Below are positions 1 to 64,000 of a stretch of DNA of 64,000 nt, in pieces; position 1 is the stretch's first letter; the number at the start of each line of letters is the position of its first letter. The translations under genes and the position numbers were made by a program. Location: positions 1,368 through 65,367 of the IMG/VR virus record IMGVR_UViG_3300021090_000019, one strand, 5' to 3'. The notes beneath the pieces are model-generated. The model saw nothing but the letters and a program-made list of their open reading frames with translations, was not told where the DNA came from and searched no databases. Source of the DNA: a virus. Lineage: Duplodnaviria > Caudoviricetes.

Positions 1-1807
1 GAAGCTCGGTCATTCTGGAAGCTTGCTGTTCTTTGGCGATGAGTGATGAAGAACCCTTTGCCACGATCCGAACGTCTCCGATAAGCCCCGCCATTTCTTT
101 GCGCTCGATGTTCCACCAGAATTGTCTCTGAAGGGTGTCCTCGATGACTTTTTTGTCGAGATTCTTGATGAGGAGCTTGATCCCTCTCGCGGCTTGTGTC
201 ATCAACATCGAGAGACCGGAAGCTGTGTTTCCTGCGCCGCCGACTTGTGGATCTCCGTGGGCGTAGGCCGGGACCCCAGAATGCTCGTCGGCAAGCTTCA
301 GATAGAAATTGAATACCTGAATAAGCTGTTGGGCAACGAGGGGGGGAGTGTAGAATTCAATTGCTTTCCCGCCGTTCATCATCTCGTCATTTGAGACAAA
401 CCAGCGTTTCCAGGGGACCAGGTCCGCTTTCTCTCCGGAGGCCAAACGGTCGGAGTTGATTTCAACCTGGGGACCGCTCGCCATGCCGACGTTATAAAGA
501 AGCGCTCTCGCGCAGGCATTACAGGAAGTCTGGGTATCGTCGATCACTTCAGGAAGGCCCTTCCCCCAGAAGGATCCCGGGCGTTCGATGAAAGAGAGCT
601 TGCAATAGGGCTTACAGCCCCTGGGGTCTTTGTTGAGAGATGCCTTGATGATGTGTGTACCGATCTTTAGGATGTTGACGTTGTAATAGAGGTCCTTATC
701 TGGAGCCTTCTCTTTCCATTTCATTGACCCATCGCTGTCAAATTCGTGAAGGAGTTTCGCCTTGATCGTGCCCCAATATTCGAGACAATCAACCTCCTCC
801 CATTCATTAATTGAGTCGGGATTCAGACCCTGAGCGCTGGCCTTTTCCGTATCGTTTAACGTCCAGTCCCGCAGTTTTCCCCCATCGCATTCACGGAGGA
901 CTGCGCGTAGCTCCGACTCAATAAATCCCGGTAGCCCGATCATTGATTGAATGTCTTGGGGTGTGTAGGGTAATCGGTCGAAGAGATAGCCGGAGTTGAT
1001 CCCAGTGGACCCTGGGCCCGGGTAGATGTTTAGAAAACCCCTGGCCTCATACTGACAGATATTCTCCGAGACCGTAGTTACGCTCATTATCCCTTTGTCG
1101 TTTGTCTTGACCCTCCGGAGATAATCCCTCCTGAGCATCGGACCCTTAATGATGCCCGTGTGAACGATCACGTCGGGAATGAAATCATCGACGGCATCGT
1201 ACCAGCCACCTTCCGTAAGCTGATCATTCATCTTTTCTTTCATCTCTTTGGTCTTCTCTTTGGCCTTTTCGAGAATCAGATACTTTATCTTCTTCTGAAA
1301 CTCCGGAACTTTTGCCTGCAACGATCCGATGATCTGTTCGGCATCGATCGGCTGCCCCGTCTGAACGGATTGCGACACCATGAAACTCATAGCCTCACTG
1401 TAAAATCTTGCTGTGATCTGTTCCTGGAGGCCTGCCGGGAGTTCCGGAACCGGAGTGGGTTCGATGTCCCATGGGATATTGTTGGGCTGGAAGAGGATGT
1501 CCTTTACCCATGCTTCGCAGCTTCGCGTTTTGGATTCGGTCACACCCATGAAGATTTCTGGAGCCCCAATCGCCTTGATCGCAGACAGCTTGTCAGGCTC
1601 GTATTCGTTGTCGCGGGCTCTCATGTTCTTCAGCATCTGACGTTCAAATGGGATTTTCTCCTTTTTGGCAGCTTCCCATGCCTTATCGAGAAACGCCGAA
1701 AGTGACGATACTGCAGGCGACTGGGCGGGTGGGACCGCTGCATTGGCGGAGGTCTTCTTATCTTCCTCAATAAGTTGGGTGTTGGACTTTACGATTAAGA
1801 GACCCAT
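1..1807 (-). CDS. Portal protein (3' end runs off the window)
   Basis: Own translation from ATG 1807 after SD AGGAG: MGLLIVKSN...AWEAAKKEKIPFERQMLKNMRARDNEYEPDK...KTRSCEAWVKDIL...PWDIEPTPVPELP; directly downstream of the terminase. Confidence 0.85.
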   Translation of the reverse strand, partial: MGLLIVKSNTQLIEEDKKTSANAAVPPAQSPAVSSLSAFLDKAWEAAKKEKIPFERQMLKNMRARDNEYEPDKLSAIKAIGAPEIFMGVTESKTRSCEAWVKDILFQPNNIPWDIEPTPVPELPAGLQEQITARFYSEAMSFMVSQSVQTGQPIDAEQIIGSLQAKVPEFQKKIKYLILEKAKEKTKEMKEKMNDQLTEGGWYDAVDDFIPDVIVHTGIIKGPMLRRDYLRRVKTNDKGIMSVTTVSENICQYEARGFLNIYPGPGSTGINSGYLFDRLPYTPQDIQSMIGLPGFIESELRAVLRECDGGKLRDWTLNDTEKASAQGLNPDSINEWEEVDCLEYWGTIKAKLLHEFDSDGSMKWKEKAPDKDLYYNVNILKIGTHIIKASLNKDPRGCKPYCKLSFIERPGSFWGKGLPEVIDDTQTSCNACARALLYNVGMASGPQVEINSDRLASGEKADLVPWKRWFVSNDEMMNGGKAIEFYTPPLVAQQLIQVFNFYLKLADEHSGVPAYAHGDPQVGGAGNTASGLSMLMTQAARGIKLLIKNLDKKVIEDTLQRQFWWNIERKEMAGLIGDVRIVAKGSSSLIAKEQQASRMTEL

Positions 1808-1817
1808 GGTTTTCTCC

Positions 1818-3395
1818 TTATGTCCAACCGGCGATAGAGGCTGGCGCGCTGTCCACCTGAGACGTTTGTCTCTTTGTGAAGAAGTTGCCTGTTCTCCCGG
1901 TAGCCTTCATGGCAGCATATTGTAAGGCGTCATGCGGGTGTGAGGCATCATTCTTTTCAGGCCGATCTTGGAATCGATCCTGTCCTGTGACCTGGATCCT
2001 CTTCATCCGGTACTCCCCAAGAAATCCCTTATGAAGCAACTTACAGCGGGGGTTGAGCTGCAAGGCTCCCTTGTTCCCCTCGATCCTCTGGACGAGAAGA
2101 CCATCGACGGCCCCGTATCTGGGATCCCAGGCGTTGGACCAGGCGGCATCGCCATGCTGGCCGAAAGCGTCTTTGATCTCCATGAAGGCGTTGCGCTCGT
2201 CGGAGTTATAGGATTTTCTAACTCCAGATGGATCGCCGGTGATGATGAGAGGGATTCCGTAATACTTGGCGTTGATATATGGCTTGATCACGTCCTTGAG
2301 AAAACGGCGGCTTCCCATTCCCTTCCCAAGAAATTCATCGTAGATGTGAAACCTACTGTTCGGATGTATTTGGGCCATGACACAGGCTGGATGGCTGTCG
2401 AAGTCAAATCCCAGAATGAGGGGGTAAGACCTTTTGGGATCTTCATCCTTTTCGGCAAGGTGAAAGGTATCTGACCAATTCGGGTAAACCGGGCGCCCAT
2501 CGCGAACGTAGCCGTATTTCCCATCGACATAGACGGTGATCCATGCCGGGTCTTTCCCATGCATGAGCCGGGAATAATAACCTGGATCCAGATTCGGGAG
2601 GTTTTCAGCTTCGGCGGATCTGCCGGACGGCTGTTTATAAATTGCGGTCAACGGGACGCCCTCAGCCTCAGTCTTGTTGCAGTTCGGGCAGAACTGCGGG
2701 AGGGCCCAATTCTTGGCTTCCATCCGGATCATCGTCACGGGACCGCCGTCTTTGTTCACGCAAACAGGGCAGGCCCTGGGTTTATCTTCTTCGAAAAGTT
2801 CATAGAACCAGTGATCGGTGTCGCATGGGTTCGTTTCCCCAAAGATGCCCTTCCACGTACATCCCCCATCCTGCCTTGCAGGGAATCGACCGACACGGCC
2901 CTGCATGGTATCCCAGATTATCCTGGGGATTTCACGGACCTCGTTAAACCATGCCCCGGTAAGTTCCAGGGAGAGGAGGTTTGCAACGTCATCGGGTTTG
3001 TCGAGCGGGCGGAAGAGGATTTCTGCTTCGACCGGAGACCCATCGGGGGCCTTCAGTTTGTTGAGGATAAAGTTTCTGGGGGTCTTTTCGTAGGTTCCAA
3101 ATTGGGCCATCCAATAGAGGAAGGTCCGGAGGGTCGTATCGTCGAGTTCCCTGTTCGTGTTCCGAATGACTGCCCACCGCGATCGCCTAACGCCGTCTCT
3201 GCCGGGCATCTGTTGGGCAGCCCTCCTGGGGATCTCCATGACCGCACCAGAGGACTTCCCGGACCCAAAAGGCCCCATGAGCCCACGGATTTGGGTATTG
3301 TCCAAAGCAAAACGCCCAATCGTGGGAATGTGGGTATAGTCATATTTGACGGCATATCCGGGACGGACATGACCTGAAGCACGTGGACGCGGCAT
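1818..3395 (-). CDS. terL: Terminase large subunit
   Basis: Walker A GPFGSGKS, Walker B-like AWFNE, coupling motif ETNP, nuclease GFDF and HPHDALQY. Confidence 0.95.
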   Translation of the reverse strand: MPRPRASGHVRPGYAVKYDYTHIPTIGRFALDNTQIRGLMGPFGSGKSSGAVMEIPRRAAQQMPGRDGVRRSRWAVIRNTNRELDDTTLRTFLYWMAQFGTYEKTPRNFILNKLKAPDGSPVEAEILFRPLDKPDDVANLLSLELTGAWFNEVREIPRIIWDTMQGRVGRFPARQDGGCTWKGIFGETNPCDTDHWFYELFEEDKPRACPVCVNKDGGPVTMIRMEAKNWALPQFCPNCNKTEAEGVPLTAIYKQPSGRSAEAENLPNLDPGYYSRLMHGKDPAWITVYVDGKYGYVRDGRPVYPNWSDTFHLAEKDEDPKRSYPLILGFDFDSHPACVMAQIHPNSRFHIYDEFLGKGMGSRRFLKDVIKPYINAKYYGIPLIITGDPSGVRKSYNSDERNAFMEIKDAFGQHGDAAWSNAWDPRYGAVDGLLVQRIEGNKGALQLNPRCKLLHKGFLGEYRMKRIQVTGQDRFQDRPEKNDASHPHDALQYAAMKATGRTGNFFTKRQTSQVDSAPASIAGWT

Positions 3396-3397
3396 GT

Positions 3398-3616
3398 CTA
3401 CTCCTTTTTGGGCTGGAGGCTCTTCTGGTACTCGTCAAACCCGCCAGGAGTATCGTTCTTGTAAGCTCTCGCGCGCGCGCCGCTTCTGTCGATCGGTGGG
3501 GGAGGTGGTTCGAGCGAGGTTCCCTCCTCGACTCTCTTCTTCGAACCCTTCATCGCCTTGACGGCGACGCTGATAGGCCATGGGAGTTTGTTTGCGATGT
3601 CGTTGGGGTCAGCCAT
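3398..3616 (-). CDS. Hypothetical protein
   Basis: SD AAGGAGG before MADPND; abuts terL. Confidence 0.6.
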   Translation of the reverse strand: MADPNDIANKLPWPISVAVKAMKGSKKRVEEGTSLEPPPPPIDRSGARARAYKNDTPGGFDEYQKSLQPKKE

Positions 3617-3762
3617 TGTGGTTCCTCCTTTTATGAGAATTCTATCCCTGAACAAGTTCCACAGGTGCTGTCCCCTTCCGCAACCCGGGCCGTGAATATC
3701 TTAACGGTCTTTACTTCTTAAATCCAGTGCTTATTTTCTGGTACAGGGTCTCCCATGCCATT

Positions 3763-3957
3763 CTAATGTTTCCCCTTGCGATGGCAGGAATCATGGCCTT
3801 TGTGGGTCATGGTCGATTTCCCCGACTTCCTTTCCCACTTATCAGATCCCGGGATCCCTTTGTTCACAGATTTGTAGAAGACCTCCTCGCCCTTATCCTC
3901 GCCGTAACGGCCCCTCATGTCTTTCATCGCTTCTTTTCCGGATTTTGTGAGCGGCAT
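3763..3957 (-). CDS. Small hypothetical phage protein
   Basis: SD AAGGAG; MPLTKSG...YGEDKGEEVFY. Confidence 0.65.
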   Translation of the reverse strand: MPLTKSGKEAMKDMRGRYGEDKGEEVFYKSVNKGIPGSDKWERKSGKSTMTHKGHDSCHRKGKH

Positions 3958-4025
3958 GGACTTTCTCCTTTTGTGTCAATTTCCTGTGTGCTTCCATGAG
4001 TTCCATCCTGACGATTTGTATCCCA

Positions 4026-4361
4026 TCATTTACCCCGATCAAATATCCCCTGTGCTGCGAGCCAAAGAGGACTCCTTTGCAGATCCGGCACCGGTATTGG
4101 AACGGATGACGCTTCAGGGGAAGCTTCACAAATCGGTGGGGAAGCTGGCAACTGCCTAACCTTTTCAGGTTCTTTCGGTGGTCCTGTATGATCTTCTCGA
4201 AGGCGCTCCACCCTGTCTTGGTACTGCCGGTTGATTTCTCTTTCGATCTCAGCATAGACGCTCCCGCAATAAAGACAAGAAACCTCCGCCGGGAACCGGC
4301 TAAAGGGCTTAATGATCCTCAACGGAGATCCGCACTTCTTACATTTTGGCCACTGGTCCAA
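4026..4361 (-). CDS. Zinc-ribbon protein
   Basis: CKKC...CLYC; overlaps upstream gene end. Confidence 0.5.
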   Translation of the reverse strand: MDQWPKCKKCGSPLRIIKPFSRFPAEVSCLYCGSVYAEIEREINRQYQDRVERLREDHTGPPKEPEKVRQLPASPPICEASPEASSVPIPVPDLQRSPLWLAAQGIFDRGK

Positions 4362-5109
4362 CTTTTTCCCTCACCGCATCCTCGATCGATTTCATCGGGA
4401 GTGTCTGCATCGCGTTGTCCGAACCCAAGCCCACGATGATCAGAGCCGGGCCCTCAACGCTGATTCCGGCGGGGGGCGCCCGTGGGGGTTCTTCACCTTC
4501 ACCCATCTGCAATGCTCCCGGAATTCCCCTGAAATCGACCAGTTCGTTGATCGCGCCCACAAGATCCTTCAGATCCCGGGGTGACTTGAAGCTGACCCCA
4601 AAGTTTTTAAGCCCGTCCTTCAGGGCTTCAAGCTCGGACTTCTCTTCCGCGTCCAACTCCCGTTTCTCTTTCCTGTGGATCTCAATGATCTCGGTCATCC
4701 GCTTTAGCCAGGTCATAATCGTGCCGACGACTTCAATCCCATCCTTCCGGAAGAGGCCAACTTTCCCCATGACCTCCACAATCCCAAGCCGTTTCGCGTT
4801 CTGAAGATCCTCAGCGATCCTTTCTTTCCATTTCCCGGCCTGTGCCCATGTCTGGACTGTGGTCAGGGAGACATCGAGCCAACTGGCAACGGCTTGATAC
4901 GTTCTCGTCCTGCCAAGAGACCGGTACTTCTCGAAGGCGATCTCATGCCTCTCGGTGACGGTTTTAGGGAACTTTTTGATGGTATTTGGAGAAAGCTTCT
5001 TTCCGTCGCCTCGAGGCACACCTTTCCTGACGATGGCCGAGGGGGGTTCTGCAGCATCGCTACCCTGAACGGTGGGATCCGGAAGGATCAGGTCTTCGAC
5101 TGGGATCAC
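4339..5109 (-). CDS. HTH protein, probable terminase small subunit
   Basis: AFEKYRSLGRTRTYQAVASWLDVSLTTVQTWAQAGKWKERI HTH, helical body, position upstream of terL; start uncertain. Confidence 0.6.
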   Translation of the reverse strand: MIPVEDLILPDPTVQGSDAAEPPSAIVRKGVPRGDGKKLSPNTIKKFPKTVTERHEIAFEKYRSLGRTRTYQAVASWLDVSLTTVQTWAQAGKWKERIAEDLQNAKRLGIVEVMGKVGLFRKDGIEVVGTIMTWLKRMTEIIEIHRKEKRELDAEEKSELEALKDGLKNFGVSFKSPRDLKDLVGAINELVDFRGIPGALQMGEGEEPPRAPPAGISVEGPALIIVGLGSDNAMQTLPMKSIEDAVREKVGPVAKM

Positions 5110-5393
5110 TTCTTCACCTTCGGAAACTTCATGATGATATTTTTGACCGGAAACCGCTCTTTGGCCTTCCGGCAAAGCTTGATGAACTGACGTTCTTCGA
5201 AATTCGGCGCCCCGATCGTCAAGTTGAACTCCTGGAGACGAGGCTTCGACCTGTCCCGCTTCTTGTAGGTCCGCTTCGTCATCTTCACGGTAAGACTTGG
5301 GCTCAGGAAGGCCGTAGCTTTCACGGCACTCTCAATCTGGATGGCTGAGAACAGCCTGTTGAGAAGGTCGGGCTTGATTGCTGATAAATCCAT
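5106..5393 (-). CDS. Hypothetical basic protein
   Basis: SD AAGGAG; compact operon packing. Confidence 0.6.
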   Translation of the reverse strand: MDLSAIKPDLLNRLFSAIQIESAVKATAFLSPSLTVKMTKRTYKKRDRSKPRLQEFNLTIGAPNFEERQFIKLCRKAKERFPVKNIIMKFPKVKK

Positions 5394-5439
5394 CGGGTCT
5401 CCTTTCAATTTTGAACAATGACCGGTCTTTTTTGGACAG

Positions 5440-6114
5440 TTACTTCTGAATCTTCATAGCCGGTTTTACCGGAGTTTCCTTCACGTAGGAGAAAACGGCC
5501 GTTTCCACTGAAGCCCCCCACATATTCCTTGCGCTTACTTGAAACGTGTGAGTTCCGGAGGACAGGCCTGTCAGGTCGTACCAGAGGATGATCTTGCCGG
5601 TTGCGTCAATTTTGGCCACGGAGGTAATCGTACCTTGGGCTCCATCCTTTCTGACAAGGAAATCGTCGGGAATGCCGACACCGGATCCAGGGGCATACGG
5701 ATCCGAAGTCAAGAATGTGCTTGTTCCTTGTTGTACGATTCTTAGAACCGGAAGGACGGGGATCGCTTTCGTGAAGGTCACTGGTTGGGAAGGCTCGCTG
5801 CACTTGTCTGTCTGGACACACGCAAGAGCCCTCGCCGTATAAACGCCGTTCTGGATCGTGATCTCCCACCAGAGATCAACCTTATTCTGGGCGTCCACTC
5901 GAGCCGGTATCGTCACATCCGGATGCGTTGCGAAGTCGAATTTCAAAACAAAGGTGGTGGGCATAACGAGCTGGCCCTGGGCATTGCAGCCTATTGTTCC
6001 GGGTGTGCAAGGTCCGGGGACGTATTTGTCACAGGTTAGATGCGGGAGGGCTGAAACAATCTGAGCCGTAAACATCAAAACCGCCAAAATCGTGAACAGT
6101 CTTTTCATCACCAT
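5440..6114 (-). CDS. Secreted protein with two tandem Ig/FN3-like domains
   Basis: Signal peptide MKRLFTILAVLMFTAQIVSA; internal repeat LTCD..PG/LTSD..PG and LWWEIT/LWYDLT. Confidence 0.7.
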   Translation of the reverse strand: MVMKRLFTILAVLMFTAQIVSALPHLTCDKYVPGPCTPGTIGCNAQGQLVMPTTFVLKFDFATHPDVTIPARVDAQNKVDLWWEITIQNGVYTARALACVQTDKCSEPSQPVTFTKAIPVLPVLRIVQQGTSTFLTSDPYAPGSGVGIPDDFLVRKDGAQGTITSVAKIDATGKIILWYDLTGLSSGTHTFQVSARNMWGASVETAVFSYVKETPVKPAMKIQK

Positions 6115-6186
6115 TACCTCCTTCGGTTCGAGCCGTCGACCATCGCCATTTAACGCGGGCGGGTACCTACCCCGCCCGGCAAGAGT

Positions 6187-6636
6187 TTACTTCAAGACTG
6201 CGGCGCCTGCCTCCATCCCAAGGCTCAATGCCTTCGCTCCGGCGACGTGAAGCAAAATCACGTCGGAGATGGTTTCGATACCAGACCCGAGGTCAGCGTC
6301 AGCGGAGACGAGGAAGGCCGTGTCGCCAGGGTTGTCCCCGGAGACGACCTCGAAACTCGTTCCTTCCGGGTTGAGGACGTTCACAGTCCCCTCTCCAGAC
6401 TGAACAGTGATCACTACCGGGCCGTCCAGGGGGGCAGGCTTTCCTGCACCTGTAACGGGGGCCAGGGTAACGGGGATCTTCTCTTCGTTCGTGCAGCTTA
6501 ATTCCAACATGACTCGTATCCTCCTTTTGTCTTTAAGTTCAGGCCGTCCGACCTTCCAGTTGAAGGCCCCGACCTGTGCAAAATGGTGAACTAATTCAAA
6601 CCGCTTCGGGAAATGATGGACAACGTCAATCTTCAT
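6187..6636 (-). CDS. Beta-rich hypothetical protein (second in-frame start at 6510)
   Basis: SD-preceded ATGs at 6636 and 6510. Confidence 0.6.
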   Translation of the reverse strand: MKIDVVHHFPKRFELVHHFAQVGAFNWKVGRPELKDKRRIRVMLELSCTNEEKIPVTLAPVTGAGKPAPLDGPVVITVQSGEGTVNVLNPEGTSFEVVSGDNPGDTAFLVSADADLGSGIETISDVILLHVAGAKALSLGMEAGAAVLK

Positions 6637-6656
6637 TTCAACCTCACCACCCCCTT

Positions 6657-6824
6657 TCAGGCCTCCCCTTCGATTAATTCTCCATCCCATGATCCATCGG
6701 GATGAACAGCGATCACCGTGAGGGGCACTTTCATGAAATCGGTTTCTAAATCGTTGTAGAGACGTGCCCAAACGAGCTGCCCTACCTCAACCCGGGGTGG
6801 ACGATCGACAACTGACTTGTTCAT
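6657..6824 (-). CDS. Small hypothetical protein
   Basis: MNKSVVDRPPRVEVGQLVW; ATGA overlap with upstream ORF. Confidence 0.5.
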   Translation of the reverse strand: MNKSVVDRPPRVEVGQLVWARLYNDLETDFMKVPLTVIAVHPDGSWDGELIEGEA

Positions 6825-7021
6825 CTTCTTCTCCCTTGCCCAAACATCCTCCTGTAAAAAGGGACCCTCTGAAAAGGAATCTGGGTTCCTTGGATTATCG
6901 AGAGAATAACGTCCATTGCTCCCTGGGTGACTCCCTTCGAAGACGAGCCCATGCCGCTCGCAAGGCTCCACTGTCTCCCTTTGCCTCTCGTTCTGATTCC
7001 CATCGCGCTATGCGGTTGCAT
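6821..7021 (-). CDS. Small hypothetical protein
   Basis: Fits operon packing; frame uncertain. Confidence 0.3.
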   Translation of the reverse strand: MQPHSAMGIRTRGKGRQWSLASGMGSSSKGVTQGAMDVILSIIQGTQIPFQRVPFYRRMFGQGRRR

Positions 7022-7029
7022 CGGTCCCC

Positions 7030-7302
7030 CTATTCCACAAAGAATTTGCAGCCGATATTCAGAAGCCAGGGTACGGGCCCGAAGTTTAGAGGAAACTTCT
7101 TACACCATTCTGGCTTGTCACCGTGAATCTCGCATTTTTTATCGGCGGATAGCCACTTGCACCGGAGAGGAAAGAACATCGCCTGCCCAATCAACGTCCC
7201 TCCTCGACCCTCCATCCATTTCATGTCCCATTCCGAATTGGCGGCGGGGATCCCGATGATCTCGCAACACCTCCCACACCTTTTACACTTCGCTGCGCCC
7301 AT
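7030..7302 (-). CDS. YkgJ-like cysteine-cluster protein
   Basis: CKRCGRCC...C.WL...KCEIH..KPEWCKKFP. Confidence 0.8.
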   Translation of the reverse strand: MGAAKCKRCGRCCEIIGIPAANSEWDMKWMEGRGGTLIGQAMFFPLRCKWLSADKKCEIHGDKPEWCKKFPLNFGPVPWLLNIGCKFFVE

Positions 7303-7528
7303 TCGAAAATCTCCACTGATGAACTCCAGAACCCCTTGCCACAGAAGTCACCCAGAGATCGTCGCCGATTCTCACGCCGAAAGAAGTAATGGATTTATCG
7401 TTCCATCCATCGAGGAAGACCCTCCCATTGACAACATCGTCATTCCAGACCCTGAGAATCAGCATGGGGCGATCCCCGTCTCCTGTGTTAAAAAGTACGA
7501 TCTTTCCAATTGCAACTTCTTCTTCCAT
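7283..7528 (-). CDS. Hypothetical protein (SH3-like pattern)
   Basis: SD AGGAGG; IGKIVLF...PMLILRVW...VNGRVFLDG. Confidence 0.65.
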   Translation of the reverse strand: MEEEVAIGKIVLFNTGDGDRPMLILRVWNDDVVNGRVFLDGWNDKSITSFGVRIGDDLWVTSVARGSGVHQWRFSNGRSEV

Positions 7529-7546
7529 AATTTTCCTCCTACGGGG

Positions 7547-7891
7547 TTACGATTGCCCTTCCTTTAGTTTGTCCATCCCGCCCATCGATCTTACCCTCTG
7601 ACGCATAGTCCCCAAGGGGATCCCAAGACTTTTGGCGGTAAGAGTTTGATTCCAGGCATTCTCGGCAAGGGCCTTCACGATATCATCTTTGGTCGTGTGC
7701 TTATACCTAAGATTACCGTGTAGCTTATGCTCTATCTGCCGCTTGTTGTTCGAGTTGTCCTGGGTCGGACTGTGCATCGTGATCGTCCCGATGGAGATAA
7801 CATTGATCGTTACTCCATCGGGATTGGAGCCAAGTACCTGCCTCAGTATTTGGGCCGCGATCTGAGGTTCCTGCGTGATTTTTGTGTCCAT
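7547..7891 (-). CDS. Stand-alone Fis-type (HTH_8) DNA-binding protein
   Basis: C-terminal IVKALAENAWNQTLTAKSLGIPLGTMRQRV matches the Fis/bEBP HTH; no AAA+ domain. Confidence 0.8.
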   Translation of the reverse strand: MDTKITQEPQIAAQILRQVLGSNPDGVTINVISIGTITMHSPTQDNSNNKRQIEHKLHGNLRYKHTTKDDIVKALAENAWNQTLTAKSLGIPLGTMRQRVRSMGGMDKLKEGQS

Positions 7892-7920
7892 TGCTCACAC
7901 CTTTCAATCGATATGTAAAT

Positions 7921-8292
7921 TCATTGGAGCGATATGCTCAGGTTCCGGGGCGCTGGCGGAGGCATCACGTCCGTGTTGTAGGGGTATAAAGCCTCTACCG
8001 AATCCAGGCTCCAGTTATTATTGGTATCCCCAGCCTGGAGGACAAATTTCAGCGTTCCTGTCGATCCATCCGGGACCGTCACCGAGAAATTGTGGGATGT
8101 AGTCGGGTGCGCGATTGTTCCAATTAGCGTCCTCGTCCCGTCCGTCCGGTAGAGACGGTACGAGGCCATGTCGGGCTCGGTGTTCGCGGTCCAGGTGGCT
8201 CGGAGATTCAACGTAGCCGCTTCCGAAGAAACAATCCAGACACAAATCGCCACAGCCAGTAGTACCAAAAACGCCTTCAGTATTTCTTTCAT
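7921..8292 (-). CDS. Secreted FN3-like protein
   Basis: Signal peptide; WTANTEPDMASYRLY...PPPAPRNL. Confidence 0.75.
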   Translation of the reverse strand: MKEILKAFLVLLAVAICVWIVSSEAATLNLRATWTANTEPDMASYRLYRTDGTRTLIGTIAHPTTSHNFSVTVPDGSTGTLKFVLQAGDTNNNWSLDSVEALYPYNTDVMPPPAPRNLSISLQ

Positions 8293-8409
8293 GTTTCCTC
8301 CCTCCTCCCCGTTACTGGGATTGCCTCTCATGGGCAGCCCCGTTACTCCTCCTACACGTGGCAGGCGAGCTGTTTGATGCCGGGTTTTCCGGCTGAAGCC
8401 CTGATCCAC

Positions 8410-8706
8410 TCAGGGGAATCTCGTCTTCTCCATATCGATCTCTACCTCTGCCTCCAAGATCGCGCGAGTAAGATCCGACTTCATTCCGGCGGCAACGATG
8501 ATAAAAAGGGCCCGACGTTCCCGGTCCGACGTGAGTTTCTCCGGAAGCGTCCCGTATTTGGCGAGGACCGATCGACGACGCGCGGTCCCAAGTTTGTAGT
8601 AGCGGTGCCTGAGCGCGGTGAATTCATCATCAGCTTCAAGCTCCATTCGTTTTTCAGGCGTCATCTCTTCAGACATGGTCCATCTCCTTGAGCACATCAC
8701 CATCAT
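8410..8706 (-). CDS. Hypothetical protein
   Basis: ORF in operon; start uncertain. Confidence 0.5.
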   Translation of the reverse strand: MMVMCSRRWTMSEEMTPEKRMELEADDEFTALRHRYYKLGTARRRSVLAKYGTLPEKLTSDRERRALFIIVAAGMKSDLTRAILEAEVEIDMEKTRFP

Positions 8707-8784
8707 GAAACGGGATAACCTCTGTGTCGCCCTTAACGGTGACAGCTAAAATCTTGAGACAGGGTCCTCTGGGAAAAAGCTCTT

Positions 8785-9069
8785 TTAGGATACGCCGCCG
8801 GGGTTGATTTTTGGCATATCTGAAGCCCCATACACTCGCGGTCCTTTCCTTATGTCCTCGATCATCTTCGCGAGCAGAGTGGTCTGGGCCTGTAACGACT
8901 GCATCGCCCTGAATATGATATCGAGCTGGAGCGCGGACAGAATCCGAGCAAGCCTTTCCGGGTCCATTCCCTCCACCTGCATATCGACCTTCCCCTTTTC
9001 GTCGATCATGATCACGGCCGCCAGCGGGCCGAACGAGGGCTTCTTCTCCAGCGGTTCCTTCAACGGCAT
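8785..9069 (-). CDS. Hypothetical protein
   Basis: SD AGGAGG. Confidence 0.6.
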   Translation of the reverse strand: MPLKEPLEKKPSFGPLAAVIMIDEKGKVDMQVEGMDPERLARILSALQLDIIFRAMQSLQAQTTLLAKMIEDIRKGPRVYGASDMPKINPGGVS

Positions 9070-9102
9070 AAATCCTCCTGAGTGAATTGGAATAACGAAG
9101 AG

Positions 9103-9501
9103 TCATCGGGTTTTCCTCCGGGGACGAAAAACGTAGTCAAAGGTTTCCGGCGACTTGGAAACTTCAAGGCCGTATTCCAAACAGAGAGATCTGACGAAAT
9201 CATAGTTGCCCGCCGGTTTGCACCCGTCTACAAGGGCGAAAGCCGAAACCTGTGCGTAACCCCATCGATCGACAGAAACTAAAATGTCATCCACTACCTT
9301 GTTGCCGGTGCAGTATAGAACGCGACACTCAGCGAGAACTGTGACCCTATGATCGCGGGGGAGAGAGGACAAACTTCTCGTAATCTCAATCGGGTCTTTG
9401 CCAAGAAAAATGGAGGGGTCCTGCGAGCCTTCATCGATCCAAGATTTATGATTACGCCCAAGAGGTCCCGCTTCAGTGCTAAAAATGGAAGCCATCTCCA
9501 C
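9103..9501 (-). CDS. Hypothetical protein
   Basis: First ORF after the minus-strand promoter; SD-like GAGGGGTGGAG. Confidence 0.45.
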   Translation of the reverse strand: MEMASIFSTEAGPLGRNHKSWIDEGSQDPSIFLGKDPIEITRSLSSLPRDHRVTVLAECRVLYCTGNKVVDDILVSVDRWGYAQVSAFALVDGCKPAGNYDFVRSLCLEYGLEVSKSPETFDYVFRPRRKTR

Positions 9502-9719
9502 CCCTCAAAAAGTAGGAAAAAAAAATATAAAAAACGGGGATCGAAAAAAGCCAAATAATAGGAAGTCGGGAATTCGTCGATGCGAAGGAGAGTGTCTTGG
9601 GAGCGGCGGACCATGGACGCGCGGGGGTACGTGACGACTGGTGGGGGTGGTCGCGACACGCGCCCGCCTGCCCGCACAACACGTTGCCACTCTTTTTTCT
9701 CTTCCGTTCCATCACGGAC

Positions 9720-9748
9720 CTTCTATCACACGCGAAAGAGGATGTCAA
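9720..9748 (-). promoter_or_regulatory. Sigma-70-type promoter
   Basis: TTGACA-17-TAGAAG on the minus strand. Confidence 0.55.
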
Positions 9749-9767
9749 GGGCTTTCTCTCCACCCGT

Positions 9768-9795
9768 AGTTTACATAATGCATATTATCAGACGT
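9768..9795 (-). other. dif-like XerC/XerD recombination site
   Basis: ACGTCTGATAA-TATGCA-TTATGTAAACT; 11-6-11 layout; XerD arm identical to that of B. subtilis dif. Confidence 0.8.
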
Positions 9796-10295
9796 ATTCT
9801 CCCCAATACGTTGCCTTATCCCTCCCCTGGCGCTCGCTTTCCCCTGGCTGAAGCTCGGATTTCCCCGGTGTCGATTGCCCGCCCTCCCCCTCCCCATTCC
9901 CTAAGCTATCGACATCACATAACAACCTGCAACACGTTCCTGTTCTTTCTCTTTCTTTCCCCTGTTTTTTTCCTCTTTGCGCTTTATTGGGTCGCTGGTC
10001 TCGGGTTTAGACCTGGCTCAGTCATCCCCAGTTGGACTCTGTTGAGACTTCCTGAGATATACATTCCCTTGCTACTCCTTCAACTATCCCCGTACCCATA
10101 GGCACCCTTTTCCCCCCCTACCCCCCCTTTTCCCTTATTCCCTCTCCCCTTCCCTTCACAGATACGTTCTCTTTCGATGCGTTATTCCCTCCCGGGGGAC
10201 CGGGGTTCTTGGGGCCTCCGCCGCTGCCGGGCTGGAGGAGTCCGCCGGGACCGGGATCGACCTGGCCGCGCGGGACCGGGGACCGGGGCCGACTC

Positions 10296-10340
10296 TGACT
10301 TTTTTTCATGACCTTTTTTCAAAAGTCTGACCTTTTTTCA
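10296..10340. repeat. Three 13-bp TGA-N7-TCA boxes (candidate activator sites)
   Basis: TGACTTTTTTTCA 10296, TGACCTTTTTTCA 10309 and 10328. Confidence 0.7.
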
Positions 10341-10405
10341 GAGCGAAATCATTGAGTATTTGACGCGGCTTTCCGGAAACATTTAGCCTTTTGTCCGCAG
10401 TTGAT

Positions 10406-10422
10406 TTGGCACAGAGTTTGCT
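10406..10422 (+). promoter_or_regulatory. Sigma-54 (-24/-12) promoter
   Basis: TTGGCACAGAGTTTGCT with GG-N10-GC spacing; intergenic, heads the plus-strand early cluster. Confidence 0.7.
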
Positions 10423-10636
10423 CTTAAGAGGGTGACTTTTGAAGTTGAAAGGGGTTCTGGAAATGAGACTTTTGATGGTAGGACAAACTGAGAAGCTTTC
10501 TCCGGAACATGAGACCGAAGTCAAGGCGAATTGCGCTCGACCTTTAGGGTGCAACGAGCAACCGGCTTCCTGGGACAGTGGTCCGCTGCCGGTTCAATCC
10601 ACTTGGGGACTATTCAACATGAAAGGGGTGAAATTC

Positions 10637-10825
10637 ATGGCTACAAAAAGGAGTGAACCTGAAAGCTTGACGCTCCCTGGCATGGCTAAAAGATCTATGC
10701 CGCCGACTCGAAAGACGGTCGGGATGCTTTGGGACGAGACCCCGCTGGCGAAGGCCGCGCGGCAGGCCGAAATCGACCGAGTCCAACCGGGACTTTTTGA
10801 GAAGAAAGAAGGGGAGATATCATGA
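10637..10825 (+). CDS. Small early protein with QPGLF motif
   Basis: SD AAAGGGGTG before MATKRS. Confidence 0.6.
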   Translation: MATKRSEPESLTLPGMAKRSMPPTRKTVGMLWDETPLAKAARQAEIDRVQPGLFEKKEGEIS

Positions 10826-10938
10826 GTCTTTTCGATATCGTTAGTCCACTTCTTTTCGGAGTTTTCTGGTTTGTAGGCGTCTTGCTCGGGTTGAGAGATA
10901 AACCAAAACCACGATTGAAGGGGGGTGAAAATGACTAA
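10822..10938 (+). CDS. Small membrane protein
   Basis: MSLFDIVSPLLFGVFWFVGVLLGL; SD and ATGA overlap. Confidence 0.5.
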   Translation: MSLFDIVSPLLFGVFWFVGVLLGLRDKPKPRLKGGEND

Positions 10939-11095
10939 AGCTATGCTTCTCGAAAATGCCGGGATTGAGGGTTTCCGAATCGCTGCCGATTTGGTGCCCT
11001 CCGTTCATTTAGCGCCGGTTCTTTCTATCCTGAGCTGGCAAACATGGGTTAATTCGCTGCCTGTCTACAAGACAGGGAAAGGGGACAAAGAATGA
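10931..11095 (+). CDS. Small hypothetical protein
   Basis: SD GGGGGTGA; overlaps the next start. Confidence 0.5.
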   Translation: MTKAMLLENAGIEGFRIAADLVPSVHLAPVLSILSWQTWVNSLPVYKTGKGDKE

Positions 11096-12105
11096 AACCG
11101 TCAGTCTTATCTGAAACACTACGGATTGCGATCCGGAACAAAGACCCGTTGTTGATTGTTGGCCCTCCTGGGATAGGTAAAACAGACCTCACGTTTCAGG
11201 CCGCGCAGGCCGAAGGTGCAGACCTTATCGTGAGTCACCCCGTTGTCAGTGATCCGACGGATTATAAGGGAATGCCTTGGGTTATCACCCTACCGGACGG
11301 AACACAGAAAGCGACGTTCCTTCCCTTCAGTGACCTGGAAGAGTTGATCAAGGCGACGAGGCCGACCGTTTTTCTCCTTGATGATCTTGGACAGGCCGCG
11401 CCCTCAGTTCAAGCGCCAGCTATGCAGTTGATTTTAGGCCGTAGGATTAACGGCCACAAAGTTTCTGACGAAGTCGTTTTCATTGCATGTACGAACCGCC
11501 GTCAAGACATGGCCGGGGTGACTGGCATTCTCGAACCCGTCAAGAGCCGGTTCATTTCAATCATAAACCTGGAGGCGGACCTTGACGATTGGTGCAAGTG
11601 GGCACTTGCTTCAAACACTGTCGCTTTCGAAGTCATCTCTTTCCTCCGGTGGAAGCCCGCGCTACTTTGCGACTTCAAACCGACGAAGGAAATGAAAAAT
11701 TCACCCTGCCCACGGACCTGGAATGCAGTCAGTAAGATCGTCCAACATAGCTACCCGAAAGAGGCAGAGGCAGAAATGATCATGGGCGCGGTCGGGGAGG
11801 GGGCCGGGGTCGAGTTTATGGCATTCCTCAAAATCGCGCGTGAATTACCATCTCCGGATTATGTCATCATGCATCCGGACGAGGCCGACGTTCCCAAGTC
11901 ACCGTCAACTCTGTACGCGCTTTGCGGCGCTCTTTCCGCACGTGCCGGGGACAACACCTTTGGGAACATTGTTAGATTTGCAAACAGACTGCCAGCGGAA
12001 TTCTCCGTCATGATGATCGTCGATAGCACGACGAAAAACAGAAATCTGGTCAAGACGAAAGCTTATATTGACTGGAGTCTCAAACATACTGATGTCTTGA
12101 TTTAG
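11092..12105 (+). CDS. MoxR-like AAA+ ATPase
   Basis: GPPGIGKT, FLLDD, ACTN, SRF, PCPRTW. Confidence 0.9.
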   Translation: MKPSVLSETLRIAIRNKDPLLIVGPPGIGKTDLTFQAAQAEGADLIVSHPVVSDPTDYKGMPWVITLPDGTQKATFLPFSDLEELIKATRPTVFLLDDLGQAAPSVQAPAMQLILGRRINGHKVSDEVVFIACTNRRQDMAGVTGILEPVKSRFISIINLEADLDDWCKWALASNTVAFEVISFLRWKPALLCDFKPTKEMKNSPCPRTWNAVSKIVQHSYPKEAEAEMIMGAVGEGAGVEFMAFLKIARELPSPDYVIMHPDEADVPKSPSTLYALCGALSARAGDNTFGNIVRFANRLPAEFSVMMIVDSTTKNRNLVKTKAYIDWSLKHTDVLI

Positions 12106-12194
12106 CGGGAATAGGCAGAGGGTGAGGCATCTCGAAACGGGGTGCCGATCCCCCTGGCTACTGCCGGGAAAATCTGAAAGGAAAGGAGACAAAC

Positions 12195-13049
12195 ATGGGA
12201 GAGAAGAAATTGAACGAACGAGCGCTGCTGCTTCGATTGTCAATTGGACAGTGGACCGCTCGAAAGCAGGACAAGAAAATCAAGGCAGAGGTAGAGCAGC
12301 AATACAACGCGACGGACGCAATTAGCGTTCACAAGGCGCTCATTGCGAAAAGCGCCCTGGAAACTATTTCCAAAAAGGTCACACAGGTTAGAGATTATGT
12401 TTACACTCACACCCTGCCCTGGGTAGACGAGGGAGTGCGATTGGTGCCCGCCGTTGACATTCTTTCTTTGTCTCAAACGCTCCGCGAAGAGAAGCAGGAA
12501 TGCGAAAAATTGTTTGAAGAATTTGTAGCGAACTACCCCGCCATGATCGAGACCGCGCGCGCGAGTCTGAACGGACTTTTCAACGAGGCCGACTATCCCA
12601 ACCCGGCCAAGGTAGCGCGAAAGTTCTATATGGAATTCACGTTCGAACCCATTCCGGAAAGCGCGGGGTTTGTTAGCCTGCAAGGTTTCATACAGAACGA
12701 GCTCGACGATATGTCTCAGAACTACGAAGACCGGGTTAGAACCGCGACGGCAGCGGCCATGAAGGATCTTTACATGAGACTCCACAAGGTCATTTCCGCC
12801 GCTCATGAAAGGCTGATAGATCCGGATAACAAGTTCAAGGATTCCCTGGTTTCAAACATTGTCGAACTGGTCAACCTACTACCGAGACTGAACGTGACCG
12901 GAGATGAAGAGCTTGAAAGACTCCGCCGCGAGGCCGAAGAGAAGTTGACGAAGTACGACGCGCAATCGCTCAGAGATTATCCGATGATGCGAAAAGAAGT
13001 GGCCGACGGGGCTGCTGACCTCCTGAAGAAAATGGAAGGCTACGTTTAA
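12195..13049 (+). CDS. DUF3150-like protein
   Basis: W.ARK.D, HTLPW.D.G.RL.P, LFNEADYP, LNVTGD; sits between AAA and vWA genes. Confidence 0.7.
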   Translation: MGEKKLNERALLLRLSIGQWTARKQDKKIKAEVEQQYNATDAISVHKALIAKSALETISKKVTQVRDYVYTHTLPWVDEGVRLVPAVDILSLSQTLREEKQECEKLFEEFVANYPAMIETARASLNGLFNEADYPNPAKVARKFYMEFTFEPIPESAGFVSLQGFIQNELDDMSQNYEDRVRTATAAAMKDLYMRLHKVISAAHERLIDPDNKFKDSLVSNIVELVNLLPRLNVTGDEELERLRREAEEKLTKYDAQSLRDYPMMRKEVADGAADLLKKMEGYV

Positions 13050-13102
13050 GAAATTCGAAATTCAAAGGCCGGGGCCGCGAGACCCCGGCGGAAAGGAATC
13101 AA

Positions 13103-14395
13103 ATGAAGACCTCAGATCTAAGCGCGAAAAAGAAGATTGAGAAAGCGCGGGCAGGGCTGGTGATGGATCAACCTTTTTGGGCATCAATCTGTCTACGCCT
13201 GGAGATGATCGAAGACAAGGCCGGGGGCTTGACTGAGACCATGGCCACGGACGGAAAGTCGATCTATTATTATCCTCCGTTTGTTGACGCGCTTTCGCTC
13301 GACGAAGTCAAGGGTGTCCTGGCTCACGAAGTCGGCCACGTTATCCTGCTTCACCCCTATCGTCGCGGAAACCGAGACCTATCAGATTTCAATCAGGCCG
13401 GGGATTATGCAGTCAACCCGATTCTGAAGGAGGCCGGTTTCAAGCTGCCTGAAGGGAGCCTTGACGAGCAGGCCTTTCACGGAAAAGAAGTCGAAAGTAT
13501 TTATACCATCATCCACAATCTTCCGAAGAAACCGCAGGGACAAGGCGGACAGGGACCGGGTGGACTGAAGGGACAAGGTACCGGCGCGGACGGATCTCAA
13601 CCCGATAAACCTGGCGGTGGCGGATCTCAACCCGGTAAACCGGACAAGGCAGGGCCAAAAAAGCCTGGGCCGAAATGTCCAGATCCTGGAGGGACCGGGG
13701 GGGTGATGGACTACCCCGGGACGCCTGCCGAAACAAAGCAGGCCATGGAAGAGCAGAAGATATCAAACATTCAGGCCGCGCAAGTTGCGAAAAAACAAGG
13801 TCGCCTGCCGGGGTCGCTTGACAGATTGATTGAAGACCTGAACGAGCCAACCGTTGATTGGCGGGAAGTCTTAGCACAATTCGTTGACAGCTATTCCAAG
13901 AACGACTACACCTGGTCGAAACCGAACCGGAGATTTCTGGGGTCTGGAATGTTCATGCCGTCGCTGCAATCTCCAAGTCTGGGGCACGTAGTCGTCTTGA
14001 TAGATGCATCCGGTTCTGTTTCCGAAGTCGAGCTAAGGGGCCTGGTTTCCGAGGCTTCCGGAATAACCGAGATGTACGAGGGAGTTGAGCTTTCCGTGAT
14101 CTTCTTCGACACGCGAACGTCAGATATCCTTCAGATTACCGACGAGACAGACCTGAAGAAATTGAAAATCCCTAAGATGAGCGGCGGAACGGATTATAAG
14201 CCTGGATTCAAGGCTATCGACAAAAACGGTTTGACTCCAGTTTGTGTCGTGGTTCTGACCGATGGGGAGTGTTCGAGTTTTCCAAAAGACCGGGGAGTGC
14301 CTACGCTTTGGGTGATCAACGACACCGAGACCGCGAAACGCTTTAAACCTCCGTTTGGTGACGTGCTGGCCATGCCTGGAAACGAGACGGACTGA
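13103..14395 (+). CDS. DUF2201-type metallopeptidase plus vWA protein
   Basis: TMATDG, HEVGH, MIDAS DASGS, GGTD, LTDG. Confidence 0.9.
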   Translation: MKTSDLSAKKKIEKARAGLVMDQPFWASICLRLEMIEDKAGGLTETMATDGKSIYYYPPFVDALSLDEVKGVLAHEVGHVILLHPYRRGNRDLSDFNQAGDYAVNPILKEAGFKLPEGSLDEQAFHGKEVESIYTIIHNLPKKPQGQGGQGPGGLKGQGTGADGSQPDKPGGGGSQPGKPDKAGPKKPGPKCPDPGGTGGVMDYPGTPAETKQAMEEQKISNIQAAQVAKKQGRLPGSLDRLIEDLNEPTVDWREVLAQFVDSYSKNDYTWSKPNRRFLGSGMFMPSLQSPSLGHVVVLIDASGSVSEVELRGLVSEASGITEMYEGVELSVIFFDTRTSDILQITDETDLKKLKIPKMSGGTDYKPGFKAIDKNGLTPVCVVVLTDGECSSFPKDRGVPTLWVINDTETAKRFKPPFGDVLAMPGNETD

Positions 14396-14449
14396 GGAAC
14401 GAAACAAGACACCGGGGCCGTCGCGCTCCGGTGTCGGGAAGGAAACGCC

Positions 14450-15124
14450 ATGCAGGAACAACCGACACTCTTTCAAATCAAAACGCAATACAACAAGCTG
14501 GCACAAAAGCCCGAAGTCCGCAAACGCGCAACGAGGCGCCGCGCTTTGGTTCAAGGGGCAATCGATTTTACTTCTATCCGCGCGGACAACCTCACCTGGC
14601 CGGTGATCCGGAACGCCTGCAAGGCGCTCCTGGGAGACTATAAAATTCGCGTGAGAGTAGGCGCGGATATTTCCACCGAATTCGGCGCGGCGGCAAAGGC
14701 CTTGTTACAGCGAAACTACGACTCCCCGGCGCAGATGTATTGGGGGACAAGGGATTGGCTTATTGATCAGCTTAAACCGTACTGTCCGGGACTCACGAAA
14801 GACGCCTGGCATAAATTCAGGGGCCGGGTGCTGGCCATTCGAAGTCAAAGGTCCGGGAACCGGTCATTCTTTGCAAATCGGGAAGCTTTCAACGGTCGAA
14901 GACTCTGGCCGCTCGAACACAAGAAAAAAGGCAACTATGAGGACTTCGCGAAAAAGGTATGGAGGGACCGGGGTTGTCCGACGTTCGGAAAGAGAGTCGT
15001 CACCGGCGCAACCTGGGGGCCGCCATGGACGAACGACAGACGTGGGCCTATCCAACGATGGGTAGGGATATACTGGGAACGCAAGGGAGGGCGGGCGCTC
15101 CTTAATGTGTCCATTCAAAGATAG
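14450..15124 (+). CDS. Hypothetical basic protein
   Basis: ORF after hairpin and SD. Confidence 0.6.
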   Translation: MQEQPTLFQIKTQYNKLAQKPEVRKRATRRRALVQGAIDFTSIRADNLTWPVIRNACKALLGDYKIRVRVGADISTEFGAAAKALLQRNYDSPAQMYWGTRDWLIDQLKPYCPGLTKDAWHKFRGRVLAIRSQRSGNRSFFANREAFNGRRLWPLEHKKKGNYEDFAKKVWRDRGCPTFGKRVVTGATWGPPWTNDRRGPIQRWVGIYWERKGGRALLNVSIQR

Positions 15125-15134
15125 GGGGTGTGTG

Positions 15135-15710
15135 ATGGCGAGGCCGTTTAAGAAACTGCCGAAGAAAACACAGGAAGCCGTTCTGGAGAGGTACAGATAT
15201 TTTAACGTTGAGGATTTTGAGTGGTGGGACTCGACCGAGGAGGTTTTCAAAGAGGACATGAAAGAAAAGGGTGTCGAGGTTGATAACATCTACTTCGAAA
15301 TGTTCTGTCAGGGGGCCGGGGCCTGCTACGTCGGGTCGTTCAACGTGCTAAAGCTGATAGAGGCAAATCTTGAACCTCTGGTAAGGGGCGGTATCGATAT
15401 TTTTATGATCCGCAAGATCCTGGATGGGTGCTGGTCAAGTGGCATCATAAACCACAAGAACAGGTACTACTACAAGGAAACGATGGACATCAGTATGGAA
15501 GTCGAATATCCCGAAGAGGCTGACGAAACGGAAACCGAAAAAGCCGACAAGCTTATAAAAGAGACCGTCGAGGAATTTCTGAAAGACGAAGCTGGAAGAC
15601 TCTACAAGATGTTGGAGACAGAACATGACTATTTAACGTCCGACGATGCGGTAAAAGAAACCTTGATTGCTAACGATTACCTCTTCGATAGAGAGGGGGT
15701 GATGGTCTGA
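15135..15710 (+). CDS. Acidic early protein, paralog of 19454-20089
   Basis: F..L....Q, IYF..F.QG.GA, YL.SD motifs. Confidence 0.7.
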   Translation: MARPFKKLPKKTQEAVLERYRYFNVEDFEWWDSTEEVFKEDMKEKGVEVDNIYFEMFCQGAGACYVGSFNVLKLIEANLEPLVRGGIDIFMIRKILDGCWSSGIINHKNRYYYKETMDISMEVEYPEEADETETEKADKLIKETVEEFLKDEAGRLYKMLETEHDYLTSDDAVKETLIANDYLFDREGVMV

Positions 15711-15777
15711 TGGGGGAGAACTGGTTAGGTATTGGCGCGCTGGTCATTCTCATAGCGCTTATAGCGCTTAGTCTCAG

Positions 15778-15990
15778 GTGAAAGGGGGTGATACATTGAA
15801 TGAAAAGTATTTGTCGATGAGTCAAGGAGAGCTGGCAACACTGGCAAGAGAGACCTTTGGGAACGCGGTAGTCCATCCCGAAAGGTTGACGAAGGAACAG
15901 TTGATTGAGAAGCTTGAAAACGCAGACAGGTTCAACGAGCTTCAGAAAGAAACTGATGGCTTCGCCGATGGAACGCAACACAGCAAATAG
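15778..15990 (+). CDS. Small protein (Rho-N-like pattern)
   Basis: MSQGELATLARE...LTKEQLIEKL; start uncertain. Confidence 0.5.
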   Translation: MKGGDTLNEKYLSMSQGELATLARETFGNAVVHPERLTKEQLIEKLENADRFNELQKETDGFADGTQHSK

Positions 15991-16085
15991 AGGGTTGGCG
16001 GGGCTGGCGAAACCCCACGACGGGACGCCGACCGGCTGCAAGCCCATGACGGGGACTGGTCCCGTCAACCGAAAGGAGAAATGAG

Positions 16086-16664
16086 ATGGGAGAACTGAGA
16101 TTCGGAGAACACAGTAAGACGCACTTCTCTGGCCGTAACGGGGTGGGCCAGTGTATCGGAATGCGCGTCTACAAGAGTTATGAGCTGCCCGCTACCGCCG
16201 AGATGCCCGACGCAAAGGACTTTGCACAGAAGGCTATCCACATCATCCCGATACATAGCAAGGGACGTGACGCGCGATGTCGATTAGAGATCCCACAGGA
16301 AGAGGTTGGACGGTTCTGTCAGCTTTTGGAGGACGAGCTTGAAACGAGAGAGCTTATGAAATCCGAAACCAGACGGGCCACGCTGACGGTGGAACTGAGA
16401 TCCGCCGCGCAGATGGTCGTTGATAACTGGGAGTCTGGAGACCTGGCCTTTGCGGTCCGGACGCTGGCCGCTGCCCTGGAGAACGAGAAAGATCCGGACA
16501 GGTTTGCAGATTGGCTTCGATCCAAGGGCCGCGACGTTTACGATGAGAGCGGACGAATCACCGAACACGCGGACGGAACCCCGGTGATCGAGATCAAGGA
16601 GGATGATCCCTGTCTTGTGTGCAACAAGGATGCTTCCGAATGCCTGGCCTGTGCCGGGTGTTAA
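16086..16664 (+). CDS. Hypothetical protein with C-terminal Cys cluster
   Basis: SD AAGGAG; CLVC...CLACAGC. Confidence 0.65.
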   Translation: MGELRFGEHSKTHFSGRNGVGQCIGMRVYKSYELPATAEMPDAKDFAQKAIHIIPIHSKGRDARCRLEIPQEEVGRFCQLLEDELETRELMKSETRRATLTVELRSAAQMVVDNWESGDLAFAVRTLAAALENEKDPDRFADWLRSKGRDVYDESGRITEHADGTPVIEIKEDDPCLVCNKDASECLACAGC

Positions 16665-16727
16665 ACAATCTTACGCGGGACAGCTCCGAATTGTGGCCGG
16701 GGCTGGTCCTGGAAAGGGGAGAAACGT

Positions 16728-16916
16728 ATGGCAATGAGCGGTAAGGAAGTTAAAGAATGGGTGGCGGGCCTGAACGATGATGACATGGTTGCTGTCGATG
16801 ACGGGGGCCTCTGTCTGGTCGTCAAGGACACCGGGAGTTATTGCGAGATCGGTGGCATCCCCCTGGACCCTAACGACGAGGAGGAAGAGGGCTGGAATAT
16901 GAGAGGGGGGGTGTAA
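16728..16916 (+). CDS. Small acidic protein
   Basis: SD AAGGGGAG. Confidence 0.6.
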   Translation: MAMSGKEVKEWVAGLNDDDMVAVDDGGLCLVVKDTGSYCEIGGIPLDPNDEEEEGWNMRGGV

Positions 16917-16919
16917 ACC

Positions 16920-17213
16920 ATGGCGCGGTGGGTGGATAAGTGGACAGTCAGAGGAAACAGCGGGGTCGGTCACACCGTTTCTGTCAGTGACAACGGGGAG
17001 TGGGGTTGCTCTTGCCCTGCCTGGAAATTCAAAAAGAGGGACGCAAAGGCGCGCGGCGAGATGTGCCACCATATCATGCAGAAAAAGGCAGAGATCAACT
17101 GGATCGATGGCGACATGGGGGCCGTGATGCGCTTGAAGGCGCAGCTTATCGAGCGCTACAAGGAGCAGGGTAAGAGCGAAGAGTGGATCGTGGGTAAACT
17201 TGCTGTGACATGA
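16920..17213 (+). CDS. SWIM zinc-finger protein
   Basis: WGCSCP.W...CHHI. Confidence 0.8.
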   Translation: MARWVDKWTVRGNSGVGHTVSVSDNGEWGCSCPAWKFKKRDAKARGEMCHHIMQKKAEINWIDGDMGAVMRLKAQLIERYKEQGKSEEWIVGKLAVT

Positions 17214-17272
17214 ATAGACGAGCCGGGGGACCTGGCGTAAAGGTCCCAACAAACGAAAGGGGGTGATCATCT

Positions 17273-17500
17273 GTGATAACTGGAGCAAGACAAATGCGCT
17301 GTGGCGGCTGCGGCGGGGAGGACTTTCAGGTCTTCACGAAAAGAGAAGACACTCTTGGAATCGACGGCGTGACTAACCTCATCCTGGAGTGTAACGGCTG
17401 CAAGTCTACGTCCATCGTTCAACCGTTCAAACCGGTTATGACAATCGGTTGGGGAGATCGGAGCGACGGAATAATCTGTATCATGGGAAAGGAGGATTGA
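17273..17500 (+). CDS. Zinc-ribbon protein
   Basis: CGGC...CNGC; SD GGGGGTGA. Confidence 0.6.
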   Translation: MITGARQMRCGGCGGEDFQVFTKREDTLGIDGVTNLILECNGCKSTSIVQPFKPVMTIGWGDRSDGIICIMGKED

Positions 17501-17502
17501 TC

Positions 17503-19215
17503 ATGACGACACAGGAAAAGGACCAAATCGTTTTCAAGAATTTTTATCCTACTCCGAAAAAACTGGCGCTCCGGATGATTGAGAAGATCAAAGGAAACCC
17601 TTCTTACATCCTGGAGCCGTCGGCTGGCCGTGGTGACATTATAGACGCCATGACCGAGAAGTATAATCACACCTGGGGCGGCACCAAGTTCCGTCCGGAG
17701 TATTTTAGCGCCATCGAGATAGACGAGGGATTGCAGGCAGTCCTGAGAGATAAGGGAGTCAAAGTCATCAACGGGGATTTCCTAACCTACTCCGGACCAG
17801 ATAAATTCGACCTCATCATTGCTAATCCACCATTCGACACCGGCGAGCTGCATCTGATGAAGGCGATTGACCTCATGTATCGGGGGGAGATTATCTTCCT
17901 ATTGAATGCGGAAACGATTAAGAACCCGCACACAAACACACGGAAAGCCCTTGCTCTGAAGCTGGAGGAACTTAATGCAGAGATTGAATACATCCCTGAT
18001 GCCTTTAGAGATGCCGAACGGCGGACCGGCGTTGAGGTTGCGTTGATCTACATCAACGTCGAGCGGGCCGTCGAGGATGATCTTTTCAAGGGGGCTGGCG
18101 ACAAGACCGAGCCACAAGCGCCTGGCCTGGAAACCAACCATGAAGTATCAACAAAGCAAACAATCTCCGAGCTGGTGGCTGAGTATAACCAGATCATCCG
18201 GTTGGGGACCGAGACAATCTTGGGGTATTACCGAAACTATAAAAAGGTCGGGAGGTATATCGGGCTGAACTGTGAGCCGAAAGAATGGCGCGACACTGGA
18301 GCAGATATGACGGGCCTCATGCAGAACACGTTAAACGCCCTTCTTGCCCGCGTTCGGACCGACTTCTGGAGGCGGACCCTTGACATTCCGGATGTCCGGA
18401 AGCGGATGACATCCAAAAAGAGAGACGAATTTGAAGAGCAGCTAAAGAAGCATTGCGACATGGACTTTACCGAAGTGAACATTCGCCAGTTCATCATTAA
18501 CCTGATCGGCGGGTACGAGAGGACTCTCACCGAGGCCGTTGTAGACATCTTCGACAAGTTCACCATAGCCCATTGTTATAGCAACGGGTTGTACGACGAC
18601 AACATTCACTACTTTAGCGGCTGGAAGACGAACAAGGCGTTCAAGGTCAATAAGAAAGTGATCATCCCGTTTTATGGTGGATACGGAAACGGGCCTTTTC
18701 AAAACTATGGCGGCCACTGGGAAATTGATTATAATGCAAGGGCGGTGCTCCACGACATTGACATCGTGATGAACTACTTTGATGGCATGGACGGGTATTA
18801 CTCTCTGACAGAGGCGATTGAACATGCCTTTAAGAGAGGGCAGTCCAGCAAGATCGAGAGCACTTATTTCACCGTCACGTGCTATAAGAAAGGAACGATG
18901 CATCTAACCTTCAACTCTGAAGACATTCTGCGGCGCTTCAACGTGACTGCCTGCCTGGGGAAGACCTGGTTGCCCCACGACTACGGGAAGAGGGCCTATG
19001 CAGAGATGCCAGAAGAGGAGAAAGCAATCGTCGAAAGCTTTGAGGGGGAGAAGTCCTATAACCAGAACCTAAACCGGCCACTGTTTGCGATTAGGAACTC
19101 TCCACAAATCGGTTACGCCATCGAGGAGGGGAACGAACCGGTGAAGTCATTAGGGCCGATTCAGTGTTCACTATTTGACAATCTGACTAAGAAGGAGGCA
19201 CACGATGATCTGTAA
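17503..19215 (+). CDS. N6-adenine methyltransferase with DUF4942 domain
   Basis: FYPTP, ILEPSAGRG, ANPPF, GWKTN.AFKVNKK, YKKGT.H. Confidence 0.9.
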   Translation: MTTQEKDQIVFKNFYPTPKKLALRMIEKIKGNPSYILEPSAGRGDIIDAMTEKYNHTWGGTKFRPEYFSAIEIDEGLQAVLRDKGVKVINGDFLTYSGPDKFDLIIANPPFDTGELHLMKAIDLMYRGEIIFLLNAETIKNPHTNTRKALALKLEELNAEIEYIPDAFRDAERRTGVEVALIYINVERAVEDDLFKGAGDKTEPQAPGLETNHEVSTKQTISELVAEYNQIIRLGTETILGYYRNYKKVGRYIGLNCEPKEWRDTGADMTGLMQNTLNALLARVRTDFWRRTLDIPDVRKRMTSKKRDEFEEQLKKHCDMDFTEVNIRQFIINLIGGYERTLTEAVVDIFDKFTIAHCYSNGLYDDNIHYFSGWKTNKAFKVNKKVIIPFYGGYGNGPFQNYGGHWEIDYNARAVLHDIDIVMNYFDGMDGYYSLTEAIEHAFKRGQSSKIESTYFTVTCYKKGTMHLTFNSEDILRRFNVTACLGKTWLPHDYGKRAYAEMPEEEKAIVESFEGEKSYNQNLNRPLFAIRNSPQIGYAIEEGNEPVKSLGPIQCSLFDNLTKKEAHDDL

Positions 19216-19438
19216 ACATTGCAGGAAAGGCAGTAGGGACACGGGATTCTTCACCATCCGGAAGGTCACTCAATATTTTATAGACAAACCTTCACGGAAA
19301 CTTGTTGGCGGGAAGTGGGTTCCTGGGGGAGTAAACAGCACCATCGAGAAGGAACTTCGGGGCGGGACATTCTGCGGACTCTGCGGGGGGGTGTTGGTGA
19401 GCGCGCAGCGGGACCTATTCAACAAACATTTAACGTAG
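19205..19438 (+). CDS. Zinc-binding hypothetical protein
   Basis: CKHC...CGLC. Confidence 0.55.
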   Translation: MICKHCRKGSRDTGFFTIRKVTQYFIDKPSRKLVGGKWVPGGVNSTIEKELRGGTFCGLCGGVLVSAQRDLFNKHLT

Positions 19439-19453
19439 ACCTGGGGGTGTGGG

Positions 19454-20089
19454 ATGAAGAAAGAAAGGAAAGAATTTCAATTCAAGGATCTGTCAGAGGC
19501 GGCACAAAAGAGGGCCGTTAGGGACGCCAGCGCCATCAATCTCGTCGAGGATTGGTACAAAGAGATAACCGATGCATGGAATACCAGGCTTCAGAAGGAA
19601 GGATTCTCTGACATCCACCTGCATTTCACCGGTTTCAACCGGAAGGGGGACGGCGCCTGCTTTGAGGGAAAGTTAAATCTGTTGTTGTTCCTCTCTTTCC
19701 ACAATGTCCGACGCATGGTGAGATCCGGCATCGACATTTTGCTGATCCGGCGCGTAGTAAAAGATAATATCAAGGTTAAGGTTGACGTACACCTCCGGGC
19801 TATGAAGGAGGGGGCCTCTGTGGTCTGGAACCAGGGGCGGATGTTTGTACGGGTAGAACCAGGCGTTAAGATACCTGAGTTCTTGGACCCGTACACCAGA
19901 GATAAGATCGGGGCCTATGTCTTGAACCGCTGCCGATACCTCTCAGGGCTGATGTATGAGGACTTAAAAAAGAAGTTCGATATCCTTATCTCTGAGGAGA
20001 TGGTCAGGCCTTTCCTTGAGGCCTTCGGATGGAGAAGACGCTATAAAGAAAGCGGAGAATACATCCCTGATGCGAAGGAGAAAAAATGA
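19454..20089 (+). CDS. Early protein, paralog of 15135-15710
   Basis: FKDLSEAAQ, FTGF..KGDGACF, VRSGIDI. Confidence 0.7.
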   Translation: MKKERKEFQFKDLSEAAQKRAVRDASAINLVEDWYKEITDAWNTRLQKEGFSDIHLHFTGFNRKGDGACFEGKLNLLLFLSFHNVRRMVRSGIDILLIRRVVKDNIKVKVDVHLRAMKEGASVVWNQGRMFVRVEPGVKIPEFLDPYTRDKIGAYVLNRCRYLSGLMYEDLKKKFDILISEEMVRPFLEAFGWRRRYKESGEYIPDAKEKK

Positions 20090-20547
20090 GCCTTGAAATG
20101 ACACCGACGATGGAGACAATGTGGAAAGAAGAATTAGCACAGGTACTCCCTATCCGTCTCGCAGCCGTATACCGTGGGATCTCGGTACGCAAAAGCGAGG
20201 CTAACCCCCTGGAACAGAGATATTTCGTAGGGGACTCAGAGGGATGTCACACTCTTTACTTCCGAAAGCTGATGGAAGCTCTCGATTTCATCGATGTGCA
20301 TTGGGACATAATCTGCCGGTCGATAGAATTCTTTGTAGCGGTGAAGGGCTTCGTCATGGTCGTTCCACGAATAACCTGCCGCGTGTGCAATGGCCCGCGA
20401 ACTGCGGGGGGGCTGCTATTCGATGACGACAAACTATGCACCCGATTTATCGAAGAGCTGAAGGAAGTGGCGCGCGAACGGGGACCAAGGGCGAACAAAG
20501 GGGTTCATAGATCTTTCCACAGGAAGGCGCCGCGCGGTTCCCTCTAA
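20086..20547 (+). CDS. Hypothetical protein
   Basis: SD AAGGAG; ATGA overlap. Confidence 0.55.
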   Translation: MSLEMTPTMETMWKEELAQVLPIRLAAVYRGISVRKSEANPLEQRYFVGDSEGCHTLYFRKLMEALDFIDVHWDIICRSIEFFVAVKGFVMVVPRITCRVCNGPRTAGGLLFDDDKLCTRFIEELKEVARERGPRANKGVHRSFHRKAPRGSL

Positions 20548-20554
20548 CGTGGAC

Positions 20555-21028
20555 CTATTCCGCTGGTTCGACTTCGATCTCCACCCCCGGCGTTACCCCG
20601 TAGCACTTAAGAATTCTCACGTCAACCAACTGACTATCATCAACCCAAAGGACTTTTGTCAGCGCATCTTCCGTAGGCCGGGCCAGCTTTATGTGGTCCG
20701 GCTTTGTTGTCTTCCAAAAGGGCGCACCTGCCTTAAGGGTATTCTTGTTCTTGCCTGTCCCGTAGTGTCCCTTAATATGGGAGAACGTGAACGTCATCCG
20801 AACACGGAGGGGGCCTGGGAGAAGGGGACCGTGGTAGGTGTCGCGGCAGGCGTCAGCCACCCGGGACTTCCATCCTTTAGCCTTTGGGTTCGAATCAGAG
20901 ACAACGGTTGCCACAACCTCCTGAAGCTGCCCTTTATTCCCCCGCTTAAAGTTCCCAGTGTGTATGGCAAAGGCCCTTTTCGATCCTCCTGACTGCGGTT
21001 CTCCTGGCACAAAGAATCGTACTGTCAT
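20555..21028 (-). CDS. rusA: RusA-family Holliday junction resolvase
   Basis: F.VPG.P, KPD..KL.R..EDAL....W.DDSQ.V. Confidence 0.9.
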   Translation of the reverse strand: MTVRFFVPGEPQSGGSKRAFAIHTGNFKRGNKGQLQEVVATVVSDSNPKAKGWKSRVADACRDTYHGPLLPGPLRVRMTFTFSHIKGHYGTGKNKNTLKAGAPFWKTTKPDHIKLARPTEDALTKVLWVDDSQLVDVRILKCYGVTPGVEIEVEPAE

Positions 21029-21333
21029 TTTTCGTGTGTCCCTTCGACAGCCCTGGCCTTCCGGTCAGCCGTCCGTCTCTCCAGCCACATCAACGCTTCT
21101 TCGAGTTTGGTGATGGCAAGGCTATTCTCGCGGCAACGAAACTTCCCATCCATCCACTTCTCGTTCAAATAACTCAGCCGATGGATAAGCACCCGGAGAA
21201 CCTCCTCATTGGTCACGCCATCTATTCTGTCACCGTCCTCTCTCATCTCATAGAACCGGATCGTTCTTAGCGTATCGCGGTCTTTCATGAATGTTTCCAT
21301 TTCGTAAAAGTGGCAATCGTCAAGACACTTCAT
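21025..21333 (-). CDS. tad1: Tad1-like anti-defence nucleotide sponge
   Basis: GVTNEEVL..LIHRL...F.CRENSLAITKLEEALMWLERRTADR.AR.V.GT; SD AGGAGG before ATG 21333. Confidence 0.75.
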   Translation of the reverse strand: MKCLDDCHFYEMETFMKDRDTLRTIRFYEMREDGDRIDGVTNEEVLRVLIHRLSYLNEKWMDGKFRCRENSLAITKLEEALMWLERRTADRKARAVEGTHEK

Positions 21334-21580
21334 CTTTTTTCTCCTCCTTTTCTGTGGGATTAAGACCTGGCGTTTTAAGCTGCCCGAAGGGAACCAAAAT
21401 TCCTCTCGGGTTTTTTTTGTCCTGAAGTAACCGATTCTCCGCACAGTATGTTGTGAGTCGAAGCCAAAGAGATCTTTCTTTCCGGCAGTCTTTCTTCTCC
21501 GTCTTTGCCTTCTCATATTGCTGGTGAACCAGGTCAATCAGCTCGCTCCAATCATTTTTTCTTAATATCGCCACCCGCAA
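21320..21580 (-). CDS. Hypothetical protein
   Basis: SD AAGGAGG; fills the operon. Confidence 0.5.
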   Translation of the reverse strand: MRVAILRKNDWSELIDLVHQQYEKAKTEKKDCRKERSLWLRLTTYCAENRLLQDKKNPRGILVPFGQLKTPGLNPTEKEEKKDEVS

Positions 21581-22040
21581 CCTCCTTTCCTATAAGCCTC
21601 TGCGCCTGTTTTTTTAAGAACTCTCTCTGGGCTTCCCTCTTCTTCATCGTCTCAAGATCTTCTATCGTCGGCCTTATGGCAGCACCGTTCCCAATCTTTT
21701 GCACATCCGGAATCCTCTCGTAGATAAGCTTGATTGCGGCTTTCTGTTTTTCTATTGGGACCCGTTCCTCCTTGATGTACGGAATTTGCATAGACCTCTC
21801 TGACGCTCTTTCTTTTTCTTCCTCAATGAATTTTATAATCTCGGAAATCTGTGGGAAGAATTTGATCTCCTTACGGGCCCTTTCAAATACAATCTCGATT
21901 AACTCAATTGGGTAGACATGAAGATCCTCGAAATAAATAACACCCCTTTCTTGGGTGAGTTCGTAATCTTTTGCTATCAATAACTTCTTCATGGATGCGC
22001 TGTATCGTGCCCAATATTCTTTTGCACCGACCTCATTCAT
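21552..22040 (-). CDS. Replication-associated protein (helicase loader-like)
   Basis: YFEDL...KFFPQISEI; follows the initiator. Confidence 0.55.
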   Translation of the reverse strand: MNEVGAKEYWARYSASMKKLLIAKDYELTQERGVIYFEDLHVYPIELIEIVFERARKEIKFFPQISEIIKFIEEEKERASERSMQIPYIKEERVPIEKQKAAIKLIYERIPDVQKIGNGAAIRPTIEDLETMKKREAQREFLKKQAQRLIGKEVAGGDIKKK

Positions 22041-22870
22041 TTCAACTCCTTCGGCTTAATTCTTGAAAAGCTCTCTTGGACTTTCCTATCCAACTCCCTC
22101 ATCCCCCTTGTGGGGTCTTTCTTTGATTTCTCTGGACTGATCATCTCTGCCTGGAGACGATTGAATTTTAACCGGAGGGTGTTGCCTGAGAGGATATTCT
22201 TTCTCCAAAAGGAGTCCGACTGGCACCACTTGATCACCTGTTCTATGTCTTTCTCCTCCCGTCCATCAAGTCGCATCATCTCGTCAATAGGCTTAGACCA
22301 TCCAGAGATTCTCTCCGGAGGCTTGAATTTTGGGAACCATACCTTTATTCTTTCAAGAAGTAGATGTGCCAACCGTTGGGCTTCCGGTGTACTTAGACAC
22401 TTCACTTCACTTCCCTTCACTTCTTCTTCACTTAACTTCTTCTTCACTTCACTTGCGCACCCTTCTGACACTAACTCCGGTGACAATCCGGTGTTGATCT
22501 GGTGTTCTGTTAGTAAGGCAAGGATTTTACTCGGTTTTTTTCTGATCCCATGAAAGGTTTGCCGTTGGAACCATACCGGATCTTGAAGAAAGACCTCGTT
22601 ATCGACGATATAGAGATTCCAAAGGGGGATGTCCCCATCGTCGGAGGCTATAATTTCCTCGATCAACCCCGGGATTTCTTCCTGGGTAACGTCGTCTCGC
22701 TTAGGAAAGACGGTCCCCTTGAGGATTCTTGGGTCTCCATCCTGGAACCCGTAGTCATCAAAATAGGCAATTGCCCAAGTGTAAAGTAAGGCTGCCTTCA
22801 GAGACAGGCGATTCACTTTTTTGCTTGTAGAAATGCTCCCCCATAAAGATCTCCTGTCCCTGACGGCCAT
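22037..22870 (-). CDS. Phage replication initiator / replisome organizer
   Basis: S.KVN.LS..A.LLYTW...DD.G N-terminus; D.FW..NILS...LR..F C-terminus. Confidence 0.8.
   Translation of the reverse strand: MAVRDRRSLWGSISTSKKVNRLSLKAALLYTWAIAYFDDYGFQDGDPRILKGTVFPKRDDVTQEEIPGLIEEIIASDDGDIPLWNLYIVDNEVFLQDPVWFQRQTFHGIRKKPSKILALLTEHQINTGLSPELVSEGCASEVKKKLSEEEVKGSEVKCLSTPEAQRLAHLLLERIKVWFPKFKPPERISGWSKPIDEMMRLDGREEKDIEQVIKWCQSDSFWRKNILSGNTLRLKFNRLQAEMISPEKSKKDPTRGMRELDRKVQESFSRIKPKELK
22398..22505. repeat. Short repeats inside the initiator gene (candidate origin)
   Basis: Tandem CTTCA units and three (C/T)CGGTG-like units. Confidence 0.45.
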
Positions 22871-22904
22871 ATTCTTCCCCCTTCAAATTTTAAGACGGCT
22901 ATCT

Positions 22905-23081
22905 CTAACGGAGAAGATAATCATAAGAAGTCTTCTTTCTGGCCACAATCTTTCTGGCCATATTGAGGGACATCGGGTATTGTCCTCTCCAGACCTTGCG
23001 GCAGATTCCCCACCCCAGGCCGGTGATCTTCTGTAATTCTTCTTCGGAAGATATCCCGATAGCTCTTAATTTCTTTTCCAT
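22905..23081 (-). CDS. Cro-like HTH protein, probably leaderless
   Basis: SEEELQKITGLG...RKVWRG...S...ARKI; ATG lies 7 nt after the -10 box. Confidence 0.7.
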   Translation of the reverse strand: MEKKLRAIGISSEEELQKITGLGWGICRKVWRGQYPMSLNMARKIVARKKTSYDYLLR

Positions 23082-23088
23082 GCCAGCC

Positions 23089-23117
23089 ATCTTAAAACAG
23101 AGGGAATTCATTGTCAA
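23089..23117 (-). promoter_or_regulatory. Sigma-70 promoter (leftward)
   Basis: TTGACA-17-TAAGAT. Confidence 0.75.
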
Positions 23118-23138
23118 TAATTTTTTTATAAAAATATC

Positions 23139-23167
23139 TTGACAACTCTATTTTTTTAAGATAGATT
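23139..23167 (+). promoter_or_regulatory. Sigma-70 promoter (rightward)
   Basis: TTGACA-17-TAGATT with AT-rich upstream DNA. Confidence 0.75.
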
Positions 23168-23200
23168 GATCACATCATACTTCGGGGAGGGGGTGAGAAC

Positions 23201-23458
23201 ATGATCCGTCCTACTTTTTACTGTGATATTTGTAAGAAACCATCTACCAGAGCACTCAAAGTTGAATTTCACCTTACCGCGTTCACCATCGATAGTGGGA
23301 AAAAAATTACCGGGCCACCGGCAGCCAGGATCATTCAGGTCTCTGAGGTTTGTTCGGTGGAGTGTATGGTCATAAGGCTAACAGACGCGGCGGGCCGCCT
23401 CTTAGTGGGCACCCCGCAGGAAACCAAGGAGGACAGGTGTGAAACAGGGACTGCATGA
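23201..23458 (+). CDS. Zinc-binding hypothetical protein
   Basis: CDIC...CSVEC; SD. Confidence 0.6.
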   Translation: MIRPTFYCDICKKPSTRALKVEFHLTAFTIDSGKKITGPPAARIIQVSEVCSVECMVIRLTDAAGRLLVGTPQETKEDRCETGTA

Positions 23459-24053
23459 CGAATCGCCGTGGCTTCGCGGGCTACAATTCTTTGTATCGGA
23501 GATGTTTGGACCGGAGATCTACTCTGACTGGTTTAATGAAGACGCCTTCAACGGGCACGACGTAAAAGAGGGGGATCACCTACTTGACGTTAAGTTGTCG
23601 CTGTTTGAGAGGAAGCTCTTCCTACTGACGGAGGTTGCCTCCCGCCACGCAAAGTTCGAGATGGCGGCAATTGTGAAAAACAATCGGCCACCCTTCTCTG
23701 AAGAAACGAACCTGGAATTTAGACAGTGGGGTCTGAAGGACCAGCTTGCCGGGATGATTCGGGACGCCTTCTGGATTTTCCTCTACACGAACCACCCGGT
23801 AACACAGAAACCTGGGTCTGTTGGGATAAGGACGAGTTGGAAGGTCGTTGTCCCCGCCAAACGGGACTTGGTGCCGGGGCCTTCGCTGGAACTACTCCCG
23901 ATCGGGGATGTTGGCGGCGCAATCGCTTCGCTTTTGAAGGGGTTGCAGTTAAAAAAAGAATGTGTAGAGGAAGAACCTGGCAAATGCGATAGCTGTCCGG
24001 CGAACACTGTCTGCCCGATCATTTCGAAGGGGAAGACCCATGGCAACGCATGA
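23439..24053 (+). CDS. Hypothetical protein
   Basis: SD AAGGAGG; C-terminal C..CDSCP...CP. Confidence 0.6.
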   Translation: MKQGLHDESPWLRGLQFFVSEMFGPEIYSDWFNEDAFNGHDVKEGDHLLDVKLSLFERKLFLLTEVASRHAKFEMAAIVKNNRPPFSEETNLEFRQWGLKDQLAGMIRDAFWIFLYTNHPVTQKPGSVGIRTSWKVVVPAKRDLVPGPSLELLPIGDVGGAIASLLKGLQLKKECVEEEPGKCDSCPANTVCPIISKGKTHGNA

Positions 24054-24327
24054 GGTAGATCTTGAGGCAAAGCTGGAGATAGAGATATGCGGCCTCAGTA
24101 AAGGCGGCGTCAATCTGAAACTTAGACTTCTTCGTGAACCAAGGGTCGGCTTCCGCGAGGACGCTATGGTCGCAATTTTCGGGGGTGTCACCTTGAAAGA
24201 GCACGAATACAATAACCTGACCGTTGGCACCCGGGTTCTCTACCAGGGGATCAAGGCTGCCGTCAAGATCGTCACCGACGAGGATGTCGAGATCCCGAAT
24301 TTCACAGAGGAGAAGGAAAAGAAATGA
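24040..24327 (+). CDS. Hypothetical protein
   Basis: Operon packing. Confidence 0.55.
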   Translation: MATHEVDLEAKLEIEICGLSKGGVNLKLRLLREPRVGFREDAMVAIFGGVTLKEHEYNNLTVGTRVLYQGIKAAVKIVTDEDVEIPNFTEEKEKK

Positions 24328-24797
24328 TCGAAGCCTACTTCGACGGATGTTGTGAGCCGGTCAACCCAGGGGGCATCGCTTCTTATGGTGTGGTGATACT
24401 GCGGGAGGGGAAGAGAATATGGGAAGCCTCCGAGATCTTCATGCCAACTCCGGGCCGCGAGAAAGAAACCTCCAATAATGTGGCCGAATACTCTGGATTC
24501 GAGGCCATCCTGCGCTATCTTCTCAAGGAAAACTTAAACCAAGAACAAATCGTCCTCTTTGGGGATTCGAAGCTTGTGATATGCCAGATGTTTGTCACCG
24601 CCGAATATGGGAAGCGGTGGAAAATCAAAAGTGGCCACTACGTTCCGGTAGCGAGACGATGCCAGCAGCTTCTCCTGAAGTTCCCGAGGCTCACGGGCAA
24701 GTGGATTCCCCGGGAAGAGAATTCTGTGGCCGACGAACTGTCAAAGGCACAACTGAAGAAGGCTGGCGTGAGGTTTAGGATACAACCGGAGGGATAA
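24324..24797 (+). CDS. Ribonuclease HI-family protein
   Basis: YFDG, SNNVAEY, GDSKLV, WIPREEN..ADELS. Confidence 0.9.
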   Translation: MIEAYFDGCCEPVNPGGIASYGVVILREGKRIWEASEIFMPTPGREKETSNNVAEYSGFEAILRYLLKENLNQEQIVLFGDSKLVICQMFVTAEYGKRWKIKSGHYVPVARRCQQLLLKFPRLTGKWIPREENSVADELSKAQLKKAGVRFRIQPEG

Positions 24798-24798
24798 T

Positions 24799-25413
24799 AT
24801 GCCGCGCATCTCAACCGCCGACCTTACTCTATTGATCACCTGTGGGCTTGGCTTGGCTGGCATGGTAGTTTGCTGGATGTGGGGCTACTTCGCCGGGGCA
24901 AAGAAATTCATCACCGACAACTTTCATCTCAGACAGAAAGGGGGACCAATCTCGATGGACACAGAGGGCGACGACAAACTCAAACGGCTTGATCCCATAG
25001 TAAGCATGACGTGTAACAGCGGCCCGCCAACGAGCCCGCCATGGGAGATCCGTCTACTCAACAGACAGAGATGGCCGCGCATGGCGTCCTATCCCGAAGT
25101 GAGGATCGCTTATCATGGGGATTTTTTTACGGTGGCGCAGGCGAGGATCGCAATCCATATCCGTAGCGGTCCTGATATCACCTACTACGCGGAGGGAATC
25201 TGCCGACTGAGCCCGCTTGACGATCCCCTCAACCCAGGCAGGGAGAAGGCCTGGAGAACCGTCCTTAAAAAGAGCAAGGGCAGGATTAAGAGGGTCCCGC
25301 CACCGCAACTTGACGGGAGGAGGGCCTGCGAAAAGGCCATCCACAACGCCATTTCCGCCCTGCATACCAGGGTGATGAAACACCGTAGCAGCTTCCACCA
25401 TTACCGGGGATAA
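24799..25413 (+). CDS. Hypothetical protein with N-terminal TM segment
   Basis: Hydrophobic N-terminus; SD GGAGG. Confidence 0.5.
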   Translation: MPRISTADLTLLITCGLGLAGMVVCWMWGYFAGAKKFITDNFHLRQKGGPISMDTEGDDKLKRLDPIVSMTCNSGPPTSPPWEIRLLNRQRWPRMASYPEVRIAYHGDFFTVAQARIAIHIRSGPDITYYAEGICRLSPLDDPLNPGREKAWRTVLKKSKGRIKRVPPPQLDGRRACEKAIHNAISALHTRVMKHRSSFHHYRG

Positions 25414-25465
25414 GGCATAGCAGCGGACACAGCATTTCGAGAATATCGAAAGGAGATCACCCAAG

Positions 25466-26017
25466 ATGGAAGAAATAAAAGAAGAAATAAAAAAAGAAGA
25501 TGAAATGATCGAGACCAGGGAGTTTACCAGCATTCTAAGGACCGACCTAACCGCGAAGGAACGGCTGGATCTCGGGGCGCAGATGGCCAACGTCATCCGG
25601 AACGTCAAGAGTGCAAAAGACGAGTTTGATTCAATGAAGTCGCGCTATGGAGCAAAGATCAAGGGGTTCGAAGCGGAACTGACCGGCATCGCAGAGAAGC
25701 TGAACACAGGTTGGGAAGAGAGGTCGGTCTCTTGTTCTGAGCTTAGAGACTTCAGGACGGGAACCGTCACGATAGTTCGGAAAGATACGTGGCAAACCGT
25801 CGAACAGAGGGCCATGAGTGGTGAGGAACGACAGATGGGTCTTTTTACTCAAACGAAAGAGGAGACCCCGACTAACGGCGAGCCGTCTCAGGCTTCCGAG
25901 CCCGAGGCTCTACCTGACCCGGGGTCTCCGACGGACTCCCCCCCAGATCTCCCCGAGGACAACAACCCGTTCTACAATAAGACGAAAGAACCTGGCAGCC
26001 TAAAGATGCCGGAATGA
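25466..26017 (+). CDS. Hypothetical phage protein with QMGLF motif
   Basis: Coiled coil; R.DT...VE.R.M..EERQ..LF. Confidence 0.7.
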   Translation: MEEIKEEIKKEDEMIETREFTSILRTDLTAKERLDLGAQMANVIRNVKSAKDEFDSMKSRYGAKIKGFEAELTGIAEKLNTGWEERSVSCSELRDFRTGTVTIVRKDTWQTVEQRAMSGEERQMGLFTQTKEETPTNGEPSQASEPEALPDPGSPTDSPPDLPEDNNPFYNKTKEPGSLKMPE

Positions 26018-26031
26018 GGCGGGGGGACTGA

Positions 26032-26262
26032 TTGAAGACCGAAGGGCACATCAGCTACGAGCCGGAAGAAATCCAAAGATATAAGAAAGAAATCGATTCG
26101 ATGACTCAAGTCGAAATGGCGAGGCGGTACCGGTATTCGAAAGTGGGGGACGCGCTCTTTACCAGTCATGGATGTCTTTACGATTATTTCATGGCCCGGT
26201 TTAAGTCCTTGGGCGGGATGACTCCGGAGATATCTAAACAGATAGGGTGGGGAGACGACTGA
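26032..26262 (+). CDS. Hypothetical protein
   Basis: GGMTPEISKQIGW C-terminus. Confidence 0.6.
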   Translation: MKTEGHISYEPEEIQRYKKEIDSMTQVEMARRYRYSKVGDALFTSHGCLYDYFMARFKSLGGMTPEISKQIGWGDD

Positions 26263-26849
26263 TGCCGGTAGAAGGACACGCGATATACGCCCCCCGGGGA
26301 CGCCGACTTTACTCTGTGACGGAAGTTCTGGGATGTTATTTCCAGGAGTTTATGGAGAAGTCCAGGGTCGCATCTTTCATCATCGAACATGCGGCTGCAA
26401 AGGGGACGCTGGTTCATCAATGGTGCGTGGCCTACGCGATGGGCCTCTTCGTTCCTGACCTTCCCGGGGAGTACCAGGGATATTGCCGCAGCTTCGCCGC
26501 CTGGTTCGACACCTACGTCGATAAGGTCATTTTCATGGAGGAACGGCTGCACGATTATGACCTGGGTTTCTATGGGCATCCGGATCTTCTTTGCCGGGTG
26601 AGGCATCACGATTTCGATAGCCTCTTCGACCTGAAGACACCCATTGCCCACAGCGTATTGTGGGGTCTCCAGTTGTCAGCATATTACCACCTTCTGAAAA
26701 AGAATGGATACAACCCTGCGTGGGCAGGCTCCCTCCAACTCGATCCGGACGGAGGATCCCCGAGGGTTACGAAGCACGTCTACGCCGAAAGAGATCTGGC
26801 TGTATTCCTTTCGGGGCTTACGATAAGGAGGTACGTCGATGCCGCTTAA
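26262..26849 (+). CDS. PD-(D/E)XK exonuclease (recombination)
   Basis: SVTEVL, GT.VH, E, G.PD, DLKT, QL.AY. Confidence 0.85.
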   Translation: MPVEGHAIYAPRGRRLYSVTEVLGCYFQEFMEKSRVASFIIEHAAAKGTLVHQWCVAYAMGLFVPDLPGEYQGYCRSFAAWFDTYVDKVIFMEERLHDYDLGFYGHPDLLCRVRHHDFDSLFDLKTPIAHSVLWGLQLSAYYHLLKKNGYNPAWAGSLQLDPDGGSPRVTKHVYAERDLAVFLSGLTIRRYVDAA

Positions 26850-27057
26850 TTCACGCTGCAAGTCGGTTCTTCTTCTCAGAGGGATTATCTACCGTTGCCA
26901 CCGATGCGGAGAACATATCGGACGGCATCGTTTCGATGGGAAAATAATCACCGGGGATCCCGTCTTTTCATATACCGTGGAATGGGAAGGCAACATGGCG
27001 GAACAGGTTGTGGAGCGGCCATGGGCAAGGACCGCGAAGGAAGTTATAGAAAGGTGA
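26839..27057 (+). CDS. Small Cys/His protein
   Basis: C...C...H.G.H; overlap packing. Confidence 0.4.
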   Translation: MPLNSRCKSVLLLRGIIYRCHRCGEHIGRHRFDGKIITGDPVFSYTVEWEGNMAEQVVERPWARTAKEVIER

Positions 27058-27061
27058 AACA

Positions 27062-27343
27062 GTGGGCAGATGGATGACTCAAGCCACCAGGGATCAGATC
27101 CCAGGGCTTATTGCTAAGGGTTATTCCAGAATTAGAATAAGGGCACGTCTCGGGGTAGAGAAGAGGCAACTGGATGGCTACTTACGAAGGTACGGGCTCA
27201 AGCCGATCAGTGAACGCGCGGCCGGTCATGGCCTCGCAAAACTTTACGCGAAGATGGCGGGGAGGAGGAAAACAGGTGGCAAGATTGATTCACGACCCAT
27301 TGACGGAATTGAAAAACACCGGGATGATGCTGAAGGTGATTGA
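27062..27343 (+). CDS. HTH-like protein
   Basis: LIAKGYS...I..RLGV....L..YL. Confidence 0.5.
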   Translation: MGRWMTQATRDQIPGLIAKGYSRIRIRARLGVEKRQLDGYLRRYGLKPISERAAGHGLAKLYAKMAGRRKTGGKIDSRPIDGIEKHRDDAEGD

Positions 27344-27644
27344 GAGAGGGCGCTACAACCTATTGGTGTGCCATGAGAATCTTCCTGGCGTTCCCACGGA
27401 CACCCCCAGAGAGGCGCAGCTCAAGCTCCTGGACACTTTCCAGGCAGATGCGATTAAGCTCAGGCGAGCGCTGTTTCGTGATCTCGCGATAGGATTCTTC
27501 TGCCTGGCCTTACTTCTTATTGCGGGGGTCGTCAACGGGGTCTTTGCGTTCGTAGCACTTAGGGAAAATAGTTTGTTTTGGATCCCGAATACCGCCATTT
27601 GTGTATGGCTCCTTAATATGGTCAGAAAGGAGTTGATCAGATGA
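27273..27644 (+). CDS. Membrane protein
   Basis: Two hydrophobic segments; SD GGAGG near 27262; start approximate. Confidence 0.5.
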   Translation, partial: QVARLIHDPLTELKNTGMMLKVIERGRYNLLVCHENLPGVPTDTPREAQLKLLDTFQADAIKLRRALFRDLAIGFFCLALLLIAGVVNGVFAFVALRENSLFWIPNTAICVWLLNMVRKELIR

Positions 27645-27876
27645 ATAGGCGCTTGCGGCTGTCCGGCAAGGGTGGTGGGTCACATTAAACAATTTGACCA
27701 AAACGAGCCTGGTCAGCTCTGAGGTCGCTTAATTCTATTTCATCACCGTAAGCAGGAAACCTGGGTAATGGGGATTGTTGGGGAACACTCCTTAAGGGCC
27801 CGACCCACACAGGACAGGCAATATCGAAGGCAGAACAGTTTTAAGGCAAGTCCATTGTTACGCAGGAGGAGAACCT

Positions 27877-28662
27877 ATGAAGATGGATCTGGATCTTGAG
27901 GCAGCAGTAAGAGATGATTCACCGGAACAGATTGAGCCGGTCCGAGTCCGCGCCACAAGCCACGCTATTGTTCCGGAATCGACGGCGAAGGCCAGCGTCG
28001 TTCATCCCATCCCGACGGATCCCCGAGACACGGCGCGAATGATCGAGATCGCGAGGATAAAGTTTTTCCCTTACGAAAGGCTCATTGACGATATGTTGAA
28101 TGAGGTTCAGGCGGTCACGGTCAACAGCGATTCATCTCATAAAATCTGTGTCGAGCTCGGGGCCCGGGCGAAGCGCTTGGGAAAGGAGATTGACAAGGGA
28201 AGGGACGACCTCCTGAAGCCCGCCAACGATTTTGTGAAGGGCGTTCGTGCGATCGCGAAGCCGTACATGGAGAAATGTGACCGCATCGAGGAGCTTTCGA
28301 AGGTTAAGAATAAGGACTGGCTGGTTTATCGTGAGCTGGAGAGACGCAAGGTCCAGGAGTTGGCGAGAGTCGAGACGCAGAAGGTTCAGGAGAGAGTCAA
28401 TATCGAAGCCGCTGCCGCTGGAGTCGAGACCGTCCAGATGCCTGTGCCGGTCATCAAAGAGGAAAAGCTCGTCACAAGAACGGCAGAGGGGACAGCTCAT
28501 TCGAGGGCGACGAAGACATTCAAGATTATCAACCCGGCCCTGATCCCCAGGGAATACTTGATGGTTGACGAGCGGGCGATCCGGGAGGCCATCAAAAGGG
28601 GCGTTGAACAGATCCCCGGGGTGGAGATCATCGATGACATCGACATCGTTTATAGGACATAG
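27877..28662 (+). CDS. Recombination-module coiled-coil protein (Gp157-like C-terminus)
   Basis: IPREYLMVDE.AI..AI..G...IPGV. Confidence 0.65.
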   Translation: MKMDLDLEAAVRDDSPEQIEPVRVRATSHAIVPESTAKASVVHPIPTDPRDTARMIEIARIKFFPYERLIDDMLNEVQAVTVNSDSSHKICVELGARAKRLGKEIDKGRDDLLKPANDFVKGVRAIAKPYMEKCDRIEELSKVKNKDWLVYRELERRKVQELARVETQKVQERVNIEAAAAGVETVQMPVPVIKEEKLVTRTAEGTAHSRATKTFKIINPALIPREYLMVDERAIREAIKRGVEQIPGVEIIDDIDIVYRT

Positions 28663-28750
28663 CTCAGGATCCAGCAACGGACGAGGCTTAGAGCGCCGGA
28701 CCAGAGCGCCAGGGGATGGAATAAGCCCATGGGAGGCGAGCGGTTGACCA

Positions 28751-28945
28751 ATGGATCCTGAGTTTACCCATATTTGGTTTTGGAAGAAACGACACCCGGA
28801 AAGGAAGGGGCGCGTTTGCAGGGTGGTGGCAAGGGGCAGAATGAATAATATTCTGGTGGAGTTCTCTGATGGATTTAGAACCGTTACCTCACGGTACGCC
28901 GTGAGAAGAAAGGAGAAAAGTGATGGCAGCAGCGACAGACGTTGA
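28751..28945 (+). CDS. Small hypothetical phage protein
   Basis: RKGR.CRVVARG.MN.ILVEF.DG...VTSR.AVR. Confidence 0.6.
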   Translation: MDPEFTHIWFWKKRHPERKGRVCRVVARGRMNNILVEFSDGFRTVTSRYAVRRKEKSDGSSDRR

Positions 28946-30041
28946 GAAGCAGCAGGCAGTACAGAAGTACGAAACAATCAAGAAGATGTTCCTGAAAGAC
29001 GATGTGAAAAAGAGGATCCAGCAGGTCATTCCTCAGTTCGTTAATGCGCAGCGGCTCTTCGAAGTATCAGTGACGATGCTGAGGGAGAACCAGGACCTGC
29101 TCAAGTGCAGCCAGGAAAGCCTTATCGCGGGGATCATGGGCATTCTGAAGCTCGGACTTGACCCTGTCTTGAAACAGGTCCATCTGGTCCCGTTCTGGAA
29201 CGGCAGGACCAAGAGGTTCGAGGCCCAAATGATAATCGATTACAAGGGCTATCTGGTTCTTGCCAGGAGGTCCGGCGAGGTCGCGGATGTTTCGGTCGGG
29301 CACCGACACGAAAAGGATCACTGGAGGATGGTGAAGGGAACCACCGAACTCCTGGAACATATCCCGGCGGAGGGAGAGCGCGGCGAATACCTGGGATCCT
29401 ACGTGGTCTTCTTCTTTAAGGACGGCGGGAAACCCTCTTTCGAATATATGACGAAGGGTGAAATTGATAAAAGGAAAGGGATCTCCCAAACCGGTAAAAA
29501 AGACGAAGGCCCCTGGAAGGATTGGGAAGAGGAGATGCGAGCAAAAACCGTCCTTCGACATCACATCAAGTATATCCCAGTCGCCACGGAGGATATGCAG
29601 CGAGCTTCTGAACTGGATGATCGAAGCGTGATCGGAGAGACACAGCTCGATCTTCTTCCGGACCTGGGTCTCGGGGCAGAGACCGGTCAAGAGGTAATCC
29701 AGGCGAACCCCGCCGCAGTCTTTGATGAACGCGCTAATAGGCTCATTCCAACGGAGGACTATGCCTTCTGGAATAACTTCCTCAACGAGACGGCCTCACT
29801 GAACAAGGTCTCTGTTGAAGAGATGAAAGCGAGCTATAAGGATGATCTGGAGAAGCTCGTCCAGGTCTTCACCCAAAAATATAAACCCAAGATGCTCGCG
29901 AAGCATGGCAAACCAGAAGCAACGAAACCGGTAGAGGACGCGCCCGTAAAGGCGGAGACCAAAACTGGTGATGCGGCGCCCCCCACTGGAAAGGACGAGG
30001 CAGGCCCCCGGAAGGATTTATTCGGTGGCCAATTGAAATGA
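28923..30041 (+). CDS. recT: RecT-family ssDNA annealing protein
   Basis: LGLDP....HLVPF, IDYKG...LARRSG, PW..W.EEM..KTV. Confidence 0.9.
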   Translation: MAAATDVEKQQAVQKYETIKKMFLKDDVKKRIQQVIPQFVNAQRLFEVSVTMLRENQDLLKCSQESLIAGIMGILKLGLDPVLKQVHLVPFWNGRTKRFEAQMIIDYKGYLVLARRSGEVADVSVGHRHEKDHWRMVKGTTELLEHIPAEGERGEYLGSYVVFFFKDGGKPSFEYMTKGEIDKRKGISQTGKKDEGPWKDWEEEMRAKTVLRHHIKYIPVATEDMQRASELDDRSVIGETQLDLLPDLGLGAETGQEVIQANPAAVFDERANRLIPTEDYAFWNNFLNETASLNKVSVEEMKASYKDDLEKLVQVFTQKYKPKMLAKHGKPEATKPVEDAPVKAETKTGDAAPPTGKDEAGPRKDLFGGQLK

Positions 30042-30167
30042 CCAGATACCCAGGACCTGAGATCGGTCGATTTCTGTCAAGAACATTGTTCCCACTTAAT
30101 GGGCTGCCCGGCCTATGAGGAATGGGTAGAGGAGAGGAGAAAGGGCCAGTAACGGAGGAAGTCAACG

Positions 30168-30347
30168 ATGGATTGGGAGAAAGCTCAGGCATATCTTAAA
30201 GAATTGACTAAGCAATACACGTCTTTATTAAACAATCCGGGGTGCAATCCTTATTTTGCCCTGGGGGTACTGGCTGCCTACAAAATGAGATTAGAAGAAG
30301 GTGAACGAACGCGGGCACTTTACGACGCCATAATGGATATGGAATAG
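30168..30347 (+). CDS. Small hypothetical protein
   Basis: SD GGAGG; 59 aa. Confidence 0.5.
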   Translation: MDWEKAQAYLKELTKQYTSLLNNPGCNPYFALGVLAAYKMRLEEGERTRALYDAIMDME

Positions 30348-30611
30348 ATGCCACGAAGAGCCTACAAACGCCCGGTTGAGGAGGGCGTTATCCGAGACCT
30401 TGAAAAGAACGGATACGAAGTCGTAAGGAGGGGGCTTCCTTTCTGCTTCGCAAAGAAGAAGGGCGGGGGGCCCATGATTGCCATCTACGTTCGTCACGCC
30501 ATGCGGGGCAAGGTAATAAACATTAACTCCGACGGTTTTAGTAAGGCCCAAATTCGGGGGATGGAATTTTTTGAAACATCCGGATCCCAAATCGTCAGAG
30601 TCGGAGGATAA
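30348..30611 (+). CDS. Degenerate VRR-NUC-like protein
   Basis: LEKNGYEV.RRGLP...S.AQ; catalytic D/E/K absent. Confidence 0.45.
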   Translation: MPRRAYKRPVEEGVIRDLEKNGYEVVRRGLPFCFAKKKGGGPMIAIYVRHAMRGKVININSDGFSKAQIRGMEFFETSGSQIVRVGG

Positions 30612-30798
30612 GAATGAAGGATTTAGTCTTTGGAATAATCATGTTTGGGTTGGCCGTGGTGCTGGTTGTAATCATTCTAAGGTGTGGAAGGACGTTGTGA
30701 GGATAGGCGGGGGGCCCGCCATCCGCTTCTGTCACCCTTCTCCCCGAAGGACAGAGTGCGTTTGTCACAAACCCCCCGCCGCTTTTTAGGAGGAAGCG

Positions 30799-31017
30799 AT
30801 GGAAGGACTTGTCATGAAATATTTCGTTTTGACCCCTGAGAAAAACAGTGCCTATGGTCATGCTTCTCGCATGGCGATGATCGCCTATTCTCGCGGCATA
30901 AAGAAGGCAGATCCCTTGCTTGCAGGAGATATCCTCGAATGGGTGAAATTGATCCGGCAGAGAATCCTGGCGGAAGCGGGGCTGAAGCCGCGAAGGGGGA
31001 TGATAAAATGCCGCTGA
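30799..31017 (+). CDS. Hypothetical protein
   Basis: MKYFVL.P.....YG.ASR.AM..Y; SD AGGAGG. Confidence 0.6.
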   Translation: MEGLVMKYFVLTPEKNSAYGHASRMAMIAYSRGIKKADPLLAGDILEWVKLIRQRILAEAGLKPRRGMIKCR

Positions 31018-31685
31018 CAAAATCGAAGGGCAATATGTATTCGTGGGTGACACATCACTGGAGCCCGATTAGGGGTTGCCAGTTCGAATGCTCGTATTGC
31101 TATGTCAAGTTCTTCCAAGAGAAGTTTAAGTATGTGCCACCGCCGGGACTCGACAAGGAAGACCTGAGAACCCACCTGGGAAGGGAGAAAGTTATCTTCG
31201 TGGGTTCAAAGTGTGATATGTGGGGCCCATGGGTGTCTGACTCAGATATCCAGAAAGTGCTCCAACGATGCAAGGACTTTCCCGGGAACGAATACGTTTT
31301 CCAGAGTAAGGACCCAGGAAGGTTCAGGCATTTTGGATTTGCGGGCATTAACGCACTGGTCGGAACAACGATAGAGACCGATACCTACCCGGCGGGATTC
31401 AAGACGCTCGCACCGTCGATCGAGCATCGCGTTGAAGCGATGATGGGCATCTTTCGAAGAAAGTTCGTCACGATCGAGCCGATCATGGACTTCCGCCCGA
31501 TCGGCCTCGTAACGCTAATCGATATGATCCGGCCGGATTTCGTGACGATCGGCGCCGACTCCAAGGGACACGGTCTGGTTGAGCCCCCCTGGGAGAAGGT
31601 GGAAGAGCTGATCCGCTTGTTGGGCGGGATTAAGATAGAGATCCGGCAGAAAAAGAATCTGGACAGGTTGAAGAAAGGGGCATAG
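31008..31685 (+). CDS. DUF5131 (Gp37/Gp68-like) radical-SAM-related protein
   Basis: W.PI.GC...C.YCY, IFVGS..D, TIEP, GA.S. Confidence 0.85.
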   Translation: MPLTKSKGNMYSWVTHHWSPIRGCQFECSYCYVKFFQEKFKYVPPPGLDKEDLRTHLGREKVIFVGSKCDMWGPWVSDSDIQKVLQRCKDFPGNEYVFQSKDPGRFRHFGFAGINALVGTTIETDTYPAGFKTLAPSIEHRVEAMMGIFRRKFVTIEPIMDFRPIGLVTLIDMIRPDFVTIGADSKGHGLVEPPWEKVEELIRLLGGIKIEIRQKKNLDRLKKGA

Positions 31686-31686
31686 T

Positions 31687-32154
31687 ATGGGCCGCTATTG
31701 TGACTTTGCTCTCGCTGTCACCCATAAACACATTGCCAAAGAATACCCTTCGGGACTCGTCGAGTGGCTGGAAAAGATTGAGCCCGACCTCTGGGAGAAG
31801 ATCCGGGCGGTTGAGAGGCACATGAATACCTTGGCCCTGAAGGACGACCGGGACGGCCTGGACGAAGCGATAAAAAAATACGAGATGCTTTGGGCTATGG
31901 GCGCGAGACACCTCAACCGGTGGAAGGAACATAAGGAGGATATCCCCCTGGACGACTCCAGACATGGGCCGCCTCAGCCGGACCCAGTGATACCGGTATT
32001 CAGGATCCCATCGTCACCGTCAGAGATGCGCCATGGGGAAAACCTTGACCTGGGGGCATCGCCGCTTCGGCCGGTAACTCCAGGAAGCGCGATGGTCGAC
32101 GTCGTTGATGAAGACGAAGGTCAGGAGATCCCGGGCCTTAAACTTCCAGAATGA
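31687..32154 (+). CDS. Hypothetical protein
   Basis: Operon packing. Confidence 0.55.
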   Translation: MGRYCDFALAVTHKHIAKEYPSGLVEWLEKIEPDLWEKIRAVERHMNTLALKDDRDGLDEAIKKYEMLWAMGARHLNRWKEHKEDIPLDDSRHGPPQPDPVIPVFRIPSSPSEMRHGENLDLGASPLRPVTPGSAMVDVVDEDEGQEIPGLKLPE

Positions 32155-32164
32155 GGAGATAGAT

Positions 32165-32854
32165 ATGGCCTACCCAGGTGGGAAGAACGGTTCCGGGGTC
32201 TATCAGACCATCATTAACCAGATTCCCCCGCACGAAACCTATATCGAGCCGTTCCTTGGATCCGGCGCGATCCTCCGGATGAAGCGACCCTCGACGCTAA
32301 CTATCGCCATTGATATCGATTCTGCAGTGATCGAAAGTTTTACAGCGAGATCGATCCCTCAAGGGACCACCCTCATCGTAGGCGATGCAGTACTCCTGCT
32401 TCGTGCCATGGAATGGGAGGGCAACGAGTTCATATACGTTGACCCGCCTTACCTTATGGAAACCCGGTCAACCAAGGGGAAGATTTACCGATGCGAGTTC
32501 TCCACCAGGAAACAACACCTCGAGCTGCTAACGCTATTACGAGCGATACCGCCGCGGGTAGACATCATGATTTCAGGATATCCAAACGCCTTATATGACG
32601 ATGAACTACACGGATGGAGGACCCTGGAGTTTCAGGCAATGACCAGGGGAGCGAAGGCGGCGACCGAGAAACTGTGGATGAATTACCCGCAGCCGGTCCT
32701 CCTGCATGACTATCGGTATCTCGGGAAGGACTTCAGGGAAAGGGAGAGGATTAAAAGAAAGCAGATCCGCTGGAGGAAACGGCTTGACAGAATGGACACC
32801 CTCGAGCGAACCGCGCTTCTTTCAGCGATACAAGATCTCAGGGAGGCCGTGTAA
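32165..32854 (+). CDS. Dam-type DNA adenine methyltransferase
   Basis: YPGGK, YIEPFLGSG, YVDPPY, E.LWMNY. Confidence 0.92.
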   Translation: MAYPGGKNGSGVYQTIINQIPPHETYIEPFLGSGAILRMKRPSTLTIAIDIDSAVIESFTARSIPQGTTLIVGDAVLLLRAMEWEGNEFIYVDPPYLMETRSTKGKIYRCEFSTRKQHLELLTLLRAIPPRVDIMISGYPNALYDDELHGWRTLEFQAMTRGAKAATEKLWMNYPQPVLLHDYRYLGKDFRERERIKRKQIRWRKRLDRMDTLERTALLSAIQDLREAV

Positions 32855-33069
32855 TGACCACAAAAAAAGAAATCGATGAGCTTGCCGCCGGGATGCCAGA
32901 GGGGCCGTTACTTAGAATCATCAACCTGATGGCGGGAGAGTTATTTAAACTTCGACGCAGGGTAGAGAAATTGGAAGGGGCGAAACCTTTCTCAACAGAT
33001 TCACCTATTAACGAGGACTCCCAGAGCGAAAGCGGCAGCGCCCAACAGCCCCTGAAGCTGCCAATTTGA
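32854..33069 (+). CDS. Small hypothetical protein
   Basis: SD GGAGG; TAATG overlap. Confidence 0.45.
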   Translation: MTTKKEIDELAAGMPEGPLLRIINLMAGELFKLRRRVEKLEGAKPFSTDSPINEDSQSESGSAQQPLKLPI

Positions 33070-33465
33070 TTTTGGTTTTGCAGTCTCCGCAAGCTTCAGC
33101 GCCCGATCGGTGACTTCCTTCATATCCTCAAATGCCCTCTTCTGAGCCGCGATCTCCATGTCCTTCACGGCAAGGATCTTATCCTTAATATCAACCTCTC
33201 TCCTGACCAGGTCGAGTTCTTTCTCCAGATTGGCAATCGTCTGATCTTTTAAGAGGCTTTGTTGTCGGCGAAGCTCCAGCTCCTTGCGGTCGATCTCGCA
33301 TTCTTTCTCGTTCCGGAGGATCCTCTGGGCATCATCGAGGGGGAAGCATAGTTCTTGGCTTATAGCCACGCTTGCGAAAATCGTCAGCGAGAGCGTTAGG
33401 GTCAGTAGGAATAACGATGTTCGCGTACTCCTTTTTAAGAGCATCGATTTCTGCGTCTTTTTCAC
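33001..33465 (-). CDS. Lysis accessory protein (spanin-like position)
   Basis: Signal-like N-terminus, coiled coil, C-terminal hydrophobic helix; overlaps upstream gene. Confidence 0.55.
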   Translation of the reverse strand: MKKTQKSMLLKRSTRTSLFLLTLTLSLTIFASVAISQELCFPLDDAQRILRNEKECEIDRKELELRRQQSLLKDQTIANLEKELDLVRREVDIKDKILAVKDMEIAAQKRAFEDMKEVTDRALKLAETAKPKSNWQLQGLLGAAAFALGVLVNR

Positions 33466-33757
33466 GGACCAACCTCCTCAACCTTCCTGATTCTTCCGCT
33501 GCAACGGATTGTGCAGCCTTCACCTTCTGAAGCTCCCCGGTCAGCCTATTAATTTCAGCCTCGTATATCTCCTCATTCTCCTCCAACACCTCGATGACAC
33601 GCGACTGGTCATGCCGAAGGTTGTCCAGGGCCATGTTGTAGAGCTTCCGCGTGGCTGCCCATCCGGAGACACTCTGCCACAAGAAGAGGACGGCGATCGC
33701 AGCCCCCACCCACCCCCACCAGGGGATCTTTTTAGCCAGCGTTAGAAATGTATTCAT
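33332..33757 (-). CDS. i-spanin-like protein
   Basis: N-terminal TM plus coiled coil, after the endolysin. Confidence 0.6.
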   Translation of the reverse strand: MNTFLTLAKKIPWWGWVGAAIAVLFLWQSVSGWAATRKLYNMALDNLRHDQSRVIEVLEENEEIYEAEINRLTGELQKVKAAQSVAAEESGRLRRLVREKDAEIDALKKEYANIVIPTDPNALADDFRKRGYKPRTMLPPR

Positions 33758-34301
33758 GAATGCCTCTTGCGATGAGGGCTCCTATCTTCCGGAGCGTCAG
33801 CTCATCTGAAAATGTTTCGGACGACGAAGACTTGTCGATAAACCCAATTTCAATGAGGCAGGCGGGCGCGTTGGTTTCCCTGAGCACATAGAAGTTGCCC
33901 GCCTTGATGCCACGGAAAGGCTCGTCCGGGAAGATCCGGTCCACTTCATCAGCCAGGCACTGAGACAGCCTCAGCCCCTCCACGCTTCCCTGGTAGTACC
34001 AGATCTCTTCTCCCCTTGCTTCCGGGTCCCCTTCGAGATCCGGATCGGCGTCGGCGTTCGCGTGTATGCTCACGAAGCAGTCGGCCCCATCATTGTTCGA
34101 GATGTTACACCGCTCTTGGAGTGAAGCTGTCCGGTCGTAATTCCTTGTAAGGACGACACGGATCTCTGGGGCGACGATTTTCAACCCTTCGGCGACGTAC
34201 CTTGCCACTTCGAGCGTCACATTCTTTTCTTCCATGTCCTTGAAGCAGGCTCCCGGCTGGCTGCCGCCGTGGCCCGGGTCGAGGCAGACTCTTTTTTTCA
34301 A
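33732..34301 (-). CDS. Endolysin, N-acetylmuramoyl-L-alanine amidase (Amidase_3)
   Basis: LDPGHGG, EK, SIHAN, PACLIEIGF. Confidence 0.95.
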   Translation of the reverse strand: MKKRVCLDPGHGGSQPGACFKDMEEKNVTLEVARYVAEGLKIVAPEIRVVLTRNYDRTASLQERCNISNNDGADCFVSIHANADADPDLEGDPEARGEEIWYYQGSVEGLRLSQCLADEVDRIFPDEPFRGIKAGNFYVLRETNAPACLIEIGFIDKSSSSETFSDELTLRKIGALIARGIHEYISNAG

Positions 34302-34326
34302 GGTTCCTCCGAATACCGCCGGATGA

Positions 34327-34443
34327 TCATTGGGGTTTATCTATCTTGGGGTTTACGATCCGTCGCTTCACAGCATACCAAAGAGCGGCGACCCCACAAG
34401 CGACACCAAAAATCCAGACTATAAGTAAGGCCCATCCGTTCAT
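34327..34443 (-). CDS. Small single-TM protein
   Basis: MNGWALLIVWIFGVACGVAALWYAVKRR. Confidence 0.5.
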   Translation of the reverse strand: MNGWALLIVWIFGVACGVAALWYAVKRRIVNPKIDKPQ

Positions 34444-35120
34444 TCGACCCACCCCCCTTCAATATATATCTTGGTCACGTCATTCTTCCCACGAAGCCAG
34501 GTTCCGGTGTTGACAACCTGAAGATCGCCAACCCGGTGGTACCATTTCATGTGGGTGTGGGCCATGACGACCCTGGTAATCTCCCGGAGAGACCTACCCC
34601 CTTCTACCAGGAAAGACATCACGTAGTCAAGGCCTTTTTCCTTGTAGATTTCTGGGGTCCCAAACCTTCCCGTCCTCCGGATCCAGCCCTCGATGTCTCT
34701 CGCAATTGGCTCTATCCCATCAACAAGGTTGGTATCGATCCAGCTTACCCATTTGGTAAGGTATCTGCCGACGGAGTTGCCGTCGGAATTCATGGCATCG
34801 AACTGATGGCCATGAAGAAAAATGGTGTTTCCAATAATATATTTTTCAACGATTGGCACCCCATAGAAGTTCTCCATGGACAGCATTTTGGAGTCGTGAT
34901 TTCCGATGACGTAAACCCGCGCCTTCCTAACAAGAGCATCTATCAGCTCCGTATGCTCCGCGCGAATCTCCCCGAAGCGTCTCCGCCAGAGATCGAAGAT
35001 GTCACCATTAAGGACCAGGCTCTTGTCGGGAATGCTCGCTAAAAAGGAAAGAAGAGCGTTTTCATCAACGCCCTCGCCTTTGAGATAAATATGCAGATCT
35101 GATATCGACCAGAGGTTCAT
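34440..35120 (-). CDS. Calcineurin-like metallophosphoesterase (LpxH-like)
   Basis: SDLH, LNGDIFD, GNHD, HGH.FD, AHTH. Confidence 0.9.
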   Translation of the reverse strand: MNLWSISDLHIYLKGEGVDENALLSFLASIPDKSLVLNGDIFDLWRRRFGEIRAEHTELIDALVRKARVYVIGNHDSKMLSMENFYGVPIVEKYIIGNTIFLHGHQFDAMNSDGNSVGRYLTKWVSWIDTNLVDGIEPIARDIEGWIRRTGRFGTPEIYKEKGLDYVMSFLVEGGRSLREITRVVMAHTHMKWYHRVGDLQVVNTGTWLRGKNDVTKIYIEGGWVE

Positions 35121-35359
35121 TAAATCTTTCCGACGAGCTTATTGATGACGCCTTCCACCGGGACCTCTTTCAACCCGACAAGAAGCAGGGCCATCCCGAG
35201 CCCGGTCTCTGCCCCAATAAACTTCCTCCATATCCCCAAACATACGAAGACCAGTAGCAGAAATTTCACGGATGTGATCTCCACCGCCAGCTTCTTCACC
35301 CCTCTTAAAACAACCTGCCCGAGGGATGCTCGTTTCAAATAGGTTTCCTGACCTTCCAT
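35120..35359 (-). CDS. Putative holin
   Basis: 79 aa with two TM segments, in the lysis region. Confidence 0.55.
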   Translation of the reverse strand: MEGQETYLKRASLGQVVLRGVKKLAVEITSVKFLLLVFVCLGIWRKFIGAETGLGMALLLVGLKEVPVEGVINKLVGKI

Positions 35360-35377
35360 GGCTGCCTCCCATCCCGT

Positions 35378-35821
35378 CTATTTGTCTCTCATTTCCTTTT
35401 TGAGATCGATGATCTCCTTCAGGATCTTCGTCTCCATCGTTTGCTCTATCCTCTTTATCTCTGTGGCGATCCATTCATGGTAATGCTTAAAGAGTTCATC
35501 AACCCGATGGCACATTCCCTCCATAACTTCTTTACACGTAGCGGCGTGTTCTGGCCTTGTCATAATTCCCCTTTCTGTCAGGCCCTCTCTCCAGAGCCTC
35601 AAGCCTAACAAGGCATCTTTCGCCGGGCAGGCATTCTGCGAACCCTTGCACCACTCGAAAAACTTATTGCGGGTGACGTAGCCACCATCGTCAGTGTGGT
35701 CCCTTTCGTGTTCCCGTCTCCAAGCTTCTTGGCCTGTAACAAAACGTTTTAGCCAATAGATGTTTCCGCCAACGAGTAAAGCGATTAACCCCCTGAATAT
35801 CCATTCCCAAGTGGATCCCAT
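35378..35821 (-). CDS. N-terminal TM protein (lysis region)
   Basis: TM plus coiled coil; SD AGGAGG. Confidence 0.6.
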   Translation of the reverse strand: MGSTWEWIFRGLIALLVGGNIYWLKRFVTGQEAWRREHERDHTDDGGYVTRNKFFEWCKGSQNACPAKDALLGLRLWREGLTERGIMTRPEHAATCKEVMEGMCHRVDELFKHYHEWIATEIKRIEQTMETKILKEIIDLKKEMRDK

Positions 35822-35833
35822 CCGGCTTTCCTC

Positions 35834-38800
35834 CTATTTCTTGAAAGTCTTTTCCCACCAATCAACCGCTATGTCCATCGTTCTCCGGTCCTCTGCGTCG
35901 ATTGAGCCCATGTATTTCCTTCGTAACTTAATCGGAATAAATGCCACCGGATGAGACTTTTTCATCGAATTTCGGATATCCTCCCTTTTTCCTCCAAGCC
36001 TCGTATATTCGTCAAGCCATTGCTTGGCCGTGGCCTCGTCATCGAATCGTTTCGCCTGCTTGTAATAATAAAGGGCGTTCGAGCGCCTGGTAGGACTAAC
36101 GTCGGGCACTTCATAGCCTTCAGTCTTCAAGAAATTGCTGATTTTCTCAATAGTAGAATAGTAAGCCGACTCGCCAGGCTCGGAGGTATAGGCGATCGTA
36201 TTGAGCAACGGGGTCAAAAGCCCCCTGATAGGTTTTGCCGCTGGCAAGATCCCGGCCTTACCCGCTGCATAATGAGCGTACCGATAAGGAACGTCCATCG
36301 AGATCGATTTGGCAAGGTGTTCCCATGGGTCTCGGATGGCCCTTGGTTTAAACATCTCGGGGTACAGGGTTTTCCCGGTAAGGGCTTCGACAGCTCCCTT
36401 CTCGATTGGACGTGCTCCGGAGAAAAGTTTCTGCATAGGGGCCTTCAATGCCTCGTCGAACTTCTTAGACCACGGTACTTTCCCGCTAACAACGTCCTTA
36501 AAGTCCTGCGGAAAATCCTCCATTCCAAACCAATTAAGCGCATCCGATAGGGCACCCTGGAAACGAATCGATATAACGGACCCATCGTCTCTTCTCCCAA
36601 GAATAAGATGAAGCTGGTTTCGCTGTGCTCTCTGCATCTCGTCGTCCTCGTCAGGGAAGAAGACGCCGTTCCAAAGATTGACCAGAGTGTAAAGCATCGT
36701 TGCCCTGATCCCAAGACCAACGCCTGCCCTGGCGGTAGCGGCCGCTCCGATCCGAAGGCCAGCCGCGCCGCCTCCTTCATGTTTGATATTCTTCAATAAG
36801 CGGACATAACGAGGCGCGTTGATTTCAATCCACGAATAGAAAGGGATCATGTGTTTTCTAAGCCACTGGCCGCTCTCGGAGATGTTGCCATAGTCTCCTA
36901 CAAGCTCCCTTGCCAGCTTCGCCGCCTTCAGGGTCGAATCCGTTATGGCATCGATCTCCTCTCTTCTCGATGCTCCGTAAGGTGTCTTGCCAGAGGCAAT
37001 TTGGTCCTGGAAGTACCGATACGAGGCAAGGCGGAGAATGTTCTCGCGGAAGTTGTTGAATTCCTTCACCCCACCCCAATAGCGTTGGACAACTCCGGGA
37101 TTTGCACCAACGAGGGCCTTGAAAATCCCGGCCTCATTGATATCCGGAATCTCTTTAATGGTCATTCCGGATCCGATCACATCGCTCTTCATAGCGTCCT
37201 CGAGCATCGCCTTCTGTACCGGGGTCGCCCGGCCACGAAAGTCCGACCAGAGGTCCTTGATCGACGAGGTCAGATATTGCGAGGGCTTCATGTAGCGATC
37301 AAAGATGATCCGATGATTATAAGCAATGACGATGTCCAAGTCACCGCTCAGGTTGTTAATCCAATACTTCATGACCCTTAACGGGTTAAAGAGGATCCAC
37401 TGTTTCCAGGAAGTTTGAATCGCATCGGCGCCTCTGAGGATGATACCTTCGGGCTTGAAGTCCCGGAAGTTATCCAGTGTCTGTGCCAGCTCGTCCGGAA
37501 TAACCCACTGGGTTCTCTTTTGCCCAACAGCGAGCACTACCCTGAGATCATCCCAGGTAAGGGGCTGCCCCTGGTTCAAGACCCTGTCAACAACCTTATC
37601 TGTGAGAGAGAAGGTATTGAAGAAAACATTTCCCTTCTTTGGCTGCCACAACCTGTACTCGGGGAAATGCTTCAAGGCATCTCTCCAGTCTGAATAACCC
37701 TGCCTGAGAGCCTCTGCCTTCACCTGTCCAGAGACATCGTCATTTTTCTCGATCTCATTCAATGACTCCTTGGTCATGATCTGGCTCTGCATTTGTGCCA
37801 GGACTTCGAACTCTGCCTGAAGGTACTCTGTATTATAGGCGAGCCCGGATCCTTTCCGCGCGATCATGTAGCCCTTCTGGTGGGTCCGGAGATCTTCGCT
37901 CGACACCCGGGGTCCGTAATATTTCAGATTCATATACTGCATGACCTGGTGGTGATAATACCGGTCATCCTCCTTCGCGCTTTCGTTCAAGAGCTTCAGG
38001 TCTACCGATCGATCGACAAGCTGCTTCATGATGTTTTGCCGTCGATCGAAGGCGTCCATCATTCTTGGAGAGGCGTTGGCTGTGACCTTTGCGTAGTCTC
38101 TTTGCACTTGGGAGAGGTCCGTATAGCCAAAAGGTTTCTCGGTAGCCAGGTCCATAAGGCCGCTTTCGGCATCCCGGATGATGTCCGGGAGGATGACCAT
38201 CTTTGAAAATCCCCAATACTCTGCCTTATCGAGAGGCTTCAGAATTTCTTCGAGTCTTGCCTGTGCCCACGCAATGGCTTTTTCAGGGACACTCTCTGCC
38301 CGGCGAAGGATGTCCTTCGTCATCCCGAATTTGCTATTGTCGGCCAGTCTGGGAAAATGCTCCGTGAAAGATTGCTTCAGTTTCAAATAGGTCTGGGAGA
38401 GTTTGTCGAACTTTGGTTGAGTGTCGAACCCCTTAGCTTCCCGCATCTCTTTTTCTACCGCCGGATCGTCAGATTCAAAATCAGACATCTGAACAGCGAA
38501 CCGGGTTTCTCCTTCCGGGTTAATCGCCTGGTCATCGAAGACTACATAGTTGAAACCGCCCTCGTCTTTTCCGTGGATGGTCCCTGAAGGGTACTTTATC
38601 CCATCGATACCGGCATTCCTCAACAGAAAGAGCGATGCTTCTTTTGATCCGATCTTACGCTGCACCCCGGGGTGATCGGTATCAGCCTCTTTCCCAAATC
38701 GCGTCTCCAGGGCATCATAAAGATACTGTCCGCCAGGCAAAACGTCCGGGTCCATTAATGTAGCGAGTAAGCCTCCAAGGTCGTAGTCTTTCACATCAAT

Positions 38801-41800
38801 CCTACGGATCATTAAGTTGCCGTATTTCACCGAGTCCAAAAGGCTATCCTTCAGCGTTACTCCAGATCCCGCCATCTGTCCAGATTCATCATAGATCTCA
38901 TATTGCCGACCGAGATGATTGTTTGGGTTCTTTTCGAACTTCCAACCCTCGGGAACTCTTCCGCCACGGAGGTCCACCATTAATTTTTTCCAGACATCGA
39001 ATTCGGCCTGCATCCCTTGACGTTTTACGAGGGCATCGGCTACCTTCTCTCTCTGCCGATTGGTGACGGTGTCATCCCAAGTCAGATAATCATACTGCTC
39101 TGGGGTCTTCCCTTGGTGTAGCGTGACCTTCTTAACGATCCGTGTGGGCTTTTCTGGGACACCCTCAAATGCTTTTGGAACGTCTTCCTTTGAGAAATTG
39201 TATGGTTGGTTCATGAGCCAAACGGGGAACGGGCCCTGTTCGTAGATATAGCGATTGAGATCTCTCATCCCATATTCGAATTCGCTTCCAGTATAGAACT
39301 TATACCCATTGGGATTCGGCCTGATAGCTCCCAAGCGGTCCAGGGTTTCTCTTTCCTCCCTGGTCACTTTCCAGGGATCGGTCCCCATCTTTGCGAATAT
39401 CCTGTCGTATTCAGCTTCTTTCTCCGCACCCCAGGTACTTTTGAATTTAACGATACTCGGATCATTCATCCCGGCGGGGTGATATTCATATTCCGTCCTC
39501 GCCTGGCCAGCCAACAACCTGTCGATCCAGCCTTGCACAATGGCGCGTCTTCCGGCGGGAGAGGTCGCCTGTTCTCCGATGTTACCGACAGCCTCCTGGA
39601 ACTTGGCATTCCCCTGGTTCTCTGCATACCAGCGGGCGATGTTTTCCTGATCTGTGAAATAAAGACCCCAACCGAAGGCCTGCGAACCGGCTCCCCGGTT
39701 TATGGCCTCCGAGCTGAACTGCGGGAACTCAAGCGCAGTCCCATGGTACAGCGGTCCAATCTGTGCGCGGTCGCCGGGCAATGGGGCAACCCTTGATAAT
39801 CTCTTGTCAAGTTCCTGCATGGAGACCTGCCCGGCAAGGCTTCCCTTATAAGCGCGCCCGAAGATGCTTTCCGCATTGTCGAACCCGAGACCGGTTAAAT
39901 AGTTACGAAGACTTTCGAAGAAATTTCTGATCCTATTAAAGATCCCCTTGACGGACAGAGGAAGGGCATTTCTTTTCTTCATCGCCCAATCTGCGAAGGC
40001 ATTCGACTGGATCTCCGTTGTATCCATGCCCCCGGCGGAAGGAAACTTATCGGCCAGCATCGCTCGTTCTTCGTTGCTGAGGAAGATTTCCCATACGGTA
40101 TGAAAAGCTTCATGGTATGCGGTACGGCCAACGGCTCCCGGGGTCTTTCCCTGCGTGGCAACCTCGATCATGGAGATGACGGATCCACTTCGAAGACGAT
40201 AAAGCTTCTGCCGTCCACCAACGCTTCTACCTTGAAGCTCCATCCTGTAAAATTCCTCTGGGTTCGCTCCCGTGGGCGCAGGTCCGAACCAGTATTTGAG
40301 AGCGGCCTGGTTTTTCGGGTCGTTGACATCAAAATCCAGTTGTGGCTTGAAATCTACTCCGGATTTGGCGGGAAGGATCTTTAAGATGTGGTTGACGATC
40401 TCTTTGAGTTGATCAGGGGTTGCCTGACCCTCGACGGGTTTTACTCCGGTTTCTTTTGTACGGGGTCCAGCCTCACGCCTTTCAACGGATAGCCTCTGAT
40501 CTGAAGGTCCTCCAAATAGGCTCGGAGTGCCACCGCTCCCTGGTTCTTCTCTTGTGGAGATTGCACCGGGTAGCGCCTCTCTGATCTGGTTGTAGACCTC
40601 TGTCTTAACTTTCTTGGCATCTTCCCCCTCCGATAGCCGTTCGGCTCCCTTGGTTATTATATCAGAAATCGGTCCTTTTGACCTCTTTAAAGCGTCAAAG
40701 ACCGCCAGCATTTTATTCGCATCCTGGGATATCTCCCTACTGGCCTCAGCCTTGATCTCCTGACCAGGTACACGCGCAAGCTCCTCTGCGTTTCTTGCCA
40801 CCATACCAAAAATCTTCTTGTCTTTGGCGAGTTCTTTCGCAATATGAGCCTGAATAGCGGCCTTTTCGAAGATCAAGGATTTCTTTGTCGTTGTGGTTCC
40901 AAAGAGATCTGTCTGGGCCATCTCCTTAACCGGAGCGGCGTTGACCTGATCAACGATCTCCCTAAGCACGTCGTTGGTGATCTTTATTCCTCTCTTCTCC
41001 TTCGCTTCGACCGCCCGAATGACTTCGTTCTGGAGATCCTGATCTTTGATTCCCCCGCCGATAACAACCGCCCTCTCGTATGGGAACGTCTTGTTGATCA
41101 CTCCCTTAAAGATCCATTCGGCGAGGTTGGCCAGCGCCATAGCGTCACGCTGCAATCCCTTGGTAAACGATATCCCCTTGTCCTTCAGGTCTTCTTCGCT
41201 GTAAGAAGAGTCCCTAAAGAACTTTGCAGCATCGATGACGGTCCCCTGCCCTTCAGCAATATTCTGAAGAGCGCCATGCACTCTGGCCGTTGCAGCGGTA
41301 GGCGCGTCGATATGATAAACAGGGATGTTCCGGACACCCATGTCCCTGGCAAAAACCGTTCGGTTATGCCCATTGACCGCGTACCATTTCCCGTCTGCCG
41401 GATCCTTCCAAACGGAGATGACTCCGAAGAGGGCCTTATCAAAAACCCTTGCTCCCTTTAGGGATCCAGTGGCACCGGTCGCCTCCCTGTTCTCCAGCTT
41501 GTACTGGAACCGATCCGGATCGAGCTCGATTTTGTCGATCGGGAAATTGTCAGCGACCTCATTGGGTTTTGGTTCCGTCTGGACAGCCGCCTGCTTGATT
41601 GGGGTCATTGCCTGGACGGCCTTCCAATCTCCGGCTGCGCCGTATGGGGCTTCGTTGCCAACCCGTTCACCGGAGATGCTGCGGATGGCGTCGTCCCTCG
41701 TCTTGAATGTTTCGTGCCCCGACGGGCCTCGATCGTCAAGCCAGGTGATCCTCCATGGATCCTGGTCCGGGTAGGTATTCTTTGAAACAATCGCCTGCCG

Positions 41801-42229
41801 GAGCGGATCTCGGGTATTAACAAATCGAACGGTATCGGCATCCCCGGCAACCGCCATGTTGTAGGTGACGCCCTCGTCAATCCTGGTCTGATAGTCTACC
41901 CTCTTTTTCTCCGCCGCCGCCCTGGCTTCCTCTTTTGTCTTCTTACCGGGGGCCTGCATCAAGGCCGGTTCTCCTGGTCCCCCTTCTCCCTGAGTAACCG
42001 CTACTGGAGCCTTCTCCACGATTTCATACTTGCCGGTAAAGGGCTTTGTGGAAACCTTCAGATCCCCCCTTGCGACAGCACGTTGTAGGATGGATTCCGC
42101 TTCCTTAGCCGTGACCCTGATATTGTTCGTAGCCAGCGTACGTCTCGCCAGGTCCATCGATGCCATGCCGGAAGCCCTGGCCGACTCCATCACCATGTCG
42201 GCCAGCTCGTCCATGGAGTGACCCGCCAT
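35834..42229 (-). CDS. Large polyvalent virion/ejection protein (ParB-like, zincin, ART-like domains)
   Basis: DPDRFQYK...YAVNGHNR; HEAFH; LYHGT...GWGLYFTD...GIDGIKY...NYVVFD; helical C-terminus. Confidence 0.85.
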   Translation of the reverse strand: MAGHSMDELADMVMESARASGMASMDLARRTLATNNIRVTAKEAESILQRAVARGDLKVSTKPFTGKYEIVEKAPVAVTQGEGGPGEPALMQAPGKKTKEEARAAAEKKRVDYQTRIDEGVTYNMAVAGDADTVRFVNTRDPLRQAIVSKNTYPDQDPWRITWLDDRGPSGHETFKTRDDAIRSISGERVGNEAPYGAAGDWKAVQAMTPIKQAAVQTEPKPNEVADNFPIDKIELDPDRFQYKLENREATGATGSLKGARVFDKALFGVISVWKDPADGKWYAVNGHNRTVFARDMGVRNIPVYHIDAPTAATARVHGALQNIAEGQGTVIDAAKFFRDSSYSEEDLKDKGISFTKGLQRDAMALANLAEWIFKGVINKTFPYERAVVIGGGIKDQDLQNEVIRAVEAKEKRGIKITNDVLREIVDQVNAAPVKEMAQTDLFGTTTTKKSLIFEKAAIQAHIAKELAKDKKIFGMVARNAEELARVPGQEIKAEASREISQDANKMLAVFDALKRSKGPISDIITKGAERLSEGEDAKKVKTEVYNQIREALPGAISTREEPGSGGTPSLFGGPSDQRLSVERREAGPRTKETGVKPVEGQATPDQLKEIVNHILKILPAKSGVDFKPQLDFDVNDPKNQAALKYWFGPAPTGANPEEFYRMELQGRSVGGRQKLYRLRSGSVISMIEVATQGKTPGAVGRTAYHEAFHTVWEIFLSNEERAMLADKFPSAGGMDTTEIQSNAFADWAMKKRNALPLSVKGIFNRIRNFFESLRNYLTGLGFDNAESIFGRAYKGSLAGQVSMQELDKRLSRVAPLPGDRAQIGPLYHGTALEFPQFSSEAINRGAGSQAFGWGLYFTDQENIARWYAENQGNAKFQEAVGNIGEQATSPAGRRAIVQGWIDRLLAGQARTEYEYHPAGMNDPSIVKFKSTWGAEKEAEYDRIFAKMGTDPWKVTREERETLDRLGAIRPNPNGYKFYTGSEFEYGMRDLNRYIYEQGPFPVWLMNQPYNFSKEDVPKAFEGVPEKPTRIVKKVTLHQGKTPEQYDYLTWDDTVTNRQREKVADALVKRQGMQAEFDVWKKLMVDLRGGRVPEGWKFEKNPNNHLGRQYEIYDESGQMAGSGVTLKDSLLDSVKYGNLMIRRIDVKDYDLGGLLATLMDPDVLPGGQYLYDALETRFGKEADTDHPGVQRKIGSKEASLFLLRNAGIDGIKYPSGTIHGKDEGGFNYVVFDDQAINPEGETRFAVQMSDFESDDPAVEKEMREAKGFDTQPKFDKLSQTYLKLKQSFTEHFPRLADNSKFGMTKDILRRAESVPEKAIAWAQARLEEILKPLDKAEYWGFSKMVILPDIIRDAESGLMDLATEKPFGYTDLSQVQRDYAKVTANASPRMMDAFDRRQNIMKQLVDRSVDLKLLNESAKEDDRYYHHQVMQYMNLKYYGPRVSSEDLRTHQKGYMIARKGSGLAYNTEYLQAEFEVLAQMQSQIMTKESLNEIEKNDDVSGQVKAEALRQGYSDWRDALKHFPEYRLWQPKKGNVFFNTFSLTDKVVDRVLNQGQPLTWDDLRVVLAVGQKRTQWVIPDELAQTLDNFRDFKPEGIILRGADAIQTSWKQWILFNPLRVMKYWINNLSGDLDIVIAYNHRIIFDRYMKPSQYLTSSIKDLWSDFRGRATPVQKAMLEDAMKSDVIGSGMTIKEIPDINEAGIFKALVGANPGVVQRYWGGVKEFNNFRENILRLASYRYFQDQIASGKTPYGASRREEIDAITDSTLKAAKLARELVGDYGNISESGQWLRKHMIPFYSWIEINAPRYVRLLKNIKHEGGGAAGLRIGAAATARAGVGLGIRATMLYTLVNLWNGVFFPDEDDEMQRAQRNQLHLILGRRDDGSVISIRFQGALSDALNWFGMEDFPQDFKDVVSGKVPWSKKFDEALKAPMQKLFSGARPIEKGAVEALTGKTLYPEMFKPRAIRDPWEHLAKSISMDVPYRYAHYAAGKAGILPAAKPIRGLLTPLLNTIAYTSEPGESAYYSTIEKISNFLKTEGYEVPDVSPTRRSNALYYYKQAKRFDDEATAKQWLDEYTRLGGKREDIRNSMKKSHPVAFIPIKLRRKYMGSIDAEDRRTMDIAVDWWEKTFKK

Positions 42230-42262
42230 TTGTGCAGGTGTCCCCAGGTCCTTCTCAAAATC

Positions 42263-45097
42263 TTAGAATCGTGGTGCCAGAAACGATTTGTCACCCCGGC
42301 GCACAGCATCCTTCGCTTGGGCTTTCACGTATTCGGCATAATCGAGGTTCGCCTTATAGATCTGAACGTGTTTCGCGTCCGGGAAGATAACGTCGATGGG
42401 TCCCCACTCGCCGAAATTGAAGGTTCTCCTGTTCTCAGGGGTGATCTTTCCCTTGACAAGCTCTGGTTCTGCTTCTACACTGACCGTAGGAGGTTTCCCT
42501 ATGGCTGGCAAAATTCCTTCCTGGATAGGTTCTGTGGCAAGACTCGGAGATGGTAGATTGGTTTGGGCACCCCCTGGCAATTCCCCCATACTGGTTGGTT
42601 CCGGTAAGGGAGATTGGACTTCCGCCCGAGAGGCCTCGCCAGGAGTCAAGGTGGGCGCCGTGACGGAAGCAGCTCCACTCACAGACGAAGAAATCCTCTC
42701 TCTTGTGGAAAGCGGGACACTGTCCCAGTAATCCCTCCACATAGCCGTGGATTTATGGAGATCCTTCTTGTATAGCAGTTCCTCTTCTGGAGTCATTGAA
42801 TTGAAATCCTGGTCCGTGTAGTTCCTCCAAGCCCAATAAAGCTCGTCGGATTTCATCTTCAGATCCCAAGACTCCTTCGTGTGAATTTGAATCTCCCCAT
42901 TAATCCCATCCCCAAGAGGCTTAGAAGCATTAATACCCCTATAACCAAAGTGGTTGAGGGGCTGCATGACAGTGATCTCTATTTCAAACCCGCGCTTTTT
43001 CAACTCCTCGACTGCCTTCTCTGCATCCTCCCATCTTTCGACATAGATACTCCCCCTGGCGTGGTCCTTTGGAGAGAGGATATCGTATTTCTTCCCGGCG
43101 GCAACCTTCCGGATCGTCTTTTCGAGTAACGACTTTGCGCTTTTCGCTATTCCAAACCATGTGGATCCTGGAATAGATACAGAGATCTCCTGCCCTTCCT
43201 TATCCAAGAGAGGCTGTTTTTCGGTTTTGGTCAATCCCTCGACCTCTTTCGCTCGTCTCCAGGCATCCGGCCATTTCTCTTCGGCCATCTTCTCGAAGTC
43301 ATCTTTGGCTTCTCTATGCGCTTCCTTCTTGGCTTCCTTCGCGGCTTCGAAACTTCCGGCAGCCTGCTTCTGGATCCCCGCTGGAGCGGTGGGCTTCGGA
43401 GAGGGTTGCGCGGGTGTTCCGGTGGGGACAGTACCGGTTGGGGTTGGACCCATCCCCGAAGCCACCTTTTGAGCGATGTCCTTTATAGGCATATCCTTAA
43501 ACGCCGGGTCTCGTCCGGATGCGGCGGCAAAGAACTTCTGAGCGAACTCAGATGCCTTTGCCGGGTCTGTAATACCCATAGAGTCAGCGACCTGTCTTGC
43601 TTGAGCGGTCACGGAGTCGAGAGCCTTAGCGTGTCCCATCCGGAACATATCCTCAGCCTCGGATCTCCTCCTCGTCATGGTCTCAATTTGGCCAATTATC
43701 TCAGCCCTCGATACCGGATCCCGCCCCCTGGTTCTCAGCGATGAGGTCAGATCGGCGATCTGCTGATCGGCGGTTTTTAGGAAATCATTGGTGGTTTCCT
43801 GGGTTTGAACCTGATTTGATAGGAACTCTGCCGGGGTTTGATCCCAGACATTGCCATAAAGGTCTGGGTACGTGGCCAGAGATGGTCCAAAGATACCACC
43901 CATTTGCCCCGTTTTACCCTTTCCCTGTGGCGCTGTTGGCCCCGTGGGCTGCTTTGGCGTCCCGCCCATGGGTGAGGGTGCCCCTTCTGGGGCCTTCCCT
44001 CTTTCAAGCCCTTCCGACGAGAGGATCGTGTCCAGGTCGATGGGTTCTCCCTTGGAGATCTTGTCGGTCGCGAAGGTTCCCCATTTCCTGGCCACATCCG
44101 GATTATCTTCGGCCAATTCCCGGGCAATCCGGAGGGCTGCCGACATCCTGTCTTTCGCCGGGGTCTTCTCATCACCTATCGCCTTTTCTATCGGTCCTGC
44201 CTGAAGGCGTTGTGCGGTCCTTCCAGCGGCACCGGTCAGGCCGGTCATGATCAAGGTAGGTGGAATAACCCCCATAGCCTCCTTGAACGGCTGTGCTTCT
44301 GGACGGATCCCCTGGAGTTTTTCCGCTTCTGACTGGATAAGCTGCTGGCCAATTTCTGTGCCAACCTCAACCGGCGCAGTTTTTAGGGCGAGTTCCTTCA
44401 GGAAGCGGCTAAGCGTTGGTTTGACAGCCTCCTTCAGCGTGACCCCTGCGACTGGTTTCGCGAGGGTCATAAGTTTCGTGAGGTACTTTGTACCCAGGGT
44501 CTCTCCAATCCACTCAGTCAGGCCTGTCACATAGGGGGCTACCCCAGGTTCAACGCCACGCTTCTCTGCTTCCTCTTTGGTTTGTTGATACTGTGCGGCT
44601 CCATAGAGGGCTGGCAACGCATAGGCCCCGCCGGTCATGGCAAGACCCGCAACCTTAGCGGCCGGGTGGGGAATAGCGCTCAACACCCTTCCCCCTGTTG
44701 CCAATGCCGCCGGGAGAACGCTGAGAGGAATCATTTCCCCTGCCTGCTCGAACCATCCCTTTTCTCTTCTCTTTTCTTCAGGTCCTTCTACTGCCGCGAG
44801 GGATTCTATCGGTTTACCGATCGAAGGGAGAAATAGCCCGAGTCCTTTGCCGATCTGTTCCGGTACGACGGTAGTTACACCGCGTTGCAACCCACGCGCG
44901 AGACCTTCGGGGGCTCCGAGCGGAGAAGGTGGGCGTGATTTTACACCGGGCGACGGAAAAGCCTCTATCCCGGGGGATGGCTGTTCAAACGGATCTTTGA
45001 AATCAATCCCCTGGCCGAAGTCCGGTTTCATGATACCGCCAGCCAGGGGAATGTCCTCTGTTCTTCTTTCGAAGGGATCAACGAAATCGAGAGCCAT
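42263..45097 (-). CDS. Ejection-type protein with RelA/SpoT-like domain; in frame with 35834-42229
   Basis: Ala/Gly-rich N-terminus; K...S..EK, D..R, GYRGIN, EIQIHT. Confidence 0.8.
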   Translation of the reverse strand: MALDFVDPFERRTEDIPLAGGIMKPDFGQGIDFKDPFEQPSPGIEAFPSPGVKSRPPSPLGAPEGLARGLQRGVTTVVPEQIGKGLGLFLPSIGKPIESLAAVEGPEEKRREKGWFEQAGEMIPLSVLPAALATGGRVLSAIPHPAAKVAGLAMTGGAYALPALYGAAQYQQTKEEAEKRGVEPGVAPYVTGLTEWIGETLGTKYLTKLMTLAKPVAGVTLKEAVKPTLSRFLKELALKTAPVEVGTEIGQQLIQSEAEKLQGIRPEAQPFKEAMGVIPPTLIMTGLTGAAGRTAQRLQAGPIEKAIGDEKTPAKDRMSAALRIARELAEDNPDVARKWGTFATDKISKGEPIDLDTILSSEGLERGKAPEGAPSPMGGTPKQPTGPTAPQGKGKTGQMGGIFGPSLATYPDLYGNVWDQTPAEFLSNQVQTQETTNDFLKTADQQIADLTSSLRTRGRDPVSRAEIIGQIETMTRRRSEAEDMFRMGHAKALDSVTAQARQVADSMGITDPAKASEFAQKFFAAASGRDPAFKDMPIKDIAQKVASGMGPTPTGTVPTGTPAQPSPKPTAPAGIQKQAAGSFEAAKEAKKEAHREAKDDFEKMAEEKWPDAWRRAKEVEGLTKTEKQPLLDKEGQEISVSIPGSTWFGIAKSAKSLLEKTIRKVAAGKKYDILSPKDHARGSIYVERWEDAEKAVEELKKRGFEIEITVMQPLNHFGYRGINASKPLGDGINGEIQIHTKESWDLKMKSDELYWAWRNYTDQDFNSMTPEEELLYKKDLHKSTAMWRDYWDSVPLSTRERISSSVSGAASVTAPTLTPGEASRAEVQSPLPEPTSMGELPGGAQTNLPSPSLATEPIQEGILPAIGKPPTVSVEAEPELVKGKITPENRRTFNFGEWGPIDVIFPDAKHVQIYKANLDYAEYVKAQAKDAVRRGDKSFLAPRF

Positions 45098-46476
45098 TAC
45101 TTTCTCCCGTACCGGCGGTTGAACTCATATTCGAGCTGCATGTCACTCATTTTTGACCCCTGTGCCTTTGCCGCAGCCTTGAATGCAGCCACATTGGGAA
45201 CGCCACCACCCGAAGGCGCACCGGGTTTCCCAGGTGATGCGGGACCGGAGCCGAGTACATAGTTCATCAACTCTTTCCGCTGTGTCCGGTAATAGCCTGC
45301 TTCATTTTCATCCATCGCGTTCCGTTCGGCCTCGACCAATTCGCGGATGACTCCAGGAAGCGTATGCATGAGGAGTTGTTGCTGTGGGCTCACATCTTTC
45401 GGATTCACCCCGCTCATGATCGACTCCCATTGTTTGTTTTGCGGGTTGTACTGCATTGTCACAGTATTTTCCCCCTGCCTTCCTGTCACCGTGGAAGGTG
45501 CCTGTCCTGCAAGGTGTTGAGCCCTGGCATACCTCTCCGCCATCTCTGCCGGAAGCCCCGTCCGTTCGAGCTCGGACTTCGTATTGTAATAATTGGCCTG
45601 TGCAAGCTCTGAAATGTTTTTCGCGTTCCCGGGTCCATACTGCATACCCGCCTCATAAAACTTCGTCGGGATCGCAGCTCTCCCCGTTGCCATGCCCGCC
45701 AGCCTTTCCTGAAGGTCAGCGATGTTCTTGGTTGCCTGGGTCTGCATAGTGCCCGCAAGCTTCTTATCCATCGGAAGCCCGAAACCCTGGAGCATAGATT
45801 TATTTTTCTCGATCAGCTCGCCGATCTGTTTTTCATACGGTCTTTGTTCCTCAGTGATCCGATCGAGGAAACGTTCATCCGGATGGGCGTCATAATAAGA
45901 TCTCGGACCGGGGGTCATCTCTTTTTCCCATGATGCTCTCTGAGCGTCGATTCCAGAGAACAGGTTCGCTCGCGCCATCGCGTCACCCGCAACGTTCGGG
46001 GGCCCAAAGGAAAAGCTGCCCTGATCAGCCAGTTCTCTTTGAGAGAGATCCCATCCGGAGGGCACCGCATTATTTGGCGCTGCCCCGGATCCTCTCGCCG
46101 ACGGTGGCGATACTGCAGGAGTTGTCCCGCGACTAAAAGCCTCCGGAAGAATCTCCGCCCCGTTGAACAATTGACCTCCCTGGACCCTTCCTTGTGTCGC
46201 CCATGGGGTCCTTCCCTGGAGACGAGGCATAATCTTGTCGAGAATTGATATCGGGATCGATTCATAGAGCATCTTCTCCCGATTCATAGTGATCGTGTCT
46301 TTCGGGGTAGGAGGGAGGGCGGCTGGCACAGCCGAAGGTCCATTCATGTTCGTATAAGGATCGGATGGAGATCCCTTGCCTCCCATGCCAGAAAGATTGC
46401 CTGCCGCGATCCTGCCCTCCGACCTGGCGTATTCCCCAAGTTCCGGATACTGATCTTCCATCCAGTTTGTTCCCAT
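45097..46476 (-). CDS. Putative internal virion / DNA ejection protein
   Basis: Position and low-complexity helical composition. Confidence 0.6.
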   Translation of the reverse strand: MGTNWMEDQYPELGEYARSEGRIAAGNLSGMGGKGSPSDPYTNMNGPSAVPAALPPTPKDTITMNREKMLYESIPISILDKIMPRLQGRTPWATQGRVQGGQLFNGAEILPEAFSRGTTPAVSPPSARGSGAAPNNAVPSGWDLSQRELADQGSFSFGPPNVAGDAMARANLFSGIDAQRASWEKEMTPGPRSYYDAHPDERFLDRITEEQRPYEKQIGELIEKNKSMLQGFGLPMDKKLAGTMQTQATKNIADLQERLAGMATGRAAIPTKFYEAGMQYGPGNAKNISELAQANYYNTKSELERTGLPAEMAERYARAQHLAGQAPSTVTGRQGENTVTMQYNPQNKQWESIMSGVNPKDVSPQQQLLMHTLPGVIRELVEAERNAMDENEAGYYRTQRKELMNYVLGSGPASPGKPGAPSGGGVPNVAAFKAAAKAQGSKMSDMQLEYEFNRRYGRK

Positions 46477-46487
46477 AGGTTTTCTCC

Positions 46488-47489
46488 TTAGTACGATGGG
46501 TTCGTGTTGTATGTATAATTCGATCCATTACTCGCTTGGAGACTTACTCCCGCGCTCACACTCGACAAGGCGCCTGCAACGACCTGGGCGTTGATTGAAC
46601 CGATCGCTTTCATTGCCTCGATCTTGAGACCGTTCATGGTCTTGAAATTCTCGATATCGATTTCTGCGTCCTTGATGACAAGATCCGCCTTGGCCACGGC
46701 GGCTTTAATCTGGGAATCGAAAACTTTTATTTTGGTCTCGATCAACGACGTATACACCTGAGCCGTCCCCTTGTAGACTTCAACCTCCCCCAGAAATTTC
46801 TTGACAATTGCATCGATCCTGGATACCTCTGCCTGGACCTTCGCCTTATATACCTCGACGCGCTGGATATAGTATTGCAGTCCTTTCTCGATAGCGAATT
46901 TCGTGTTCGCATCGGAAAGTTCAAAAGATTTTATGGCAAGCTCCCTTGCCACGTCTTTTCGCTTGTTGTTGTGTTCGATGATGGCCTGCGTGAGATTCGC
47001 AGCCAGCATCCCGTCCGGAAGAGTGAAGCCACTTTTTGACCATTCCGTCCTGATTTTGTCCAGCTCCTCGTTCAGTAGAAGTTCAGCTCTCTCGGATTCT
47101 CTTTCAAAGATGGCGATCTCAACCGCCAGCGGGATCGCCGGACCCCCCTGGGTGATATCGTGGAGCAACTTATCTCTGATCGCCGTATTGACTTCATCGG
47201 CTTCCGTGAGGTCATCTGGCATGTTCAGATTAATCGATGGGGCTACCGGAGGCGTTGCTACAAAAGCATCGACAACCGGAGGGATAAGGTCCGGAATCGT
47301 AATATCCACATCGAGGTTATTCAGAGTTCCGGAGACCTCCTCCAACCTTGAGATCGTCTCTTGCGCCTGTCTGAGAGCGGTATCGGCGTACCCGCCATCA
47401 CCCATCGTCTTATTGAACTTCTCATTAACAATGTCCGGGACGGTCCCGAAAAGCGCCCAACGTTTCTCAATTCCTTCGACTTCAGCCAT
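46488..47489 (-). CDS. Putative internal virion protein (coiled coil)
   Basis: W...GF.LP.G.L; Y.A.V heptads. Confidence 0.65.
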   Translation of the reverse strand: MAEVEGIEKRWALFGTVPDIVNEKFNKTMGDGGYADTALRQAQETISRLEEVSGTLNNLDVDITIPDLIPPVVDAFVATPPVAPSINLNMPDDLTEADEVNTAIRDKLLHDITQGGPAIPLAVEIAIFERESERAELLLNEELDKIRTEWSKSGFTLPDGMLAANLTQAIIEHNNKRKDVARELAIKSFELSDANTKFAIEKGLQYYIQRVEVYKAKVQAEVSRIDAIVKKFLGEVEVYKGTAQVYTSLIETKIKVFDSQIKAAVAKADLVIKDAEIDIENFKTMNGLKIEAMKAIGSINAQVVAGALSSVSAGVSLQASNGSNYTYNTNPSY

Positions 47490-47498
47490 AATATCCTC

Positions 47499-49553
47499 CT
47501 ATGCCACGATCAATGGCAGATCCGCTGTTGCAATAACTCCGAAATCGGCAGTTGAACCGATAGAATCAAAGGTTGGAAATACCGAAAACCCGGTCATGAA
47601 TCCTGTTAGACCAACCCTGTTGAGCGCTATCATAGCCGAATCGAGATAGATGAAAGGGTTGTCCGGAAGGTTGTGATAGATGACCGCATTGTTCAGCTTA
47701 CGGGTCTTAAAGTATGGGTTTAATGTAATGAACGGGACCCCACTTGCAATCTCGACCCCGGTATTGGATTTCCACACACGGAACGATCCGCTCTCCCCGA
47801 TATTGGATCCCGGGTGTTGATTGATCCCTAACAGGCCTGGACGCAAAATGCTATTCTTACAAAACTCTATGCCCCCCGGCCATGTCGTGGATATCGTTCC
47901 TACCCTGTATGACTGAGATCCATTCGAAAGATACTGGTGGATATCAGCGAACTCGGACATGAACGCCGCAAACACAGAAGATTTCAAATCATAAATCCAT
48001 CCCGACCTCGATAGACCGGTGAAGGATCCCCAGGCCTTCGTAATGCTCGATCCACGATTATATAGAAGGATAGCCCTGTCAACAAACAGGAGGTATGGGT
48101 TGGAGAGATCAGCCCACGCCATCAACGCTTCCGGGACCTTCTGGATTGAATGATACCTCATGAGGAATGGAGCGCCAGATCCAGACGTATCGTCAGTCTG
48201 CTTCGGAACGTATGGCCACAGGCCTTCGTATACAAGCGGCATGTTGTCAGTGCCCAATGGATCAAGTTTTGAGTACGTCGCATCACCTTTAATCTGGTAG
48301 TGGTTCTGGTCATAAAAGTATTCAAGAAATGGTTCCTCATAGTCAGTTACCCGACCCGCAAAATATGGGTTTGGATCGCAATAGACGCTCATGCCGTGGT
48401 CATTGTACGACCATGGGGTGACTCCTCCGTCGGTATAAAAGTCCACCCACCTGAGCGGCTTCTTATATCTCGTCATCCTCGAAACCACCGCATGTCCCCC
48501 CGATGAATCAACCGCAACACCAACAAGTCTCTTGGCCTCTCCAAATTCGTTCGGATCCCCAAGGGGATGAGGCGCTATCGATTCGGCTCCATCGCTCTTT
48601 ACCCCAACGTGTGCTGTGCAGGTGAGGTTGGCGGACAAGTATTCCCAAAAACCATTATTAAATCCAGTTGGTTTATAAACATAATGGACGAACGCTCGAT
48701 ACTCGCCTGGGATCTCGACAGAGTTGCCTTCGAAGTAAAGTTTTTCATTTGCAACCGCTGGTAAGGCGACAGGCAGCGCAGCGTAATACTGTATTCGCAC
48801 TGACCAGACATAGTCATCATCTTCGAAACTGGCGGTCCAACCATCTCCGCTTGGGACCGCGCTTCCACCAAGTTGCCTAATCCACGTAGGATTTTGCCTG
48901 AATGGAGCCCCCATCACCACGGCCGGAACGGACTCTACGGGCATGGTGAAATCGACACTGTTATATGTATAATCGAACTTATGGTAGGTATCTCCATCAA
49001 ACACGACCGGAACGTCAATGGCGGCTGGCGCAGTTAAGCTGAAAGAGAACTGACAAAGAGTGTCGCTGGTACCCCCGTATTCGGTAGAAACCACAAAGTA
49101 CGACAACAGTCCGATCGACGCATTGAATTCCTGGACCCCGAGCAGGTTATCCCCCACAAACTCATGAAGAACGCTACCAGAGAGATCGATATACATATTC
49201 GAAACGCCGGGGGCTGTCGTCTTAAAATAGATCTTCCTACTGTAATGTATCTGGGGGGCTATGACCAGAAACGGATAGACTTCGGCGGTTACAATGTCTG
49301 GAATGACTCCCCTAACTGGTACGTTTATGAACACCGAATCCTGTCCAAAATGAGATTTGGCCACAATGACCGTTCCGTCGGCGAACACCCGAGTCATTTT
49401 GAGCTGTCCAAGCTTTCTGAAGCTCATGAGGTTCTTCAGTTCGTAAAGCAGCTTGCTGGCCTCTCCCCGATATCGCGCGACGGAGGGATCGTCCGGATTG
49501 TTTGATCGCCGGGAGAGAGACGTGCTCGGGTATTGATATGGGTGGTCAGTCAT
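47499..49553 (-). CDS. Putative tail protein
   Basis: Long beta-rich ORF in the tail region. Confidence 0.55.
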   Translation of the reverse strand: MTDHPYQYPSTSLSRRSNNPDDPSVARYRGEASKLLYELKNLMSFRKLGQLKMTRVFADGTVIVAKSHFGQDSVFINVPVRGVIPDIVTAEVYPFLVIAPQIHYSRKIYFKTTAPGVSNMYIDLSGSVLHEFVGDNLLGVQEFNASIGLLSYFVVSTEYGGTSDTLCQFSFSLTAPAAIDVPVVFDGDTYHKFDYTYNSVDFTMPVESVPAVVMGAPFRQNPTWIRQLGGSAVPSGDGWTASFEDDDYVWSVRIQYYAALPVALPAVANEKLYFEGNSVEIPGEYRAFVHYVYKPTGFNNGFWEYLSANLTCTAHVGVKSDGAESIAPHPLGDPNEFGEAKRLVGVAVDSSGGHAVVSRMTRYKKPLRWVDFYTDGGVTPWSYNDHGMSVYCDPNPYFAGRVTDYEEPFLEYFYDQNHYQIKGDATYSKLDPLGTDNMPLVYEGLWPYVPKQTDDTSGSGAPFLMRYHSIQKVPEALMAWADLSNPYLLFVDRAILLYNRGSSITKAWGSFTGLSRSGWIYDLKSSVFAAFMSEFADIHQYLSNGSQSYRVGTISTTWPGGIEFCKNSILRPGLLGINQHPGSNIGESGSFRVWKSNTGVEIASGVPFITLNPYFKTRKLNNAVIYHNLPDNPFIYLDSAMIALNRVGLTGFMTGFSVFPTFDSIGSTADFGVIATADLPLIVA

Positions 49554-50541
49554 TCTCGTACCTGAAAGATCGTGCGCTCGGGACGCGCTTGGTTCCAACT
49601 AAACATGCATCTATGCCAATCGTTTGCGTGTAGAGGTGCGCCCCCGACACTTCGAGCCACGCATCGATGGAGAGCACTTTCGAAAATGCCATGCTCAACG
49701 ATGCATCGATGGACGTTCCCGCAGTAAGGCCGGTTATGTTAAGCAGGCTGTCCATGACCGCTGTCTCGACCTTCCCCTCAGTGAGATAGGCGTCCATAGA
49801 GAGCAGGCCGGAGAGCGTTATCTTTAGGAACGCATCGAGGGATGTCCCCGCTTGTTGGCCAGCTTTGTTCAATAAAGCATCTATGAACGCTTGGACGGAT
49901 CCTACCGACGCTGAGACGATCAGGATCGCATCGAGAGAAACGTCCTGCCCGAATGTTTTATTCAAATAGGCATCGATTAAAACCGCTTTCGTGAAAGCCT
50001 GGTAGATCATGGCGTCGATTGAAATATCCTTTGTTAATAACGACTGAAGAAAGGCGTCCAGAGACACACTGAGAGACAGGTTGAGCTTACTGAGAAACGC
50101 ATCGAGAGACAGGGTGCCGGTCCTTGGAGCGTAGAGGTAAGCATCGAGTCCGAGGCTCTTGGTGATAAGGGCGTAGAGAAACCCGTCAAGGGATATGCTC
50201 CCGGTAAGGTTCAGCTTGGAGAGAAGCGCATCAACCGAGACGGACCTCGTCGAACCGAGCTTTGATAAGAGCGAGTCTATTGAGACTGACTTAGTCCCGA
50301 TTGCGGACAGGAGAGCGTCGAGACTGGCAGTCCCGGAGAGGATCTTATAGAGAAGAGCGTCGAGGGCCGGGGTCCTTGTAAGATTTAACTTCTGGAGCAG
50401 GGCATCGATCCCAAGAGTCCCGGTATATATTTTCTGGAGATAAGAATCCAGGCTCACGGTCTGGGTAAAGGTAGTCGCCCCGGTCCCGACGAGAACGTTA
50501 AAAACCGCCCCAGAGTTCTTTAGAGTGACATCAAAGGCCAT
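49546..50541 (-). CDS. Repeat-rich fiber-like protein
   Basis: Many 16-17-aa units with S(L/I)DA(L/F/Y)L. Confidence 0.65.
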   Translation of the reverse strand: MAFDVTLKNSGAVFNVLVGTGATTFTQTVSLDSYLQKIYTGTLGIDALLQKLNLTRTPALDALLYKILSGTASLDALLSAIGTKSVSIDSLLSKLGSTRSVSVDALLSKLNLTGSISLDGFLYALITKSLGLDAYLYAPRTGTLSLDAFLSKLNLSLSVSLDAFLQSLLTKDISIDAMIYQAFTKAVLIDAYLNKTFGQDVSLDAILIVSASVGSVQAFIDALLNKAGQQAGTSLDAFLKITLSGLLSMDAYLTEGKVETAVMDSLLNITGLTAGTSIDASLSMAFSKVLSIDAWLEVSGAHLYTQTIGIDACLVGTKRVPSARSFRYEND

Positions 50542-52463
50542 TAGGTTCCGACTCCAGACTCAGACCGTCCGGTGTGAGTTGCGTCTTCCCGGGCTTCTAC
50601 AAAAACACTCTCAACGTCATCGAACCACGTCAATGAATAAGCTCCATTACCGCTCCGGGACGTATTTTGAACTTCTTCCCTTCTCCCGGATACGTCCCGG
50701 TAGGCCCTGAGTGTGACTGTGCCCCCTGCGGATCCACTAACGGTCCCCGATATCGCTTTCGTAATGGAGTGGTAAGTCATCCAGGCGGCGAGCGGCCTCG
50801 TCGCCACCGGGGAACAAGCGATCCGCCATCGCAGGGAATCATCGACAAGATAAGCGTCAAGCTTGGGATCTAAGGTCCATCGCCGGTAAGGATGATTTGG
50901 AGTCGGCAGACAGACCGGATAGACTCCCAATTCAGACTCAGTCAAGAACCAGATACATCCCTGGGTGGTGAAGAAACCAAACTGCCCTGACTCGCTGAAT
51001 ATCGTCGTCCCGCTGACGGGAGAGTTCGCCGCCCCCTGGGTATTCATGGAGATCATGAGTAAGTCGTTCATGAACCATTCCGCCTCCGGAGGACTGAAGA
51101 GTCCGGCGGCGGAGATTGTGCTGACAGTCCCGCTCGCCTGGCTATTCTGTTGCCACATGCTGACAGAATGATTATGGACGCCGTCGCCGCTGGCGTGTTT
51201 TCCTGACGTATAATTGAGCAATAACAGGCCCATGAATCCGGCGGGCGTGATCCCCGCTGAACCTATATAGACCTGCCAATATACTCTATTTCTGCCCCTG
51301 GCGATAGTGAAACCCGCCCCTCCAGCCCCGCCAGAATCGATACGCTGTGAGAGAAATGAGGCCCCGCAATAGAGCAGGGCCGCGTCGGTGTATGTCCTGC
51401 CCGAGCCCTCTCCGAGAAGGACAACCGGGTTGACGTTTGTGCTCTGAGAGTACCAGATAAGAGCCCCGGATTGAACCAGCGTGATGGTCGCCGGTTCCCC
51501 GATCATGATATCCATCGCCACAGCTTCTGCTGTGTCATTGACCGATGTGGCCCCAGGGATTGCTATCGGAGCCATCCCAATGACCAGGGAGTTGAGGATA
51601 GTGCTCGAATTCGTATGGTCATATTCGTAAGTTACACACAGAACAATCCCGACATGATTAAAGGTTGAGGCCGTGGTGATGGTGCTCGATCGCAGTTTGA
51701 AAGCGGCAACCGCCCCGCTTGTGACCCAGGTTGCCGCAGTCTGTTCCCAGAAATAGACTCCCATGCAAGACGAAGCAAGACCGGATTCGTGGATGCCGGT
51801 CAGGTGTTCCGTTTCGCTATTGACCTGCATCCCAAGTGAGGCGTCATTGGCTGTCCCTACCGTTGACTCGTTGTACCACAGCTCAAACCAGACACGGCGA
51901 ATTGTTTTACTTGACTCTGGGAGAAAGGTATCGAGGCGAGGGACCTGGTTCGTCCCGATCTCTGCGAGGGAAGCTGTTAGGGCTCCCGTCCCGGAATCAA
52001 GCGGAATGTGAACGGTCTTGACCCTGGTCTGCTGCTCATCGGAGTAGTAGGTGATGATAAGTTTCGCACCAATGTTCGCGGTTGTAACTGCGGCGAAGCT
52101 CACACCGACCTGGCAGGTTTGTGACCCGCCCGCCCCGAAGTTGGAATTGAAATATGCAGTTACATCTCTTTCGAAGAAGTATGAACCGCTCTCCCCCGTA
52201 TTCGCGGGAGGGTTTCCAAGGGTAGTGTCACTGAAGGCGACCCCACCGAGTTTTATCCCGACCAGGGGAGAGGTAAGGGTGGTAGCAGATGTCACCGCAT
52301 CCCGGCAGAAGACCTGAACCCTGACGGAGAAAAAGCTTCGATTCCCGGTCTCTGGGATGTAGAGCGTGATTGCTCCAAAATCGTATCTCGTCGCAGCGGC
52401 AAGGGCCGCCCCGTTTCGAGACTGGAAAGCGTATTCAATCGTTTTGAGCCTGCTCGTTGCCAT
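50541..52463 (-). CDS. Putative tail fiber / receptor-binding protein
   Basis: 640 aa, Thr/Ser/Gly beta-rich. Confidence 0.6.
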   Translation of the reverse strand: MATSRLKTIEYAFQSRNGAALAAATRYDFGAITLYIPETGNRSFFSVRVQVFCRDAVTSATTLTSPLVGIKLGGVAFSDTTLGNPPANTGESGSYFFERDVTAYFNSNFGAGGSQTCQVGVSFAAVTTANIGAKLIITYYSDEQQTRVKTVHIPLDSGTGALTASLAEIGTNQVPRLDTFLPESSKTIRRVWFELWYNESTVGTANDASLGMQVNSETEHLTGIHESGLASSCMGVYFWEQTAATWVTSGAVAAFKLRSSTITTASTFNHVGIVLCVTYEYDHTNSSTILNSLVIGMAPIAIPGATSVNDTAEAVAMDIMIGEPATITLVQSGALIWYSQSTNVNPVVLLGEGSGRTYTDAALLYCGASFLSQRIDSGGAGGAGFTIARGRNRVYWQVYIGSAGITPAGFMGLLLLNYTSGKHASGDGVHNHSVSMWQQNSQASGTVSTISAAGLFSPPEAEWFMNDLLMISMNTQGAANSPVSGTTIFSESGQFGFFTTQGCIWFLTESELGVYPVCLPTPNHPYRRWTLDPKLDAYLVDDSLRWRIACSPVATRPLAAWMTYHSITKAISGTVSGSAGGTVTLRAYRDVSGRREEVQNTSRSGNGAYSLTWFDDVESVFVEAREDATHTGRSESGVGT

Positions 52464-52835
52464 CTACAAATAAACCTCAAAATCTGGGGCCGTGACGAGG
52501 CTTTGCCCCGTTGTCGAAAACACCCAGAACCGGTAATTGTTCGTCTGAATACAGTGGAGATACTCAACCAGGCCATATCCCCCGCCCCTGTTCTTTATGA
52601 TGCCACGCCCGAACCTCTTTACGAACCTCTCTCCCTTGTCCTTGTTGATTATGACATCATGCCTCAAAACACCCCCCGCAAAAGGAATGATCGATATCCT
52701 GACAACATCTTCTGGAATGAGGGTCGAAGGGTTCTCACTCCCGTTGTCATTGTACTGCCGAACGATGCCGCCCGGTCCCTCCACTTCCCACTGAAAAACC
52801 TCAGAAAGTCTCATCTTATGTCTCGTCATAAGCAA
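52464..52835 (-). CDS. Hypothetical protein
   Basis: Overlap packing. Confidence 0.55.
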   Translation of the reverse strand: MLMTRHKMRLSEVFQWEVEGPGGIVRQYNDNGSENPSTLIPEDVVRISIIPFAGGVLRHDVIINKDKGERFVKRFGRGIIKNRGGGYGLVEYLHCIQTNNYRFWVFSTTGQSLVTAPDFEVYL

Positions 52836-53316
52836 AGGTTAGAGTCTCAGGTGTGAGCTGCCCTGGAGCGGCGGTGTTCGCAACGCCCATCTGCATCCGG
52901 ATGTGATCTCCCTTATAGCCAGTGCCAGAATGAGGACCGGTGTTGATCGCATCGAGATCAACCGGAGCCCCACTCGTCTTTGTGAACAGGTCGGTTCCAG
53001 CAATATCCGTATTGATATTCGGGAACGTTCCGAGACCGGCGGCCGGGACATTATATTGTACAGTGATTCCCGTCCCGAAGGTGTTCGAGCCATCCGTGTA
53101 GCAACGGAGGTTCTGGATATCGACCGATGGACCGGCCTGAAAATAGAACCGCGCATGTTTCGTGTAGCTGAAGATCGTTGCACCCGTCGGGATCTGAAGA
53201 CGATCGACTGTATCAACCGTTTGGTTGTCCGCACCCTTGAATCTGATCGTTCCGGAAGTCTTGTCCACTCCAGCCGCTGCCGCTGTCATCTCATGGATTT
53301 GAACTGTTGCTGCCAT
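52816..53316 (-). CDS. Virion structural protein
   Basis: S..K..RF, Q..V...A.PG...ET.TF.YDE; SD AAGGAGG. Confidence 0.65.
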   Translation of the reverse strand: MAATVQIHEMTAAAAGVDKTSGTIRFKGADNQTVDTVDRLQIPTGATIFSYTKHARFYFQAGPSVDIQNLRCYTDGSNTFGTGITVQYNVPAAGLGTFPNINTDIAGTDLFTKTSGAPVDLDAINTGPHSGTGYKGDHIRMQMGVANTAAPGQLTPETLTFAYDET

Positions 53317-53326
53317 AGTTTCCTCC

Positions 53327-53476
53327 TTATTCGTCTATAACTTCTTCGTACAGGGTTTCACCGGCCAACGGTGGATGAATCGGACCGCCCGGGAGGTCAT
53401 TAAAGTCGAAGGGTCCATCGTCGGGTTGCTCAATCTTCACGACCAATTCATCGTATAGAAATTCAGCGCCGTTCAT
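53327..53476 (-). CDS. Small acidic protein
   Basis: 49-aa ORF filling the gap. Confidence 0.45.
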   Translation of the reverse strand: MNGAEFLYDELVVKIEQPDDGPFDFNDLPGGPIHPPLAGETLYEEVIDE

Positions 53477-53483
53477 GATGTTT

Positions 53484-54263
53484 TTATCTCCGAATCGTAT
53501 CTACAATCATTCGGATCTTTGCTAAGTCGAAGTCCGCGCCAGAAAGATTGACCAGCTCAACGATCTGATATCTGCCCCGCAACCCCCTGGGAGTTTTTAC
53601 ACGCTCTTCGTGGATATCGCTGCCTGCAACTTCTGTCTGAAGCTCTGACGTGCGATCGGACCCATCCTCCTTTGTGGCAAGGATAAGAGCCAAATGACCG
53701 GCGGACCTGTAACACAGCCAGATCCCGTCAAAGACCTTCAGAAACGCATTCCCAAAATTTAACGGATGCGTCTTTACTTTCGATAGAATACCCATCCCTC
53801 CGTTCTTGTCACCTTCCAGGAGATAGATCCCGTTGTTTTTTGCTCCGTAGAGATGGCCATCGAAAGAGGACAAACTATTGAATGGATAATCGTCATACGT
53901 GGAGATCCCTTGGTTCGAGACGTTCATGACCACCGTCTTAAAGACCATCTCCGAGTCGAGGCGTCCGAATCCTGCAAAAACCGGGGAAGGCAATTCAAAA
54001 CTACCCTCACTATATGAAGGCGCGAGGTTGCCAAAGACAGGAACCGGGAGGATAAATGTGCCATGGCTCGTACCACCGAGACGGCCCTCCATAGTGATAA
54101 CGGGGAGGATGAATGTGCCGGAGGACCGTGTTGTTGGGTTGTTGATCTGTCCGGAGGGAATAGGGACGGGAAGAGCGAACTGACCGGAGATAGCCCTGGA
54201 GGTAGACGATCCGGAGAGAGTATGGACGGGTAACGCAAATGTACCGGTGGAAGTCGTTGCCAT
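53484..54263 (-). CDS. Virion/tail protein
   Basis: Repeated SG.F.LP N-terminus; Y..YPFNS, GLRGRY. Confidence 0.65.
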   Translation of the reverse strand: MATTSTGTFALPVHTLSGSSTSRAISGQFALPVPIPSGQINNPTTRSSGTFILPVITMEGRLGGTSHGTFILPVPVFGNLAPSYSEGSFELPSPVFAGFGRLDSEMVFKTVVMNVSNQGISTYDDYPFNSLSSFDGHLYGAKNNGIYLLEGDKNGGMGILSKVKTHPLNFGNAFLKVFDGIWLCYRSAGHLALILATKEDGSDRTSELQTEVAGSDIHEERVKTPRGLRGRYQIVELVNLSGADFDLAKIRMIVDTIRR

Positions 54264-54282
54264 TTAAGCCATCCTTTACGGC

Positions 54283-55062
54283 CTATGCTTCTGCCGGTAG
54301 TGACACCGCGTAATTGCTCACTGTATGGGTCTCTGTCGCCACAAGGCTAAGATTCGATAAGTTCAGCTCCGCTCCGGAGGTTGAACATGATCCCTGAATC
54401 CTGAGCTGAGTGGTTGAGAGAGTTCCGTCATCGTTCGAGGTCACAATCCTGAAGTATCCGGCGACCCCATTGACAAGAACCGTTCCTGACCATACATCCG
54501 AATTCTTCGGCATAGACCCCCCGGACGAGGGCCCGAACTGGAGCGTATCTTGTCGCACCGCCGCCTGTTTTGCCGTGACTGTTGCCGTGGTTGTTCCTCC
54601 ACCATCGGCGAGAGTGAGATCCAGACCATCAATGCGTCCCTGAACCCAGAGGGCTGCCGGACCGGTTGCGTCCTGGTCGGCGATCGCCAGGAGTTGCGGA
54701 ATGTCACTGAGCATCTGTGCAACCTTCTTCGCGACCTTGGTGTCCGTGTCTTCTGAGGCTGTGATCGTAAAGGTGTGGGTCGTCGGTCCGACGCCATCCA
54801 CGGTGACATTGATCTTCACCGTATTGCCCAACGTCGCATTCGGGATGGTGATTTTGTAAACCCGGGGTGTCGATCGCTCATCGGCAGAAACCGTCCCGCC
54901 CGATTTGGTGATGATGGCCAGAAGCGTTCCCGTCACAGCATCGTCGGCGCTGGCAGGCGCGGAGCCGGTGTAGATCTTCACAACACAATCTTCGAGAGCC
55001 TTTCGCACAGGGCCCTCAGCCAGTAAGTAATCTCTCATTCCGGTAGATAGTCTTCGAGCCAT
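54283..55062 (-). CDS. Virion structural protein
   Basis: LSTG.R, IYTGSAP.SADDA.TGTLL, AGYFR, RIQG..STSGA. Confidence 0.7.
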   Translation of the reverse strand: MARRLSTGMRDYLLAEGPVRKALEDCVVKIYTGSAPASADDAVTGTLLAIITKSGGTVSADERSTPRVYKITIPNATLGNTVKINVTVDGVGPTTHTFTITASEDTDTKVAKKVAQMLSDIPQLLAIADQDATGPAALWVQGRIDGLDLTLADGGGTTTATVTAKQAAVRQDTLQFGPSSGGSMPKNSDVWSGTVLVNGVAGYFRIVTSNDDGTLSTTQLRIQGSCSTSGAELNLSNLSLVATETHTVSNYAVSLPAEA

Positions 55063-55065
55063 TTT

Positions 55066-56028
55066 TCATCCTCCTTCTATTGCTGGTTTTGGAATTGTGA
55101 ATCCACCGGAGATATCGCCCTGCCCGGCTTGCAGTTGGTAAATAAAAACATATTGTTGATAGCCATTTTCGGTTTTCAGGACGGCGACACCTGCGTCGAT
55201 GGAATCGTCGATTTTGAAACGTCCCTCTTGTCTCTCGATAGCAACCCCCCCTGGGAAGCCTTTGTATGGTCCGCATGAAGTCATCCAGTAAACTGCCTTT
55301 CCGCTGGCCCCCCTTCCGATATCATCCCCGTCAACGGTAACGGCGGACCCCTCGATCGCTCCGAGATCCAGGACCTTTACAAGCTTGAATTGAGAGGGAT
55401 CATCGCCGCCGATAAAATAAGTCTTGTCGTCTGCACTGACATACATCCCATCGGCCACAGCCCTGACCATGGTGATTCTCCCTGGCAAAGCCTTGGCGTT
55501 CTTCCTCCTATCCATCTGACCCAGAAGCGTTGCATCCGAGTAGAAGAGGTTGGCTCCATTGGCCGCATAGAGCCTGCCGTTATAATATTCCAGGATCTGG
55601 CCGCCGACCATCCGCGTCTTATAGGTCTGTCTTGGCTCAGGGAAGGGGTAGGATAGTCCTTCGAATACGAAGCCAACGATGGAGTTGTTACCAAAATAAA
55701 CAGTGCCGTTGACTGAGACGTAGGACATCCTGTCGTTGGGGTTCACCCCCGATATGAGAGTCGTCGCAGTCAGGTCCTTATTCAATCGCTTAAACGTGGT
55801 CCCATCCACAAAAAGGGCCGTCTTGCCATCCGACCAGAAGCTATGGATGGCAGATCCGGCAACGACCGGAGATTCGCCATAACCCTTTTTCCTGTGTATC
55901 ATCCCCTCGTCGTCGATGTCGATATTAAGCAGCTCACGGAGATAAATCCCGTTCTTTTGCAGTTGGAGCTGCACAGGATCGGAAGTGTTGTCGATACCGA
56001 GGAAGGTCGTGATGTTGAAATCAGTCAT
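55066..56028 (-). CDS. Tail nozzle / stabilization protein
   Basis: F.GIDN, N.DID..G...RK.GY, YNGRLY. Confidence 0.7.
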   Translation of the reverse strand: MTDFNITTFLGIDNTSDPVQLQLQKNGIYLRELLNIDIDDEGMIHRKKGYGESPVVAGSAIHSFWSDGKTALFVDGTTFKRLNKDLTATTLISGVNPNDRMSYVSVNGTVYFGNNSIVGFVFEGLSYPFPEPRQTYKTRMVGGQILEYYNGRLYAANGANLFYSDATLLGQMDRRKNAKALPGRITMVRAVADGMYVSADDKTYFIGGDDPSQFKLVKVLDLGAIEGSAVTVDGDDIGRGASGKAVYWMTSCGPYKGFPGGVAIERQEGRFKIDDSIDAGVAVLKTENGYQQYVFIYQLQAGQGDISGGFTIPKPAIEGG

Positions 56029-56918
56029 ACTGTCCCCGCATCTGGCCGCAGGATTTGAGCCGGATGTCTCAACCGGTCCCTGGCCGTTTTTGCTTTTCCC
56101 TTATCACGTTCGAAGAGCAACCTGTGTGTTTCGGCAGCCTTCGGATCGAACGTCTGCGAATCTCTCTTCAGATACGCTTTACGGAGAATCCCCGAAATGA
56201 GCTTGTTGTGATCGGTGGAGACAATCTCCGGTGATTGGGTTTGCCAGGCACCTATGGTCAACTGAGAGAGGGGAAGCCGGGTAACTGAAAGTAGAAGTGT
56301 ATCTCTAACCTTTCTGACCACAGTTGCGACGGTCTCTGTCTGGACGGCCTCGTCAACGGTAAAAGAATCGGCCGCCACCGAAGCAACCGTGAATACCCCG
56401 TCATTAAGGGTCCCGGCAATGTCCACCTGATTGCCAACGGCTAAATAGGTGGAGAAACCCTGACCGGCGAGAGTGAAAGTCTTTGTCACATCGTCGGCGG
56501 TCATTGTGCCGGAAAAGTAGCCGTCTGTGTTGAAATAGGGAACGGTCCGAAGCTTACCACTCTCGTAATCCGGGATGATGTGGCAGGGCGTTCCTGTCCT
56601 CGTTTCCCATGCGAACAGATTATCGTTCATCCACGGTTCATCCCTGATATTGAGATGTGGATAACCGGTGACGAGCCTTCCTCTCCGGATCAAGACGATC
56701 CTTGAATCCATGTCGTAGGTGTATTGATTGGAGAGAAGGAGTATCTTACAGATAGCTTCTGTCGAAGAGTCTTGCAGACAGAGAGTTTCCTTAGTCCATT
56801 CATTCAACGCTTCATTCAGAGCACGAAGAAGTTCTTCGTTGGACCAGAGGTAGGGCAGGATGATGTCATCTAAATATTCCGATCGCGCGGCATCGATGAT
56901 TTCCTTGGTTGTGCTCAT
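56025..56918 (-). CDS. Head-tail adaptor with inserted beta domain
   Basis: LDD...PYLWSNEEL...LNEA; AYLK.DS.TFD. Confidence 0.75.
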   Translation of the reverse strand: MSTTKEIIDAARSEYLDDIILPYLWSNEELLRALNEALNEWTKETLCLQDSSTEAICKILLLSNQYTYDMDSRIVLIRRGRLVTGYPHLNIRDEPWMNDNLFAWETRTGTPCHIIPDYESGKLRTVPYFNTDGYFSGTMTADDVTKTFTLAGQGFSTYLAVGNQVDIAGTLNDGVFTVASVAADSFTVDEAVQTETVATVVRKVRDTLLLSVTRLPLSQLTIGAWQTQSPEIVSTDHNKLISGILRKAYLKRDSQTFDPKAAETHRLLFERDKGKAKTARDRLRHPAQILRPDAGTV

Positions 56919-56930
56919 AAGGTTTCCCTC

Positions 56931-57503
56931 TCAAGGCAAGATCTCCTTGCCTTCAAGTAGTCCGGATCCGATATTATCGAAGGCGGTGATGAAACACTTG
57001 CTGTTTGCGAAGAGGCATCTTCCCCCCACCTTTGCCGGTGTCAGCTCGACCCTATGAGTTTCGAATTCGTTTCCGCCCCAGGGGCCCTGTGAGATAGACC
57101 CCCTCCAGTTCGGGCAGACAACGATAGTGGCTTTGGAGTAACGACGTGCCTTCATTAAAGCCTTTTGCCATTCGCCTTCCCGAAAGTGTTCGAGAATGTC
57201 TCCCATGAAAGCAAGATCGTAGGTTAGTTGGAAGATCACTTCTTCGGAGAGCCAATTCGCCACGTGGACGACGTTATAGACGAAGTCGTGGACCGGGCTA
57301 AGGTATCGGCGTTCGACCTCTACCCCATCGATGACCACCTGCCAGGTCTTACGCGCGAAACGGCCGTAATTCAAATCGAGGAGTTCCCGAAAGAGGAAGC
57401 CGTATCGGCCGTTGCCTGGACCTATATCAAGGATCGACATCGGCCCAAGTTTCTCAACGAGCTTCAGAACCCTCGAAATGGTGATCGGATCGGAAGAAGG
57501 CAT
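56931..57503 (-). CDS. Class I SAM-dependent methyltransferase
   Basis: ILDIGPG.G.YG, D.LEH. Confidence 0.85.
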   Translation of the reverse strand: MPSSDPITISRVLKLVEKLGPMSILDIGPGNGRYGFLFRELLDLNYGRFARKTWQVVIDGVEVERRYLSPVHDFVYNVVHVANWLSEEVIFQLTYDLAFMGDILEHFREGEWQKALMKARRYSKATIVVCPNWRGSISQGPWGGNEFETHRVELTPAKVGGRCLFANSKCFITAFDNIGSGLLEGKEILP

Positions 57504-57637
57504 TATTTATCCAGCCACATCAGGATGCCACCGACAACCATGATTATTCCACCTACGGTCGCACCTGCACTAATACTCAGCAACGGACTTGCCATGATGA
57601 TCGTCAGCCCTGTCCACAGTAATTTTATTCCTACCAT
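57503..57637 (-). CDS. Small two-TM protein
   Basis: 44 aa, hydrophobic; SD AGGAGG. Confidence 0.5.
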   Translation of the reverse strand: MVGIKLLWTGLTIIMASPLLSISAGATVGGIIMVVGGILMWLDK

Positions 57638-57646
57638 ATTATCCTC

Positions 57647-58333
57647 CTACTTTTTCCCATCCTTCCAGTATCCAAACCCGGAGTTGACCTTCTCCCAGGC
57701 CCTACGGAGGTCCCGCGAATTGTAAGGACTTACGAGGACTTTGGCGATATGCTTCACGATGATGCTCTGATCGACCGTGACCTTGATCCCCGCCTTCGAA
57801 AGCAGCCACATGAAATAGAAGTCATCCGGACAGTATCTTCTGCACCCTTCCGAATCATAGATGTCCTTGAAATAAGGCGTCGGAAGTTTGTCCAGTATCT
57901 TCGGATCGACCATCAACGCGCCCGTACCCGTACAATCGACTTCGAAAATCTTCTTGTCGGGCGGCGGTTGAACCGCTGTAAACTTCGGGGTGATGATCCC
58001 ATCGATCTCTTCTTCGCCCTCGAACTTATAGGTACAAAACTCAAATGGGGCATAGCGCGACACGTTGATGGCTGAAACAACCGGCTCGTCGTGGGCGAGC
58101 ATCATTTCAAGATACTCCGGAGGATAGACCTGATCTGTGTCCATCCAGAGGATGCGGTCGAAATTGTATTTGGCCTCATTGATCGAGACGTTGTGCCGCT
58201 CGGAGGCGGTGAACTGCTTAAGCTTACCGAACTTTACCTGCCATCCCTGTGGAATTTTCCATGTCCCGTACTGGTCTTCCCACTCGGACTCAACCCATTC
58301 CCGCGATTTCGAAACCCCAACCAATGCCTTCAC
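57647..58333 (-). CDS. GT-A fold (GT2-like) glycosyltransferase
   Basis: ILWMDTD, GTGALM, PYF, DDFYF, VD.SI..KH. Confidence 0.85.
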   Translation of the reverse strand: MKALVGVSKSREWVESEWEDQYGTWKIPQGWQVKFGKLKQFTASERHNVSINEAKYNFDRILWMDTDQVYPPEYLEMMLAHDEPVVSAINVSRYAPFEFCTYKFEGEEEIDGIITPKFTAVQPPPDKKIFEVDCTGTGALMVDPKILDKLPTPYFKDIYDSEGCRRYCPDDFYFMWLLSKAGIKVTVDQSIIVKHIAKVLVSPYNSRDLRRAWEKVNSGFGYWKDGKK

Positions 58334-58348
58334 GCACCCTCCTCTGTT

Positions 58349-58927
58349 TCAATCGAGATATTCGTGTAGACCAATATAAAAGTCTAACGTTCCAGTGTTC
58401 TGCCCCGGACAAAAACAGCGGGCCCAAAGCTTTGTACGAACGCTATGCCTGTCGGTTTGGACCTGCTGCGCCATACGTTCGGCGACCTGACCCGTACCGA
58501 CTGAACAATAAACAAACTCAGTGTATTCGTCATCCGCGAGGGCTATGGCGGGAGAATCACCATGAGCAAATTGGATCAGGTATGGGACGTTTCTCTCTGA
58601 ATCTGAGATGTGGATAAGATGGGGATCATAGAAAAGTGCATTCGATGATATCGGGGTATCCGAACTTCCAAGGATCTGAACCCAGGCACCCCAGGTATCG
58701 TTACCTGCATCGATCTGGAACGCTGATGCATGTCCGGGGGAAAAACGATCGGCACGATGAGTTTCGCCTACGGGGATGGCAGCGAGCGCCAACCACCTCG
58801 CATGGTGATGGAGATGGTGTTCAGTAATGTGGACTTTTTCGGTCGCTGTAACCGAGATACCACTCACTTTATTCGAACCTCCACTGAAAGGAGTCATCAA
58901 TTTCGAGGACTCCAAGATGCTTAACAA
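58349..58927 (-). CDS. Hypothetical (structural?) protein
   Basis: E.HLH...RW, WGAWVQILGS.DTP, GLHEY; start uncertain. Confidence 0.55.
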   Translation of the reverse strand: MLSILESSKLMTPFSGGSNKVSGISVTATEKVHITEHHLHHHARWLALAAIPVGETHRADRFSPGHASAFQIDAGNDTWGAWVQILGSSDTPISSNALFYDPHLIHISDSERNVPYLIQFAHGDSPAIALADDEYTEFVYCSVGTGQVAERMAQQVQTDRHSVRTKLWARCFCPGQNTGTLDFYIGLHEYLD

Positions 58928-59576
58928 TGATCTGCGTATCCACCCAGATCTGATTCCCCTGGTTATTCAACCTCTGGACAAATGCCACGTCCTGCATGAC
59001 TTTCACGTCATTCGTTCCGGGGGCACATTCATCGCCAAACCACGGTCTGCTCAGGCCGTTTAAGATGTCAGCCTCGAAAAGCATCGCGCCGGTCCCGATG
59101 ATCTCGCCTTTTACGATCGGACCAGATTCCCTTGTGATAGGGATAAGTTCCTGGGTATCAGGATCGATCATCATCCCGATGGGCTGAAAGGGTCTGGTTC
59201 CCTGCCCGGGTCTATGGCCACGGATAGGAACGAGGCAATTAATAACCTGCTTTCGATTCATCCAGTCATTGAGGTCATTGACCTCCATCCATTTGACCAT
59301 TCGGCGGACCATATCAGCTTCAGGATAGACCTCGTCCCCACCGATGATCAAAATGTGAGAGGCCCCCCACTGGAGGGCCTTCTCGCATCCTATTTCGTGT
59401 CGCCGGGCTGGAGTCCTTCCGGTTCCAAAGAAAAGTTTGTGGTCCTTGTTTTTGGTTCCGGGAAGATCCAGCTCTTCGTAAGTCTCCCAGGTCCGACGCC
59501 AAATCATATCGGTCCCCCAGGGGATGACGATGGCGAGCTTGATGGTTTCCCAATTAACGATCTGTGGAACGAACAC
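58869..59576 (-). CDS. GT-A fold (GT2-like) glycosyltransferase
   Basis: ILIIGGDEVY, GTGAML, PWF, QDV.F, VDT.I..KH. Confidence 0.8.
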   Translation of the reverse strand: MFVPQIVNWETIKLAIVIPWGTDMIWRRTWETYEELDLPGTKNKDHKLFFGTGRTPARRHEIGCEKALQWGASHILIIGGDEVYPEADMVRRMVKWMEVNDLNDWMNRKQVINCLVPIRGHRPGQGTRPFQPIGMMIDPDTQELIPITRESGPIVKGEIIGTGAMLFEADILNGLSRPWFGDECAPGTNDVKVMQDVAFVQRLNNQGNQIWVDTQIIVKHLGVLEIDDSFQWRFE

Positions 59577-59586
59577 AGGCGCTCCG

Positions 59587-60516
59587 TTACGTGGTTGTAG
59601 TAACCACGCCGATCTTATTCACGGCGGCGATATTGTAAGTCTCAATGATGTGCTGAAAGGTCGGAGTAAATATCGCGCCGACGGACGTATTACTCGAAGG
59701 GGAAATCCCCCGACAATCGATTGTGAACTGGAGACCGGATGCGGCGGCAGACCTCGTTCTGGTGGCGATGCCACGGCAGATAAAAAGGGCTTTCTCGACG
59801 GTAAGTCTCCCCGTCAATTTTCCACCTTCAACACAGGCTCTCCACCGCTCTGCTTTTTTTGCCCCAACGTCCATGAACCTACCTCCGATGATCTGGGTGT
59901 CAGTTCCACCGACATTGAGAACCGCAGTCTGGGGATGAATGCTTGCGTTGGTGGTGACGGTGTTGACGTATTCGCATTCGATCAGCCTGACAGCATCGCC
60001 ACTGAGAACGACGATCATGTGATACATATCATAGGCCATCTCGAAGCGACACCGGATGAATTCAACACAGTCAGCGGCGATCCTCAAAAGACGGGTCGCT
60101 GCCGTAACGGCCGAACCGGCGATGATCCGGGCATTGTAGATTTTGCAGTTGGCGGCTGCCATATTCAAACCGGGGATCGCAGCGTTGACCGTGAAGACGG
60201 GTCGGTTCAGACCGTTCCCGATGCAAACGATGGAGACGCCGGTTTTATTGCCCTGCCCGGCTGAAGTCATGGTTTCGGAATGCCCGGCAGCGACATAGAT
60301 CACATCGCCACGCGCACTCTCGCAAAGAGCAAGGGCGCCATTCGTCCCAAAGACCTTCGTCCTCGCTGAACCCCAGGACAGCCCATCCGCCCCGCCTGCA
60401 CCGTGGACGGAATCAACGTAATACTTGTTGCCAGATGTTGCTACCTGTGGAGCCCCCGGGCCGGAAATCAAGTCCACAAACAATTCGTGGACGTTGAGAT
60501 GTTCGAATCGAGCCAT
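59587..60516 (-). CDS. Beta-helix head fiber / decoration protein
   Basis: YYVDS..G, RGDVIYVAAGH.ET, G.G..RP.FT. Confidence 0.7.
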   Translation of the reverse strand: MARFEHLNVHELFVDLISGPGAPQVATSGNKYYVDSVHGAGGADGLSWGSARTKVFGTNGALALCESARGDVIYVAAGHSETMTSAGQGNKTGVSIVCIGNGLNRPVFTVNAAIPGLNMAAANCKIYNARIIAGSAVTAATRLLRIAADCVEFIRCRFEMAYDMYHMIVVLSGDAVRLIECEYVNTVTTNASIHPQTAVLNVGGTDTQIIGGRFMDVGAKKAERWRACVEGGKLTGRLTVEKALFICRGIATRTRSAAASGLQFTIDCRGISPSSNTSVGAIFTPTFQHIIETYNIAAVNKIGVVTTTT

Positions 60517-60589
60517 GGTATCCTCCTCATTGGAGCGGTACGGGGATCCGGAGACCCCCGCCCGATAGGTTATGGGTTACGGGTTACGC

Positions 60590-61054
60590 CTATTCGACCG
60601 CATACATGATGCAGGCGACGTAAACGTCGAAGACCGCCAGGTCGATGTCGGCGGCTACGCCGAAGGTGATGTCCAGGGTGTCGGTGGTGTTGTACGTCTT
60701 TCCACCGGTCAACATATTGGCATCGCTGATGAGGGTCATCTTCTGCGCCAGCGCGTTGATGGACATGGACGCGAGCCAGCCCGCGGCGGCATCGCCATCA
60801 CCGATCGTAATTGTAGCGGCGGCGCCCTCCGCCGTCGTCACGTTGACAAGAACGCTAAGGATGTGCGTTCCGGCGGGGATGTCCCAAAGCTGAAGGATAT
60901 CGCCCGCGCTTCCGTCGATCGTGGCAGCCAGAAGGGCTGCAACTTCCGCCATATCGACGTGAAATTTCAAAATCGCAAACCTTCCGGGCATATTGGAAGG
61001 CGGTACGTCTGCCTTAAACTGGTCCAGGGATGTTCCATCGTGGGTTGTTGCCAT
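60590..61054 (-). CDS. Capsid decoration/cement protein
   Basis: GD.LQ...IPAGT.I..V.V.V.TAEG; follows the capsid gene. Confidence 0.7.
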   Translation of the reverse strand: MATTHDGTSLDQFKADVPPSNMPGRFAILKFHVDMAEVAALLAATIDGSAGDILQLWDIPAGTHILSVLVNVTTAEGAAATITIGDGDAAAGWLASMSINALAQKMTLISDANMLTGGKTYNTTDTLDITFGVAADIDLAVFDVYVACIMYAVE

Positions 61055-61131
61055 AAGCATTTCCTCCTTTACTAAGAGATCTTGGGACGTCGACCATCGC
61101 TAAAAATGACGGATGCGGCCCGGGTCTGGGG

Positions 61132-62058
61132 TTATTTGCGGCAGTAGAACTCTCCGAGACCCTCAGTCTTGGTCACTTTGTACCCATAGATGTTCAGGCC
61201 CCTCACGATGTCCGCGAAGGTATCCTGAGATCTCAGGGTCTCAGTCTCCGTGATCTGAGATGCCCAACTCGTTCCCAGGGGATGCCCAAAGAGCGAGTAG
61301 TAGCAGGTCACGCCATCGACGGCCGTGAACAGAAGGTTTGAAGAGTAAAGGGTGAACCGGTCGATCATGCCAATCCGGCCATTCCGGAGGACGCTCTGGC
61401 CATCACCGGTAAGGGAGGCATCTTTGATGTCAGATTTCTTCAGGAGGCCTGCCATCCATGTCGGGATGACGACGAATCTGCCTGTCTCCGGAATGTTCTG
61501 CTCATCGAGAACGGATCCCATATCGATGATGTAATCGATGACGTTTACCTTCGTCACCTGGATCGGAGAGCCGCTGGTCCCCAGGTTGTAGCTCGCAGAT
61601 ACGACTCCAGCCGTGAGCCCACGATTCGAGGCATGACAGGTCCCGACGATCCCTGCGAGGACATCGGTATCGTGGGAGATTTTCATCTGCTCAGAGGCAT
61701 CCGTCGTCCACTTGTCCAAAAGGTTCAGGTCACTCTGGACATCCATCACATCGTCCAGCTCCACAGCCCAATATTTCCCTTTGTCGATCGTCATGGTCGT
61801 CGCCGGGGACTCGGGCCGTTCCCTCTGAAGACTCTGACCGACAACATAATCGCGGATGGTGATTGAGGCCAGGGTCCGGATGATGACGGTATCACCCATC
61901 TTCTTGATTTCTCCCTGGTAGTTGTTGTTCGTGATCGCGTTCAACACGGTCGCATCATAAAACTTCTCCAAGATCCGGCCTGACCAGATCTCGGGGATAA
62001 ACATGCTTGATCCGCCCGCTGTATAATCCGGGTGTCCTGCTACACGTGGGTACGACAT
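61132..62058 (-). CDS. Major capsid protein
   Basis: FIPEIWS...L..F, GEIK..GDTV.I, NG.IG.IDRF..Y.SN, F.D.VRGL..YG. Confidence 0.92.
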   Translation of the reverse strand: MSYPRVAGHPDYTAGGSSMFIPEIWSGRILEKFYDATVLNAITNNNYQGEIKKMGDTVIIRTLASITIRDYVVGQSLQRERPESPATTMTIDKGKYWAVELDDVMDVQSDLNLLDKWTTDASEQMKISHDTDVLAGIVGTCHASNRGLTAGVVSASYNLGTSGSPIQVTKVNVIDYIIDMGSVLDEQNIPETGRFVVIPTWMAGLLKKSDIKDASLTGDGQSVLRNGRIGMIDRFTLYSSNLLFTAVDGVTCYYSLFGHPLGTSWASQITETETLRSQDTFADIVRGLNIYGYKVTKTEGLGEFYCRK

Positions 62059-62075
62059 AGTTTTCTCCTCCTGCC

Positions 62076-63182
62076 CTATCCGACCGTCTTCTCCGTTACC
62101 GCCTTATCGATAAGAGTCCTGAGGCGCATGTATTCCTCTGATTTGCTCTTATATTTTCCCATGGCAGAATCCGTGTAGAACTGCCGGATAAAGTCTCTTG
62201 TGATTTTTGGGGTACTTGGATCCCCGATCCTGACGTGGGCCTCGATTCTTGGGGCCCCACCGCCGGATCTGGGTGCAGCAACTTCTTCGTCGTTCGGGGT
62301 GGGGGTCGGTGTGGGTGTGGGGGTCGGAGTAGGTGCCACTGTAACTCCGGATCCATTACCTCCGGCTCCACCGGTTTCCTTGAACGCCTTATAGATTTCC
62401 GCCGTTCTGTCCGCATCGAGACCTTGCGCGGCATTGGCGAGCAGTTGATAGAGGGGCAATCCGGTAAAGCGATCCAGGCTTTTGAGCCATTCGCTAAAAC
62501 CGGGGTCATTGACGGTTGTTCTCCATTCTGGGACGAGACCATCGAGGCGAGAGTAGAAAATCTCTGCATCGCTCTTGACGGCTCTCTTTTCGATGGCTTC
62601 CATCTTTGGACCGAACGATGCTACCAGGTCACGAATCTCCTTTTTGGCCGCTTCGACCTCCTGGCGGATAAGAAGAACCACTCCCGGGAGAACGTCCGGG
62701 AATTCCTTTTTCCACTGGGTTAGTTCCTTCTCCTGGTCCGCATTCAGGGTAGCAGGGGAGGACACGGTCTCGGTAGGATTCGGGGAGGGGGTCACGGGAT
62801 CGGAGAGCTTGATCTTCAACTCTGCGACCTCATGCATGGCCTGGGTCAATCGGTTAAGAAGATCCGTCGTTTCAGCCTTATACTTCCCATCGACGGTTTG
62901 ATATTTTTGTTTGAGTTCTCTGATTTCTCTTTCGTGTTCCTCACTCTTCTTCTGCCAATCAGTTGGGACAGCCGGAGGCTCAGGGGTGGGTGACGGCGTT
63001 GGAGTAGGACTCGCGGAGACAGGTTGGGACGCTGGAGTCACGGCAGGATCCCCAGGGGCCGGAGCCGCCGGAGCCGGTGTTCCCGTGGCGGAAGGACCGG
63101 GCAGGGCTGTGTCGCCATAAACCTGTGCGTGAATTCTCTTAGCTTCGTCTACCTTTTTCTGTGCCTGTGTCGGAAGTGCCAT
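62076..63182 (-). CDS. Capsid scaffolding protein
   Basis: Pro-rich, coiled coil; Y....GKY, VP.W...NDP.F..WL; upstream of MCP. Confidence 0.8.
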   Translation of the reverse strand: MALPTQAQKKVDEAKRIHAQVYGDTALPGPSATGTPAPAAPAPGDPAVTPASQPVSASPTPTPSPTPEPPAVPTDWQKKSEEHEREIRELKQKYQTVDGKYKAETTDLLNRLTQAMHEVAELKIKLSDPVTPSPNPTETVSSPATLNADQEKELTQWKKEFPDVLPGVVLLIRQEVEAAKKEIRDLVASFGPKMEAIEKRAVKSDAEIFYSRLDGLVPEWRTTVNDPGFSEWLKSLDRFTGLPLYQLLANAAQGLDADRTAEIYKAFKETGGAGGNGSGVTVAPTPTPTPTPTPTPNDEEVAAPRSGGGAPRIEAHVRIGDPSTPKITRDFIRQFYTDSAMGKYKSKSEEYMRLRTLIDKAVTEKTVG

Positions 63183-63198
63183 CTGATTCTCCTTTTGG

Positions 63199-63290
63199 GC
63201 GCCGACTTTACGGTCTGCCCTGCTTTATTTCTCAGCGCCGACTCACGGTCTGCTTCAGTGAACCAGTTGAAGCGCCGTCTCACGGTCTGC
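63199..63290 (-). repeat. Three copies of a 19-20-nt hairpin motif in the scaffold leader
   Basis: GCAGACCGTGAGACGGCGC, GCAGACCGTGAGTCGGCGC, GCAGACCGTAAAGTCGGCGC. Confidence 0.85.
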
Positions 63291-63303
63291 TGCTAAGATC
63301 CTC

Positions 63304-63346
63304 AAAATGAAAAAGCCCCGTCCGGTAGTGACACCGAATGGGGCTT
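63304..63346 (-). terminator. Intrinsic terminator
   Basis: AAGCCCC...GGGGCTT stem followed by TTTCATTTT. Confidence 0.65.
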
Positions 63347-63403
63347 CGACAAGCTTTAAATTAAAACCTACTCAAGCGTCGGAACCAACCACTGTCGAAC
63401 TAT

Positions 63404-63432
63404 GCTATACAGCAAACACAACCTATTGTCAA
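63404..63432 (-). promoter_or_regulatory. Sigma-70-type promoter
   Basis: TTGACA-17-TATAGC. Confidence 0.55.
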
Positions 63433-63623
63433 GAGATTTTCCTGAGCTGACCCCCTTTGTGCGAAAGCGAACGGAGTCTCGTCTTGAGACCTGTCTCCGT
63501 TTTTGCTATATCGCAGAGCGTCAACCCGGGCCCGATATGTATGGTCACTGAGCCGATGAATCCTTCATGGACGATCGCTGTCCTGAGAAGAAGTTGCATC
63601 AAGAGTTTTTCATCGTCATTCAT
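63429..63623 (-). CDS. Small hypothetical protein
   Basis: F.GSVTIHI..G; operon packing. Confidence 0.5.
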   Translation of the reverse strand: MNDDEKLLMQLLLRTAIVHEGFIGSVTIHIGPGLTLCDIAKTETGLKTRLRSLSHKGGQLRKIS

Positions 63624-63624
63624 G

Positions 63625-63930
63625 CTATATCACCGGCTTGGAGGGGCCGCCCATCTTCTGGCGATTCTGGACAACGATCAGTGCCTCTCTCGGGTTGTCG
63701 AGGTAAGCGGCCAGGTCGGAGAGGATGGCAGCCATCCCCTGCATGGCCCTCACTTCGTTGTCGGGAAGCCTGAAGTTGGTCGCCGCATAGTGCCCGTGGG
63801 CCTCGCATTCGTCCTTGATCCACTCCTTGAAAAGCTGCCAGTTTGGGCCAGCGGAGTTCTCCAGGTTCAACACGATCTGGAGGATCGATGCCTTATCCTT
63901 GCCGGTGGTCGGAAACGAGAACAATGCCAT
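63625..63930 (-). CDS. Small head-module protein
   Basis: SD GGAG before MALFS; R.MQG.A..L..L. Confidence 0.6.
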   Translation of the reverse strand: MALFSFPTTGKDKASILQIVLNLENSAGPNWQLFKEWIKDECEAHGHYAATNFRLPDNEVRAMQGMAAILSDLAAYLDNPREALIVVQNRQKMGGPSKPVI

Positions 63931-63940
63931 GGTTATGCTC

Positions 63941-64000
63941 CTATACTCCATATCGCGCGCGCGTGAGGTCGAAGTAGGATTTGATCTCGACGGCGGAGAG
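63941..64000 (-). CDS. C-terminus of a LamG-like protein (partial)
   Basis: LSAVEIKSYFDLTRARYGV* resembles LamG-domain C-termini. Confidence 0.5.
   Translation of the reverse strand, partial: LSAVEIKSYFDLTRARYGV

Follow-up and report, generated by a model that had tools for sequence, protein, structure and literature searches.

The 28-bp sequence at positions 9768-9795 of this tailed phage is, by its sequence, a true dif-type Xer site of the host type, embedded in phage-specific DNA, and the host's recombinases XerC and XerD would very probably act on it. As to the outcome of such a reaction, we tentatively prefer recombination of the site with another copy of itself, leading to cyclisation or to the interconversion of multimers, a reading to which we give somewhat less than an even chance.

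The analysed window comprises 64,000 nucleotides, corresponding to bases 1368-65367 of a 65,367-bp IMG/VR record, which is 99% complete according to CheckV and carries no end repeats. A first-pass annotation of this DNA had reported a dif-like 28-mer located between genes, with phage genes on either side. Both points are confirmed: the sequence lies on the minus strand at 9768-9795, is unique in the window, and occupies a gap between divergent phage operons. The site and the features of its surroundings are as follows.

9768-9795, minus strand: dif-type Xer site, 28 bp, matching the dif of the Bacillota MAG G001 at 27 of 28 bases
9785-9795, minus strand: XerC-type arm, ACGTCTGATAA
9779-9784, minus strand: 6-bp centre, TATGCA
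9768-9778, minus strand: XerD-type arm, TTATGTAAACT
9496-10462 (about 960 bp): non-coding gap holding the site, between the divergent leftward (packaging/late) and rightward (early) operons, with no convincing ORFs
9103-9495, minus strand: opening gene of the leftward operon, with a 130-aa product assigned to no family
4339-5175, minus strand: small terminase subunit (terS), in the leftward operon (phrog_6299, E 5.3e-10)
1818-3395, minus strand: large terminase subunit (terL; phrog_2, E 1.2e-22)
10463-10825, plus strand: opening gene of the rightward early operon, with a 120-aa product assigned to no family
10294-10340: three TCTGACYTTTTTTCA repeats ahead of the first gene of the rightward operon
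11092-12105: MoxR-like ATPase, in the rightward early operon
9677-9687, 9804-9814 and 9930-9940, plus strand: three copies of the operator-like repeat CAAYACGTTSC, bracketing the site at spacings of 127 and 126 bp
9820-10154, minus strand: G-rich polypurine tract beside the XerC arm of the site, with five GGGNAGGG words

The site has an 11-6-11 layout, in which two 11-bp arms with the inner symmetry ATAA / TTAT surround a 6-bp centre. The sequence ACGTCTGATAA-TATGCA-TTATGTAAACT occurs once in the window at up to three mismatches and has matches in none of 100 shuffled sequences. The looser core ATAA-N6-TTATGTNAA has one exact occurrence in the window and, at one mismatch, two matches against a shuffle mean of 0.10. 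A weight matrix derived from bacterial sites, which is partly circular because these sites were retrieved with the phage's own core, assigns 46.7 bits to the phage site, 2.0 bits to the next best position in the window, and maxima of 1.1-10.9 bits to 20 shuffles. A separate metagenome contig of 2,880 bp spans the site at 99.93% identity, and Logan pieces of 151 nt each from two further runs bridge positions 9728-9878 with zero differences. Since this independent contig and the Logan pieces span 9768-9795, the site is no assembly quirk and the arrangement is real.

The genome of the phage encodes a 2,131-aa virion protein with a portal-associated domain, an Amidase_3 endolysin (33732-34301), a DnaD-like replisome organiser (22037-22870) and a replication and recombination set comprising RecT, two exonuclease-like proteins, RusA and an RNase H-like protein, as well as two DNA methyltransferases and an Acb2/Tad1-like protein. 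Nearly every gene is preceded by a strong ribosome-binding site, AAGGAGG/AAGGGGG. The G+C content is 0.53 for the phage and 0.49 for the dif locus of G001. Six-frame searches of the whole record revealed neither tyrosine (PF00589) nor serine (PF00239) recombinases at E<=1, so that the reported lack of a visible integrase holds for all 65,367 bp. Likewise, such searches of the complete record detected no DUF3653 (XafT-like), HTH_3, ParB_N, CbiA/ParA or Peptidase_S24 domains. When about 80 ORFs were compared with Pfam and PHROGs, no repressor or partition genes emerged apart from one HTH_8; this Fis-type domain in a 114-aa protein (7547-7891) was the sole regulator-type match.

A blastn search with positions 9000-11000 against cultured phages gave no match. 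The nearest cultured relatives of the large terminase are 30-38% identical and are mostly phages named as short-tailed; over most of the protein length, neither TerL nor the ATPase has cultured relatives above 38% identity, so that no host can be derived from these phages. Phages related through the ATPase (33-55% identity; L002-L005, records G062-G065) have neither a dif-like site nor an integrase, and they are too distant from this phage to be informative.

The leftward operon extends from position 9495 via some twelve small genes to terS and terL. The three copies of CAAYACGTTSC next to the site are the only exact ones in the window, and 11 matches occur at up to one mismatch, compared with a shuffle mean of 2.57; they are possibly operators of a regulator or accessory sequences. 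The minus strand is rich in purines over some 400 bp here, and five of the 23 GGGNAGGG words of the window fall in this polypurine tract, all of them pointing towards the site and its XerC arm. Polar words steer FtsK-type translocases to dif, and the GGGNAGGG cluster resembles such words. A role for the cluster as a translocase-orienting signal common to the family of viral sites described below was considered and dropped, as it is absent beside other viral sites; a G-run adjoins the XerC arm in 10 of 44 contexts, largely from one lineage. The link between the GGGNAGGG tract and the site is uncertain, and the two may be unrelated. Neither Rfam nor tRNA scans gave a result for the gap or the window, with no Rfam family at E<=1 in the gap. 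Look-ups in the Atlas for both flanking proteins yielded nothing usable, only weak winged-helix look-alikes below the bar.

A 21-base core, consisting of the inner XerC arm, the centre and the XerD arm, matched 24 bacterial loci (one genome per species), compared with about 0.3 matches expected from the size of the collection by our own estimate. The core is common to several phyla, among them Longimicrobium and other Gemmatimonadota, Sphingomonadaceae, Myxococcota and Bacillota, and the outer XerC arm varies by lineage among these loci. The best full match, at 27 of 28 bases, is the single-copy dif of a 1.8-Mb Bacillota MAG (G001), the centre of which is identical to that of the phage; the sole difference is a T for C at position 6 of the XerC arm. 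Sphingomonas-type and Polyangia/Bradymonadia-type sites, at loci with 63-68% G+C, come next with 26 of 28 bases. In a set comprising G001 and 60 relatives, the core was present at up to two mismatches in 13 of 61 genomes, every one with the arm ACGTCCGATAA or GCGTCCGATAA, and 71 of 401 genomes sampled from the class of G001 match the arms within two mismatches, with a centre that is mostly TATATA. G001 encodes a XerD that scores above the curated cut-off, at 376.5 bits, along with another recombinase of the Xer type at 318.5 bits. In Bacillus, the counterparts of XerC and XerD are CodV and RipX.

Outside the 28 bp, the phage gap shows no similarity to bacterial dif loci. Since the flanks are phage-specific and the similarity ends at the borders of the site, the site is not captured host DNA. 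The dif match, the DnaD-like replication protein and the ribosome-binding sites jointly point to a host among the Bacillota, which we regard as probable. The suggestion of the first-pass annotation that the site may identify the host is thus borne out at the level of a lineage, that of G001, with 27 of 28 bases. The search for the 28-mer that had been proposed with it led to this bacterial dif, but the exact sequence was recovered only from the same phage: it is absent from other IMG/VR contigs and in metagenome contigs occurs only in this phage, in the phage configuration.

Analysis of IMG/VR revealed a family of viral sites with the same arms, ACGTCYGATAA-N6-TTATGTWAACT, in 46 other contigs, compared with about 0.03 arm-pair matches expected by our own estimate. 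The 44 searchable records have a single site each, with the exception of G459; the sites are mostly internal, and five records have direct terminal repeats. PF00589 is missing from 43 of the 44 records, including all eight that are at least 90% complete, the exception being the provirus G461; PF00239 is also missing from 43 of 44. No CbiA/ParA match exceeded the cut-off in any of 45 records, namely the 44 site-bearing ones and this phage. Peptidase_S24 was detected neither in the 44 site-bearing records nor in this phage, the only match among 46 being in an added relative, G478.

The viral sites differ from the bacterial ones in two respects. Position 6 of the XerC arm is T in 28 and C in 17 of the 45 viral contexts, whereas it is C in all 28 bacterial ones. 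The centre is represented by 41 different hexamers in 45 viral contexts, whereas the 28 bacterial centres comprise TATATA (18), TATACA (5), TATGCA (3) and two outliers, of which one in fact belongs to a viral record. Only about six of the 45 viral centres correspond to chromosomal types, which were listed by eye from the 401-genome sample as TATATA, TATACA, TATGCA, TAGATA, TGTATA, TTTATA, GATATA, GATACA and a few others; the remaining 39 differ from chromosomal dif. The chromosomal triplet beside the XerD arm is kept in about half of the viral centres (21/45), and positions 5-6 are biased to [CT]A, as in chromosomal dif. Judged from its letters, this phage has the viral form of the arm and yet is among the few with a chromosomal-type centre.

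The conservation of the arms is clearest in one lineage represented by nine loci, which belong to eight distinct phages, two loci being identical. The large terminases of these phages are 50-73% identical, and the sites have seven different centres. In each case the site lies 150-860 bp upstream of the small gene preceding terL, the same place upstream of terS, and the 22 arm bases are unchanged apart from a single two-fold position; the flanks, compared by eye and unaligned, are different over their whole length. The retention of the arms while flanks and centres change indicates purifying selection on both arms in tailed phages, and the free centre fits a site that needs to match only its own copy.

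A TerL-like gene is located within 3.5 kb of the site in 26 of the 46 loci: 16 belong to family F1, nine to F3, and one is a homologue of the TerL of this phage. By chance, a TerL gene is inferred to lie within this distance at about one locus in six for a 40-kb genome. The terminase genes point away from the site in 23 of these 26 loci. The assignment to terminases is supported by PHROG scores of 2.8e-42 for one F1 member and 7e-10 for one F3 member. The F1 profile also matches solved large terminases at E 3.8e-41, yet it misses the TerL of this phage, and F1 is therefore a different TerL clade. Here too, the site heads the operon containing terS and terL, although terS is 4.6 kb away and does not adjoin it.

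Viral-type sites with non-chromosomal centres are also found in chromosomes, inside elements that have their own integrase. In the case of G255:C27, the contig also contains the chromosomal dif, at a distance of 1.27 Mb, and an integrase lies 13 kb from the site; the site G333:C9 adjoins homologues of the TerL of L103, with an integrase 11 kb away. Because of these integrases and of their distance from dif, the two sites cannot be attachment sites.

No integrated form of this phage was encountered. Homologues of the phage are absent within about 4 kb of the 24 core-bearing bacterial loci, and its TerL was found in none of 64 genomes of the order of G001 at E<=1e-20 and in none of 401 genomes of its class at E<=1e-40, both sets being samples with many incomplete genomes. 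The phage is present in seven sequencing runs, six labelled as freshwater sediment and one as sediment; Logan contigs from four of them show no joints and no loose ends, at a depth too low to weigh for or against integration. The first-pass annotation had proposed that the phage either integrates at the host dif or resolves genome dimers with host XerCD. Integration receives no support here, with no integrated copy, junction or related prophage and with both arms intact; the pattern of the family favours recombination of the site with itself, which is nearer to the second option. The search for prophages flanked by hybrid dif sites, suggested in the same place, likewise found none related to this phage, but it did detect them in another tailed provirus, G448.

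G448 is labelled as a provirus in IMG/VR, is 43,486 bp long (CheckV 100%) and contains genes for TerL, portal, tape measure and tail fibre proteins, with neither PF00589 nor PF00239. It is bounded by direct sites at 804 and 42025, which delimit a 41-kb provirus and have the XerC arm and the centre in common. The right site is a perfect dif, and the left one has four mismatches in the XerD arm, a pattern that would be expected for Xer insertion at dif from an attP with a poor XerD arm. G448, with hybrid sites at dif, bears out the broader notion that Xer can serve tailed phages for integration.

Five viral records with a TerL 35-48% identical to that of this phage were also compared. Two of them (G479 and G480) encode a tyrosine integrase and are devoid of a dif-like site. 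The 65% complete record G478 lacks an integrase and contains a site with a perfect XerD arm and three mismatches in the XerC arm, located 254 bp from a gene for an S24/CI-like repressor. The remaining two are 13-18% fragments with neither an integrase nor a dif-like site. Among these few structural-module relatives, the integrase and the Xer site look like alternatives. Each of the two likely integrative cases, G448 and G478, has one degenerate arm.

The phage would thus keep a host-type site instead of encoding its own recombinase. The arm at 9785-9795 would be occupied by XerC and that at 9768-9778 by XerD, with strand exchange across the 6-bp centre. The likeliest partner may be a second copy of the phage site, on a sister genome, in a multimer or in the terminal repeat of injected DNA, and the reaction would lead either to the cyclisation of phage genomes or to switching between monomers and multimers. 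Exchange between molecules could also supply the multimers that terminases need. We infer the binding, the reaction, the partner and any activator of the FtsK/SpoIIIE type.

Recombination between copies of the site is favoured because the family combines intact arms, private centres, the absence of the lysogeny and partition markers searched for and a position at the start of packaging genes, and also because viral-type sites occur in elements that integrate by other means. Several points count against it. The partner is derived from other phages and not from this one, and TATGCA is a chromosomal-type centre, shared with G001 and few viral sites, which suits integration. The XerD-side chromosomal triplet is kept in 21 of 45 viral centres, although pure self-recombination needs none. 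In addition, it is not obvious why a lytic phage should have to resolve dimers, and searches for partition genes found none; terS is not adjacent to the site here, and the structural-module relatives look temperate.

The most serious rival is that the site is an attP for Xer-mediated integration at the host dif, which would make the phage a tailed representative of the mobile elements known as IMEX and perhaps a reversible prophage at the terminus. We consider this rather unlikely, and it nevertheless stays in contention because of the chromosomal centre, the genes of temperate type and the temperate-looking structural relatives. Across both arms and the entire 6-bp centre, 27 of 28 bases agree with a chromosomal dif in a phage that lacks an integrase, and RecT, RusA, the exonucleases and a DnaD-like organiser that uses the host replisome form a gene set common in temperate phages. 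The distribution of sites among TerL relatives points in the same direction, as G479 and G480 have an integrase and lack the site, whereas G478 has the site, close (254 bp) to an S24/CI-like repressor gene, and lacks an integrase; G448 demonstrates the mechanism in tailed phages of hosts with this type of dif. However, no integrated form was seen: the 24 bacterial loci have no phage homologue nearby, the 28-mer occurs only in the phage configuration, and TerL is absent from the sampled 64 genomes of the order and 401 genomes of the class. No HTH_3 or S24 repressor was found in the phage, and both arms of its site are intact, whereas one arm is degenerate in G448 and likewise in G478. Normal dimer resolution should remove a prophage that is flanked by two complete dif sites.

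The conserved arms, free centre and position of the sites could also reflect functions that involve no recombination. The site might be a host-factor site for the initiation of packaging beside cos/pac, a roadblock or unloading site of the SMC type, or a decoy that titrates Xer proteins, and for all of these the binding of XerC and XerD would suffice, with arms conserved and a centre free to vary. In 23 of the 26 loci that have a TerL nearby, the site lies close to where the terminase operon begins, which is compatible with such a role, as is the absence of PF00589, PF00239, CbiA/ParA and Peptidase_S24 from all but three of 44 records. Nevertheless, both arms are present every time at the exact 6-bp spacing, which is superfluous for mere binding, and the [CT]A bias at centre positions 5-6 suggests that catalysis matters. 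We know of no use of Xer proteins by phages for binding alone, and consider it improbable here. Almost equally improbable is a relic without present function, left by a past Xer exchange with a host chromosome or by the use of the site in an ancestor. The exact site is carried only by this phage and the 99.93%-identical contig, the ATPase-related phages (33-55% identity) are without a dif-like site, and none of the lysogeny markers searched for is present, all of which a relic would accommodate. A neutral 28-mer would decay, yet this one matches a living dif at 27 of 28 bases, its one change being a recurrent viral variant; moreover, another lineage keeps the arms across TerL divergence down to 50% identity, with flanks that differ (by eye). 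Finally, very many windows were scanned, so that rare matches to dif are conceivable by chance, and a chimeric assembly could have spliced bacterial DNA into a phage contig. Both are close to excluded, since no match arose in 100 shuffles, an independent contig and other runs bridge the site, and its flanks are phage-specific; the matched lineage also fits the G+C content, the Shine-Dalgarno sequences and the DnaD-like organiser of the phage.

If the site works, a tailed phage could no longer safely be taken as strictly lytic or non-recombining on the ground that it lacks an integrase. The arms would provide a sequence-only predictor of the host for uncultured phages, here pointing to Bacillota. 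The 46 sister contigs, with conserved arms, free centres and a link to the terminase, would represent a testable and apparently undescribed module, and there is a fair chance that the sister sites do define one. G448, a recombinase-free tailed provirus at dif, extends the biology of IMEX to tailed phages. Full-text searches of the main text of openly accessible articles revealed no description of a tailed phage that has a dif-like site alone and lacks a recombinase.

Among known systems, the site resembles chromosomal dif, the target of XerC and XerD, in its 11-6-11 layout and in having the arms of a living lineage (27/28, G001). It differs in its location, in a 65-kb phage genome instead of at a chromosome terminus, and in the T at position 6 of the XerC arm.

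An IMEX, like this phage, is an integrase-less mobile element with a dif-like site for host XerCD. In IMEX, an asymmetry of the site, either a degenerate arm or a centre that matches on one side only, prevents FtsK-driven excision. This phage shares with them the absence of its own integrase and a dif-like candidate attP. It shows no integration between a dif and a hybrid site, which is weak evidence given the sparse sampling, and no asymmetry, as both arms are of the consensus type and the centre is that of G001. The IMEX described in the literature comprise satellites, islands and phages that are filamentous or tailless, exemplified by CTX-phi, VGJ-phi, TLC-phi, dif-type double-jelly-roll phages and the gonococcal island (PMC12715192, PMC9966536, PMC6744903, PMC9226527). 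In contrast, the phage analysed here is tailed and 65 kb in size, with no integrated copy, no degenerate arm and no XafT-like DUF3653.

The Xer sites of plasmids (cer, psi and Acinetobacter pdif) are likewise dif-like cores on extrachromosomal replicons that rely on host XerCD, and both an Xer core and the absence of a recombinase, as in plasmid-type resolution, are seen in this phage. The viral family resembles them in having non-chromosomal centres that would pair only with their own copies. This phage itself differs from them in its chromosomal-type centre, in the absence of ParB_N and CbiA/ParA, and in having no recognised accessory-protein sites, only the CAAYACGTTSC repeats. Tailed plasmid-prophages of Firmicutes carry, as described in PMC8026635, one or two genes for Xer-like recombinases together with ParM/ParA partition systems, and are thought to depend on Xer-type recombination for genome maintenance. 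Compared with those plasmid-prophages, this phage has the site only, without a tyrosine recombinase, ParA or ParB.

The closest functional parallel to recombination between copies of the site may be offered by Cre/loxP of phage P1, with one site per genome and, in the viral family, a clustering of sites at the head of the terminase operon. The loxP site is located near pac, and Cre cyclises terminally redundant DNA and resolves dimers, the recombinase being encoded by P1 itself, whereas the reaction proposed for this phage would use that of the host. It is possible, though we hold this broader picture with considerable reserve, that in many tailed phages of Bacillota-type hosts a Cre/lox-like job on a single dif-like site, which usually heads the packaging operon, is done by host XerC and XerD, with the rapidly changing centre providing private specificity, while sister phages with a degenerate arm integrate at dif and the phage described here, having intact arms of the viral type around a chromosomal-type centre, stands in between.

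Around the dif-like site of the phage (window 9768-9795, minus strand) lie short repeats and a purine-rich tract, and several genes are of note further out. The features concerned are as follows.

7547-7891, minus strand: gene whose 114-aa product carries an HTH_8 motif of the Fis type (E 5.2e-06)
9677-9687, 9804-9814 and 9930-9940: three copies of the partly palindromic CAAYACGTTSC, around the dif-like site
9739-9741: contig stops of the sediment sequencing runs X2 and X3
9820-10154, minus strand: tract of 335 bp holding five of the 23 GGGNAGGG words of the window
10294-10340: TCTGACYTTTTTTCA in three tandem copies
11092-14395: genes for a MoxR-like ATPase, a DUF3150-like protein and a phrog_1314 protein
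21025-21537, minus strand: gene for an Acb2/Tad1 hairpin domain protein (E 4.8e-07)

The CAAYACGTTSC copies are spaced at 127 and 126 bp, with no further exact copy in the window. All five GGGNAGGG words of the tract are oriented towards the XerC arm, and its purine content on the minus strand is 64-77%. The TCTGACYTTTTTTCA repeats are closely followed by a promoter-like stretch of the TTGACG type and by the first early gene. The gene at 7547-7891 belongs to the operon that starts at the dif-like site, and its product is a candidate DNA-bending or regulatory protein. The trio of genes that includes the MoxR-like ATPase is retained in four distant viral contigs (L002-L005). The protein with the Acb2/Tad1 hairpin domain, whose family comprises sponges for defence signalling nucleotides, is encoded next to genes for RusA and the replisome organiser.

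Pieces from the sequencing runs cover or approach the site. X4 and X6 each yielded one 151-nt piece with identical ends (window 9728-9878). The contigs of X2 and X3 both terminate at a distance of about 27 bp from it. An additional record of X6, 31 nt long and at a depth of 9.5, spans 9767-9795 and differs there at two positions; it is possibly a bacterial dif from the same sample.

Among the TerL relatives of the phage, locus L150 (record G478; TerL 44% and portal 41% identical) also carries a dif-like site, with three mismatches in the XerC arm and a perfect XerD arm, and an S24/CI-like repressor gene 254 bp away from it; no integrase was found in the G478 record. Two further TerL relatives, G479 and G480, encode integrases and lack a dif-like site. 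Outside the window, the following features were located.

L150, 1152-1179: dif-like site
L150, 140-898: S24/CI-like repressor gene
G459 (viral record), 26179-26206, minus strand, and 26554-26581, plus strand: Xer-type sites, inverted and 375 bp apart
G035:C7 (contig of a bacterial assembly), 88845-88872: Xer-type site with centre GAAAGC
G035:C35 (another contig of that assembly), 553-580: chromosomal-type dif with centre TATATA
G301 (one genome), C1:526672, C3:1445, C7:2298 and C14:4867: four Xer-type sites on separate contigs
G448 (provirus), 804-831 and 42025-42052: left and right bounding sites, in direct orientation

In one phage lineage (TerL 50-73% identical; L078, L092, L096, L099, L102, L105, L109, L115 and L116) an Xer-type site is kept throughout upstream of a small terS-like gene. 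Its arms are identical in the nine loci, seven different 6-bp centres occur, and the flanks, judged by eye without alignment, are dissimilar all along. A GAGGGGG-like run immediately precedes the XerC arm in several members. In four other viral loci (L076, L080, L085 and L108), whose centres differ, the 15 nt that immediately precede the XerC arm have a GATATYATTAC-like motif in common. The two sites of G459, a record with direct terminal repeats, also have unlike centres.

The 198-kb G436, viral according to IMG/VR, corresponds to contig G035:C7; it forms a replicon of its own and carries a private Xer-type site. The four G301 sites have ACTT-type arms and unusual centres, and a gene for a 377-aa tyrosine recombinase lies 1.5 kb from one of them.

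G448 (loci L134-L136) is a 41-kb tailed provirus encoding TerL, portal, tape measure and tail fibre proteins; neither a tyrosine nor a serine recombinase was found in the record. About 30 bp upstream of its left site there is an inverted partial copy of the XerC arm. The two bounding sites agree in their XerC arm and share TGTATG as centre, the XerD arm being degenerate in the left one. G448 has the appearance of a tailed prophage that inserted at dif through host Xer.
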